Source of the DNA: Methanobacteriota archaeon
Lineage (GTDB): Archaea; Thermoplasmatota; Poseidoniia; Poseidoniales; Poseidoniaceae
NCBI GenBank assembly: GCA_018650165.1
Contig: JABIGM010000016.1
Coordinates: 1 to 39,904, forward strand
DNA: 39,904 nt
Reading direction: 5' to 3'
Part shown: piece by piece, positions 1 to 39,904 of the stretch
Numbering within the stretch: position 1 is the first letter of the stretch
Layout of the letters: each line of letters opens with the position of its first letter
Notes under the pieces: model-generated
Databases searched by the model: none
Told to the model about the DNA's origin: nothing
The model's input: only the letters and a program-made list of their open reading frames with translations
Program-made: the position numbers and the translations under genes

Positions 1-135
1 AGATAATCAAGACTTCTTGTCCCTCAAAATACGAAGAACAGGCTGAATGATCGCTATTGCAAATTTAGCAATGGCATTTTATTTGAACAAACTACCCCGG
101 TGGGTTCAAAACAGACAGTCGTCACGGCCATTCGG

Positions 136-443
136 GATAGGAGGGGAGTTTGCGTGCCCTTTTCCGCAAATCGCAGATGGCGGTCCGAACACCAAGGGGC
201 GGCTCAGCCGGTCCATGGATTCCTACAGGCGGACGTCGATGTCTCGCCCCCACGTGACCCGGGTGTCATGAACCGAAGCCGGAAGGAATCGGGAAATGAA
301 TAACCGGGGGATCAGGTCAGGCCGGGAACGGAGCAGCCCTACTTGGGGCCATGGGTGCCGTGGGGAATCGGGATGGAGGAAGCTTGTAGATTTGGTTCGT
401 GAATACGAGGGTCCACCCTTGGGATTCCCACTCACTCCTATTA
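136..443 (+). ncRNA. ffs: Archaeal SRP (7S) RNA
   Basis: Helix-8 signature TCAGGCCGGGAACGGAGCAGCC at ~317-338. Long-range pairings are visible: ATAGGAG (5' end) with CTCCTAT (3' end), CCAAGGG with CCCTTGG, CTACAGGC with GCTTGTAG, CCCCACG with CGTGGGG. About 305 nt and GC-rich relative to its flanks. Ends approximate. Confidence 0.9.
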
Positions 444-622
444 TTGTCCTCGGTATTGATTAGGCTGCGTATTCAACGTAACTTCTGTATGCAAAGTTTA
501 GGACATATTCCTACAATCTGTTGGATGTTAATCCGGTATTCTAACTAAATTTCATTCGTACTTTTTTTAATTTCAATAAACAAGGGTTTGTAAGCAATAA
601 TTACAGGACTTGGTAAGATAGC

Positions 623-1108
623 ATGGACACAATAGTTTTGGTAACGTTTTGGTTTTCGTCAGTTTTCATCGGACCGCTTTGGTTCATAATGTGGTTTTTC
701 CCTCGTCATGATATTACTATGAAGTACGTGGGTAATTTAAGACTCGTAGTTGCACCCCTGGTCATATCTTATGGTATTCTTTTAGCACCGAATTTACTAG
801 AAGTTTTGTTAACATTGGGATCGCAAATGCCGACGCCGGAAATAGTTCTAGAAATGTTTTCTAAAGACCAAATGATTATGCTAGCGTGGCTTCATTTCTT
901 GGTAATGGACACATTTGCTGGACGTTATGTGTGGTTAAGAATGCTTGAATCTGACAAGCCCATACAAATTTCATTACCGATTCTTATCACTTGCATGATG
1001 GTAGGACCACTTGGTTTGCTACTGGGTATTCTCTTTACTAACGATGTTAAAGAATCCTTTTCAGTTGTAGATATCGGTGATGAAAATGAAAATCAATCCA
1101 TGGCATGA
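623..1108 (+). CDS. ABA4-like (DUF4281) membrane protein
   Basis: Four hydrophobic segments; AWLHFLVMDTFAGRYV and MMVGPLGLLL match the WxHxxxxDLFxGR and GPxGLL motifs of ABA4/DUF4281. Confidence 0.8.
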   Translation: MDTIVLVTFWFSSVFIGPLWFIMWFFPRHDITMKYVGNLRLVVAPLVISYGILLAPNLLEVLLTLGSQMPTPEIVLEMFSKDQMIMLAWLHFLVMDTFAGRYVWLRMLESDKPIQISLPILITCMMVGPLGLLLGILFTNDVKESFSVVDIGDENENQSMA

Positions 1109-1382
1109 CTTTTGCCTATGCTTTCAAGAGTTCTTTTCGGAATACGGTACTGTGAACATAACTGCAAAACATGCAGTATTCGCATCATACCCGGGTGATG
1201 TGGAAACCCACTTTCAAATCAATTCAGATGGTTCACTTGCAGCTTCCATGCCGCTGCATGGAATCAATGGTAAAATCGATAGTGTCGTATTCGACACAAA
1301 ACAGAATATAGTACGAACTAGTAGTAGTGAAATAAATTACGAATATCACATACCGAAGGAAATCCTTCTGCGTAAGTTGTGA
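1077..1382 (+). CDS. Hypothetical protein (start uncertain, overlaps the upstream gene end)
   Basis: A 101-aa ORF fills the gap between the DUF4281 gene and csp and has a globular composition; no motif recognised. Confidence 0.6.
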   Translation: MMKMKINPWHDFCLCFQEFFSEYGTVNITAKHAVFASYPGDVETHFQINSDGSLAASMPLHGINGKIDSVVFDTKQNIVRTSSSEINYEYHIPKEILLRKL

Positions 1383-1395
1383 TCGATTTTAGTAA

Positions 1396-1587
1396 TCACT
1401 CGACTTTGCTAACGCCGACAGCGTTAGGTCCTTTTGGACCTTCGCCGACTTCGAAAGTGACGGTATCTCCGTCGTTTATTTCGCCTTCTACTTCAGAGAT
1501 GTGAACGAAGAGGTCTTTGCCACCTTCAATTTCAATAAATCCGAATCCTTTTGTTTGGTTAAACCACTTGACAGTTCCTTGTGCCAT
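1396..1587 (-). CDS. cspA: Cold-shock domain protein (bacterial Csp type)
   Basis: MAQGTVKWFNQTKGFGFI (RNP1) and DLFVHISEV (RNP2). Confidence 0.97.
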   Translation of the reverse strand: MAQGTVKWFNQTKGFGFIEIEGGKDLFVHISEVEGEINDGDTVTFEVGEGPKGPNAVGVSKVE

Positions 1588-1699
1588 ATTCGGGGCTGCG
1601 TACAATCTAGTACTTGACTATGACCGAGGGTATTCTCATTAAAATAGCGGTTCTGATTGTAGTTTACAGTAGCCGTAGAGTGATGCATTTGCATTATTC

Positions 1700-2167
1700 T
1701 CAGATATCAAAAACAATATCGCAGTACCAACCAGGGCCTTCAAAAGAAGGTACTTCGGGCCATATTGATGAAATCACTTCACCCTTTCCGACCTCTTTGA
1801 ACACAAATTCATGTGTCGTAACAGCCTTAATTTCAACTTCTAATTGTACATCATCCTTCGAAACATAGGAAACTTGCGATTCTATCAAGCCAGAGCGCAT
1901 CATGGGCTGACAATCGAGCAGGAATTCTCCATGAACTTCTGCTCGATAAAGAACTTCATCTAGCCATTTGACAACAAGTATGTCAGAATCTCCATTATGT
2001 GAGGCCTCCCAGCGTGCAACTTTACGAGTTAGGGCATTGATATCTTGTTTTCCAGCCAAGAGTATCATCTGCATTCCAACAGTAACCTCGCTAAGTAAGT
2101 CATTACGATTCTTTCCAAAAGCCCGAATACCAACATCGGCAGTAGTAGGGCGTACCCAATAACTCAA
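1700..2167 (-). CDS. Archease (RtcB cofactor)
   Basis: TTADVGIRAFG (family HTADxxxxxxG) and EIKAVTTHE motifs; TTG start preceded by the SD-like GAGGTGAG. Confidence 0.88.
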   Translation of the reverse strand: MSYWVRPTTADVGIRAFGKNRNDLLSEVTVGMQMILLAGKQDINALTRKVARWEASHNGDSDILVVKWLDEVLYRAEVHGEFLLDCQPMMRSGLIESQVSYVSKDDVQLEVEIKAVTTHEFVFKEVGKGEVISSIWPEVPSFEGPGWYCDIVFDI

Positions 2168-2171
2168 AACC

Positions 2172-3233
2172 TCACCTCTGAGAGATTTGTAGGCTCCAAG
2201 CAACTTCACCAAGCCTGTTGGCTAAATCATCACTCGTTAAAGTGAAGTTTTGGGTTCCACTCATAATACATTCACATGCAGCATTAGCTAGGTAAGCGAT
2301 ATCTTCAGGAGATAGTCCAAGGCTCACACCTGCTGTAACTGCCACACCTGCTGCATCAATAATTCCAATTGCACCACGCGGCTCTGCAAGAGTACATGGA
2401 GCAGAAATCACATCACCATCCTTAGTGTAAACAGTTACGCCATTTTCTCCTTGAAGAACCATTAGATTACCCCAACTATTTTCCTCGATTAATATTTTAG
2501 CAGCCTCTGATGAATCACTACTGACAGTTCTTTTTGCCATCAAGTCAAGGCCACGTGTTTGGAATATAACCCAATCTGCCCCTACTGTTCGGTGCAGTCC
2601 TGTTAACTTAGGATCACAGATTACAGGAACTCCTGCAACCTTTGCAGCATTTATCAAGCGCGATGCACCCTCGTCGGTAATTACACCCTGCCCATAATCT
2701 GAAATTATCAGCGCATCTGCGTTTCCAATCTTAACTACCGCTTGCTCCATGATAGCAGAATGAGCTTCCGAATCAATTGCTGTGTCATCCTCAATATCCC
2801 ATCGAAGAACCAATTGCTGGCTAGAGATCAAATACTCTCTACCAGCAATAAGTCTAGTTTTGACAGTGGTAGTTCGGTCTTCAATAACAGCAATACCATC
2901 ACATTCAACGTCCTCGTTCTCTAAATCATCCAGAATTTTTTGTCCCGGTTCATCATTACCAACGACTCCAAAAAGAATTGCATCTAATCCAATATTTTCT
3001 AGTCCACGTGCAACATGTGCAGCCGCCCCAACATCTTCGTAGCGATGTGTTTCTTTGAGAACAGGAACCGGAGCGCGTGAGTTAAGATTATTTGCATATC
3101 CGTGGATATATCTGTCCAGCATAATATCACCGACAAGGACAATATTACCAGACAAATTTTTGATTTGTGTTTGTAGATTTACTAATCTGTCGTGGGTCTC
3201 GTGCTCAAGGTCGCTCATTCCCATATTACTCAC
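2172..3233 (-). CDS. PfkB/ribokinase-family protein, HldE/RfaE kinase-domain-like, with degenerate catalytic motifs
   Basis: GDIMLDRY..G......APVPV, GVVGND, RTTTVKTR, ISDYGQG, DPK and ANAA follow RfaE domain I; the DVTGAGD motif reads GAIGIID. Confidence 0.85.
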   Translation of the reverse strand: MSNMGMSDLEHETHDRLVNLQTQIKNLSGNIVLVGDIMLDRYIHGYANNLNSRAPVPVLKETHRYEDVGAAAHVARGLENIGLDAILFGVVGNDEPGQKILDDLENEDVECDGIAVIEDRTTTVKTRLIAGREYLISSQQLVLRWDIEDDTAIDSEAHSAIMEQAVVKIGNADALIISDYGQGVITDEGASRLINAAKVAGVPVICDPKLTGLHRTVGADWVIFQTRGLDLMAKRTVSSDSSEAAKILIEENSWGNLMVLQGENGVTVYTKDGDVISAPCTLAEPRGAIGIIDAAGVAVTAGVSLGLSPEDIAYLANAACECIMSGTQNFTLTSDDLANRLGEVAWSLQISQR

Positions 3234-3251
3234 TCCGGGGGTTCTTGTTTT

Positions 3252-4211
3252 TCAATCATCTCTGTCAAGAAGTTCTGCAAGTAGTGTCGCATGCCTCGTC
3301 TCTGTTATGTCTAAAGAACGTCTTAGAGTTGCAAGCATTGCATCTTCATCAGATGTTATCATACCATCTTCAAGAGCCGTAATTAGTGTTTCACGGTAAG
3401 TCGATGTGGCCGTGTCCAATACCGGGTCTGCAATCGCTTCCGCTAGTAATTTATGGTGGGTTTCCAAATCTATGCCAAAGGCTTCCCTCATAGTCGCCAA
3501 GAGTGCTTTCTCATCTCCCAGTATCTCTCCATCAACCATTGCCTGTTGTAGCATATCTCTGTATACTTCTTCAGGAGGCGGTGCATTTTGTAATCGTCGT
3601 GCTTCATCTGATAGCCGACGTACTCTGTCGGGATGCATCCCAATAAAATCCACAACCTCAGAAATTAATTGCTGTTCATCGGTTGTAATTTTACCATCTT
3701 CCCAAGCACGTGCTAGCATTCTTCGCACGAGATTCTCTCCGGCCTGAGCATCAAGTGATGCGGTACCTTCGGGGTTTGAAATTGGTGATACGACTGCAGA
3801 TTCATGGTACACCATACCTTCATCAATATGGGACAGCAGATCAAGAGTTAATTGCCCACCACCCCTTAAATCAGCCATTACAACTTTTTCCCCATTCCGG
3901 ATTACACACTGTGCGAGAATTTTGTCGCGAAGTGCACCAGCTCTAGATTTACCCTCAGGTGTCAACCCATACACTCGCCTACGTTGCTTTGCACCAGGTA
4001 CATGGCGTTGGCCAGTGATCAATTCAGACCGCTTTTCAAGGCGCTTAAGTGTACGCGGGACATGCTTCCTTTGAACGTGTACTGCTGCTGAAATACCTGC
4101 CTGGGTAACCGCATCAGGAGCTTCCCAATGGCCTTCCGGTAGAGGATTGTCATATAGGTGTACGAGGGTACGCTCTTCGGTCGTCATTGTGCCGAGGTAG
4201 CCATCCACCAT
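3252..4211 (-). CDS. Winged-HTH protein with three C-terminal TerB-like helical repeats
   Basis: N-terminal VTQAGISAAVHVQRKHVPRTLKRLE...RRRVYGLTPEG (MarR-like wHTH); three repeats of A(W/M/L)xDGxIxxDE at a spacing of about 55 aa. Confidence 0.75.
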   Translation of the reverse strand: MVDGYLGTMTTEERTLVHLYDNPLPEGHWEAPDAVTQAGISAAVHVQRKHVPRTLKRLEKRSELITGQRHVPGAKQRRRVYGLTPEGKSRAGALRDKILAQCVIRNGEKVVMADLRGGGQLTLDLLSHIDEGMVYHESAVVSPISNPEGTASLDAQAGENLVRRMLARAWEDGKITTDEQQLISEVVDFIGMHPDRVRRLSDEARRLQNAPPPEEVYRDMLQQAMVDGEILGDEKALLATMREAFGIDLETHHKLLAEAIADPVLDTATSTYRETLITALEDGMITSDEDAMLATLRRSLDITETRHATLLAELLDRDD

Positions 4212-4274
4212 TCTTCTCCCTCAACACTTGAGGAGAGGGGAGGCACATAAGACTGGTCACTGTATCGCACTAAC

Positions 4275-5222
4275 ATGGGAGGCGGCCGCCGTTCGAGACC
4301 AAGGGAGCGTCCCAAGCGTCCACTGGGGCTATCTGAAGAAGGGTCTCCAACAAAATTGAATCAGCCCCCCGAACAGCGCGATGATGGTTGGTTTATTCCT
4401 GAACCTATTTCCAATCGACTTTATCAGAAGTCTGCTCTTGGCAAACCGATTGACGGCGGGATTTTATTAACTGCAGAGGAAGTAATGTTCTGTCATTGGC
4501 ACAGACATGTCCCGCTTCCCGAAGGATGGGTGGATGAACGACTGGCAGAAGATCCAAACTTTGCCCATAAGGCAGTAGCATTTGATGTTGTACGCAATGC
4601 TGGTGAAAAGGTGGTTCCGCTGGATGGACGTTGGTTGCGTTGGTCAAGAGAGAGCCACCCTAGCATGGGTGGTCCCGTTGCTGCAATTCGCTGGGCGAGG
4701 GCAAGAGAACATCTTGATATGGATGATTTACTTTCTTGGGCAAAGGACCTAGAACATGAAGGCATGATGGCAGAATTAGCCATAGTAGACGATGAAATGG
4801 ACGTCACGATGTACCGTTTGTCATTAATTGACCCGAAAGGTGATTTACAGCCGGCAACAAGTGAAAGTCACCCCTTACTTGGAGTCGAACATCTTTCTCG
4901 ACGTTTCCTGCGTGATGATGAATTAAATTGGATAAACGGGGTCCAAAATCCTGTTACTGAGTTGTTTGGTGAATTAAATTCACGTGGCCTATTGATGCGG
5001 CCTGGATTCAAATTTGGGTGCAGATGGAGAGTTTATTCCACTCCAGTAGATGTTGACCACGCACCTTGGTTGATGCAGATGGAGATGGATGCTCCATCCA
5101 ACTGGGAGGGCATTTGTCTTTCAGTACGCCTCGCCGAAGGGGTCAACAAAGGCTGGGTCGTTGCTCTCCCCAGAGATGACTGGAATTTCTTGCTCATCAG
5201 GCGCCACCTTCCCGGTAGATGA
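4275..5222 (+). CDS. endA: tRNA splicing endonuclease (duplicated-domain type)
   Basis: GFKFGCRWRVY...DHAPW...VRLAEGVNK carries the Tyr/His/Lys triad; the N-terminal structural repeat ends in LAIVDDEMDVTMY. Confidence 0.92.
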   Translation: MGGGRRSRPRERPKRPLGLSEEGSPTKLNQPPEQRDDGWFIPEPISNRLYQKSALGKPIDGGILLTAEEVMFCHWHRHVPLPEGWVDERLAEDPNFAHKAVAFDVVRNAGEKVVPLDGRWLRWSRESHPSMGGPVAAIRWARAREHLDMDDLLSWAKDLEHEGMMAELAIVDDEMDVTMYRLSLIDPKGDLQPATSESHPLLGVEHLSRRFLRDDELNWINGVQNPVTELFGELNSRGLLMRPGFKFGCRWRVYSTPVDVDHAPWLMQMEMDAPSNWEGICLSVRLAEGVNKGWVVALPRDDWNFLLIRRHLPGR

Positions 5223-7172
5223 GCGAATACCAAGAACGACCCATAGCGTAGAAAGTGCCAGAGCTACGGGAATTAATTTTGCAGGTCTCGTCCACTCTTC
5301 AAATGCAGATTCTTCCATATCATTTGCAACTAATTCAATTTGAATGGTGTATCTATGCCCGGATTCAGATGCTAAAATTATTTCACCTTTGACAATCATT
5401 CCATTGGATAGCAAACCTGACGGGCTAATCTCTAGAGTGATATCCGAACCTTTCGTCAATTTTTGATTAACTTCAGTAGATGCAATTCTTGCAAGGGGTC
5501 CGTCAACACCTACTAGCCAAATCTGAGATTCATTTCCAATCAGTTCCACTGGTATATTTACAATTGATGAATCGGTAACTGGTATTGTTGATTTATACTC
5601 AGACTCCAGAGGAATGTTTCCGAAAATTTCGAATTCATGCCGTACATCAATCGGTGTTCCGAAATCACAAGTAATGGTCCCCGTTATCAGACCAACGACC
5701 CCAATTACACCAACGGCTGAGAACTTTATTTGACTGTCTTCAACTACTATATTTCTACCATCACTACTATCAAGGTCATAAATTATACCGGGGCAGTCTG
5801 CTATGAGTTCTATACTATCGGTGGGGGTTAGTACAGAACCATAATCTGGCATATCAACATCACTTCCATGGCCACAGCCGGGTGATGAAAATTCGACACT
5901 AGGAGTTCCATTTTCAACCGTAATGTTGGCGACCCAATCAACAAGTATTCCATCTCGGTTTCTAATTAATACACCTTCGGAACCAAAACTTCCCCCGTCA
6001 TTAAATAAATCACTTGCTTCACCTTCGCTGGTTCCAGCAACCATATTCTGTTCACCATCGGCTTCGATAACCTTTAGCCACGCCCTTTCTGGATGTGAAT
6101 TGACCAAGTTATCTGCTAAATCACCCGACCCTAAATCCTGTTGAAGAACCAGTATTCCGTTTCCTGGTAAATGAGAATCATATCCGTAATCACTGCGGTA
6201 TTCAATCCAAACATATTCTTCAGTTCCAATTGGAATTTTCAAGGCAGTTCCACCCTCTGACAAACCAGTAAATGTGTAAGTTGGGCCACTACAACTTGTG
6301 TTTTGCAGCCATTTTAATTCGATCTCTTGATGACGTTCACCACCAATTAACTCGATACTAGGGCTTGTAGGGAGAGCCGGCCAAACACCATTTCCATTCC
6401 AATTCCCACTAGCCATTATGTCCCATTTCCCAACACCCTTCCAGGCTTGATTTACGGTGGCATCATGCACTGGATACAAGTCAGCTGCACCTAACTGATG
6501 GTACATTTCATGCATAACAGTTCCAAAGTTATTGGATGAATACTGGCTGGCGATTGTATAGTGGGAGATTTGTATATCATCTGGCAACTCAACAATTTCT
6601 TCAATCGATGAAAAGTGTGACCAAATACGTGAGGATGAACCTCCACCGTCTTCCTGCGGTTTAATACAGTGGAGAATCAGAAACCGATCAACCCAGCCAT
6701 CGTTGTTGAGGTCGTACCTGTCCCAAGAAACTTCATCTTTTACTTCTAAGACAACTTCTTGGGCCAAAGTGTGGGGGTTAACTCCTTTCCTCCCAACATC
6801 TTTCTCGCCATTGACATCATGCCCATAATCTCCCATTGCATAATCAGTAGTAACTATTCGTTCATGGTAGTCAATAGTAAGTGTTGAATCAGGTGCTATG
6901 CCTTGGTTTAAGTAATTTAGAGCAGCGGTGTCAATCAGATTAGATGCACGCTGTTGATTACAATTCTCTACCTCTACTTGGTCGGGAAAATCAATCAAAA
7001 CCACAAACCATCTCTCGTTTTCAGATACTCCTACTAAGGGTCCTTCTTCCGATTTATCAATCGTGATAGCGTGTTCTTCCACCCAGTCATTTAGCGCTTC
7101 ACCATTTAGGTATGCACTAACTGTGAGAAGTGATAGTACAATGGCAATTGGCCAACCTATGACTGGTCGCAT
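5121..7172 (-). CDS. M6 family (immune inhibitor A-like) metallopeptidase, membrane anchored
   Basis: GTVMHEMYHQLGAADLY (HExxH zincin), WDIMASGNWNG, EYVWIEYR, GILV; hydrophobic N- and C-terminal helices. The 3' end overlaps the endA 3' end by ~100 nt. Confidence 0.9.
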   Translation of the reverse strand: MRPVIGWPIAIVLSLLTVSAYLNGEALNDWVEEHAITIDKSEEGPLVGVSENERWFVVLIDFPDQVEVENCNQQRASNLIDTAALNYLNQGIAPDSTLTIDYHERIVTTDYAMGDYGHDVNGEKDVGRKGVNPHTLAQEVVLEVKDEVSWDRYDLNNDGWVDRFLILHCIKPQEDGGGSSSRIWSHFSSIEEIVELPDDIQISHYTIASQYSSNNFGTVMHEMYHQLGAADLYPVHDATVNQAWKGVGKWDIMASGNWNGNGVWPALPTSPSIELIGGERHQEIELKWLQNTSCSGPTYTFTGLSEGGTALKIPIGTEEYVWIEYRSDYGYDSHLPGNGILVLQQDLGSGDLADNLVNSHPERAWLKVIEADGEQNMVAGTSEGEASDLFNDGGSFGSEGVLIRNRDGILVDWVANITVENGTPSVEFSSPGCGHGSDVDMPDYGSVLTPTDSIELIADCPGIIYDLDSSDGRNIVVEDSQIKFSAVGVIGVVGLITGTITCDFGTPIDVRHEFEIFGNIPLESEYKSTIPVTDSSIVNIPVELIGNESQIWLVGVDGPLARIASTEVNQKLTKGSDITLEISPSGLLSNGMIVKGEIILASESGHRYTIQIELVANDMEESAFEEWTRPAKLIPVALALSTLWVVLGIRSSTGKVAPDEQEIPVISGESNDPAFVDPFGEAY

Positions 7173-7203
7173 CAGTATTATTCGGCTTGTTAACCGGTAT
7201 GAA

Positions 7204-8499
7204 TCAATTGCTATTGTGAGTCAACAATATGCCCAGTTTTTTGATTTCTGCAAGTAGCGAATCTTTCGGGCTAGTAATCCAGGCTTGCCGGGGTTGCAAG
7301 TTTAGTCCGAATGGTATTTCTTCACCATAGATTATCTCAGTTACATTAGAATTCTCTATAATTAGAAGAGATCTAGCAACCATTATTTTTTCACTCCAAG
7401 GGTCGACTAATGAGGACATTGCTAATGCTAGGTCAATTGTTTCGTTATCTGTTCTAGCCGCTGACAAATGTGCGATGTCCAAGCTTTCAGTCTCACAACC
7501 CAAAAATCGTAGTGAATCGATGTAGGATGCAGGAAATGAATCTATCATACAACCTGAAAATACTAACTTAGTAGCCTGGAATCTATTTGTTACATCGAGT
7601 AAATGATCCTGTTCAATAGGGCTTCGACATATCGATTTGTACGAAACCATGCCCATTCCTTTCAGTGGTTCAATTCTTGGAGATGTTCCAAAACATGAAC
7701 AATCAACATAAAGCACACGATGCGTTCCACCGTCTTCATCTAGCAAGTCTAGTAGTCCATGTGCAACAGGCATACTGGCCCTGAAAAACCTCCACCCAAC
7801 TAGTTCAACCAAACCTGAAGCAAAGCATGTCAATGCGACAAGAAGTCCTGGGAGACCAGATGGAATAACTAACCACAACAACATCAGCATCATACCATGA
7901 ATCCTCAATCTCCACCAACTAGCATTACCCTCCCAAAGTAATTTTGACATTCCAGCAACCATCACTACACTCATTGCAGCAAGAACCAAAATAATCGCCC
8001 ATGATATCGAAATTGAAATTCTGAGAATCTCAGCCGCATCATAGCGCCCTACTAGGCCATTGACATCATTGAAAGAGTGCCCATAGGAATACAGCCAGGG
8101 CAAGAATATCGTAGTAGTAAACACAAGTGAACCAAAAGCCAGTCCCCCCATAATAACCATCCACACAACAAATGCTCTTCTTTCACTAGGAAGGAGGCCT
8201 GAGCGGGCAAATGAGTACGCCTGTACCATTGCAAATGGTGCCGCAGTTAGTAGGCCGAGTAATGTGGCACTCAGCCATCGAGTACCCGCCCATTCATCTG
8301 GCGAGAATATATTGATGCAAGCATCGGCACATGGATCTAATTGCAACATTGCGTAGTGTAGTAATTCATCAATTGAAAGTGACCATATCCCGGTCAAAAT
8401 TATTACCAAAATTATGACTGTAGTCAATCGACGTGTGAACTCATCGAGGTGAGATTGAACGGGGCGCCTGTCGTCGCTAGACAGGTGCAAATCATTCAT
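7204..8499 (-). CDS. tatC: Divergent TatC with a C-terminal Cys-rich soluble extension
   Basis: SHLDEFTRRL, IFSPDEW, P..MVQAYSF..SGLLPSERR and six TM segments match TatC; about 190 extra C-terminal residues. Confidence 0.78.
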   Translation of the reverse strand: MNDLHLSSDDRRPVQSHLDEFTRRLTTVIILVIILTGIWSLSIDELLHYAMLQLDPCADACINIFSPDEWAGTRWLSATLLGLLTAAPFAMVQAYSFARSGLLPSERRAFVVWMVIMGGLAFGSLVFTTTIFLPWLYSYGHSFNDVNGLVGRYDAAEILRISISISWAIILVLAAMSVVMVAGMSKLLWEGNASWWRLRIHGMMLMLLWLVIPSGLPGLLVALTCFASGLVELVGWRFFRASMPVAHGLLDLLDEDGGTHRVLYVDCSCFGTSPRIEPLKGMGMVSYKSICRSPIEQDHLLDVTNRFQATKLVFSGCMIDSFPASYIDSLRFLGCETESLDIAHLSAARTDNETIDLALAMSSLVDPWSEKIMVARSLLIIENSNVTEIIYGEEIPFGLNLQPRQAWITSPKDSLLAEIKKLGILLTHNSN

Positions 8500-8504
8500 A
8501 ATAA

Positions 8505-9458
8505 TCAGACCAAATCAGTCGACTTCTTTTCCGCACGTACTTGGACAACAGTCCTGTAAACTCCGAAAATAGCCCAAAGTGTACACATTGCAATCAGAAG
8601 TGTGTAGCCCCAAGGTAGTTCGGTATCAACAGCCCAACCAAGACCAATTGCTAGGCCAAGTGAAAGAACACCTCGGCGGATGCCTTGTGGCAGAGCCAGA
8701 CGCATATCGAGATGAGGTGGACCTCCGCCAAATCTGCGCTCATAGAATTCTCCTTGCAGAATTGCTGCAATAATAAGAATGGAAAGGGTTGTCCAAAAGT
8801 AGAGGTTTCCTTGTTCCAAATACCCACTTGCTAGTTCTGCCTGATGCTCTGCCTCAAGTTGCTCATCGCTCTTTTGACCGAATAATGACTCATAATCTCC
8901 AACACTAATTGTTCTGAGACTCGGGTCTTCGTCAAGAGTCGCAGTACCTGGTGCACTGACGGTGAATGAGAGAGTGGTCCAATGGTCGCCAGCATCTGGC
9001 AACCCGCTTCCATCAACAGCATTGCCGGCTAAAGAAAAGTGAATATCTCCAACATCTTCTGACGGTGCAACCCATGGAATAACCCAATCATTGGCAGGTG
9101 TACTTTGAGAAAGTGCGCCACCGGAATCTGCAACTTCTTTTGTTCCATCAACAACGGTAAATACGCCTGCACCATAATCCCAAATCATGAATCCACCAAT
9201 CGAGTTAGATGAATGCACTAGGCTAATTGTCAGGTCATATGTTTCACCGACTTCGTAGGCACGGGGAACGCCAGAAATTGAAAGAATTAGTTCAGTTGAT
9301 GGCGAACCGCCTGCGCCATGACAAGTACATCCATCCTCCGGGACAATTCTGTCACCTCCATCCTTTATCCAAGGTGGTCCTTGTGAGTTTCCAAAGGCCG
9401 GAGCAGCCAGCAGAATAGCCAGAGTCGCAACCAGCAGGACAGAGAACCTACGGGACAT
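8505..9458 (-). CDS. Exported Reeler-like (choice-of-anchor V-like) domain protein with a CxCH motif and C-terminal TM region
   Basis: Signal MSRRFSVLLVATLAILLAAPAFG; NSQGPP, GCTCHG, GVPRAYEVGETYDLTISL, GGFMI, W..PWVAPSEDVGDIHFSLAGNAVDGSG..DAGD; about three TM helices at the C-terminus. Confidence 0.75.
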   Translation of the reverse strand: MSRRFSVLLVATLAILLAAPAFGNSQGPPWIKDGGDRIVPEDGCTCHGAGGSPSTELILSISGVPRAYEVGETYDLTISLVHSSNSIGGFMIWDYGAGVFTVVDGTKEVADSGGALSQSTPANDWVIPWVAPSEDVGDIHFSLAGNAVDGSGLPDAGDHWTTLSFTVSAPGTATLDEDPSLRTISVGDYESLFGQKSDEQLEAEHQAELASGYLEQGNLYFWTTLSILIIAAILQGEFYERRFGGGPPHLDMRLALPQGIRRGVLSLGLAIGLGWAVDTELPWGYTLLIAMCTLWAIFGVYRTVVQVRAEKKSTDLV

Positions 9459-9537
9459 TATCTTGGCCCACCTGTGGATGCCTATTGAACATTGTCACTT
9501 CTACCGCCCCTTAAGGGGCGTGATTAGATAGTTCAGT

Positions 9538-10959
9538 TCACAATTCCTTGATTGCACTGTTTAACTGTGTCATCATTGCCTTACCATCGCCAAACAGCAT
9601 CATTGTCTTATCTTCATAGAACAAATCGTTGTCAACTCCTGCATAGCCAACCGATAGACTTCGCTTGATAATTACCACAGTATTAGCTTGGTCCGCATCG
9701 ATAATTGGCATTCCAGCAAGCGGACCTTCACCTGTTCGTGCTGCCGGGTTACAAGTATCGTTTGCACCAATTACAATCGCCATATCACATTCAGGGAATT
9801 CCGGATTAATTTCATCCATCTCGATCAATTGCTCATATGGCACATTTGCCTCAGCAAGTAGGACATTCATGTGGCCAGGCATACGCCCTGCAACTGGGTG
9901 AATTGCATACTTTATTTCTGTGCCAAACTTGTCTGCCATGAGGTCTGCAAATTCCTTTACTTGGTGCTGACATTGACTTACAGCCATTCCGTATCCTGGG
10001 ACGATGATTATCTTCTGTGCACCATCGGCCATCATTGCAACTTCTTCAGCATCAGTACCTGCTTTAGTACGAGTGAGTTCTTGCTTTTCGCTTCCCCCAA
10101 AGGATTTGAACAATACATCAATTAATTGCCGGTTCATTGCTTTACACATAATTACAGTCAATATTAGACCAGATGCCCCGACAAGGCTTCCAGCAACAAT
10201 CAAAACGCTGTTGTTGATGATGAAACCAGTGAATGCTGCAGCAATACCTGAAAGTGAATTAAGAAGACTTACGACAACAGGCATATCTGCTCCACCTATT
10301 GGCAGAACTAGTATAATTCCAAGCAAACATGAAATTGCAATAATCGCCCAAATATAATCAGTATTTGTCGGGTCTTCAATTGAAAGATAAATCAGTGCAA
10401 GTACACTGATGAATAACAGTCCCTTGACTGGGTTGAGCCAAGTTGGACCCCATGTAGGAGTTCGAATCCACTTTCCAAAGACCTCGATGCCACCTTTCAA
10501 TTTGTACATTGCAAGAAGTGAACCGGTTAGTGTCATCCAACCAACAAGGGCTGAGAGACCAGCGGCAATGACTGCGACAGTAGTAGCAAGTCCAGATTCT
10601 GGAGATGTTGTCTCGATCCACTTCCATGTTTCGGAAAGGGCAACAAGTGCTGAGGCCGCTCCACCAAATCCATTGAACAGTGCTACTAATTCAGGCATTC
10701 CAGTCATCTCGACTTTGACTGCCATGATATATCCAATGAGTGAACCAATTATGAGACCTGAGCCAATAATTGTCCATCCAACAATACCATCTGGTAAATA
10801 ATTCATATCAATAACAGTAGTAAGAACAGCAACTGCCATCCCCATCATTCCGTACTGATTGCCTTTAGGAGCAGTTCGAGGATGACCTAATTTCTTAAGC
10901 CCCATAACGAAAAGAATAGCAGAAATAAGATATCCAAAAGAAACCCAATCACTCAACAT
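9538..10959 (-). CDS. pntB: NAD(P)+ transhydrogenase beta subunit
   Basis: MTGMPELVALFNGFGGAASAL, GGADMPVVVSLLNS, PGYGMAV.Q.QH, HPVAGRMPGHMNVLLAEA, GYAGVDN.LF. Confidence 0.97.
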   Translation of the reverse strand: MLSDWVSFGYLISAILFVMGLKKLGHPRTAPKGNQYGMMGMAVAVLTTVIDMNYLPDGIVGWTIIGSGLIIGSLIGYIMAVKVEMTGMPELVALFNGFGGAASALVALSETWKWIETTSPESGLATTVAVIAAGLSALVGWMTLTGSLLAMYKLKGGIEVFGKWIRTPTWGPTWLNPVKGLLFISVLALIYLSIEDPTNTDYIWAIIAISCLLGIILVLPIGGADMPVVVSLLNSLSGIAAAFTGFIINNSVLIVAGSLVGASGLILTVIMCKAMNRQLIDVLFKSFGGSEKQELTRTKAGTDAEEVAMMADGAQKIIIVPGYGMAVSQCQHQVKEFADLMADKFGTEIKYAIHPVAGRMPGHMNVLLAEANVPYEQLIEMDEINPEFPECDMAIVIGANDTCNPAARTGEGPLAGMPIIDADQANTVVIIKRSLSVGYAGVDNDLFYEDKTMMLFGDGKAMMTQLNSAIKEL

Positions 10960-10960
10960 T

Positions 10961-11272
10961 TCAAGCCCTCCTCTTCTTTCCAGCAATCATATTCAGCATG
11001 CGGTTTGTTACAGCAAATCCACCTACTACATTGATCATAGCAAGTACTAGTGCAACGAAGGCTAGGATTCCAGAAACAACAGTATCTCCTCCCTCATATG
11101 CCACATTTGCACCGAGGAGTGCGCCAACTACACTGATTCCAGAAATTGCATTTGCACCGCTCATCAAAGGAGTGTGTAGCATGGCGGGTACCTTGGTGAT
11201 TAATTCGACACCAAGGAAAATTGATAGTACGAAAAGAGTAATTGAGCCAATTAATAATTCAGGAGTCATCAA
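10961..11272 (-). CDS. pntAB: NAD(P)+ transhydrogenase alpha-2 (membrane) subunit
   Basis: VPAMLHTPLMSGANAISGI, INVVGGFAVTNRML. Confidence 0.96.
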   Translation of the reverse strand: MMTPELLIGSITLFVLSIFLGVELITKVPAMLHTPLMSGANAISGISVVGALLGANVAYEGGDTVVSGILAFVALVLAMINVVGGFAVTNRMLNMIAGKKRRA

Positions 11273-12432
11273 AGAGCACCTCCTAGCCGAGTTTGCTTTG
11301 GATGAAGTTCCCCATCTTTACAGATAAGAACTCCTCCCATTCCAGATACATAGAAATCACTACCTTCTGGAGCACCAACTAGAATATCATCGGTTTCAGA
11401 AATCTGGAAACCAATTTCTTTGTCAACTAAACTGGTAATGAAAGTAGTCAAGTTATTTGAATATAGCATTGATGCCGAATTTGCAAGCGTACCGGGTAGA
11501 TTAGAAGTTCCAACAATAATGACTCCATTATCGGTAGTGAATACTTCCCCTGGTTTTGTTAGTTCACAATTTCCGCCAACATCAGCATTCATGTCAACAA
11601 CAACTGCACCTGATTTGAAATTTTCAATTGCTGAAGCTGGCACAGTAATCGGCGCAGGCCTTCCAAAAATTCTTGCAGTCGTTACAATGATATCTGCATC
11701 ACTAGCAACTTCACAAACAGTGTCATTTACCTTCTGAATAAATTCTGGAGTCAGCGGTTTAGCATACCCTGCCTCATCTTCGAAATCATCCATTCCATCG
11801 ACTTCAATAAAGCGACCACCAACAGATTCGATTTGTTCTGCGGCCGATTTACGAACATCGGATGCATAAACAACTGCGCCGAGACGTTTCGCAGTAGCAA
11901 TAGCCTGCAAACCGGCAACACCAGAGCCCATAATGACAACCTTTGCTGGCCTTATAGTCCCTGCTGATGTAGTCATCATTGGAATTCCACGAGGTACATG
12001 TGAGGCACCTAACAGTACCGATTTGTATCCCGCTAAATTGTCCTGGCTAGAGTTCACATCCATAGATTGTGCACGCGACAGCCTTCTTGGAATCATATCC
12101 ATACTCATCAGAGTAATCCCACCATCTATGCAAGCCTGTACTTTTTTGGGGTGACGGAAAGGATCAGCAACACAGGCCACTATTTGGCCTTTGGATAGTT
12201 CTTTTACCTCTGGAATACGGATTGCTATAATGATTTCACATGATAAAGCAGTGTCACGATCACAAATAGTTGCACCCGCATTAGTATAGTCGGAATCTAA
12301 GTAATTTGCAGCCTCTCCCGATCCACTTTCAACAAGAACCTCAAATCCTGATTTAATCAATTTTTTCATGCTACCCGGCACTATTGCAACACGTGTTTCT
12401 TCCACGGGTTCCATAAGGACTCCAATTTTCAT
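11269..12432 (-). CDS. pntAA: NAD(P)+ transhydrogenase alpha-1 (NAD-binding) subunit
   Basis: ETRVA, SRAQSMDV.SSQ.NLAGYK, MMTTSAGTIRPAKV, GSGVAGLQAIATAKRLGA, GGNCELT. Confidence 0.96.
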   Translation of the reverse strand: MKIGVLMEPVEETRVAIVPGSMKKLIKSGFEVLVESGSGEAANYLDSDYTNAGATICDRDTALSCEIIIAIRIPEVKELSKGQIVACVADPFRHPKKVQACIDGGITLMSMDMIPRRLSRAQSMDVNSSQDNLAGYKSVLLGASHVPRGIPMMTTSAGTIRPAKVVIMGSGVAGLQAIATAKRLGAVVYASDVRKSAAEQIESVGGRFIEVDGMDDFEDEAGYAKPLTPEFIQKVNDTVCEVASDADIIVTTARIFGRPAPITVPASAIENFKSGAVVVDMNADVGGNCELTKPGEVFTTDNGVIIVGTSNLPGTLANSASMLYSNNLTTFITSLVDKEIGFQISETDDILVGAPEGSDFYVSGMGGVLICKDGELHPKQTRLGGAL

Positions 12433-12593
12433 GTTTTCACCTCGCGATTGCACCTGCGCGCACTCGCTGATTGGCCCCACCTATATCCGGTTCTTGAACG
12501 ACTCGGTTGAGTTCGGCCAAATCGGTGTTCGTAACAACACCGCCTATGCTTATGGAGGTCCTATGTCTGGGGCGTCATATCGGAGTGGTCAAT

Positions 12594-13532
12594 ATGGCAA
12601 CCGGACGTAGAAAGATAGCAGTAATTGGAGCCGGAAATGTTGGAGCAACTTGTGCATTTGTACTTGCACAAATGAAAGTAGCCGATATTGTATTGCTCGA
12701 CATTTTTGAAGGATTTGCCAAGGGTAAGGCACTGGATATGAGCCAAAATAGTAACGTTTTGAACTATGACGGAACAATAACTGGTACTGCCAGTTACGAA
12801 GACATCGCCGGTAGTGATGTTATCGTTGTAACCAGCGGTTTCCCTCGAAAACCAGGAATGACCCGCGAGGACTTGATTGGGAAGAATGCAGAAATTGTCC
12901 AGCAAGTTGGAACTGGAATTAGAGAGCATGCCCCAGATGCAATCATCATTATGGTTACAAATCCACTAGATTTGATGACCTATCACATGCAGAAAGTAAC
13001 TGGATTCCCGCTTAATCGCGTAATTGGTCAAGCAGGTGTTCTTGACAGTGCTCGTATGGCTCACTTTATTGCATTAGAATTGAATTGTGCCGAAGAAGAT
13101 GTTTCTCCAATGGTTCTAGGCGGGCATGGCGATACAATGGTTCCTCTTCCTCGTTACACTACAGTTGGTGGAATACCAATCACTCAACTGATGTCGGAAG
13201 ACCGCATTGAAGCTATTAGTGCCCGCACAGCAGGTGGGGGCGGAGAAATAGTCAAGTTACTCGAAAGGGGTTCAGCATTCTATGCGCCAGGTTCTGCTGC
13301 TGCAATTATGGCAGAGGCCGTGCTAAATGACCGCCGAAGAGTTATCCCTGCTTCGTGTCACCTAACGGGACAATACGGTTTGGAAGATGTTTACATCGGT
13401 GTACCTTGTATTATTGGTGCAAACGGCGTTGAGAAGATTTTCGAACTAGATCTAAGTGCAGACGAACTTGAATCGCTTCAAGGCTCCGCTAACTTTTACA
13501 AGGGTCAACTGAAAGAGATACTTGGTTACTAA
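12594..13532 (+). CDS. mdh: Malate dehydrogenase (LDH-like MDH)
   Basis: GAGNVG, RKPGMTREDL (Arg specificity loop of MDH), LDSAR, GGHGD, GGGGEIVKLL..GSAFYAP. Confidence 0.96.
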   Translation: MATGRRKIAVIGAGNVGATCAFVLAQMKVADIVLLDIFEGFAKGKALDMSQNSNVLNYDGTITGTASYEDIAGSDVIVVTSGFPRKPGMTREDLIGKNAEIVQQVGTGIREHAPDAIIIMVTNPLDLMTYHMQKVTGFPLNRVIGQAGVLDSARMAHFIALELNCAEEDVSPMVLGGHGDTMVPLPRYTTVGGIPITQLMSEDRIEAISARTAGGGGEIVKLLERGSAFYAPGSAAAIMAEAVLNDRRRVIPASCHLTGQYGLEDVYIGVPCIIGANGVEKIFELDLSADELESLQGSANFYKGQLKEILGY

Positions 13533-13570
13533 TTGGATAGAGGCCTATCACTGAGCACCTAAACAGGCCA

Positions 13571-13930
13571 TCAGTTTGTTGTCTGACCATAATTAATCGC
13601 AAGATATGTGCTGATTAGGTAGGCCGTAATGGTCACAATTAATCCGAGTGCCATTGCTGCTTCAAAACTCCAATTACGCCGTAACAGTATTGGAATAATC
13701 AAAAACAGAAGTAGAGATGGAATCACCAGCCAAAGAATCCCCTCTGCATAATCGGCGACCTTCTCAACATCCTTCGTATCGTTGTATAACAATATCAAGG
13801 ACATTATGCTCATGAACGGTATTGAAATTAATATTGCTCCATAAATTGTTGATTTTTTGGCAATTTCACTAGCTGCAACAACGATTGCACCACTAAACAA
13901 ACCTTTTGCCAGCCAAGATAACCATGTCAT
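13571..13930 (-). CDS. DUF3147-like small membrane protein
   Basis: K.L.SGAIVVAASEIAKKS..YGAILISIP..S.MSLI.LY....D.EKVA pattern; four TM segments. Confidence 0.75.
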   Translation of the reverse strand: MTWLSWLAKGLFSGAIVVAASEIAKKSTIYGAILISIPFMSIMSLILLYNDTKDVEKVADYAEGILWLVIPSLLLFLIIPILLRRNWSFEAAMALGLIVTITAYLISTYLAINYGQTTN

Positions 13931-14121
13931 ATTTGCAATGAGTCATGCTCATTCTATCAATGATTCCCAGTTATTGGAATGCGCCGTGCAGAAATGTCCA
14001 ACGAATATCATCTGCGGTCACATTTTTGTAATGCAAACAAATTCTCTCATCATTGGCCACTTTACTATGGTAAGCCAAGAGGTTTGTTTAGTAGAAATTA
14101 TTGCTAGAGATTTGCCTCAGG

Positions 14122-14775
14122 TCATTTTACCAGACGTATTGCTAATGAGTGAGATATTCCAATTGATGTTGCATCATCAACCGGGTTTGAAACACGTACT
14201 AATTGCTTACCCTGCTTCCCACGACTTCGCATACGCGCAAGAATTTCCTGGCCTATGTAGCATCCTTTTGCCTCATGAACTAGATGGCCCAATCCACATG
14301 CGAGTGGATGGTTTGAAGGCGTTATCTCCTTTCCCTGAATTGGAATCATATTTTCGACACGATAGTTCTCAAATTCCATTTCTGTCATCGTTACTTCAAG
14401 TTCAGTATTTATTGGAGCCACAATAATCCAACCCCGAAAAGTTTCACAGATCGTAACATTACCTGGAACCGCGATTTCACTTGTAGCGAGATATACTTGA
14501 TTGGCAGAAGAAACATCTGATATTGTGACATCTTGTGCAAGTATTTTTCTATTGATGTGCTGAACTAGATTATCCTTGTACAGGTTGTGCCCAATAAGGG
14601 CAACAAAACCTTCAGACACAACCACATCAACCATATCGATAATTTTTGCAGTTTGGGTGGTAAAAACAGTAGTACACGTTCCGTCTACTTTGTTAGTCGA
14701 TAGTCCGTTGACCAATGAAATCGAATCTTTACCGCGTAAAACTAGAACATAGTAGTCGAGTTTTACGACACCCAT
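14122..14775 (-). CDS. ygfZ: YgfZ/Iba57-family protein (compact)
   Basis: Signature KGCYIGQEILARMRSRG; N-terminal LRGKDSISLVNGLSTN. Confidence 0.9.
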   Translation of the reverse strand: MGVVKLDYYVLVLRGKDSISLVNGLSTNKVDGTCTTVFTTQTAKIIDMVDVVVSEGFVALIGHNLYKDNLVQHINRKILAQDVTISDVSSANQVYLATSEIAVPGNVTICETFRGWIIVAPINTELEVTMTEMEFENYRVENMIPIQGKEITPSNHPLACGLGHLVHEAKGCYIGQEILARMRSRGKQGKQLVRVSNPVDDATSIGISHSLAIRLVK

Positions 14776-14787
14776 TACAATCAGCAC

Positions 14788-15192
14788 TCAAGCGAATGAT
14801 TCACCGCAACCACACGAACTTTCGGCATTTGGGTTATTGATTTTGAAACCGCCGCCCATCATCCGATCGACATAATCAATCTCGATACCATCAAGGAGGT
14901 GCGAAGTTGCATTTGGAACTAAAACACGAAAACCATCAAGATTAATTTCTTGACAATCCTGCTCTGTCGATTCCACTATTTGTAAATCATACATGTAGCC
15001 TGAACATCCGCCTGACAACACACCAACCAATAGTGCATGTGACCTATCATCTCCAAATGCGGAAGAAAGCATTTCCTTTGCCTTCTCAGTGATTGTTAAA
15101 ACGACTTCAACGACCTCGGGTTTGTTAATGACAACAGAGGGGGCAGTCTCACATGTGTTGCAGTCCATGACAATGTGAAATGGTGGACTCAT
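14788..15192 (-). CDS. A-type Fe-S carrier (IscA/SufA/HesB family)
   Basis: LTITEKA, GGCSGYMY, IDYVDRMMGGGFKINNPNAESSCGCGESF. The start may instead be 15168. Confidence 0.95.
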   Translation of the reverse strand: MSPPFHIVMDCNTCETAPSVVINKPEVVEVVLTITEKAKEMLSSAFGDDRSHALLVGVLSGGCSGYMYDLQIVESTEQDCQEINLDGFRVLVPNATSHLLDGIEIDYVDRMMGGGFKINNPNAESSCGCGESFA

Positions 15193-15193
15193 A

Positions 15194-16561
15194 TCAACCT
15201 GTGTGCTCAATTGTATTTTGAATTGATATTTCGAATAAACAATGGTCTTGTCCTTTTGAAGTGCACAGGCGCTCGGATGCAGTAGCCTCAAACCCATGAC
15301 GTTCCATTAGTATGCCTTCCAAAACCCCCTCATCCATATGGCACAATATAGTACCAAGTTGAGGGTTATTATCACAACTTTTCGAGCCCTTGACAGTTAC
15401 AATAGTTGGAGGTATATTGTCAATAACAAGTTCGCCCATGCCAAGGTTTGCCCACTGGATTTTGAGTTTTTTCCAGAAATCTCCGTCATCAACTTCATCT
15501 CTTAGTTCAAGAGCTAACTCCCGACCAATTCTTTGCCCGACGCTTCGTAGAATTTCATTCATATTTACGCCAAGTTCTCCTAGAGAAGCGGCTGAAATAC
15601 CCATCGTGAGTGGCTCATCAGGTCTACGGATTATTGCATTTGTGAATCCCATGCCCTCTTCATCACTTATCAGGCCACGAAGGCGTTGGTAGAATGAACC
15701 CTCTCCTATAGTTAGACGTAATGGTTCCGTAATCATTCCATCAACTAACCTTGCGCGAGCGGAATCATATGCTACACCTTCCCCCCACTGAACTTTTAGT
15801 AATTCGATTTGAGCCATCATGTAATCTTTTGATTCAATCAATAGAGCCGCATCTTCTTTCCCACGTCCAGTAGGGTTAGATTCTGAATGAACAATTTGGA
15901 TGCCCACTTCATCATCGACATACACTCCCATTTGAGACTGGTTATCTTGGTGTCGAACCTCGATTCTCTTGTCTAATTGGTCATAAAATCTGATTGTTTT
16001 GGAATCAAAATTGGCAACTAGTCTGATTTCAACACCGCGTTCTAGGGCTTCGGTTAGTGATTCTAATATTCCGGAACGCATGAGGTGTAGAATACCCCAT
16101 TTAGACATTAACATCCAAACATTATCTTCTGCTTCTTGTAGCATATTTTCTATTGTCGCATAGATATTATGTCGGTCTTTAACAACGGTAAACAATGCTT
16201 CAGCGGCCGGACCGGAGAAATCAGATTGAATTACAGTGGCGTTATTGCTTAGTTCATCCAAATGCTGTTGAAGCCGACGAACATTTGCTTCTTCGCGTTT
16301 GATCATCTGTTTGAAAACATCAGCAACAGGAATGCCTGTAAATCGCATTGGCTTGTCAAGAGTTGCCATTACAAGCCCCATTTCTTGCAACTTACGAAGG
16401 CTATTGTACGCATCCATTCGGGAAATTGAAACAAGTTTACCAATATCACTTGCCTTTAGGGGTGGCTTACCACAAAGAGCCAAGACAATTTTCGCAAACT
16501 TTTCATCTAAACCACCTTCAATCAACCGGTCAATAATCTCGCCACTAGAATCGGTAAGCAT
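15194..16561 (-). CDS. TrmB-family regulator with a C-terminal V4R domain
   Basis: N-terminal TrmB HTH (LKASDIGKLVSISRMDAYNSLRKLQEMGLV...KPMRF), central effector-like domain, C-terminal G.GQRIGREL..WANLGMG..CHMDEGVLEG..ERLCTSKGQDHCLFEI. Confidence 0.85.
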   Translation of the reverse strand: MLTDSSGEIIDRLIEGGLDEKFAKIVLALCGKPPLKASDIGKLVSISRMDAYNSLRKLQEMGLVMATLDKPMRFTGIPVADVFKQMIKREEANVRRLQQHLDELSNNATVIQSDFSGPAAEALFTVVKDRHNIYATIENMLQEAEDNVWMLMSKWGILHLMRSGILESLTEALERGVEIRLVANFDSKTIRFYDQLDKRIEVRHQDNQSQMGVYVDDEVGIQIVHSESNPTGRGKEDAALLIESKDYMMAQIELLKVQWGEGVAYDSARARLVDGMITEPLRLTIGEGSFYQRLRGLISDEEGMGFTNAIIRRPDEPLTMGISAASLGELGVNMNEILRSVGQRIGRELALELRDEVDDGDFWKKLKIQWANLGMGELVIDNIPPTIVTVKGSKSCDNNPQLGTILCHMDEGVLEGILMERHGFEATASERLCTSKGQDHCLFEISIQNTIEHTG

Positions 16562-16565
16562 TTTA

Positions 16566-18839
16566 TCAAGCCATCTTTCTTTGTTGCTCTTTTAATAAAA
16601 TATTACAACGTCGGATTTGTTCCTTTGCAAGATTCTGTTGGTCTTTATCTAGACCTCTTGGCATTGCCTGTTCAAAACACTTTATGGCATCTCCAAACCG
16701 TTGCATTTCCGCATAGGCTGTCCCCATATTGTACAGGGTTTTACCCTGAACTCCGCCAGGATTGATCACCATTGCTTTGTGGTAAGATTCTACACATTTC
16801 GGGTAGTCTTCGAGGTAGTATAGCGCATTACCTCTACCATTTAAGATTCGGATTACCATTTCATCATTGTCAGCAAAAGATGGAAGTGCTCGGTCGAAAC
16901 AAGATAGTGCTTCCTTGTACTTTTTATCTTCAATCAACCCGACACCTTTGTTGTACCACTCGATGTCATGGTTTGCAATAGCGTTTGAACTAGAGTCAAT
17001 ACCGGTACTCACTTCCATTCGAGATGCGGCCTCAAGGGCAGCAGCTGCAAGGTCAACCTCAGGTCGAGATTCGGGAGCCTCTACTTCTGGTTCTGGTCTA
17101 GCTGAAAGTTCTGGCAAAGACACCTGCTGAGGAGCGTCATTTACGCTTTCATTCTGAGGAGGGTCCTGTACGAAGGGTTTCTCTCCGTCGGATAAATTAG
17201 ATTCAGGTTCATCTTGTATTACCTGTACAGGTGTGGCAGATACCGGTTCTACTTCGCTAAAAGCATCAAGTGGGTCTTCCGTAGCAGGCGCAGGATTTGC
17301 GAGGAGGCTAGCCTTTTCGTGGCAACGTTGTGCGGTAGTAAGATCGCCTGCTGCTTCAAGAGAGCGTGCCAGGCCAGTCCATAAAATGGGATTGTTTTTA
17401 TCTTGCTGAATCATTGATTTCCAGCACTTAACCGCATCTGTGTGGTTGCCTGAAGCAGACAGTGCTCTTCCCATAAGTTCCGAATTTGGCTGGCATAAAC
17501 TCACAGCCTCTGCTGCAAGTGCAGGCCCCTCTGGAATTGTAGGAGGCAAGCCAGCCGTATTCTCAAGAATCTTTGCCTCACCCTCGGCCAATTCAACCAA
17601 TAGAAGGGCTAAGGTTTCCTTTCCATCTTGTTGGTCAATAAGTGCCCTGCGTGATTTTAGAAGGTTCTCAATATCTCCACTTTTTTGTGAGATATTGGCC
17701 AACCGCAAAGCTGCTTTTGCGTATGATGGGTCAATATCAATGGCACTAGCAAAGCATTTTCCAGCGGCTTCATAATTCTCTTTCCTTTCGTGTAATGCGC
17801 CAAGGTTGAAGAAGCATTTAGCGTTAGTCTGGTCTAGTCCAATTGCATGTGTATATGCTCCAATTGCGTGGTCATCATAGCCACTTGCAGCCATTGCGCC
17901 TGCTGCTACCTTCCAAGATTCAAAATGCTGCGCTGCTACACCGTGAAGGTGCTCCTTAAGTATGGCAAGTGCGCCTTTTGCATCACCGTTAATGAGGAGT
18001 TCAGTTGCTTGAGAGCATAGATTGTCAACATCAATGGCTTCTTCCTCAATCGCTTCTTCGATAGGAGTTTCTGGTTCTTGTACCATCATCGCTTCAATAG
18101 ATTCCTCTAACACAGTTTCAACTTCAGCCAGTGAACCTTCGTGGTTCAAGGAATCATTTCCGCCTTGGTCTCTAGTTAATGAAACATTTTGGTCTACTAA
18201 TTTTTCTTGAGTATGGGGCATTACTTGCGGTGTGGTGTGCAACACGCCACCTGCTGCCTTGTTGCTATTCATTATATTCACAAGGTGCGGATGACCTGGG
18301 AAATACTGCAAAGCGCGGTGAGCAATTTCAACAGCGCCATCATTTTCGCCGAGCCTATCAAGCAGCACTGCCAAATTTGCGAGCGCAGGTCCATGGTTTG
18401 GGTCCAAGTCAAGACATATTACGAAAGATTGTCTTGCGCCGCGTGGATCTTGTTCGGCTTCTAAAAGGACACCTCGATTGAACCATGCCATAGAATTAGA
18501 AGGGTCCAAAGCTATAGCCTTATTGAATATTTTAAGAGCGGACTGATGGTCGGCTGAACGGTGTGCTGCTTCGCCTTCAGAAATCAAATCGGCGACGGTT
18601 GAGTCTTGATTCTCAGCGACTGTATCTTCCGAGGTATTTTCTATCACTGGCGTTTCAGTTTCTATTGTTTCTTCAACGATTGAAGGTGTAATTGTAGTCT
18701 TTACTACATCGGCTAGTGAGGACATCATTGCGTCTGTAATTTCAGCCGCAGCATCGGTTGAATTCGTCATTTCATCCTCGGACATGGAGGTCACCGTGTT
18801 CGTTGGCTCCTCCATATGGGATAAGGATTGTCCGTTCAC
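16566..18839 (-). CDS. Tetratricopeptide-repeat protein
   Basis: Multiple TPR units (AWFNRGVLL, CFFNLGAL, WYNKGVGL, LNGRGNALY, LYNMGTAY) separated by acidic Pro/Glu-rich linkers. The start may be 18815. Confidence 0.9.
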   Translation of the reverse strand: MNGQSLSHMEEPTNTVTSMSEDEMTNSTDAAAEITDAMMSSLADVVKTTITPSIVEETIETETPVIENTSEDTVAENQDSTVADLISEGEAAHRSADHQSALKIFNKAIALDPSNSMAWFNRGVLLEAEQDPRGARQSFVICLDLDPNHGPALANLAVLLDRLGENDGAVEIAHRALQYFPGHPHLVNIMNSNKAAGGVLHTTPQVMPHTQEKLVDQNVSLTRDQGGNDSLNHEGSLAEVETVLEESIEAMMVQEPETPIEEAIEEEAIDVDNLCSQATELLINGDAKGALAILKEHLHGVAAQHFESWKVAAGAMAASGYDDHAIGAYTHAIGLDQTNAKCFFNLGALHERKENYEAAGKCFASAIDIDPSYAKAALRLANISQKSGDIENLLKSRRALIDQQDGKETLALLLVELAEGEAKILENTAGLPPTIPEGPALAAEAVSLCQPNSELMGRALSASGNHTDAVKCWKSMIQQDKNNPILWTGLARSLEAAGDLTTAQRCHEKASLLANPAPATEDPLDAFSEVEPVSATPVQVIQDEPESNLSDGEKPFVQDPPQNESVNDAPQQVSLPELSARPEPEVEAPESRPEVDLAAAALEAASRMEVSTGIDSSSNAIANHDIEWYNKGVGLIEDKKYKEALSCFDRALPSFADNDEMVIRILNGRGNALYYLEDYPKCVESYHKAMVINPGGVQGKTLYNMGTAYAEMQRFGDAIKCFEQAMPRGLDKDQQNLAKEQIRRCNILLKEQQRKMA

Positions 18840-18881
18840 GCTCCCGCTTATTTGATACGACTCCTGTGTGTCGTTGTTGTT

Positions 18882-19511
18882 GTGCGACCTACATTTAGCA
18901 ATGAAAACGGCGGTACATTTGTCCTAATTGAGCCAGGTATTGTAGGCGTTCTAACTATTACTGAGCCTTTTTTTATTGGGGCAAGACCGGTTACTCAGGT
19001 AGAATGGACGACCCTAATGGGTAACAATCCGGCAAAATTCCAGGACGGTTGGTCAGCTGGTCTCCGCCCTATCGAAAGTGTTAGTTGGCTCGACTGTCAA
19101 AAATTTATTGAAAAGTTAAATGAAATTGACACTGATGATAAAATGGGTTTGTCGGGATTGTGGCGCCTTCCAACAGCAGATGAATGGGAATTTGCCTGTA
19201 GGGCAGGAACTGAAACACGGTGGTTTCATTCCAGTAGAGATTCTGAATTAGATGAAGTTGCTTGGCATGCTGGTAATTCCGGCGCATCTACAAGAGAGGT
19301 CGGCCAAAAAAAGGCAAATGCGTGGGGGCTTCATGATTGCCATGGCAATGTTTCTGAGTGGACCTCGAGTGAAGTTGAACTCAAGAGAATTACAAAAGGG
19401 GGTTCATGGTTAATGGAATCAGAGTCGACTACTTCCGCTGCGAAGGGGCTCTCCGCTGCCGACAAACGTAGTGATGCAATTGGTTTTCGTCTCGTATGGG
19501 CGCCATTGTGA
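18882..19511 (+). CDS. FGE-sulfatase (SUMF1) domain protein, cytoplasmic
   Basis: PVTQVEW, RPIESVSWLDC, RLPTADEWEFACRAG, NAWGLHDCHGNVSEW, KGGSW, IGFRL. The GTG start is inferred. Confidence 0.9.
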   Translation: MRPTFSNENGGTFVLIEPGIVGVLTITEPFFIGARPVTQVEWTTLMGNNPAKFQDGWSAGLRPIESVSWLDCQKFIEKLNEIDTDDKMGLSGLWRLPTADEWEFACRAGTETRWFHSSRDSELDEVAWHAGNSGASTREVGQKKANAWGLHDCHGNVSEWTSSEVELKRITKGGSWLMESESTTSAAKGLSAADKRSDAIGFRLVWAPL

Positions 19512-19536
19512 ATAACCTCTAACCTCTGGGCCAATT

Positions 19537-19863
19537 ATGCGCTTGTACCATAACCCCCGATGCTCGAAATCGCGACAGGCGCTTGCATTACTAGAACTAC
19601 GGAATATTGAATTTGAAGAGTATCGATATTTGGAAAAGGGAGTTTCGCAAGAAGACCTTGAGATACTGGTCCAACTTGAGGGGGTAATCAGGGCAAATGA
19701 TCTTGATCCAGATTGCGAATTCAATCTCAACAGCAAAACTGATTTACGAAAATTACTGGAATCAAACTCCAAAGTTCTTCAGCGCCCTATACTGGTTAAT
19801 GATGGGAAAGCAGTGATTGGTAGGCCACCTGAAGAGATTCTTACTCTTCTTCCCGATGCTTGA
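19537..19863 (+). CDS. ArsC/Spx-family protein (glutaredoxin-type arsenate reductase-like)
   Basis: YHNPRCSKSR, LQRPI, IGRPPE. Confidence 0.9.
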   Translation: MRLYHNPRCSKSRQALALLELRNIEFEEYRYLEKGVSQEDLEILVQLEGVIRANDLDPDCEFNLNSKTDLRKLLESNSKVLQRPILVNDGKAVIGRPPEEILTLLPDA

Positions 19864-20227
19864 GAACCGTTGCTACATTGAGTCTTACAAAAACCTCAAG
19901 GTATGATTTCATCCTATCCTCAACCGGTGAAACTTCTTCGTGGTATAGTGATGCCATTATCTCACAAATTTCTTTGAAGTTCCTATCACCATTCATAAGT
20001 TCCCAAAGCATTGATTGCGTGTAGTGCATTGGCCGACGGACAACTTTGGGGGCACGTAATAATCGTGCGAATATATTTTCAATTCGGGTAAATCTTTTTT
20101 CAATTAGTAATACGACATTACGGCCCGTAATCCCATGGATTTCCGGGTGGATACCTGGCTCTCCTTTGTATTCCCATTCGACAGGTAATTTCACTGGTAT
20201 AAAGTATGACCAATCCCCTTCAATCAT
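19841..20227 (-). CDS. PqqD-family (RRE-like winged helix) protein
   Basis: SMLWELMNGDRNFKEICEIMASLY...VEDRMKSYLEVF fits the PqqD pattern (WxLxDGxRxxxEI). Confidence 0.7.
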   Translation of the reverse strand: MIEGDWSYFIPVKLPVEWEYKGEPGIHPEIHGITGRNVVLLIEKRFTRIENIFARLLRAPKVVRRPMHYTQSMLWELMNGDRNFKEICEIMASLYHEEVSPVEDRMKSYLEVFVRLNVATVLKHREEE

Positions 20228-20406
20228 TACAGTCCCTCAGTTGTAAATGTAATATATAGCAGTGCAAGCATCGAAATTATACCAGATATCGCAGTTATTT
20301 TCTTGAGTTCAACTTTGTTGGTGAAGTTGTCTAAAATCCATGTTAAAACACCAAATATTGCGACTAAGCTGAGCAGACCAAACCATATTGCAGGCAGTTC
20401 ACTCAT
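20227..20406 (-). CDS. Small two-TM membrane protein (59 aa, not in the ORF track)
   Basis: Hand translation MSELPAIWFGLLSLVAIFGVLTWILDNFTNKVELKKITAISGIISMLALLYITFTTEGL*. The ATG overlaps the upstream stop and the TAA overlaps the downstream ATG (TAATG). Confidence 0.8.
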   Translation of the reverse strand: MSELPAIWFGLLSLVAIFGVLTWILDNFTNKVELKKITAISGIISMLALLYITFTTEGL

Positions 20407-23400
20407 GGCCAGTCGAACCCTCGACTACCTGTGAACCTTGCGCAGCCTGCCATGCTTCGTACTCTGCCATTTTACGGTTATATTCATCTAATTGGGCTTG
20501 GTACTCTGTAACTAGGTTATCCTCTACTTGTGTTGTAACCGGTGGCCCCTCAAAAGCGGTTGCAGGTGGGCCAGCAACAGGTTCATGGATTTCCTCTTCT
20601 TCATACTCATCGAAATCATCACTCCTCGATTTCTTTCTTAGGAAGATGGTCAAAATCACTAGCATGAAAATACCACCCGTGCCAGAAACAATTGTAGTGG
20701 TGGAAAATAGGCTGTCCTCTAAGACAGGCTTCGCCCATGAAACGCTCTCTTTGATTTGGAAATTCGTTCGATTATCACTCCCGTTAATCATCACTAAAAT
20801 CTCACCGGAATAATCCCCGGACTCTCTGATAATTTCACATCTCATGTTGTGTGTTTGTGCTGTCAAATGGCCTTGGTCCATTTCGATTCTGGTAGAATCA
20901 ATGTGTATTGTACTTCCATCACAAATCATTCCCCACCCACTTGGAATGGTGGCCTCAATATCGAATATTTCATCTTGGGTTGAGGTCGAGGTTAAATTAA
21001 TCCACAAAAGGTGAACTGAGTTTGTTGCAATTTCATTTTCGGGTATGGAAATTTCACTAAGTAATACGTGCCTTCTTTCTCCGACCATTATTGCTGCTGA
21101 AATTGTCTTTGAAATTGGACGGCCAAGTTCGTCAGCCCCTCCTTCCAGTTCGATGGTGGCAGAAATAATCGTGTTGAGGTCACAGTCAGGTGAGATTATG
21201 ATATCAGCAATTAAGTGAACAGATTCAGTTGCCCCGAGGTTAAGATTAATCCATTCGCCAGCACCCTTTGACAATCCATTTTCTGTTGATATAAATCCAA
21301 TAACTTCCTCAGTAGATGTCGATGTCTGAATTACAAGACGTGCACGTATTGTCGTGTCGGCTGCGTTGCCAATGTTCCATGCAGTCGCATTGAATGAAAA
21401 AGTTGAGTTAGTTTCTACGACACTTTCACCAGCATATCCCTCTAATTTGGGTTGTCGAACAGTTTCTGTACTTGCCTCAAACATCACCGAATTATCACTT
21501 GAGTTAACATCAGTGCCTCCTTCTGGCGTGACTGAAATAGTAATTTCATGAAATTCTCCCGGTGCTTCAAGTGAGGGCAATAGTAGCCATATGTCGACGA
21601 TTTTGATATTATCCAGGTCATAGGATACCGAGAGAGGAATCCCCTCAGTTACATTGACACCCTCTATAATTGCCCACCACTCCCAAGAATCAGGAGACCA
21701 CGGTAAATCAACAACCGCAACTGCGGGTCCATTGCCGTCATTTGTTACTTTTGCTCCAATGCGAATTGGAACCCCCGGGGTAAGGGTTGTAGGTGTTTCA
21801 AGTAACTCGATTTTAAGGTCGTACAGCGAGTTGACGCGCAGGCCTTGCCATTCATCTCCAGTGATTGTTTCTCCAGATCTAAGTGAAAGAGCCATTGGGT
21901 AGATAGTAGGACCATTGTCATTTGCTTGGGCGGTTAGTGGAGCAGATACTCTTACTGTGTATGCTGATGAAGAACCTGGCGAGATTGCTAAATCTGGTGA
22001 ATGTAGCAATTCTACATTCCATCCTGTAATATCTGTGAAACCTATTTGTGGTCTAAAAATATCTATTCTGCTGGCATTGTTCCAAATGCGGAATGTGATG
22101 TCAGTCGAAAGACCAGCATCAATATATTCGATCTCCTGATTAGTAGATTCAGCATCAATCTCAGCATTACTAATCATCGCAGCAGCTACCTCGATAGCTT
22201 CAACATCGCTCCGTCTCGAATCATTTGTACTTGTGGCAGTTAGCCACACTTCACCAGTAACATCAGGCTCTACTCCCTCGGGGATGTTTGCAGTCATCCA
22301 AATCTCCCGCGGAGTATCGACCCTAACAAGCACATCAGTTGATTGATTCCATGCTAAAGAAATACTCCAACCTGTTGGTATATTTTTATCGGCTAGGGTT
22401 AATGAAAATACATCGGTAGCCTCGCCAATATTTTGTAATTCAACAGAAAAACTACAACTTGTTCCAGGGCTGCATCGAGGTGCATCTTCGGGAACTATTA
22501 CATCCGGTAAACGGTCTGGGAGAACCTTCAGTACGGTTTGGACACCATGCTCAACATCGGGATATAGGTTTGAAGTTACATTCACTGTAACTGGTAGATT
22601 GCCCTGACTTGCATTTTCGTCTACCAAAACCCGTAGATCAAATTGTCTGGATTCACCAGGCAGTAATTCAAGTCCAGATGTTCCAATACTTGCTCCATTA
22701 GGGTTTGAGAAATAATGTGTCCATCCTACCGGAACTCCACTTGCGACAGGGGTGTAGCGAGCAGATATATTCCCGTCATTTGTCACTTCAAGCCGGGTCG
22801 TTGACCAATCTCCGGGCAAACCCCCAAGAGCATTTACGCCCGCCAAACTCACCTGATATTCACTTTTCCTAGCAGCCTGGTCATAGATTATCACTATGTC
22901 ATCAATCCAGTATCCAATATCTGAAGAACTTGCATCAGAAGTGAAAGTAAACTGTATTTGTGTTGTTGCATGGAAATGGGAATTGTCAACCGGAATTACA
23001 GGTGAATTACGACCATTATATGATGCGGAAAATGTTTGCCAATTTATTCCATCTTGGAAATTATTGTCAACCACATTTTGCATAGTGAAAGTTTCATCCC
23101 AGTTCCCAGTTTCATCTTTGATATAACCCTTCATTTGGTCTCCACTTCCACCCCCGCCGGTGTAGAAGAATGAATAGCCAATTGCATCATTGTGACCATT
23201 AATGTCATCAGCGACATTGAAACTAGGGCTGGTTAAAGTCGAAGTCAGTGAATTAGAGTAAGTTGAAAGTTGACCATTACCAACATGGAATGAATTTGAT
23301 TGAGATATATATGCATCAGAATTGACACTCCATTCGCCGGTACTTGTCCATTGTGACATATCTATGCAGTTGTCGTAGAGGTAGGCTACAGTCATGTGTC

Positions 23401-23893
23401 GCGACTGTTGATTGTTAGATGAATCATCATCGCCATTTGTATTTGAAACAATAATTTGTAATGTATGATTTCCCGCATAGTATGGGGTCCATAAAACATC
23501 GACTGATGAGGATGATGAACCTGCAATTGGGCTAATCGCCTTGGTGGTATTTAGCAATTCGAAGCGCGTATATTCATTATGCAAAACTAGAACCCCAACA
23601 TCAACAAATCCCGACTGAACTGTACCAATATTCTCAATTATGACATTAATATTCATCTCTACTCCAACCACACCATCGGTAACATAGAGGTTTGCAGGCT
23701 TGTTGAATCCAGTAATTGGATAGTTTGAAGAAAACATTTTGTACAAACTTTGGTTGACGGAATCAGGGTATGAAATTGAAATATCTCCTACATCTAAGTC
23801 GATATTTACAGCACGACCATTCGTTGCACTGGATATGGGAAAAAGTGTTGGCATCAACAACGCGATTAGCAGAATGGATATGATTCTCCGCAT
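20399..23893 (-). CDS. Large membrane-anchored surface protein (CARDB, jelly-roll and NEW3/Ig-like repeats)
   Basis: Signal MRRIISILLIALLMP; CARDB-like V..ENIG...W.P..AGNHTL.I.V; a domain ending GYWIDDIVI; repeated V.N.GN/GE..D.F motifs; C-terminal TM helix plus acidic tail. Confidence 0.85.
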   Translation of the reverse strand: MRRIISILLIALLMPTLFPISSATNGRAVNIDLDVGDISISYPDSVNQSLYKMFSSNYPITGFNKPANLYVTDGVVGVEMNINVIIENIGTVQSGFVDVGVLVLHNEYTRFELLNTTKAISPIAGSSSSSVDVLWTPYYAGNHTLQIIVSNTNGDDDSSNNQQSRHMTVAYLYDNCIDMSQWTSTGEWSVNSDAYISQSNSFHVGNGQLSTYSNSLTSTLTSPSFNVADDINGHNDAIGYSFFYTGGGGSGDQMKGYIKDETGNWDETFTMQNVVDNNFQDGINWQTFSASYNGRNSPVIPVDNSHFHATTQIQFTFTSDASSSDIGYWIDDIVIIYDQAARKSEYQVSLAGVNALGGLPGDWSTTRLEVTNDGNISARYTPVASGVPVGWTHYFSNPNGASIGTSGLELLPGESRQFDLRVLVDENASQGNLPVTVNVTSNLYPDVEHGVQTVLKVLPDRLPDVIVPEDAPRCSPGTSCSFSVELQNIGEATDVFSLTLADKNIPTGWSISLAWNQSTDVLVRVDTPREIWMTANIPEGVEPDVTGEVWLTATSTNDSRRSDVEAIEVAAAMISNAEIDAESTNQEIEYIDAGLSTDITFRIWNNASRIDIFRPQIGFTDITGWNVELLHSPDLAISPGSSSAYTVRVSAPLTAQANDNGPTIYPMALSLRSGETITGDEWQGLRVNSLYDLKIELLETPTTLTPGVPIRIGAKVTNDGNGPAVAVVDLPWSPDSWEWWAIIEGVNVTEGIPLSVSYDLDNIKIVDIWLLLPSLEAPGEFHEITISVTPEGGTDVNSSDNSVMFEASTETVRQPKLEGYAGESVVETNSTFSFNATAWNIGNAADTTIRARLVIQTSTSTEEVIGFISTENGLSKGAGEWINLNLGATESVHLIADIIISPDCDLNTIISATIELEGGADELGRPISKTISAAIMVGERRHVLLSEISIPENEIATNSVHLLWINLTSTSTQDEIFDIEATIPSGWGMICDGSTIHIDSTRIEMDQGHLTAQTHNMRCEIIRESGDYSGEILVMINGSDNRTNFQIKESVSWAKPVLEDSLFSTTTIVSGTGGIFMLVILTIFLRKKSRSDDFDEYEEEEIHEPVAGPPATAFEGPPVTTQVEDNLVTEYQAQLDEYNRKMAEYEAWQAAQGSQVVEGSTGHE

Positions 23894-23944
23894 GGGCCCC
23901 GTACATTGACAGATTTTCAAGCAATATGACACCTTCGCTTCAAA

Positions 23945-24748
23945 CTAACTTTCCTCGAGAGCATCTTTCGCTGCTTCAAGCCGCATCTCAACTTTCTTTT
24001 GCTTGGCTCTTGCTGCGAAGTAAACAGTAAAAGATGGAATCAATACCAAACTAAAGCATCCAATAACTGCGGCTAATGCCCATACAAATTCAGTTGCGGT
24101 ATCGATTTCAAATGGTTTAATCTCTGAAAGATTTTCATTAACCTGATCTACTTTTATGGATGGACTAACAGTTCGGTTTCCATTTTCAGTTACTGTAATT
24201 CGAACAACTGCTGGCTCAAATTCTGTTTCGATTAATCCCTTTGCCTTATCCCGTGCTTCACCAATCGAATCTGCATAAACAGTACCGGTGCCCCGGAGGG
24301 CAGGGTTAGGATCTGTAAGGGAAATAATCTCGGCATTTCCATCTTCCGAAACCACTGTATGGAGGTTCTTTTGAACACAGGAAACCATGCATGAAAATTC
24401 TTCCGCAGTCACATCACCCAAATCGGGGTGGCTATAGATTCCCGCTGCATTTGACACTGATAGCGTCGCACCCTCAGAAAGTGAACTTGCAGTAACATTT
24501 ATCCAAGTCAAATTCACACCATTCATGGCTGCATCCCAAGTCCAAGTTGTACTGTTTGAATCTTCATCAAAATAGTGTTCTGGCGTATCAAGACTAACTT
24601 GGGTTTCATTGGATTCAGATTTATAAATGAAGTACTCAGTATCAATCGTTGCTCCATATACTGCATAGGCAAGCAAAAAAATCAGGGTTAACCCCATCCC
24701 CATTAGGGTGCGTAAAAGATTCGGATTTTGGGCCAATGCCTTACGCAT
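23945..24748 (-). CDS. Hypothetical membrane protein (N- and C-terminal TM helices flanking an extracellular domain)
   Basis: Long ORF with two hydrophobic segments; start placed 27 nt downstream of a promoter-like GGGTTCATGAAG. Confidence 0.75.
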   Translation of the reverse strand: MRKALAQNPNLLRTLMGMGLTLIFLLAYAVYGATIDTEYFIYKSESNETQVSLDTPEHYFDEDSNSTTWTWDAAMNGVNLTWINVTASSLSEGATLSVSNAAGIYSHPDLGDVTAEEFSCMVSCVQKNLHTVVSEDGNAEIISLTDPNPALRGTGTVYADSIGEARDKAKGLIETEFEPAVVRITVTENGNRTVSPSIKVDQVNENLSEIKPFEIDTATEFVWALAAVIGCFSLVLIPSFTVYFAARAKQKKVEMRLEAAKDALEES

Positions 24749-24886
24749 GATTACGGCCAGAAGGGAGCCCTTCATGAACCCTGCTGAACTAGCCCCGCAG
24801 TACCCTCTTCTGAAGTGATGCTGAAGGGTGCTGTAACAGTGCCTTTGATATAGGGGAGTTAGGTCGGCAGTTTGCTTGGTGCTACG

Positions 24887-25378
24887 ATGACGACGTTTTA
24901 CGATGTCCCTGCTGACCTATTGAATCCAGCTCTTGCTGATAAGTTGTCCGACATGGATGGTATTTCACGTCCTGAGTGGGCTGCTTATGTGAAAACTGGA
25001 ATCCACCGTGAACGCCCTCCATCTCAGTCGAATTGGTGGGAACTGCGTTGCGCAGCAATTCTTCGAAAAGTTGCCCGTGAAGGTCCAATCGGAGTAAATT
25101 CGTTGGCCCAGGCATATGGTGGGAAGAAAGACAACGGTGCACATCCACATACTCCAGCAATGGGTAGCCGCCACATTATTCGCACAGCCCTTCAGCAGAT
25201 GACTGAGGCTGGATTGATTGAAATGAAGTCTAGCAAGACAGTTCAGTCAGTCTCTGGTGACCAAAAGTTGTACCCTGGAAGAGTCCTTACTCCTGCGGGT
25301 CACAAGGTTCTGGATGAAGTCGCCCACTCGATCCGTGGGCAGGCCGAGGCAGCATATCCAGGTCTAGCAAAGTACTGA
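24887..25378 (+). CDS. rps19e: 30S ribosomal protein S19e
   Basis: YDVPAD, PEWAAYVKTGIHRERPP, WWELRCAAILRKV, GPIGV. Confidence 0.97.
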   Translation: MTTFYDVPADLLNPALADKLSDMDGISRPEWAAYVKTGIHRERPPSQSNWWELRCAAILRKVAREGPIGVNSLAQAYGGKKDNGAHPHTPAMGSRHIIRTALQQMTEAGLIEMKSSKTVQSVSGDQKLYPGRVLTPAGHKVLDEVAHSIRGQAEAAYPGLAKY

Positions 25379-25389
25379 AACTGGATGGG

Positions 25390-25764
25390 ATGGATGTGGC
25401 TACTATGACTCTCGCCGCTGATGATGAATTGGCCAATCTACGTGCTCAGCGTATGGCTCAGATTCAAAGTCAGTTGGAAGAGCAAGCTGCAGCCCAGGCT
25501 GATGCTGAAATCGAACAGCAAACTCAAGCTTCTGCAGTCGCAGAACTCGATAAGTCGATGAAAACAATTCTTACTCCCGAAGCCCGCTCTCGTTTAGCGA
25601 GCCTCAATTTGGTTAATCCTGAATTAACAACTAGAGTTAAAACCCATCTTGCTACACTTGCAAATGAACAGCGTATTTCAACTCCAGTCAATGACCAACA
25701 ACTCAAGCGAATCCTCGCTGGACTTTCAGAAGGCCGCCGAGAGACAAGCATCCGTAGAATCTGA
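25390..25764 (+). CDS. PDCD5/TFAR19-like DNA-binding protein
   Basis: [24 protein letters not shown], ...LKRIL; canonical position after rps19e. Confidence 0.92.
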
Positions 25765-25774
25765 GGTGAAAATG

Positions 25775-25930
25775 ATGTCACGTAATAAGCCGGCCGCAAA
25801 GAAAATCCGCCTAATGAAGGTGGGTAAACAAAACCGACGTGTACCTGTTTGGGTCATGCTCAAGACCGCGCGTAATACCGTTTCTCATCCAAAGCGTCAC
25901 CATTGGAGACGCAGTAAATTACAGAGGTGA
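25775..25930 (+). CDS. rpl39e: 50S ribosomal protein L39e
   Basis: [25 protein letters not shown]...[12 protein letters not shown]; SD GAGGTG upstream. Confidence 0.97.
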
Positions 25931-25936
25931 TTATGA

Positions 25937-26212
25937 ATGGCACGTGGAGCAGTTAGCGAATTAGTAGTTCCTTTAAGGAATGCATGGAACATTACTAGGT
26001 ACAAGAGAGCACCTAGAGCAGTTCAAATTATCAAGAACCAGGTAGTTAAGCATCTGAAGGTCACTGAAGATGAAGAAGTTTGGATTGATCCTGCAGTCAA
26101 TGAAAAAATCTGGGAACGCGGTATTGAAAACCCCCCTCGCAAAATACGCCTTCAAATCACTCGTCACGACGAGCCAGACATACCAATTGAAGTAAAATTA
26201 ATGGAGGAGTGA
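25937..26212 (+). CDS. rpl31e: 50S ribosomal protein L31e
   Basis: VPLRNA...[31 protein letters not shown]. Confidence 0.97.
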
Positions 26213-26214
26213 AA

Positions 26215-26406
26215 ATGGGAAATATTCGTCCAACATTTATCAAGCTGCGTGCAATTATTCTATGCGAAGAGCACGGTGAGAAATTCACAAATGATTTCGA
26301 TCATAACAAAAAAGTAGTTGACGAATTAACTGATGTTGATTCAAAGAAGTTACGAAACTGGATTGCTGGATACGTCACTAGGTACCGCCAGCGTCGAACC
26401 GACTGA
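26215..26406 (+). CDS. rps17e: 30S ribosomal protein S17e
   Basis: [36 protein letters not shown]. Confidence 0.97.
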
Positions 26407-26415
26407 GGTTTGTTG

Positions 26416-26619
26416 ATGGCGATTAGAGTCGCCTGGGACCGAACTCCAGTCAGTCTCCACGGTAGCAAAGAAGAATTGCTAATCCTTCTAGAGCATCTAC
26501 GCTCTAACCATAATTTCCGCAAGCATTCGATTGTAATGCCAGACCGAGAAAATGACGAAGAAGCGGTATTTTTCCTGTACGCTCCATGTGACCCACGCTG
26601 GATTGCGGAGGTCATGTAA
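26416..26619 (+). CDS. Small hypothetical protein within the ribosomal protein operon
   Basis: 67-aa ORF abutting rps17e and trmJ (TAA immediately followed by ATG); GAGG upstream. Confidence 0.75.
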   Translation: MAIRVAWDRTPVSLHGSKEELLILLEHLRSNHNFRKHSIVMPDRENDEEAVFFLYAPCDPRWIAEVM

Positions 26620-27456
26620 ATGGGAGATAGACTCGATGTACCTCTGCCCAAATCAAATTACCAACTAGACATTGTCTTAGTGGGAATCACCCACCCTGGT
26701 AATTTGGGTGCGGTTTGCCGTGCAATGCTCAACCATGGTTTTACGCGACTATCCTTGGTCAACCCACAATGTGCTGTCGATGATGAAGAAGCACGTAACC
26801 GTGCTAAACATTCGGGTCATATCCTTCAAAATGCCAAGGTGTTTTCATCATTAAGTGATGCAATTTCAAACGCATCACTGGTTGTTGGTACAAGCGGGAA
26901 AAGAGAAATTGGTTCGAAAGTACTCAAACGTCATTTTGTTTTGCCTTGGGAATTTGCTGAACGCATAAGAACTCTGGAAGGTAATGTTGCTTTGGTATTT
27001 GGTGAAGAGGGCATGGGACTTTCAACTGACGAATTGGAGATGTGTGATATTTTGTTAACGCTTCCCACATGGGAGGGTTACCCGATAGCAAATCTTTCAC
27101 AGGCTGTTGGCCATTGTGTATACGAGTTACACCGAGACAGAATTCTTCATGGAACTTCCATAATTGGCGTTGAAAAGAAACGTGCGATGACACCAAAAAT
27201 CCGTCAGATTTTGAAGCAAGCAATAAATGAGTTTGCTCATTCCCTAGACAGCGAAAAAAAGGAATTAATTGGTGATGTTTACGACCGTGTGGTCATGAGA
27301 GGTCTTCCTATTGATTCTGAGGCCGAGAGGATGATTGGATCTCTGGTGCAAGCAACTACTGCATTACAAAAAGTCAATGGTGATGATGATTGGATGCGCA
27401 AAAGGAGAAAGCGAGTTACTCCTTCCAACAAGCCCACGACTTCGGAGTCTCCCTAA
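26620..27456 (+). CDS. trmJ: TrmJ/LasT-family SPOUT RNA methyltransferase
   Basis: IVLV.ITHPGNLGAVCRAM.NHG, VVGTSG, ALVFGEEGMGLSTDEL..CD, ANLSQAV. Confidence 0.93.
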   Translation: MGDRLDVPLPKSNYQLDIVLVGITHPGNLGAVCRAMLNHGFTRLSLVNPQCAVDDEEARNRAKHSGHILQNAKVFSSLSDAISNASLVVGTSGKREIGSKVLKRHFVLPWEFAERIRTLEGNVALVFGEEGMGLSTDELEMCDILLTLPTWEGYPIANLSQAVGHCVYELHRDRILHGTSIIGVEKKRAMTPKIRQILKQAINEFAHSLDSEKKELIGDVYDRVVMRGLPIDSEAERMIGSLVQATTALQKVNGDDDWMRKRRKRVTPSNKPTTSESP

Positions 27457-27865
27457 CATGCATTGCAGTTAGGCGCAATTTGTTACCATATGCTGTTTTT
27501 ATGTGCGGGGAAACTTGCTCAAAGGCCCACTTTGCCAGATTTTCAGCAGTTGGGATAAAGGGTACTTTTACGATTCTATGTCCTGGGGGGAGTAATTTGA
27601 ACATTTCAAGTAGGACTTCATCTTTATCATAAACCACAAAGGCATGGTCAATGATGTCATGGATATATTCATTTAGAATTTGAGAAACATCTGAGAAATC
27701 AATAAGCATACCTTGCTCTGAAACACCTTCGACATCTACGACATCACCTTCAATTTCAGCTTCAAAGCGGTAACGATGTCCATGCATATGTCTGCATTTA
27801 GATTTATGATTTGGAACACGGTGTCCAGTATCAGTTTCTACGTATCTTCGGATTATTGTAACCAT
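27416..27865 (-). CDS. queD: 6-carboxy-5,6,7,8-tetrahydropterin synthase
   Basis: GHRVPNHKSKCRHMHGHRY, GMLIDFSD, DHAF, PTAENLA, VRETPKSWA. Confidence 0.95.
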   Translation of the reverse strand: MVTIIRRYVETDTGHRVPNHKSKCRHMHGHRYRFEAEIEGDVVDVEGVSEQGMLIDFSDVSQILNEYIHDIIDHAFVVYDKDEVLLEMFKLLPPGHRIVKVPFIPTAENLAKWAFEQVSPHIKTAYGNKLRLTAMHVRETPKSWACWKE

Positions 27866-27866
27866 T

Positions 27867-28955
27867 TTATTCACCTTCAAATTCTAGACAGATTGAATTT
27901 ATACAGTATCTAGGCCCTGTACTTTCATGGAATAAGTGTCCTAAATGTGAATCACAATGAGAACACCGGACTTCGATTCTAGTCATTCCAAAACTAGTGT
28001 CCTTAAGTTGCAAAATTTCTGCATCTGGAATTTCGGAACTAAATGCTGGCCAGCCACAACCTGAATCAAATTTATCGCTTGAAGAAAATAGTTTTCTTCC
28101 ACAGTCTGCGCATTTGTATTCCCCACTCTCAAAATGTTTGTCATACTCGCCCGAATATGCTCGCTCAGTACCATTTTCTTTCATTACTTGGTAGCGTAAT
28201 TGTGACTTAAGTGCGGCATTCAGGACATGTTCCCATGAAGTGACATAAGCGATAGGGTCTTTTCTTCCTATTGCATGGAAAGCGAGGATCCGTTCAACAT
28301 CGGCACCACTCGTTCCACTAGAGTTCCCGTCACTGTCGGGGTTGTAAGAGGTAATTGTGTTTGCAAAAACAGTGTCGAAGTCGAGATTATTTTTTTGACA
28401 GGCTACCAATGCATCCCGTAGGATTGATTCCTTGTCTCCATCGATATAGGGTAGATGAAATGAAACTTTCTCACTATCCCAGTTTCCAATGGCAAAGGCA
28501 TCAGAAAGTGATTCATAAAATTCGGGACGGCAGTCTGGATATATTGCGTGATCTCCCGAATGTACCCCTAGTGCGATTACAACGTCAGTTTCTTCCCTTA
28601 GAGCTACAGATAGAGCATATCCGTATACTATTGAAGCGAATATTGCATTTCGGTTAGGAACAACGGTTGCTTTCATTTGCTCTTCTTCATAGTGTCCTTG
28701 CGGAACTTCAATGTCAGGACTCGTTAGTGCGGAATGAAATAAGCCCATTGCGGACGAAATATCCACAATATGGTGCTCAACCTCTATTCCATTTTTCATC
28801 AAATACTCAATATTTGACTTTGCCCTAGCCAATTCGATATTGTGTTTTTGGCCATACTCATATGAAATACAACTAACATTGTATCCGTCTGCAAGCAAAC
28901 GAATTAGCAAGCCTGTTGAATCCATTCCACCACTAAGTGCCATCACTGCCCGCAT
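27867..28955 (-). CDS. queC: 7-cyano-7-deazaguanine synthase fused to methionine-R-sulfoxide reductase (QueC-MsrB)
   Basis: aa1-250: LSGGMDS, YGQKH, VVPNRNAIF, GVHSGDHAIYPDCRPEF. aa253-362: GTERAYSGEY, CADC, KFDSGCGWPAF, RIEVRCSHCDSHLGHLF, RYCINS. Confidence 0.93.
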   Translation of the reverse strand: MRAVMALSGGMDSTGLLIRLLADGYNVSCISYEYGQKHNIELARAKSNIEYLMKNGIEVEHHIVDISSAMGLFHSALTSPDIEVPQGHYEEEQMKATVVPNRNAIFASIVYGYALSVALREETDVVIALGVHSGDHAIYPDCRPEFYESLSDAFAIGNWDSEKVSFHLPYIDGDKESILRDALVACQKNNLDFDTVFANTITSYNPDSDGNSSGTSGADVERILAFHAIGRKDPIAYVTSWEHVLNAALKSQLRYQVMKENGTERAYSGEYDKHFESGEYKCADCGRKLFSSSDKFDSGCGWPAFSSEIPDAEILQLKDTSFGMTRIEVRCSHCDSHLGHLFHESTGPRYCINSICLEFEGE

Positions 28956-29551
28956 TAGTCAACACCCATCCATTTGTGAGTTTGTAGTGAAAGTCGCCAT
29001 CCAGTAGTAGATTTAACCAAATTTTCAACCTGGGCAAAATTGCGTCCATTTTTCTCGATCGAATCACTTTCGATATAGCAGGGTTGGATAAAATGGTGCG
29101 TGAAACCCTTCTTCAAGTCATCATACATCGAGAGGTCTTGACCGCAATAAACAACTTTCAATTCGTCACCAATACGCTGCTTGATGGACACATTAGGGTA
29201 AACTTGGTCTTTAGGAGAAACGCAAACCCAGTCAATAATTTCAGGGACGGTCATTGTACCATTTGTTTCAATCGACAAGTGTATTCCGTGCTCCTTCAGA
29301 GCCTTACCAATGGTCGTCAAATCTTGAAGACATGGCTCACCACCGGTAAATATGACCCGATTACAATTAAATTTGAGAACTTGCGAAACGATGTCCACAA
29401 GTTCCATTTCTACAAATTTCAGAAAATCAGTATCGCACCATTCACACATAAGATTACAATTTCCAAATCTAATGAATACATGCGGTGTACCTGAATGAAA
29501 TGCTTCACCCTGTACGGAATGGAAGATTTCTACTATCGGGTATGATGCCAT
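28955..29551 (-). CDS. queE: 7-carboxy-7-deazaguanine synthase (radical SAM)
   Basis: EIFHSVQGEA, FIRFGNCNLMCEWCDT (CX3CX2C), TGGEP, ETNGT, VSPK, WRLSLQTHK. Confidence 0.95.
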   Translation of the reverse strand: MASYPIVEIFHSVQGEAFHSGTPHVFIRFGNCNLMCEWCDTDFLKFVEMELVDIVSQVLKFNCNRVIFTGGEPCLQDLTTIGKALKEHGIHLSIETNGTMTVPEIIDWVCVSPKDQVYPNVSIKQRIGDELKVVYCGQDLSMYDDLKKGFTHHFIQPCYIESDSIEKNGRNFAQVENLVKSTTGWRLSLQTHKWMGVD

Positions 29552-29560
29552 AATATCGCC

Positions 29561-30136
29561 TCAGTTTGATAGTGGCCGGCTTTGGATTAATTGCATCAAT
29601 TCAGTTCTAGCTTCACTGATTCCAAAGAATGCTCCACGCATTGCACTGGTAGTCATAACTGCATTTTGCTTTGAGATACCCCTACATTGCATACAACCAT
29701 GGGCTGCTTCAATTATTACAGCCGCTCCAAGTGGGTTTAGATGCTGTTCAAGGTCATCTGCAACACCTTTGGTAATTCTCTCTTGGTTTTGTAAACGCCT
29801 TGCATGTAATTCAACAATTCGCGCTAATTTGCTAATCCCAACAATTCTGTCTGTTGGAATGTATGCCACATGTGCCCTTCCACGGAACGGCTGCAAGTGA
29901 TGTTCACATGTCGAATGGAATTCAATATCGCGCAGTAGAACAATACCATCATAGCCTTCACCATTGAAAGTTGATGAAAGAACCTCCTTTGCATCCATAT
30001 TGTATCCAGCATAAATTTCATCAAAAGAATTTACGACTCTAGTAGGCGTATCTAGCAATCCTTCTCTTCCAGTAGAGTCCTCAATATACTCTAACAGCAC
30101 CTTAACGGCATTCATTGCCTCTTCTCTAGTCGTCAT
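29561..30136 (-). CDS. folE: GTP cyclohydrolase I (FolE, type IA)
   Basis: REGLLDTPTRV, STCEHHLQPF.G.AHVAYIP, GISKLARIV, RRLQNQERIT, HGCMQCRG. Confidence 0.96.
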   Translation of the reverse strand: MTTREEAMNAVKVLLEYIEDSTGREGLLDTPTRVVNSFDEIYAGYNMDAKEVLSSTFNGEGYDGIVLLRDIEFHSTCEHHLQPFRGRAHVAYIPTDRIVGISKLARIVELHARRLQNQERITKGVADDLEQHLNPLGAAVIIEAAHGCMQCRGISKQNAVMTTSAMRGAFFGISEARTELMQLIQSRPLSN

Positions 30137-30309
30137 TCTAATTCCCCCAGGCGCCCATGGCGAGCATCAATTACATCCAATTGATCAAGCATTTTCCTGC
30201 ATGCAGTGCGAATTGCATCTGCAACCGAAACAAATTTTCCATCATCGCCGACATGCGTACGCAGATCTTCTAGCAACTGGGCAGGCATATCCAAACTAAC
30301 CTTAGGCAT
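30133..30309 (-). CDS. Ribbon-helix-helix (CopG/Arc/MetJ-like) regulator
   Basis: MPKVSLDMPAQLLEDLR...FVSVADAIRTACRKML: alternating beta-strand followed by two helices; stop overlaps the folE start. Confidence 0.8.
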   Translation of the reverse strand: MPKVSLDMPAQLLEDLRTHVGDDGKFVSVADAIRTACRKMLDQLDVIDARHGRLGELE

Positions 30310-30380
30310 GTTTAGGCGTGCAGTAATTAGCATATGAATATTCGTATGCTATTACTAGAGTATTATCTAGGGAATACTGC

Positions 30381-31598
30381 TTATGATATAGAAGCAACTA
30401 AATCTTCGCGCTTGAATTGTTTGGCAGCGTACCATGCTGCAAGCCCAGCATAGAATATGCTTGATAATAGCCAGACCAGTACATGTTCAATGATTACTCT
30501 ATCCAGCAATAACTCTCGCATTGCCAGCAGTATGTTAACCAGAGGAATGGCAAACCACCATGATTCGATTCCATCAAGATTGATTACTTGAGTAAATAAA
30601 GCGGGGAATATTATGAACAATATCGCCGGTCCTAATAACGATCCTGCCTCTTTGACACTATGCGCTTTCATTGCAATTGCAAGTTCAAAGGCCACTACCA
30701 TAATCGCAAAAATGGCAACTGCACTTATCAAAAGTAATGCACTGCTAGCAGATATAGTAGGTATTCCAATTATGGATGTAGATGCAAGGAAGGTTATAGC
30801 AAATAATAACCCACTAATTTGTAAAACTACACCAGTACTAGTTATTGTAGCAACAGCTAACCATTTGCCAGCCAGTAGTTGCATTCTTGAGCAGGGAAGG
30901 CACAGTAACGCTTCAAGAGTTCCTCGCTCTCTTTCACCAGCAGTCATGTCAATTGACGGTTGTATGGCACTTGAAGCCGTCCAAATTGCGATTACCATAG
31001 GAATGAAGAGCGACAGCACTAGTCCTGCCTGTTCACCTTTTGTTGCCGCATCAGAACTTGATACTTCACCATCCCACTTCACTGGGTCTAGAGTGCTCTC
31101 TGGATCTAGTCCGGCCTCCACTAATGTACCATTGATAACGTCACTTTCCCACGAGTATATCGCAAGTAATATCCTTGATTTTGCTTCTGTAGATGCTTCG
31201 CTAGTCGATAGATGCAATATTGCAAAATCCCACTCAGAATCATTTTGCACTAGCCTAAAAATCGCATTTGTATCCTGTTCTCTGAGTCTATCAATGTCTG
31301 TTCCTAAGTCTGAAAGGTTACTTATTTCGGTTGGTAATTGTTCATAACTAACCGCCAGTTGTGATTCATTAAAAGCCAATTGTAAATCTTCGTTGATTGC
31401 GCCTTGCCAAACAATTTCTAATTCTAAGGCATCTAATTCAGCGGCTTCTGATTCTAACAGAAGTGGCAATGCAATGAATAACGCTGGGAAAATAAGTAGA
31501 GGTATTACAATTAATGCCAGAAGAGTTCTCCAATCCCTGACAAACTCAATAATCTCTTTTTTAGCAATGGTGGTAACAAATCTCCACGAATTACTCAT
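30381..31598 (-). CDS. ABC-2 type permease, NatB-like
   Basis: AKKEIIEFVRDWRTL, AGERERGTLEALLCLP, GKWLA, KAHSVKEA, FAIPLVN. Confidence 0.88.
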   Translation of the reverse strand: MSNSWRFVTTIAKKEIIEFVRDWRTLLALIVIPLLIFPALFIALPLLLESEAAELDALELEIVWQGAINEDLQLAFNESQLAVSYEQLPTEISNLSDLGTDIDRLREQDTNAIFRLVQNDSEWDFAILHLSTSEASTEAKSRILLAIYSWESDVINGTLVEAGLDPESTLDPVKWDGEVSSSDAATKGEQAGLVLSLFIPMVIAIWTASSAIQPSIDMTAGERERGTLEALLCLPCSRMQLLAGKWLAVATITSTGVVLQISGLLFAITFLASTSIIGIPTISASSALLLISAVAIFAIMVVAFELAIAMKAHSVKEAGSLLGPAILFIIFPALFTQVINLDGIESWWFAIPLVNILLAMRELLLDRVIIEHVLVWLLSSIFYAGLAAWYAAKQFKREDLVASIS

Positions 31599-32418
31599 CT
31601 TCTGACACCTCACGTAACTCTGGGGTTCTGCCCGTCAAGAATCGTCGCCACCATTTGGAAATCTTTCCTTCCTTTTCATTGTCTTCGTTGCGCAATCTAG
31701 CTTTATCGGATGTAAGTGATACATACGCATCCTCAAGTGAACTCTCACCAGTTAGCTCAAGCAGAACTGATGGTGAACCATCTGCTCGAATTGTACCATT
31801 ATGCACGATAATTATGCGATCACACACTTGTTGAGCCTCTGCTAAATGGTGTGTACTGTAAATCACAGTCCCCCCCTCATCCCTTAGTTGTCCAACCAAG
31901 GTTCTTACAGTTCGAGCACTAGTAACATCAAGTCCAGCAGTAGGTTCGTCTAGTAACAAAATATCAGGCCCATGTGCTAGTGCGCGAAGTAAAGCGGTTT
32001 TTTGTCGCATACCACGGCTGAAACCTTTGGTGTGGCGTGAGAGTGAATCGGTAATGTCAAGTCGTTCTGCAAAATGTGAGACACGGTCCCATGCAACATC
32101 ATCAGAAATACCATACATTCGAGAATGATATCGAATGTTTTCCCAAGCAGTTAGTCTTGAATAAAGGCCAGTTGACTCGGGTACAACGCCTAATTTTTTA
32201 CGCATTGTAGAGACCTGCTTGTCTCCAAATAAGATTGTTCCACTAGACGGCTCCATCACTCCAGCCATCAACCGCAATAGAGTTGTTTTGCCTGCTCCGT
32301 TGCCACCAACAAGACCGATTACTTGCCCAGGATTTATCTCTAAATCTACACGGGTAAGAGCATCAACTTCTCCAAAACTTTTCGCGACTCCATCGAGTGT
32401 CAGAAGCGGTCCGCTCAT
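31591..32418 (-). CDS. ABC transporter ATP-binding subunit, NatA-like
   Basis: GGNGAGKTT (Walker A), FSRGMRQK, LLLDEPTAGLD, YSTH. Confidence 0.93.
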   Translation of the reverse strand: MSGPLLTLDGVAKSFGEVDALTRVDLEINPGQVIGLVGGNGAGKTTLLRLMAGVMEPSSGTILFGDKQVSTMRKKLGVVPESTGLYSRLTAWENIRYHSRMYGISDDVAWDRVSHFAERLDITDSLSRHTKGFSRGMRQKTALLRALAHGPDILLLDEPTAGLDVTSARTVRTLVGQLRDEGGTVIYSTHHLAEAQQVCDRIIIVHNGTIRADGSPSVLLELTGESSLEDAYVSLTSDKARLRNEDNEKEGKISKWWRRFLTGRTPELREVSEDE

Positions 32419-32427
32419 GACACTCTG

Positions 32428-32730
32428 TCATCGTCCTGATTCAACAGCATTGTCCAAGCCTGGATGCTTTTGTTCAAGTCTTTCAGCTCTATCTATTTGC
32501 TGTCGTAGTAGCAAGTGGATTTCCTTTTGTGGAACTCCCATATCGATATGATTGGCAATCATTCCCAGTGCCCCTTGTATTACTCCTGCGTCGAGATATG
32601 CATCATTCGAAATGATGTTGTCGTGTCGACACTGCTCAAGCCTGGCCGCTATGAAGGTATATTCATCATGGGCCATTGGGCCAGTCAACATGGGCTGTGC
32701 TAGTAATCGGTCTAGACAGGTTCGCATCAT
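32428..32730 (-). CDS. Hypothetical protein (start uncertain)
   Basis: ORF between mce and the ABC genes with a helical, protein-like composition. Confidence 0.65.
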   Translation of the reverse strand: MMRTCLDRLLAQPMLTGPMAHDEYTFIAARLEQCRHDNIISNDAYLDAGVIQGALGMIANHIDMGVPQKEIHLLLRQQIDRAERLEQKHPGLDNAVESGR

Positions 32731-32771
32731 TTCATGTAACCCGAAGTTACCTATCAGTGCTTTGTATTCAA

Positions 32772-33182
32772 TTATCGTTGAGTGAGTTCAACGAGAACCC
32801 CACCTGTACTTTTTGGGTGAACGAATGCTATTAGTGAATTATTTGCTCCAGTTCTTGGCTCTGTATCAATCATTTGTATTCCATTGGTTACGAGATACTG
32901 AATCATTGCATCCAAGTTTTCTACTCTGAAACATACTTGCTGAACACCTGGGCCACGTTTTGACAAGAATTTCCCAATAGGTGTATCTTCTGCTATTGGT
33001 TCAAGAAGTTCAACCATAGGGGTATGTGAATCATCTTCGCTTGTAGCAAAAAACCGTGTCGTTACACCCTGCTCAGCAACGATTTCATCTTCACCTTCAT
33101 GTAGACCAATCAATCTCCAGAAATGTGATGCATTCTCTAGAGAATTACACGCAATACCAATATGGTCAAGATATATTTTCAT
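32772..33182 (-). CDS. mce: Methylmalonyl-CoA epimerase
   Basis: LDHIGIA, VELLEP, IGKFLSKRGPGVQQVCF.V, AFVHPKSTGGVLVEL. Confidence 0.95.
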   Translation of the reverse strand: MKIYLDHIGIACNSLENASHFWRLIGLHEGEDEIVAEQGVTTRFFATSEDDSHTPMVELLEPIAEDTPIGKFLSKRGPGVQQVCFRVENLDAMIQYLVTNGIQMIDTEPRTGANNSLIAFVHPKSTGGVLVELTQR

Positions 33183-33190
33183 TTTTTCAC

Positions 33191-34753
33191 CTAAAACCCA
33201 CTGGGTGCCATCCATGTTCCAAAAACATCTTTCATTGCTGAAACAATTTCGCCGAGGGTACAATCTTGCTTCAGTGCAGCAATAACGAGTGGGAATAAAT
33301 TTGAATCACCAGCAGCGCCTTCTCTAATATTTTGTAATGCTAGTTCTACTGATTCAGAATCACGTGCACTCCTAAGTGCACTCAATTTCTTACGCTGCCT
33401 TGAGCCTAATTCAGAATCTGGTTTCAGAACGGGTGGCATCTTTTCTTCTTCTAGAACGCCATGGTTAACACCAACAATTTTTCTATCCCCAGATTCGACT
33501 TGCATTAAATGATTCCAAGCAGCTTCATGGATTTCACGTTGCTGGAATCCTGCTTCGATAGCTTTCAGTGCGCCACCCATCTCTTCAATCTCAGTAATCT
33601 TAGCCCTAGCGGCATCATAGATCTCTGTTGTTAGCATTTCGACAAGATGCGAGCCCCCAAGTGGGTCGACAACGCTAGCAGCCCCGCTCTCTTCTGCAAT
33701 AATTTGTTGTGTTCTTAATGCGACTGTCGCACTTTCTTCAGTTGGCAATCCAAGTGCTTCGTCATATGAATTAGTGTGGAGACTTTGCGTACCTCCACAT
33801 ACTGCGGCTAGAGCTTGAATCGTAACTCTTGAAATATTATTCAATGGTTGTTGTGCAGTTAATGAAACACCAGCAACCTGGGTATGGAATCTAAGCATCG
33901 CACTCTTAGGATTTTTTGGTGAGTATCTTTCAGTAATCAAATCATACCAAAGTTTTCTTGCGGCTCTAAATTTACTTGCCTCTTCAAAAAAGTCATTATG
34001 GCAATTAAAGAAAAACGATATTCTTGGGCCAAATGTATCGATGTCCAATCCTTTTTTGATGGCTGCTTCCACATATGCAAGGGCATTTGCAATAGTGAAT
34101 GCCACTTCCTGTACTGCTGTGGAACCAGCCTCACGGATATGATATCCTGAAATGGAAATCGTATTCCATGCCGGAATTTCAGTAGCGCAATGCTCGAAAA
34201 TATCTGTTATCAATCTCATTGAAGATTCGGGGGGGAATATATGTGTCCCACGGGCGATATACTCTTTCAAAATATCATTTTGGATAGTACCTCGGACCTG
34301 TGATTGACTAACACCATTTTCCTCTGCAACTGCCACATACATGGCGAGCAAAATCATTGCAGGTGCATTTATGGTCATTGATGTTGAAACCTTGTCTAGT
34401 GGTATTTCGGAAAGTAGAATGCGCATATCGTCAAGACATGATATTGAAACTCCGACTCTGCCAACTTCGCCTTCACTCATTTCATCATCCGCATCGAGGC
34501 CTAATTGAGTTGGTAAGTCAAAAGCAACCGACAATCCTTTCTGCCCTCTTTCGAGAAGAAGTTTGAATCGTTCATTGGTAGCCTCAGCACTACTAAATCC
34601 TGCATATTGACGCATTGTCCACAATCGTGAACGATACATTGTATCATGAATTCCACGGGTGTAAGGAGGTTTGCCTGATTCATCAGGACCTGCTATTTTG
34701 GGAACCTCGATTCCACCGAGTGTCCGCCAGTCATTCCTCCGCTGGCCTTCCAT
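33191..34753 (-). CDS. Methylmalonyl-CoA mutase, large (substrate-binding) subunit
   Basis: PYTRGIH, WTMRQYAGF (Tyr as in MCM), GLSVAFDLPT, SMTINAPA, GTIQNDILKEYIARG, SISGYHIREAG, SLHTNSYDEA; no B12-binding domain. Confidence 0.96.
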   Translation of the reverse strand: MEGQRRNDWRTLGGIEVPKIAGPDESGKPPYTRGIHDTMYRSRLWTMRQYAGFSSAEATNERFKLLLERGQKGLSVAFDLPTQLGLDADDEMSEGEVGRVGVSISCLDDMRILLSEIPLDKVSTSMTINAPAMILLAMYVAVAEENGVSQSQVRGTIQNDILKEYIARGTHIFPPESSMRLITDIFEHCATEIPAWNTISISGYHIREAGSTAVQEVAFTIANALAYVEAAIKKGLDIDTFGPRISFFFNCHNDFFEEASKFRAARKLWYDLITERYSPKNPKSAMLRFHTQVAGVSLTAQQPLNNISRVTIQALAAVCGGTQSLHTNSYDEALGLPTEESATVALRTQQIIAEESGAASVVDPLGGSHLVEMLTTEIYDAARAKITEIEEMGGALKAIEAGFQQREIHEAAWNHLMQVESGDRKIVGVNHGVLEEEKMPPVLKPDSELGSRQRKKLSALRSARDSESVELALQNIREGAAGDSNLFPLVIAALKQDCTLGEIVSAMKDVFGTWMAPSGF

Positions 34754-34767
34754 CTATGTAGTCTCCA

Positions 34768-35241
34768 TCAGTGGTGATGCCCGCCGGGTCCATGAGCATG
34801 TCCATGGGTGATTTCTTCTTCTGAAGCATCCCTCATCTCAACAATTTCAACATTGAATGTTAATGACTTACCAGCTAATGCATGATTAAAATCTACAGTT
34901 ACATTTTCATCTTCTACAATAGTAACTCTGAATGGTCCCATGTCACTTTCTAGAGTCATTCCGACTTCTGGAGTGATTTCTCCAAACATTTCTTTAGGAA
35001 CTTGCTGGATCGCATCGGGGTTATATTCACCATATGCGTCATCAGAAGTTAAGGTAAATTCTACTTTATCTCCAACTTTAGAACCCATTAATTCTCTTTC
35101 GAATCCCGGTATCATCTGCTTGTGACCCACAAGGAAGGTTAGAGGATCTCTACCTTCACTAGAATCGAAAATTTCTCCACTATCTGGTAGAGTACCAGTA
35201 TAGTGTACGCTCACTACTTTGTTATCTTCAATTGTTGACAT
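34768..35241 (-). CDS. slyD: FKBP-type PPIase, SlyD-like
   Basis: VSVHYTG, FDSS.GRDPL.FLVG..QMIPGFE, VDFNHALAGK.L.F.VEI; His-rich tail. Confidence 0.95.
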   Translation of the reverse strand: MSTIEDNKVVSVHYTGTLPDSGEIFDSSEGRDPLTFLVGHKQMIPGFERELMGSKVGDKVEFTLTSDDAYGEYNPDAIQQVPKEMFGEITPEVGMTLESDMGPFRVTIVEDENVTVDFNHALAGKSLTFNVEIVEMRDASEEEITHGHAHGPGGHHH

Positions 35242-35246
35242 CTTAA

Positions 35247-36098
35247 TCATCTCTTTGTTGTATATCTTTTCACTATCTTTCTGAATTCATCTGCAACATC
35301 GCTTGGGATAATCAGTTCCGCTTCCTTTTGGCTGATGAACTCAATAGCATCTGCAACACCAATGCGTTCACCTTTAGCCCAAATTTGTCCCAAGATATTA
35401 GATCGGTGTTCCTCACTAATTGCTTCATTATCAAGAAGGTCCCTCGCGATGTACTTGTACTCGAGATATTTTCTTCTATCTAATTTACGTGATTGAGGTT
35501 GGCGTCCGCCTCCTTTCTTATCTCCATGGCGACGCCTTTTGTTTCTTGTTTCCTTAAGTTTAATTTCAGTTGTAATGGTCTTGAAGACATTGGCTGAACC
35601 AATAGCAACAGCCTGCTGAACCTCGGTCACATTTGATTCTACGATTTCTGGTGTCACTACATCCGCGACAACTTCAATTTCTGAGACTTCTGTGGAAACA
35701 ATTTCCTCGGTGGCCCCTAGATTTTTAGCATCTTGTGCCTCTTTAGCAAATTTAGCAGTAGCAGCAGACTTTGCTCGTAGTGAGGCTAGTCTATCCTCTC
35801 TACTATCAGGTTTTTTGATTGCTGCTGTGGGAGCAGGTTTGGGTTGTGGAGATGGCTTGTGCGTTGGAGGTTTTTCAGCAGGTTTCAGCTTTTTCTTCTC
35901 TTCTGCCTCTTTTCGCAGGCGCAGTGCCTCCATAGCAGCCTTCTGTTTAGCGGCTAAATCTGCTGAAGGCTTAGTTGCCTCAGTAGTGCGTGGGCGCTGT
36001 GCAGGACGGGGGTTTCGCTCCTTGCGGTCACGAGCTTTCTGGCTTGCATTTGGTGCAAAAGGATTGAATGGCTCATCCTTGCGCCTTCGCCCGTTCAT
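35247..36098 (-). CDS. Hypothetical protein; basic low-complexity N-terminus and helical C-terminal domain
   Basis: 283-aa ORF rich in Lys/Arg/Pro/Ala; C-terminal KLDRRKYLEYKY...HRSNILGQIWAKGER looks folded. Confidence 0.75.
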   Translation of the reverse strand: MNGRRRKDEPFNPFAPNASQKARDRKERNPRPAQRPRTTEATKPSADLAAKQKAAMEALRLRKEAEEKKKLKPAEKPPTHKPSPQPKPAPTAAIKKPDSREDRLASLRAKSAATAKFAKEAQDAKNLGATEEIVSTEVSEIEVVADVVTPEIVESNVTEVQQAVAIGSANVFKTITTEIKLKETRNKRRRHGDKKGGGRQPQSRKLDRRKYLEYKYIARDLLDNEAISEEHRSNILGQIWAKGERIGVADAIEFISQKEAELIIPSDVADEFRKIVKRYTTKR

Positions 36099-36141
36099 AT
36101 TGTTGCGGCTTATCGGCCTCTCATAACCCTTGGCATCCTAT

Positions 36142-37155
36142 TTAGGGCCACACAACAGGTGTTTGGTCAGTTCGCATTTCTTGGTCGATTCCAGAACTTG
36201 CCAAGGTTGTGGTACGCCCATATCCAATTTCTAGCCAACCAAGCCGAGCAATCATTGTTCCATTATCGATGCAGTACATTCGTGGCGGGCAGAAACTTTC
36301 AGCCATTCTTTCCTCACACATTAGTGCTGACATATCACGTAATCTTTGGTTGCATGCCACACCGCCACCAAGTAGAATCTCGGCCTTTCCAGTATGCGCT
36401 AATGCGCGCTCTGCAACCTCAACGCATGCAGCGAATGCGTGTTCTTGCAAACTCCAACACACAGCGGCAAATGGCTTTCCTTCACTTACAAGTTTGTTAG
36501 CAGCACTCATTAGTCCGGAGAATGCAAGATCCATCCCGTGAACCGCATAGGGTAATTCCAAACCCTGTAATGAGGAGTTTGGATTATTTTCCAGCCATTC
36601 AAGAGCATGCTTTTCGATTACAGGCCCACCTGGAAAAGGGATGCCATGGTTTCTAGCAAACTTATCCAGCATATTCCCTATTCCTATGTCTAATGTCTCG
36701 CCAAGAACTCGGTACCGACCATCTAATCTGGCAATGACCTGGGTATTACCACCACTAACATAGAGTAAAATTGGGTCCTTGCAACCACATTGTTCCCGTC
36801 CGATTTCAATATGGGCTACACAGTGGTTTACCCCGACTAAAGGGACTCCTAAGTAAGTAGAAATGGACCTAGCTGCTGCCGCACCGGTTCGCAAGCACGC
36901 GCCCATTCCCGGGCCTTGTGAATAAGAAACTGCACCAATCTCAGACGGTTTTAAATTATTATCAGCAAGCAATTTTTTCAATAGATGTGAAGAAACCTCC
37001 ACATGATGGTCGGCAGCCTCGCGTGGATGGATACCACCTTCGGTAGGGCGCAATGTGTCGGTGCATGAGGGTCGAGGGCTACCGGTGGCATCTACTAACC
37101 CGAATGAAAGTGTATGTGCAGTGGATTCAATACCGAGTATCCAACCATCAGCCAT
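36142..37155 (-). CDS. kae1: KEOPS Kae1 (t6A threonylcarbamoyltransferase), stand-alone without Bud32 fusion
   Basis: LGIESTAHT, GGIHPREAADHH, GVNHCVAHIEIG, LYVSGGNTQV, GETLDIGIGNMLDKFAR, GGVACN, DNGTMIA, RTDQ. Confidence 0.96.
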   Translation of the reverse strand: MADGWILGIESTAHTLSFGLVDATGSPRPSCTDTLRPTEGGIHPREAADHHVEVSSHLLKKLLADNNLKPSEIGAVSYSQGPGMGACLRTGAAAARSISTYLGVPLVGVNHCVAHIEIGREQCGCKDPILLYVSGGNTQVIARLDGRYRVLGETLDIGIGNMLDKFARNHGIPFPGGPVIEKHALEWLENNPNSSLQGLELPYAVHGMDLAFSGLMSAANKLVSEGKPFAAVCWSLQEHAFAACVEVAERALAHTGKAEILLGGGVACNQRLRDMSALMCEERMAESFCPPRMYCIDNGTMIARLGWLEIGYGRTTTLASSGIDQEMRTDQTPVVWP

Positions 37156-37207
37156 GTCATCTGGCTGTAGGATATACTATCTAACGGTTCCATACTCCCT
37201 GTGACAT

Positions 37208-38449
37208 ATGCAGCGACTTCTAACCAATGTCGGGCCCCTGGTTCACCTTGCTGGTGAAGGTCCGATTGTTGGAAAAATTATTGATGAAAGTCAGTATGTT
37301 GCTGAGCCTGGTCTTGGAATATTAATTGAAGATCACACAATCATAAAAATAGCGCCCTCCAAAGAATTGCAGGAAGAATACACGCAAGCCGAGGTATTGG
37401 ATTTGGAGGGAAAAGCCGTAATCCCTGGGCTCGTTGATTCACATACACACTTACTCTGGACCGGCGATAGAAGCCGTGAGGTTTCATGGAAACAACAGGG
37501 CTTGACCTATTCCCAAATCAGCGAATTGGGTGGTGGAATTGGCGCTACTGTGGCGCCAACGCGCGGGGCCACAAAATCGGAATTAGCCCACCATGGAATC
37601 GAAAGGATGCGAGAATCTTTACGCAATGGAACTACACATCTTGAGGCGAAATCGGGATATGGTTTAGATACCGAATCAGAATTACGTTTACTTGAGATTG
37701 CAGAAGGCTTGAGCGCAGTTGAGCGTTTACCTTCACTTGACTTGACATGGATGGGAGCTCATGCTTCCCCTATTGGAGGTAGTATCGATTCTTATGCAGA
37801 GGAGATTTTGTCTGAACAACTCCCTGCAGTAATCGAACAAGGCATTGCCCGTAGTGCCGATATTTTTTGTGAACCGGGATGGTTTTCATTAGAACAAAGT
37901 GAAGATATTCTGAAGGCTAGCCGCAAAGGTGGACTTGACCTAAGAATGCACATCGATGAGTTCGTAGATGGAGGTGGAGGGGAACTCGCATCTGAACTGA
38001 AAGTAGTAACTGCTGACCATGCTCACTACACGAATGATGATTCGAGAGCAGCGATGCATGATTCGGAAGTGAATACTGGATTCTTACCGGGTACGCCCTA
38101 TGCAATGGGTGATGATTATCCTCCATTTTCTCATTGTTTAGAACATAATTGGGCATGGTCATTCGCATCAGACTTCAATCCAAATTGTCGCACACTCAGT
38201 CTCCCCTTCCTCGCATCAATATTAGTCCAGCGCAATGATATATCACCAATTACTGCTCTAGCAGCATGTACTAGAAATTCAGCATTAACCACCCCACACC
38301 CCTCAGGGTTGGTTCATGGGCAGATCAGGGAAGGTGGTATTGCAAATCTCAATATTATTGATGGGCCACACTGGCAAGCTTGGTGTTTGCAACCCGGTCA
38401 TTCTCCATTCGCTTTAACAATCTTAGAAGGAGAATTGATTTTTCATTAA
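37208..38449 (+). CDS. hutI: Imidazolonepropionase-like amidohydrolase
   Basis: PGLVDSHTH, Y..I...GGGI.ATV..TR, GTT.LEAKSGYGL, DIFCE, HIDEF, TADH, ASDFNP. Confidence 0.88.
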   Translation: MQRLLTNVGPLVHLAGEGPIVGKIIDESQYVAEPGLGILIEDHTIIKIAPSKELQEEYTQAEVLDLEGKAVIPGLVDSHTHLLWTGDRSREVSWKQQGLTYSQISELGGGIGATVAPTRGATKSELAHHGIERMRESLRNGTTHLEAKSGYGLDTESELRLLEIAEGLSAVERLPSLDLTWMGAHASPIGGSIDSYAEEILSEQLPAVIEQGIARSADIFCEPGWFSLEQSEDILKASRKGGLDLRMHIDEFVDGGGGELASELKVVTADHAHYTNDDSRAAMHDSEVNTGFLPGTPYAMGDDYPPFSHCLEHNWAWSFASDFNPNCRTLSLPFLASILVQRNDISPITALAACTRNSALTTPHPSGLVHGQIREGGIANLNIIDGPHWQAWCLQPGHSPFALTILEGELIFH

Positions 38450-38472
38450 TGTCTAATTAGAAGAGGATTAGT

Positions 38473-38808
38473 ATGAAATCAAAAAATACCTATTGGCTTG
38501 AAACGGTTGTATGCTCAGCACGCAAGGGTGTTGATGTTAGACTAGAGAGGATGCTTGAAGCAAGGCAAGAAATGCGCCGGCGGACAGAAGGCTGCGTTCG
38601 AGCCTGGGTTTCGAGATCGATTGATGGCCAACCTATGTTTCTGCTACAGGCGATATATGATGATGAAGATTCTTGGCGAAGAAGTGCCAAAAGAGTTTCA
38701 GAAGAGCTCGATTCGAGGGATGGTGGAATCGAATCCTTACTTGGAGGGCCACCTCTAGTGGGTATTTTCGCATTGAACTCTGAAAACATAGATTTGGAGA
38801 GCCCCTAG
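38473..38808 (+). CDS. Dimeric alpha/beta-barrel (ABM-like) hypothetical protein
   Basis: Pattern ARKG.....E.....RQ......GC....V.R......MFLLQA.YDDE..W resembles ABM domains; weak match. Confidence 0.55.
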   Translation: MKSKNTYWLETVVCSARKGVDVRLERMLEARQEMRRRTEGCVRAWVSRSIDGQPMFLLQAIYDDEDSWRRSAKRVSEELDSRDGGIESLLGGPPLVGIFALNSENIDLESP

Positions 38809-38809
38809 T

Positions 38810-38844
38810 TGTCGCATAACATACATTATGCGACACGGTTTTTC
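38810..38844 (+). terminator. Perfect 10-bp inverted repeat followed by a T-tract
   Basis: TGTCGCATAA-cataca-TTATGCGACA then CGGTTTTT, immediately after the 38473-38808 stop. It could alternatively be an operator. Confidence 0.45.
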
Positions 38845-39009
38845 ACAAGCATGTGTCTAATGCCTCGCAGTAGTCTGATTAGAGTAGTTTTTTTCAAAGA
38901 AATAGAATTTACCCCTTTGAAGAGGGGGGTTTTTGCTAAAAAAATCAAATTCTTTGACTTTGCAATCATAGGATTCATTAGAGCGAATCTGTAGGGACTT
39001 TTGTTGCTC

Positions 39010-39162
39010 ATGTCTGAAGTTAGCGGATTTTGTTTGAAGTGCAAGACCTATGGTCCAATCAAGGATGGGAAAATGATTGTAATGAGTAACGGTCGCACCA
39101 GATGCGGAGGCGTTTGTTCGCAAGAAGGGTGCACTGGTAAAATTTCAAAGATTGTATCTTGA
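39010..39162 (+). CDS. Small zinc-ribbon protein, DUF5679-like (50 aa, not in the ORF track)
   Basis: Hand translation MSEVSGFCLKCKTYGPIKDGKMIVMSNGRTRCGGVCSQEGCTGKISKIVS*, matching the CxKC..M.NGR...G.C..C..K pattern. Confidence 0.8.
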   Translation: MSEVSGFCLKCKTYGPIKDGKMIVMSNGRTRCGGVCSQEGCTGKISKIVS

Positions 39163-39212
39163 TATCGTTTACCGATTCGGATATATATGCCATCACAGTG
39201 GCCAAGTTGCTA

Positions 39213-39285
39213 GGGCTCGTGGTCTAGGGGTTATGACGTTGCCTTGACATGGCAAAGATCGCCAGTTCAATTCTGGCCGAGCCCA
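39213..39285 (+). tRNA. tRNA-Val(GAC), intronless, CCA not fully encoded
   Basis: GGGCTCG/CGAGCCC acceptor stem, D-arm GTCTAGGGGTTATGAC, anticodon arm TTGCC-TTGACAT-GGCAA, T-arm GCCAG-TTCAATT-CTGGC; TATA-like ATATATAT upstream. Confidence 0.97.
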
Positions 39286-39345
39286 CCTAGCATTTACAGC
39301 TATGATTTTAGATTATTACGCTTTTAATTAACGTTTAGCATTAAA

Positions 39346-39696
39346 TCAATCTTTTACTACTTCTTCAGATTCGGGAATATTTTGTTCCTTGATCGTGACA
39401 GGGTTTTCATCCACAAATGAGAAATCGGTTGAACCACCGCTCCAATCCTTTACTGAACTTTCATCTCCTTCAAACTCTTCATCGGCAATAGCTGAACCTG
39501 GGTTAATTGAGTAATCTACTGGATCAATATTTCTCGAACGGTTCCGTTCTTCCGGTGTTGGAGCCGCACGTTCCTCTAGGTGTGCACCAGAGTGAAAAGT
39601 TCCACATTCGGGGCACCGAATCGTACCTTTGTCAGAAATAGTACCGCACACAGGACATGACTCCTTACCAACAAGAGCATCAAGTTGGTCGGTCAT
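39346..39696 (-). CDS. Small double zinc-ribbon protein with an acidic tail
   Basis: CPVCG...IRCPECG..H at the N-terminus. Confidence 0.75.
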   Translation of the reverse strand: MTDQLDALVGKESCPVCGTISDKGTIRCPECGTFHSGAHLEERAAPTPEERNRSRNIDPVDYSINPGSAIADEEFEGDESSVKDWSGGSTDFSFVDENPVTIKEQNIPESEEVVKD

Positions 39697-39700
39697 ATAA

Positions 39701-39904
39701 TCACTCGTCGTCTTCATCCTCGTCATCGAGGAACATGTCATCTTGGTCGCCAGTTACTTCCTCTTCATCTTCTGTTTCAATAGTGACTGTATTCTCTTCA
39801 TCATCGAATTCAATAATTTCACCAAAGAATTCTTCACCATCAATCTCGATTCCAACCCAATCTCCAACGTCAATACCATCAGAATCGTCGTCGTCGTCAT
39901 CAGA
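39701..39904 (-). CDS. Partial CDS (3' end): highly acidic tail with a small beta-barrel-like motif
   Basis: Open frame from the window edge: SDDDDDSDGIDVGDWVGIEIDGEEFFGEIIEFDDEENTVTIETEDEEEVTGDQDDMFLDDEDEDDE*. Confidence 0.75.
   Translation of the reverse strand, partial: SDDDDDDSDGIDVGDWVGIEIDGEEFFGEIIEFDDEENTVTIETEDEEEVTGDQDDMFLDDEDEDDE

Follow-up and report, generated by a model that had tools for sequence, protein, structure and literature searches.

The Tat system exports folded, often cofactor-loaded proteins. The C-terminus of TatC is cytoplasmic, and archaea usually have no TatB. Two or more TatC copies with divided labour occur together in the genomes of Bacillus subtilis (TatCd/TatCy) and of haloarchaea (TatCo/TatCt), where, as far as is known, each paralogue is a complete receptor or a tandem fusion. 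To our knowledge, the Tat machinery has no built-in cofactor or sensor.

HdrA's N-terminal domain binds a [4Fe-4S] cluster, referred to as HA3 or A3 (PMC9012536, PMC13580544, PMC13518236), and is located on a mobile arm, where it shuttles electrons (PMC13580544, PMC13518236). In the crystal, Cys197 of the partner subunit provides one HA3 ligand in trans (PMC9012536). In state 2 of the cryo-EM study, Sec197 belongs to a Cys-Sec feature located between FAD and cluster A3 and is not described as cluster-bound (PMC13518236), so the N-terminal domain may be able to hold the cluster alone, four in-domain Cys sufficing.

The window analyzed here is a stretch of 39,904 nucleotides from a Marine Group II (MGII) archaeon of the order Poseidoniales (family Poseidoniaceae). 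Among planktonic archaea in surface waters of the ocean, the host group is the most abundant. One gene of the window encodes a TatC paralogue, for which we use the working name TatC-X, consisting of a six-helix TatC core followed by a 180-aa cytoplasmic C-terminal domain that resembles HdrA's N-terminal domain (Table 1). We regard this architecture, together with the homology to HdrA, as highly probable. The initial annotation, made from the sequence of the window, knew of no description of such an architecture; likewise, no published description of a TatC with such a domain was found in the literature searched, in which the one ‘TatC’ match in a paper on MGII turned out to be a primer string.

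Table 1. Positions of TatC-X, its domains and residues, its neighbours and the second TatC (positions refer to the window unless a locus is named)
Feature	Position	Strand	Basis and remarks
TatC-X, whole gene; TatC paralogue with C-terminal HdrA-N-like domain	7204..8499	(-)	431 aa + stop, ORF translation
TatC core, aa 1-245, six TM helices, both termini cytoplasmic	7765..8499	(-)	Pfam, AF2, Foldseek
H17-L-D-E20, counterpart of E. coli TatC H12/E15; twin-arginine signal-binding site, N-terminal portion	8440..8451	(-)	phmmer alignment to 9dzz_A
C57 and C61, first extracellular loop	8317..8331	(-)	Invariant in 21 aligned sequences and in the window's family; absent from sister-family (f2) forms
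F97...G101-L-L-P-S-E106-R-R, counterpart of E. coli F94...E103-R-R; signal-binding site, first cytoplasmic loop	8176..8211	(-)	Alignment
HdrA-N-terminal-domain-like core, aa 258-380 (model residues 11-133)	7360..7728	(-)	VIA, hhalign
C267-S-C269	7693..7701	(-)	Aligned with HdrA C-x-C (C11/C13, 5odc numbering)
C291	7627..7629	(-)	Counterpart of HdrA C46, one-residue indel offset
C317 (V-F-S-G-C)	7549..7551	(-)	Aligned with HdrA C71 (V-V-A-A-C)
C335	7495..7497	(-)	In 76/98 relatives; several have I or V
C-terminal beta-alpha-beta subdomain, aa 385-431	7207..7347	(-)	ESM Atlas alignment, profile coverage and shorter frames; missing in many f2 forms and one subclade of the window's family (f1)
Upstream neighbour, 5 nt off: membrane-anchored choice-of-anchor V domain protein	8505..9458	(-)	NCBIfam NF041895, 71.7 bits
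Downstream neighbour, 31 nt off: M6 (InhA-like) metallopeptidase, signal sequence and C-terminal TM anchor	5121..7172	(-)	Pfam PF05547, TIGR03296
Short TatC paralogue, 250 aa	G000:C12:10069-10686, locus L001:1429-2181	minus	Contig 12, 111 bits

RESULTS

TatC-X retains the signal-binding site of TatC and lacks the TM4 and TM5 motifs

The part of the gene in which the extension had been noticed (7204-7722) corresponds to aa 260-431 of TatC-X plus the stop codon. That a TatC with six TM helices precedes this extension had been proposed on reading the sequence, and Pfam, AF2 and Foldseek agree on it. The Pfam family TatC (PF00902) matched aa 16-205 with an E value of 1.3e-13 and 51.7 bits against a gathering cut-off of 25.1, spanning profile positions 1-189 of 208. 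In the AF2 model, which was built from 21 relatives and had a pLDDT of 81.7, six long helices (14-54, 67-101, 104-140, 155-184, 193-211 and 217-239), all before residue 240, are followed by an alpha/beta domain. When this model was submitted to Foldseek, solved TatC structures came first (9e01_A, 4b4a, 4hts and 9dzz_A; prob 1.0, TMt 0.64-0.69), the alignment took in the entire TatC chain, and HdrA chains ranked after the TatC structures. TatC-X did not reach the NCBIfam equivalog cut-offs for TIGR00945 (36.4 vs 132.7 bits) and TIGR01912 (31.6 vs 192.6 bits). About 80 full-length relatives, as protein clusters from many samples, were found with identities of 32-98%; databases label them plain TatC, and one of them carries the NCBI name Candidatus Poseidoniaceae.

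By alignment to E. coli TatC, residues H17, E20, F97 and E106 of TatC-X are equivalent to H12, E15, F94 and E103, respectively, confirming the earlier claim that the signal-binding His, Glu, Phe and Glu are kept. All four are invariant in the TatC-X relatives (for H17 and E20, in 21 aligned sequences). The loss of the TM4 Glu and of the TM5 TPPD motif had also been claimed correctly, the TM4 F-E/Q-x-P and TM5 (S/T)-P-P-D motifs being missing from every TatC-X sequence aligned. TatC-X is a TatC paralogue that retains the signal-binding site without the motifs that ordinary TatC has in TM4 and TM5. The two Cys residues in its first extracellular loop, C57 and C61, probably form a disulfide pair.

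The C-terminal domain resembles the HdrA N-terminal domain

The initial annotation had likened the C-terminal part to HdrA's N-terminal domain and to MvhD. The former likeness was recovered by VIA, Foldseek, ESM Atlas, profile search and hhalign. When the domain was modelled in isolation (pLDDT 93.6), Foldseek returned HdrA chains with prob 0.94-1.0, at a weak E value of ~2e-3, and in the structure comparison by VIA the top seven rows were all HdrA, from three species (Z 9.1-10.0, rmsd 2.9-3.1 Å over 119-122 residues, 14-15% identity), the next row, at Z 6.6, being a generic Rossmann-like fold. A structural search restricted to PDB representatives yielded nothing beyond generic Rossmann-like matches (Z ≤6.8); of the searches against solved structures, those by Foldseek and VIA alone brought up HdrA. 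A shape search of the ESM Atlas returned the domain's own family first and then HdrA-family models, with TM 0.68-0.73 over model residues 13-184. Since the latter models align across residues 13-184, the last 47 aa of TatC-X are probably, as judged from the model, the degenerate remains of the Rossmann unit that comes first in the FAD domain of HdrA. Apart from this degenerate beta-alpha-beta unit the rest of HdrA is not present in TatC-X, in which we found no FAD-binding thioredoxin-reductase domain, no ferredoxin domains and no Cys197 or trans-ligand domain of the Cys197 type.

At the level of sequence, a profile of 33 domains was run over 301 Thermoplasmatota genomes and gave only two matches outside Poseidoniales (E 2.6e-5 and 1.1e-4 per genome). 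Both fall in HdrA N-domains adjoining MvhD genes, and one of the two matched genes was confirmed as HdrA by its match to 5odc_A (residues 3-149, E 7e-50). Comparison of the TatC-X domain with three HdrA N-domains by hhalign gave 92% and E 6.7e-7 over 119 columns, in which C267/C269 fall on HdrA C11/C13 and C317 on C71, and C291 lies one residue off C46. Neither phmmer nor hmmsearch with the C-terminal domain alone gave a named sequence match in the PDB, and Pfam named no HdrA or other family in any of the 33 domain members. The sequence support for homology to HdrA is hence moderate, in view of the low identity, the hhalign result and the lack of a Pfam or PDB sequence match. A relation to MvhD/FlpD at the sequence level was not supported: hhalign gave 0.8% against two MvhD sequences, and the MvhD/FlpD family PF02662 appeared in the Pfam search for one of the 33 domain members, at E 0.14. 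The HdrA N-domains were taken from a locus (L014, genome G004) of a Thermoplasmatota archaeon outside Poseidoniales, in which MvhD is encoded in a gene cluster together with a double HdrA fusion (796+ aa) and a further HdrA of 589 aa.

Four Cys residues of the domain are conserved across diverged relatives

The Cys residues are placed as the initial annotation had given them, with C267 and C269 followed by 21 residues, C291, a further 25 residues, C317 and, later, C335. Their conservation across relatives was borne out for C267, C269, C291 and C317 and failed for C335 (Table 1), which is not invariant and therefore probably no ligand. The other four were invariant in 21 full-length relatives and also in a diverged set of 33 domain sequences, in which identity to the window's domain goes down to 20-30% (lowest, about 20%). 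Of the 98 relatives that are 330 aa or longer, 96 showed the pattern CxC...C...C, and the remaining two are N-truncated fragments. In a subclade of the window's family (L016, L017 and L018; genomes G169, G222 and G310), TatC-X is only 337-342 aa long and its domain ends soon after the fourth Cys, with all four Cys retained. This four-Cys conservation across diverged relatives is beyond chance. Conserved motifs other than Cys in the domain are DPW and FG.

Since the domain follows TM6 of the TatC fold, it is placed in the cytoplasm. From their positions and conservation, we consider it fairly likely that the four invariant Cys bind a [4Fe-4S] cluster. Against a cluster, the four Cys could hold Zn, and an exposed cluster would be labile in aerobic organisms of the surface ocean.

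The domain is always fused to TatC in assembled genomes and is confined to Poseidoniales

A library of 1.84 billion representative proteins contained only 39 relatives of the domain. Among those that are at least 360 aa long, most have the domain at about residues 250-430, behind an N-terminal part of TatC length; the rest are shorter pieces. Among the 301 Thermoplasmatota genomes, the window's family had the domain in 39 of its 42 genomes and the sister family in 16 of its 21; elsewhere, only the two HdrA matches described above turned up. Domain-less forms of TatC-X (242-273 aa) occur in some small-genome genera of the sister family. As these forms nest within domain-bearing ones in the tree, the loss is secondary, and the domain is dispensable in the genera that lost it.

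We weighed whether the fusion could be an artefact of assembly or gene calling that joined two genes. A 1.3-kb metagenome contig (L052:1-100) speaks for it: immediately upstream of the Cys domain its frame is broken by stops, whereas a different frame stays open, which represents either a frameshift error or a rare split form. Against it, the extension is part of one open frame in more than 50 independent genomes, and about 80 protein clusters from many samples show the same. The frames carrying the domain were 369-480 aa long except for contig-edge pieces in G112 and the 337-aa form in G169, and a single match, in G219, had an internal stop (one TGA). For two short database matches, P0093 and P0096, the distance to the end of the contig is 44 and 86 nt, and one of them has its frame still open. 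None of the assembled genomes searched had the domain as a gene of its own. We exclude an assembly artefact, and the chance that two genes were wrongly joined by assembly or gene calling is negligible; in assembled genomes the domain is always fused and is confined to Poseidoniales.

The second TatC of the genome has lost complementary motifs

The initial annotation had called for a check on a second canonical tatC in the genome. A second copy was found (Table 1), but both of its signal-binding glutamates are missing. The genome carries one TatA, and exactly two TatC matches, of these same two kinds, were present in 57 of the 61 genomes of the order. We aligned the short paralogue with Aquifex TatC, 14 orthologues from across the order and eight single TatCs of other Thermoplasmatota. 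At the position of E. coli E15 the orthologues have K, R, G or Q, and the F...E103-R-R loop is replaced by an insert of ~20 aa without conserved Glu. On the other side, the TM4 F-Q/E-x-P motif (FQAP in this genome) and the TM5 S-P-P-D-P motif are retained. All four motifs were present in all eight outgroup TatCs. Genome G028 (L048 and L051) comes from a sister family within the same class; of its two TatCs, one shows all four canonical motifs and the other is short and Glu-less, and neither has the Cys domain. In the tree, TatC-X formed one clade (100/100), and the short paralogues including the G028 copy formed another (95/87).

The view of TatC-X as a specialised TatC paralogue could thus be upheld in that a second tatC exists, and had to be amended in that the other copy is itself degenerate at the signal-binding site. 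Because of this degeneracy, the pair is to be seen as two complementary paralogues rather than as a specialised copy beside a normal one. As the losses are complementary, the motifs suggest a shared receptor job, and a heteromeric receptor made of both paralogues is a real possibility, which we put forward tentatively. In some other Thermoplasmatota (L039 and L042-L045), the open frames around single TatC genes span 480-1199 aa, being extended far at the N-terminal side by sequence that contains a hydrophobic stretch; these may be N-terminal fusions.

Gene neighbours of TatC-X and a candidate Fe-S cargo

TatC-X lies between genes for a choice-of-anchor V domain protein and an M6 metallopeptidase. 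The former has an invariant G-C-x-C-H-G motif and three C-terminal TM helices. It adjoins TatC-X in all cases and has a very conserved cytoplasmic loop (EFYERRFGGGPPHLD...PQGxRRG). The metallopeptidase gene was directly downstream of TatC-X in every relative examined, including the domain-less form. The adjacency of the three genes, with gaps of 5-48 nt, is kept in relatives with domains only 25-30% identical, and also where the upstream context differs, with ETF instead of PntAB. The wider region, with tRNA endonuclease, PfkB and archease, is syntenic as well, so adjacency is weak evidence of shared function. The choice-of-anchor V protein was considered as a Tat substrate, which found no support, since only about 8 of its 15 orthologues have an N-terminal RR and the internal RR was TR or QR in three. 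A complex prediction of TatC-X with aa 205-317 of this neighbour, run without controls, scored 0.00, which speaks neither for nor against binding.

Elsewhere in the genome (G000:C16, locus L050:1456-2316, + strand), a gene directly upstream of a cytochrome b gene encodes a Rieske-like protein with the motifs CTHLCC...CICHSS and the Tat signal NRRQFLRYG. Pfam did not recognise it at E 0.001. Its motifs indicate that it is likely an Fe-S Tat cargo and, because it bears a textbook Tat signal, at least one Fe-S cargo of the organism requires a functional Tat receptor. Judging by the alignments, only TatC-X among the two TatCs of the genome has the residues known to read the RR signal.

DISCUSSION

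The reading that we favour on balance, as somewhat probable, is that TatC-X is a receptor-type TatC with an HdrA-derived [4Fe-4S] module, which probably partners the other paralogue, the module making its activity dependent on Fe-S, redox or oxygen. TatC-X would act as the substrate receptor of Poseidoniales, reading twin-arginine signals, and the domain descended from HdrA would place a [4Fe-4S] cluster beside the face at which signals dock. The short paralogue would be the TatA-docking partner, supplying the TM4 and TM5 motifs that TatC-X lost. The Fe-S module may then tie receptor activity to Fe-S supply, redox or oxygen status, which would be relevant to the Rieske cargo. Its more specific versions are held with less confidence: that the cluster gates export or reports the state of the cell to it appears doubtful, and an obligate two-paralogue receptor whose HdrA-derived cluster works as a checkpoint, with cofactor cargo exported only in a permissive Fe-S, redox or oxygen state, is improbable.

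Two other readings accept the fusion as real. The domain may no longer bind Fe-S, its Cys holding structural Zn or disulfides, and may serve as a platform for docking or oligomerisation, for instance in place of TatB. The aerobic life of Poseidoniales fits this, and so does the disappearance of the redox partners of HdrA, the FAD domain being absent and the Rossmann remnant degenerate; the trans ligand Cys197 of HdrA is missing too (PMC9012536), and the conservation extends to the non-Cys motifs DPW and FG. However, the four Cys lie at positions of the HdrA cluster-ligand type, are the most conserved feature of the domain and are retained even where it is truncated, and, as can be inferred from state 2, where Sec197 is not described as cluster-bound (PMC13518236), the N-terminal domain may hold the cluster alone. 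We consider a domain devoid of Fe-S unlikely.

Alternatively, TatC-X may stand outside the general Tat translocase, as a dedicated insertase, assembly factor or redox anchor for its two neighbours. Its loss of the TM4 and TM5 motifs would agree with such a role, as would the adjacency of the three genes in distant relatives, which persists where the upstream genes differ and beside the domain-less form. The same adjacency may nevertheless be mere conservation of gene order, the wider region being syntenic. Moreover, the twin-arginine binding residues are strictly retained in TatC-X, neither neighbour has a conserved RR motif, and, as the other TatC is without RR-binding residues, some TatC must read the Rieske signal. 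Taken together, a dedicated role for the two neighbours seems distinctly unlikely to us.

The two complementary TatCs, one of them with an Fe-S-type domain, offer a natural setting where recognition of the signal and recruitment of TatA appear split between polypeptides. TatC-X is also a case in which the shuttle-cluster domain of HdrA has been reused outside electron bifurcation. The presence of an HdrA-type domain on TatC hints that the export of folded proteins is tied to Fe-S or redox status in Marine Group II.

TatC-X shares with TatC of E. coli (9dzz/9e01) and Aquifex aeolicus (4b4a/4hts) the six-TM fold and the motifs H-L-x-E and F...E-R-R, whereas it differs from ordinary TatC by the additional 180-aa cytoplasmic domain and extracellular Cys pair and by the lack of the TM4 and TM5 motifs. 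With HdrA's N-terminal domain (5odc, 7bkb, 8rvu), its domain has in common the fold and the pattern beta-strand-CxC...C...beta-strand-C; on the other hand, it is carried by a subunit of a membrane translocase and not by a bifurcating flavoprotein, the identity is about 14%, and the host is aerobic and non-methanogenic. MvhD/FlpD, which the initial annotation assigned to the same general fold class as the HdrA N-domain and whose gene adjoins the HdrA genes used here, showed no detectable sequence relation to the domain in these profile comparisons. In contrast to TatCd/TatCy and TatCo/TatCt, the two TatC copies of Poseidoniales show complementary losses, and one of them bears an Fe-S-type domain.

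Follow-up and report, generated by a model that had tools for sequence, protein, structure and literature searches.

In a genome of the marine archaeal order Poseidoniales (Marine Group II [MGII]), a single uninterrupted reading frame encodes a QueC domain joined to a methionine sulfoxide reductase B (MsrB) domain. The product is probably (with a likelihood of about 80%) a bifunctional QueC-MsrB with two chemically independent activities, which arose when neighboring genes that were translationally coupled merged in a compact genome. Few archaeal groups are as abundant in the surface ocean as MGII. QueC converts CDG to preQ0 in an ATP- and ammonia-dependent reaction that requires no redox partner (PMC13329287), and no redox link is known for this enzyme.

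Anatomy of the fused gene and its operon

We analyzed a 39,904-nt stretch of contig JABIGM010000016.1, referred to here as the window (Table 1). The initial annotation had read one open reading frame (ORF) in this window as a single in-frame fusion of QueC and MsrB, and the ORF listing, the translation, and Pfam all agree with that reading. In the product, designated P0001, Pfam places QueC at residues 2 to 228 (PF06508; E = 6.5e-41; 140.6 bits against a cut-off of 22) and SelR/MsrB at residues 252 to 360 (PF01641; E = 1.8e-42; 144.4 bits against a cut-off of 24.9); no Pfam match to an MsrA domain (PF01625) was found in this protein. P0001 provides both the sole QueC match and the sole SelR match over the cut-off in the 1.75-Mb genome, which is 80% complete. 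The QueC domain matches PDB entries 2PG3 and 3BL5 by sequence and by fold (TMt 0.67 to 0.70), while the MsrB half matches PDB MsrB chains at E = 1e-32 by sequence and, with Foldseek, 3CEZ, 6Q9V, 6SYM, and 3E0O at E = 2e-14 (TMt 0.70 to 0.79). PDB sequence and fold searches returned no solved chain containing both QueC and MsrB.

Table 1. Features of the queC::msrB locus and other genes of the window
Feature	Position	Strand	Evidence or remark
SpoU-family RNA methyltransferase gene	26620-27456	+
queD, 6-carboxytetrahydropterin synthase	27416..27880	-	Pfam PTPS, E 1.4e-27; TIGR03367
queC::msrB fusion ORF (P0001)	27867..28955	-	362 aa + TAA stop, uninterrupted (ORF listing, translation)
MsrB (SelR) domain, residues 251-362	27870..28205	-	PF01641; TIGR00357
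R349-Y-C-I-N-S354, catalytic Cys351	27894..27911	-	Invariant in 40/40 untruncated sequences
MsrB zinc motif 2, C331-x-x-C334	27954..27965	-	Invariant, 41/41
G299-C-G-W-P303, resolving (recycling) Cys300	28047..28061	-	C300, G301, W302, P303 invariant; G299 in 40/41
MsrB zinc motif 1, C282-x-x-C285	28101..28112	-	Invariant, 41/41
Junction helix, residues 241-259	28179..28235	-	AF2 pLDDT >90; type-A short junction
QueC domain, 7-cyano-7-deazaguanine synthase, PP-loop ATPase, residues 1-250	28206..28955	-	PF06508
Former zinc loop, residues 203-219	28299..28349	-	Zn ligands replaced by S203, S213, S216, D219
PP-loop S8-G-G-M-D-S13 (ATP pyrophosphatase motif SGGxDS)	28917..28934	-	Invariant in 52/52 Poseidoniia QueCs
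queE, radical-SAM 7-carboxy-7-deazaguanine synthase	28955..29551	-	TIGR04508, E 1e-39; Pfam
folE, GTP cyclohydrolase I	29561..30136	-	Pfam PF01227, E 3.4e-65
66-aa ribbon-helix-helix (RHH)-like ORF, operon head	30133..30333	-	NCBIfam CdrS, 24.6 bits, weak, below cut-off
tRNA-Val (GAC)	39213-39287	+

Transcription of the locus runs from the RHH-like ORF through folE, queE, and queC::msrB to queD, all on the same strand. The RHH-like ORF and the start of folE have 4 nt in common, and the queE stop and the queC start share 1 nt (TAATG). The true start of queD is likely the ATG at positions 27863 to 27865; relatives align from residue 5 or 6, and the queD ribosome-binding site (RBS), GGTGA, lies within the last MsrB codons, GAAGGTGAA (27870 to 27878). 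Almost all Poseidoniia loci for which the upstream flank was recovered (L005 to L056) have an RHH-like ORF of 57 to 66 aa located 5′ of folE, and this ORF may serve as a dedicated regulator of deazaguanine synthesis. Promoter and terminator searches between positions 26400 and 31800 gave no excess over shuffled sequences, using a bacterial consensus on an archaeal host. The SpoU-family gene is convergent with queD and overlaps its 3′ end, and this position next to queD is kept in most Poseidoniales loci examined. The tRNA-Val gene is the only tRNA gene of the window.

The MsrB half resembles stand-alone 2-Cys zinc MsrB proteins (E. coli 6SYM, B. subtilis 3E0O, and human MsrB3 6Q9V; 41 to 50% identity) in its two CxxC pairs, the resolving Cys of GCGWP, HxxH, and RYCINS. 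These zinc, resolving, and catalytic motifs, described as intact in the initial annotation, proved invariant among 41 fused and split Poseidoniales MsrB sequences (40 for RYCINS) that share approximately 50% identity overall, and H337 and H340 are likewise invariant (40 to 41 sequences). Unlike the stand-alone enzymes, the MsrB of P0001 has no start codon, RBS, or N-terminal leader of its own, and its first helix is held in common with QueC; relative to MsrB3, it also has a 3-residue deletion before RYCINS.

Precedents for an MsrB domain within a multidomain protein are the MsrA-MsrB fusions (3E0M, 5FA9, and 7E43) and the Trx-MsrA-MsrB protein PilB (1L1D and 3HCG). The partners in those proteins share one repair pathway, whereas the partner in P0001 is a nucleobase-biosynthesis enzyme, and MsrA, in contrast to its place in the MsrA-MsrB fusions, is here encoded by a separate gene on another contig (G000:C24:8544-8996). 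A TGT-family gene (tRNA-guanine transglycosylase) is present on contig 12 of the genome. With msrA separate and a TGT-family gene present, both pathways are thus otherwise ordinary.

Distribution, locus states, and junction types

A QueC-MsrB fusion, recognized as an uninterrupted match over both domains, is present in 88 of the 201 genomes that were sampled within the class. The fusion is confined to the two Poseidoniales families (88 of 156 genomes there) and was found in none of the 45 genomes sampled from the other two families of the class. The fusion is therefore clearly not restricted to one assembly, and the lack of internal stops in all 88 genomes argues against a misassembly or a stop at the junction; both possibilities had been raised when the gene was first described. 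Fusion proteins form more than 120 clusters at 90% identity, and the best 120 matches of a word-index protein search, drawn from NCBI, JGI, ENA, Logan, and Tara, carry both Pfam domains in every case (120/120). The existence of split versions in related genomes, some of them one stop codon short of fusion, might invite the view that a frameshift, chimera, or missed stop has united separate genes during assembly or gene calling. That explanation is effectively refuted: the 88 assemblies are independent and include single-amplified genomes (AH-273 isolates), contigs longer than 1 Mb (up to 1.78 Mb) bear the fusion, the protein clusters come from five data sources, and the junction sequence is conserved within each junction type.

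We compared 52 loci from 23 genera, placing the operon genes by tblastn. The gene order RHH-folE-queE-queC-[msrB]-queD is conserved across these loci, and the slot between queC and queD occurs in three states, with msrB separate, fused, or missing; every Poseidoniales msrB that was located occupies this slot. In the split state (e.g., L021, L024, L030, L031, and L035), the queC stop and the msrB start either share 4 nt (ATGA) or are separated by no more than 3 nt. At L030, L031, L053, and L054 (genera g4 and g7), queC and msrB share one frame, and the gap between them consists of one stop codon (TAG, TAA, or TGA) plus at most one codon before the msrB ATG; by sequence, a single point mutation would turn these pairs into read-through fusions. 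Split pairs have the same operon, gene order, Cys-free QueC (61 to 74% identity), and MsrB catalytic residues as the fusion. Unlike the fusion, each is a pair of ORFs whose stop and start overlap or abut; in most of them a GGAG(G) RBS lies within the queC tail, and their MsrB is only 46 to 54% identical to that of P0001. In the empty state (L017 to L020, L025, L032, and L033; genera g6, g9, g10, and g17), queD lies directly 3′ of queC. A genome-wide search with the SelR model found no SelR/MsrB in G097, G101, G004, G002, and G118, which represent four genera and are 88 to 98% complete, and this aerobic lineage of the sunlit ocean seems, from these sequences, to have lost MsrB outright on several occasions. 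One operon slot thus displays a whole series, from separate genes through pairs one stop away from fusion, a long junction, and a short junction to loss, and provides a clean natural example of neighboring-gene merger in compact genomes.

The fused proteins have two types of junction. Type A (362 to 368 aa), which includes P0001, has the motif "...ALK[AS]QLR[YFH]xVMKENGTER," and type B (380 to 384 aa) has approximately 7 more QueC-tail residues ("ExxHKD") and a partial MsrB leader ("xxYKExLSxLQY"). Compared with split pairs, type B is short by approximately 13 codons in the stop-start region, and type A is short by a further 18. In the AlphaFold2 (AF2) model of P0001 (47-row alignment; mean pLDDT, 85; pTM, 0.83), the C-terminal helix of QueC passes into the N-terminal helix of MsrB as one helix. 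The type-B representative P0122 (pLDDT, 90; pTM, 0.80) has a long helix at residues 242 to 264, a two-residue break, and then an MsrB helix at residues 267 to 275. Proteins of both junction types are predicted to be compact and confidently oriented, with ordered helical connectors compatible with a fixed orientation of the two domains, and a real interdomain interface could lie behind these compact models. Complex predictions for the split QueC and MsrB of L031, made with their own alignments and without controls, scored 0.49, 0.00, and 0.01.

Two further points of the initial annotation, a junction without a linker and an MsrB part without its own RBS or start, hold up in this comparison. The helix is continuous across the junction, and the QueC tail and MsrB leader seen in split genes are missing. 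Upstream of the conserved internal Met258, 16 of 17 type-A fusions lack any GGAG/GGTG-like motif within 25 nt, whereas 9 of 16 split msrB genes have GGAG(G), GAGG, or GGTGA 10 to 13 nt upstream of the start, embedded in queC tail codons.

Two states or junction types coexist within each of the genera g1, g7, g11, and g20 (L051 versus L005, L031 versus L050, L047 to L049 versus L045 and L046, and L035 versus L041 and L042). The QueC and MsrB gene trees intermix the two Poseidoniales families, and the QueC tree and the distribution of states do not match family or genus codes. Together, the mixed states within genera and the trees that mix families suggest that whole operon alleles have been exchanged laterally within the order or have long remained polymorphic there. 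In the MsrB tree, type A forms a clade with 99% support and type B is placed with two split genes. The interpretation that these trees and junction types reflect at least two independent fusions was withdrawn, because a tree that unites all fused forms in one clade is not rejected by AU tests, either for MsrB alone (p = 0.15) or for concatenated QueC and MsrB (p = 0.71), where the constrained tree scores better. One fusion with later shortening of the junction and two fusions are both possible; the 18-aa difference between type A and type B fits stepwise shortening.

From these loci we infer a deletion route to the merged gene. In an ancestral operon, RHH-folE-queE-queC-msrB-queD, the adjacent queC and msrB would have been translationally coupled, and deletion of the queC stop and the msrB start, along with the short tail and leader between them, would have joined the two. 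With the fusion, co-expression is fixed at 1:1, and a few dozen bases are saved in a compact genome.

A QueC domain without zinc cysteines and the question of coupling

Canonical QueC proteins (PF06508 Cluster 1) are defined by the motifs YxQxHxxE, VPxRN, and YPDC and an essential Tyr (Y189), which have in part been mutagenized, and by a hallmark zinc motif, C(x)8CxxCxxC (PMC13329287, a family survey from 2026). P0001 shares with the canonical enzymes (B. subtilis 3BL5, Pectobacterium 2PG3, and E. coli) the SGGxDS, YxQxHxxE, VPxRN, and YPDC motifs, the essential Tyr of the TCY motif, residues corresponding to L75 and K165 (L77 and K175), a Rossmann-like fold, and an operon with folE, queD, and queE. 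Within the 47 fusions compared, YGQKHxxE at residues 34 to 41 (here Y34-G-Q-K-H-N-I-E41), VPNRN at 99 to 103, YPDC at 139 to 142, and Y204, the counterpart of the essential E. coli Y189, are invariant, and when 106 relatives are considered as well, canonical motifs other than the Zn cysteines show no variation or almost none. Since the catalytic and motif residues of the two domains are invariant, both halves are, on the evidence of the alignments, under purifying selection.

P0001 differs from canonical QueC in the replacement of the Zn cysteines by S, S, S, and D, in falling below the trusted cut-off of TIGR00364, and in a C-terminal helix that extends into MsrB. The length of the zinc loop is unchanged (TSYNPDxxGRSSGxSGADxER here versus TCYNPDxxGRSCGKCGSCxER in CCCC relatives). 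The lack of a Zn site, which had been remarked on from the first reading, is confirmed by comparison with the 106 nearest 50%-cluster representatives: 84 have CCCC at the four ligand columns, where P0001 has S203, S213, S216, and D219, and 20 are Cys free. In all 52 Poseidoniia QueCs, whether fused, split, or MsrB free and including the sister family, TSYNPDxxGRSSGxSGADVERILAF is invariant. Because the Cys-free QueC is alike in fused, split, and MsrB-free loci, the loss of the cysteines predates the fusion and is independent of it. A QueC that is free of Zn cysteines and otherwise canonical is the more interesting biochemical point, and a whole archaeal class apparently lacks the zinc motif that the family survey (PMC13329287) takes as a hallmark.

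It had been suggested that MsrB completes or protects the Zn-less QueC. This idea is not supported, on two counts. The same Cys-free motif is present in stand-alone QueCs with up to 79% identity to P0001, the closest being that of genus g17, for which the two genomes searched (G101 and G118) are MsrB free. In addition, the five genomes without SelR anywhere encode a Cys-free stand-alone QueC, so MsrB is dispensable for such a QueC. Ten high-ranking representatives, seven of them Cys free, were compared with Pfam, and a SelR domain was found only in P0122.

Loss of the hallmark zinc motif (PMC13329287) could instead mean that the QueC-like half no longer makes preQ0, leaving MsrB attached to a degenerate or repurposed PP-loop domain. 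In keeping with that reading, P0001 scores 132.8 against a cut-off of 150.3 with TIGR00364 (NCBIfam QueC), with an alignment that ends at model position 189 of 201, whereas the MsrB model TIGR00357 passes (142.7 against 113.05), and NCBI records name the protein MsrB alone. We regard an inactive QueC half as very unlikely, however, because all other canonical catalytic motifs, including Y204, are invariant, the protein is the sole QueC of a genome with folE, queD, queE, and a TGT-family gene, the gene lies between queE and queD at every locus, and the replaced loop is itself strongly conserved. In the favored bifunctional reading, the N-terminal domain would convert CDG to preQ0 for tRNA archaeosine, and the C-terminal domain, an ordinary zinc 2-Cys MsrB, would reduce protein Met-R-sulfoxide and be recycled via Cys300 and a thioredoxin-type reductant.

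Among the closest QueC relatives (43 to 58% identity), P0124, P0125, P0141, P0146, and P0135 stand out by inserted or added elements. Several have inteins after approximately residue 140, some with LAGLIDADG, and one has an N-terminal HNH endonuclease domain. These may be viral or mobile-element QueCs.

The initial annotation also proposed that the fusion couples tRNA deazaguanine modification to oxidative-stress repair. This stands as far as co-expression is concerned and not beyond it, because msrB is already a separate gene between queC and queD in many Poseidoniales and because QueC chemistry needs no redox partner. The adjacency of msrB and queC is nevertheless conserved across both Poseidoniales families, which counts against a plain merger; as it has outlasted what random hitchhiking would lead one to expect, there is room for a selected link. 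We therefore weighed the possibility that MsrB is kept for its action on QueC, through cis repair of methionines, bracing of the loop, or preQ0 synthesis that responds to oxidative stress. The persistence of the adjacency through the order, the fused state of 88 of 156 sampled Poseidoniales genomes, the rigid helical junction predicted with high pTM in both junction types, and the invariance of QueC Met11 (in the PP-loop) and Met94 would all be in line with such a role. Against it, the Cys-free QueC stands alone in genomes without any MsrB, loss of the Zn ligands is class wide and extends to the 20 Cys-free sequences among the nearest representatives, SelR accompanies QueC in just one of the ten representatives scanned, and the reaction requires no reductant. 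Met11 and Met94 are, moreover, equally common in zinc-containing relatives without MsrB. On balance, functional coupling of this kind appears unlikely.

Met11 (SGGMDS) had been entertained as a dedicated target of cis repair and was dropped, as Met or Leu at this position is just as common in MsrB-free zinc-containing relatives. A more specific proposal, in which MsrB serves QueC in a sunlit, oxidizing habitat by bracing or cis repairing a zinc-independent QueC, with the preQ0 supply protected or gated by redox state, is, in our estimation, distinctly unlikely; if true, a biosynthetic enzyme would here carry its own dedicated "built-in repair" module, which would be of a new kind. For the preferred bifunctional QueC-MsrB, we infer that both domains are active and that mechanistic coupling between them is absent. 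The case advises caution, in that not every "Rosetta-stone" fusion amounts to functional coupling.

Names of the fusion in databases

The same fusion protein is named MsrB at NCBI and QueC at JGI. As TIGR00357 passes and TIGR00364 falls just short, the NCBI name is MsrB only. The fusion is thus already in databases, but only under partial names. Because the NCBI name omits QueC, automated pathway calls may miss QueC in MGII, and preQ0/archaeosine synthesis could be wrongly scored as incomplete (QueC missing) in reconstructions of this group. Literature searches on QueC with MsrB, and on MGII with methionine sulfoxide reductase or queuosine, turned up no description of a QueC-MsrB fusion, and MsrB and SelR go unmentioned in the QueC family paper (PMC13329287).

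Records of the fusion carry the names Candidatus Poseidoniaceae, Thalassarchaeaceae, Thalassarchaeum, Poseidonia, and "Marine Group II euryarchaeote." A further record, L063 (NZFX01000056.1; 9.5 kb), is labeled "Phycisphaerae bacterium MED703" and encodes a type-A fusion with 80% identity to P0001. This is most likely an MGII contig that was misbinned into a planctomycete metagenome-assembled genome.
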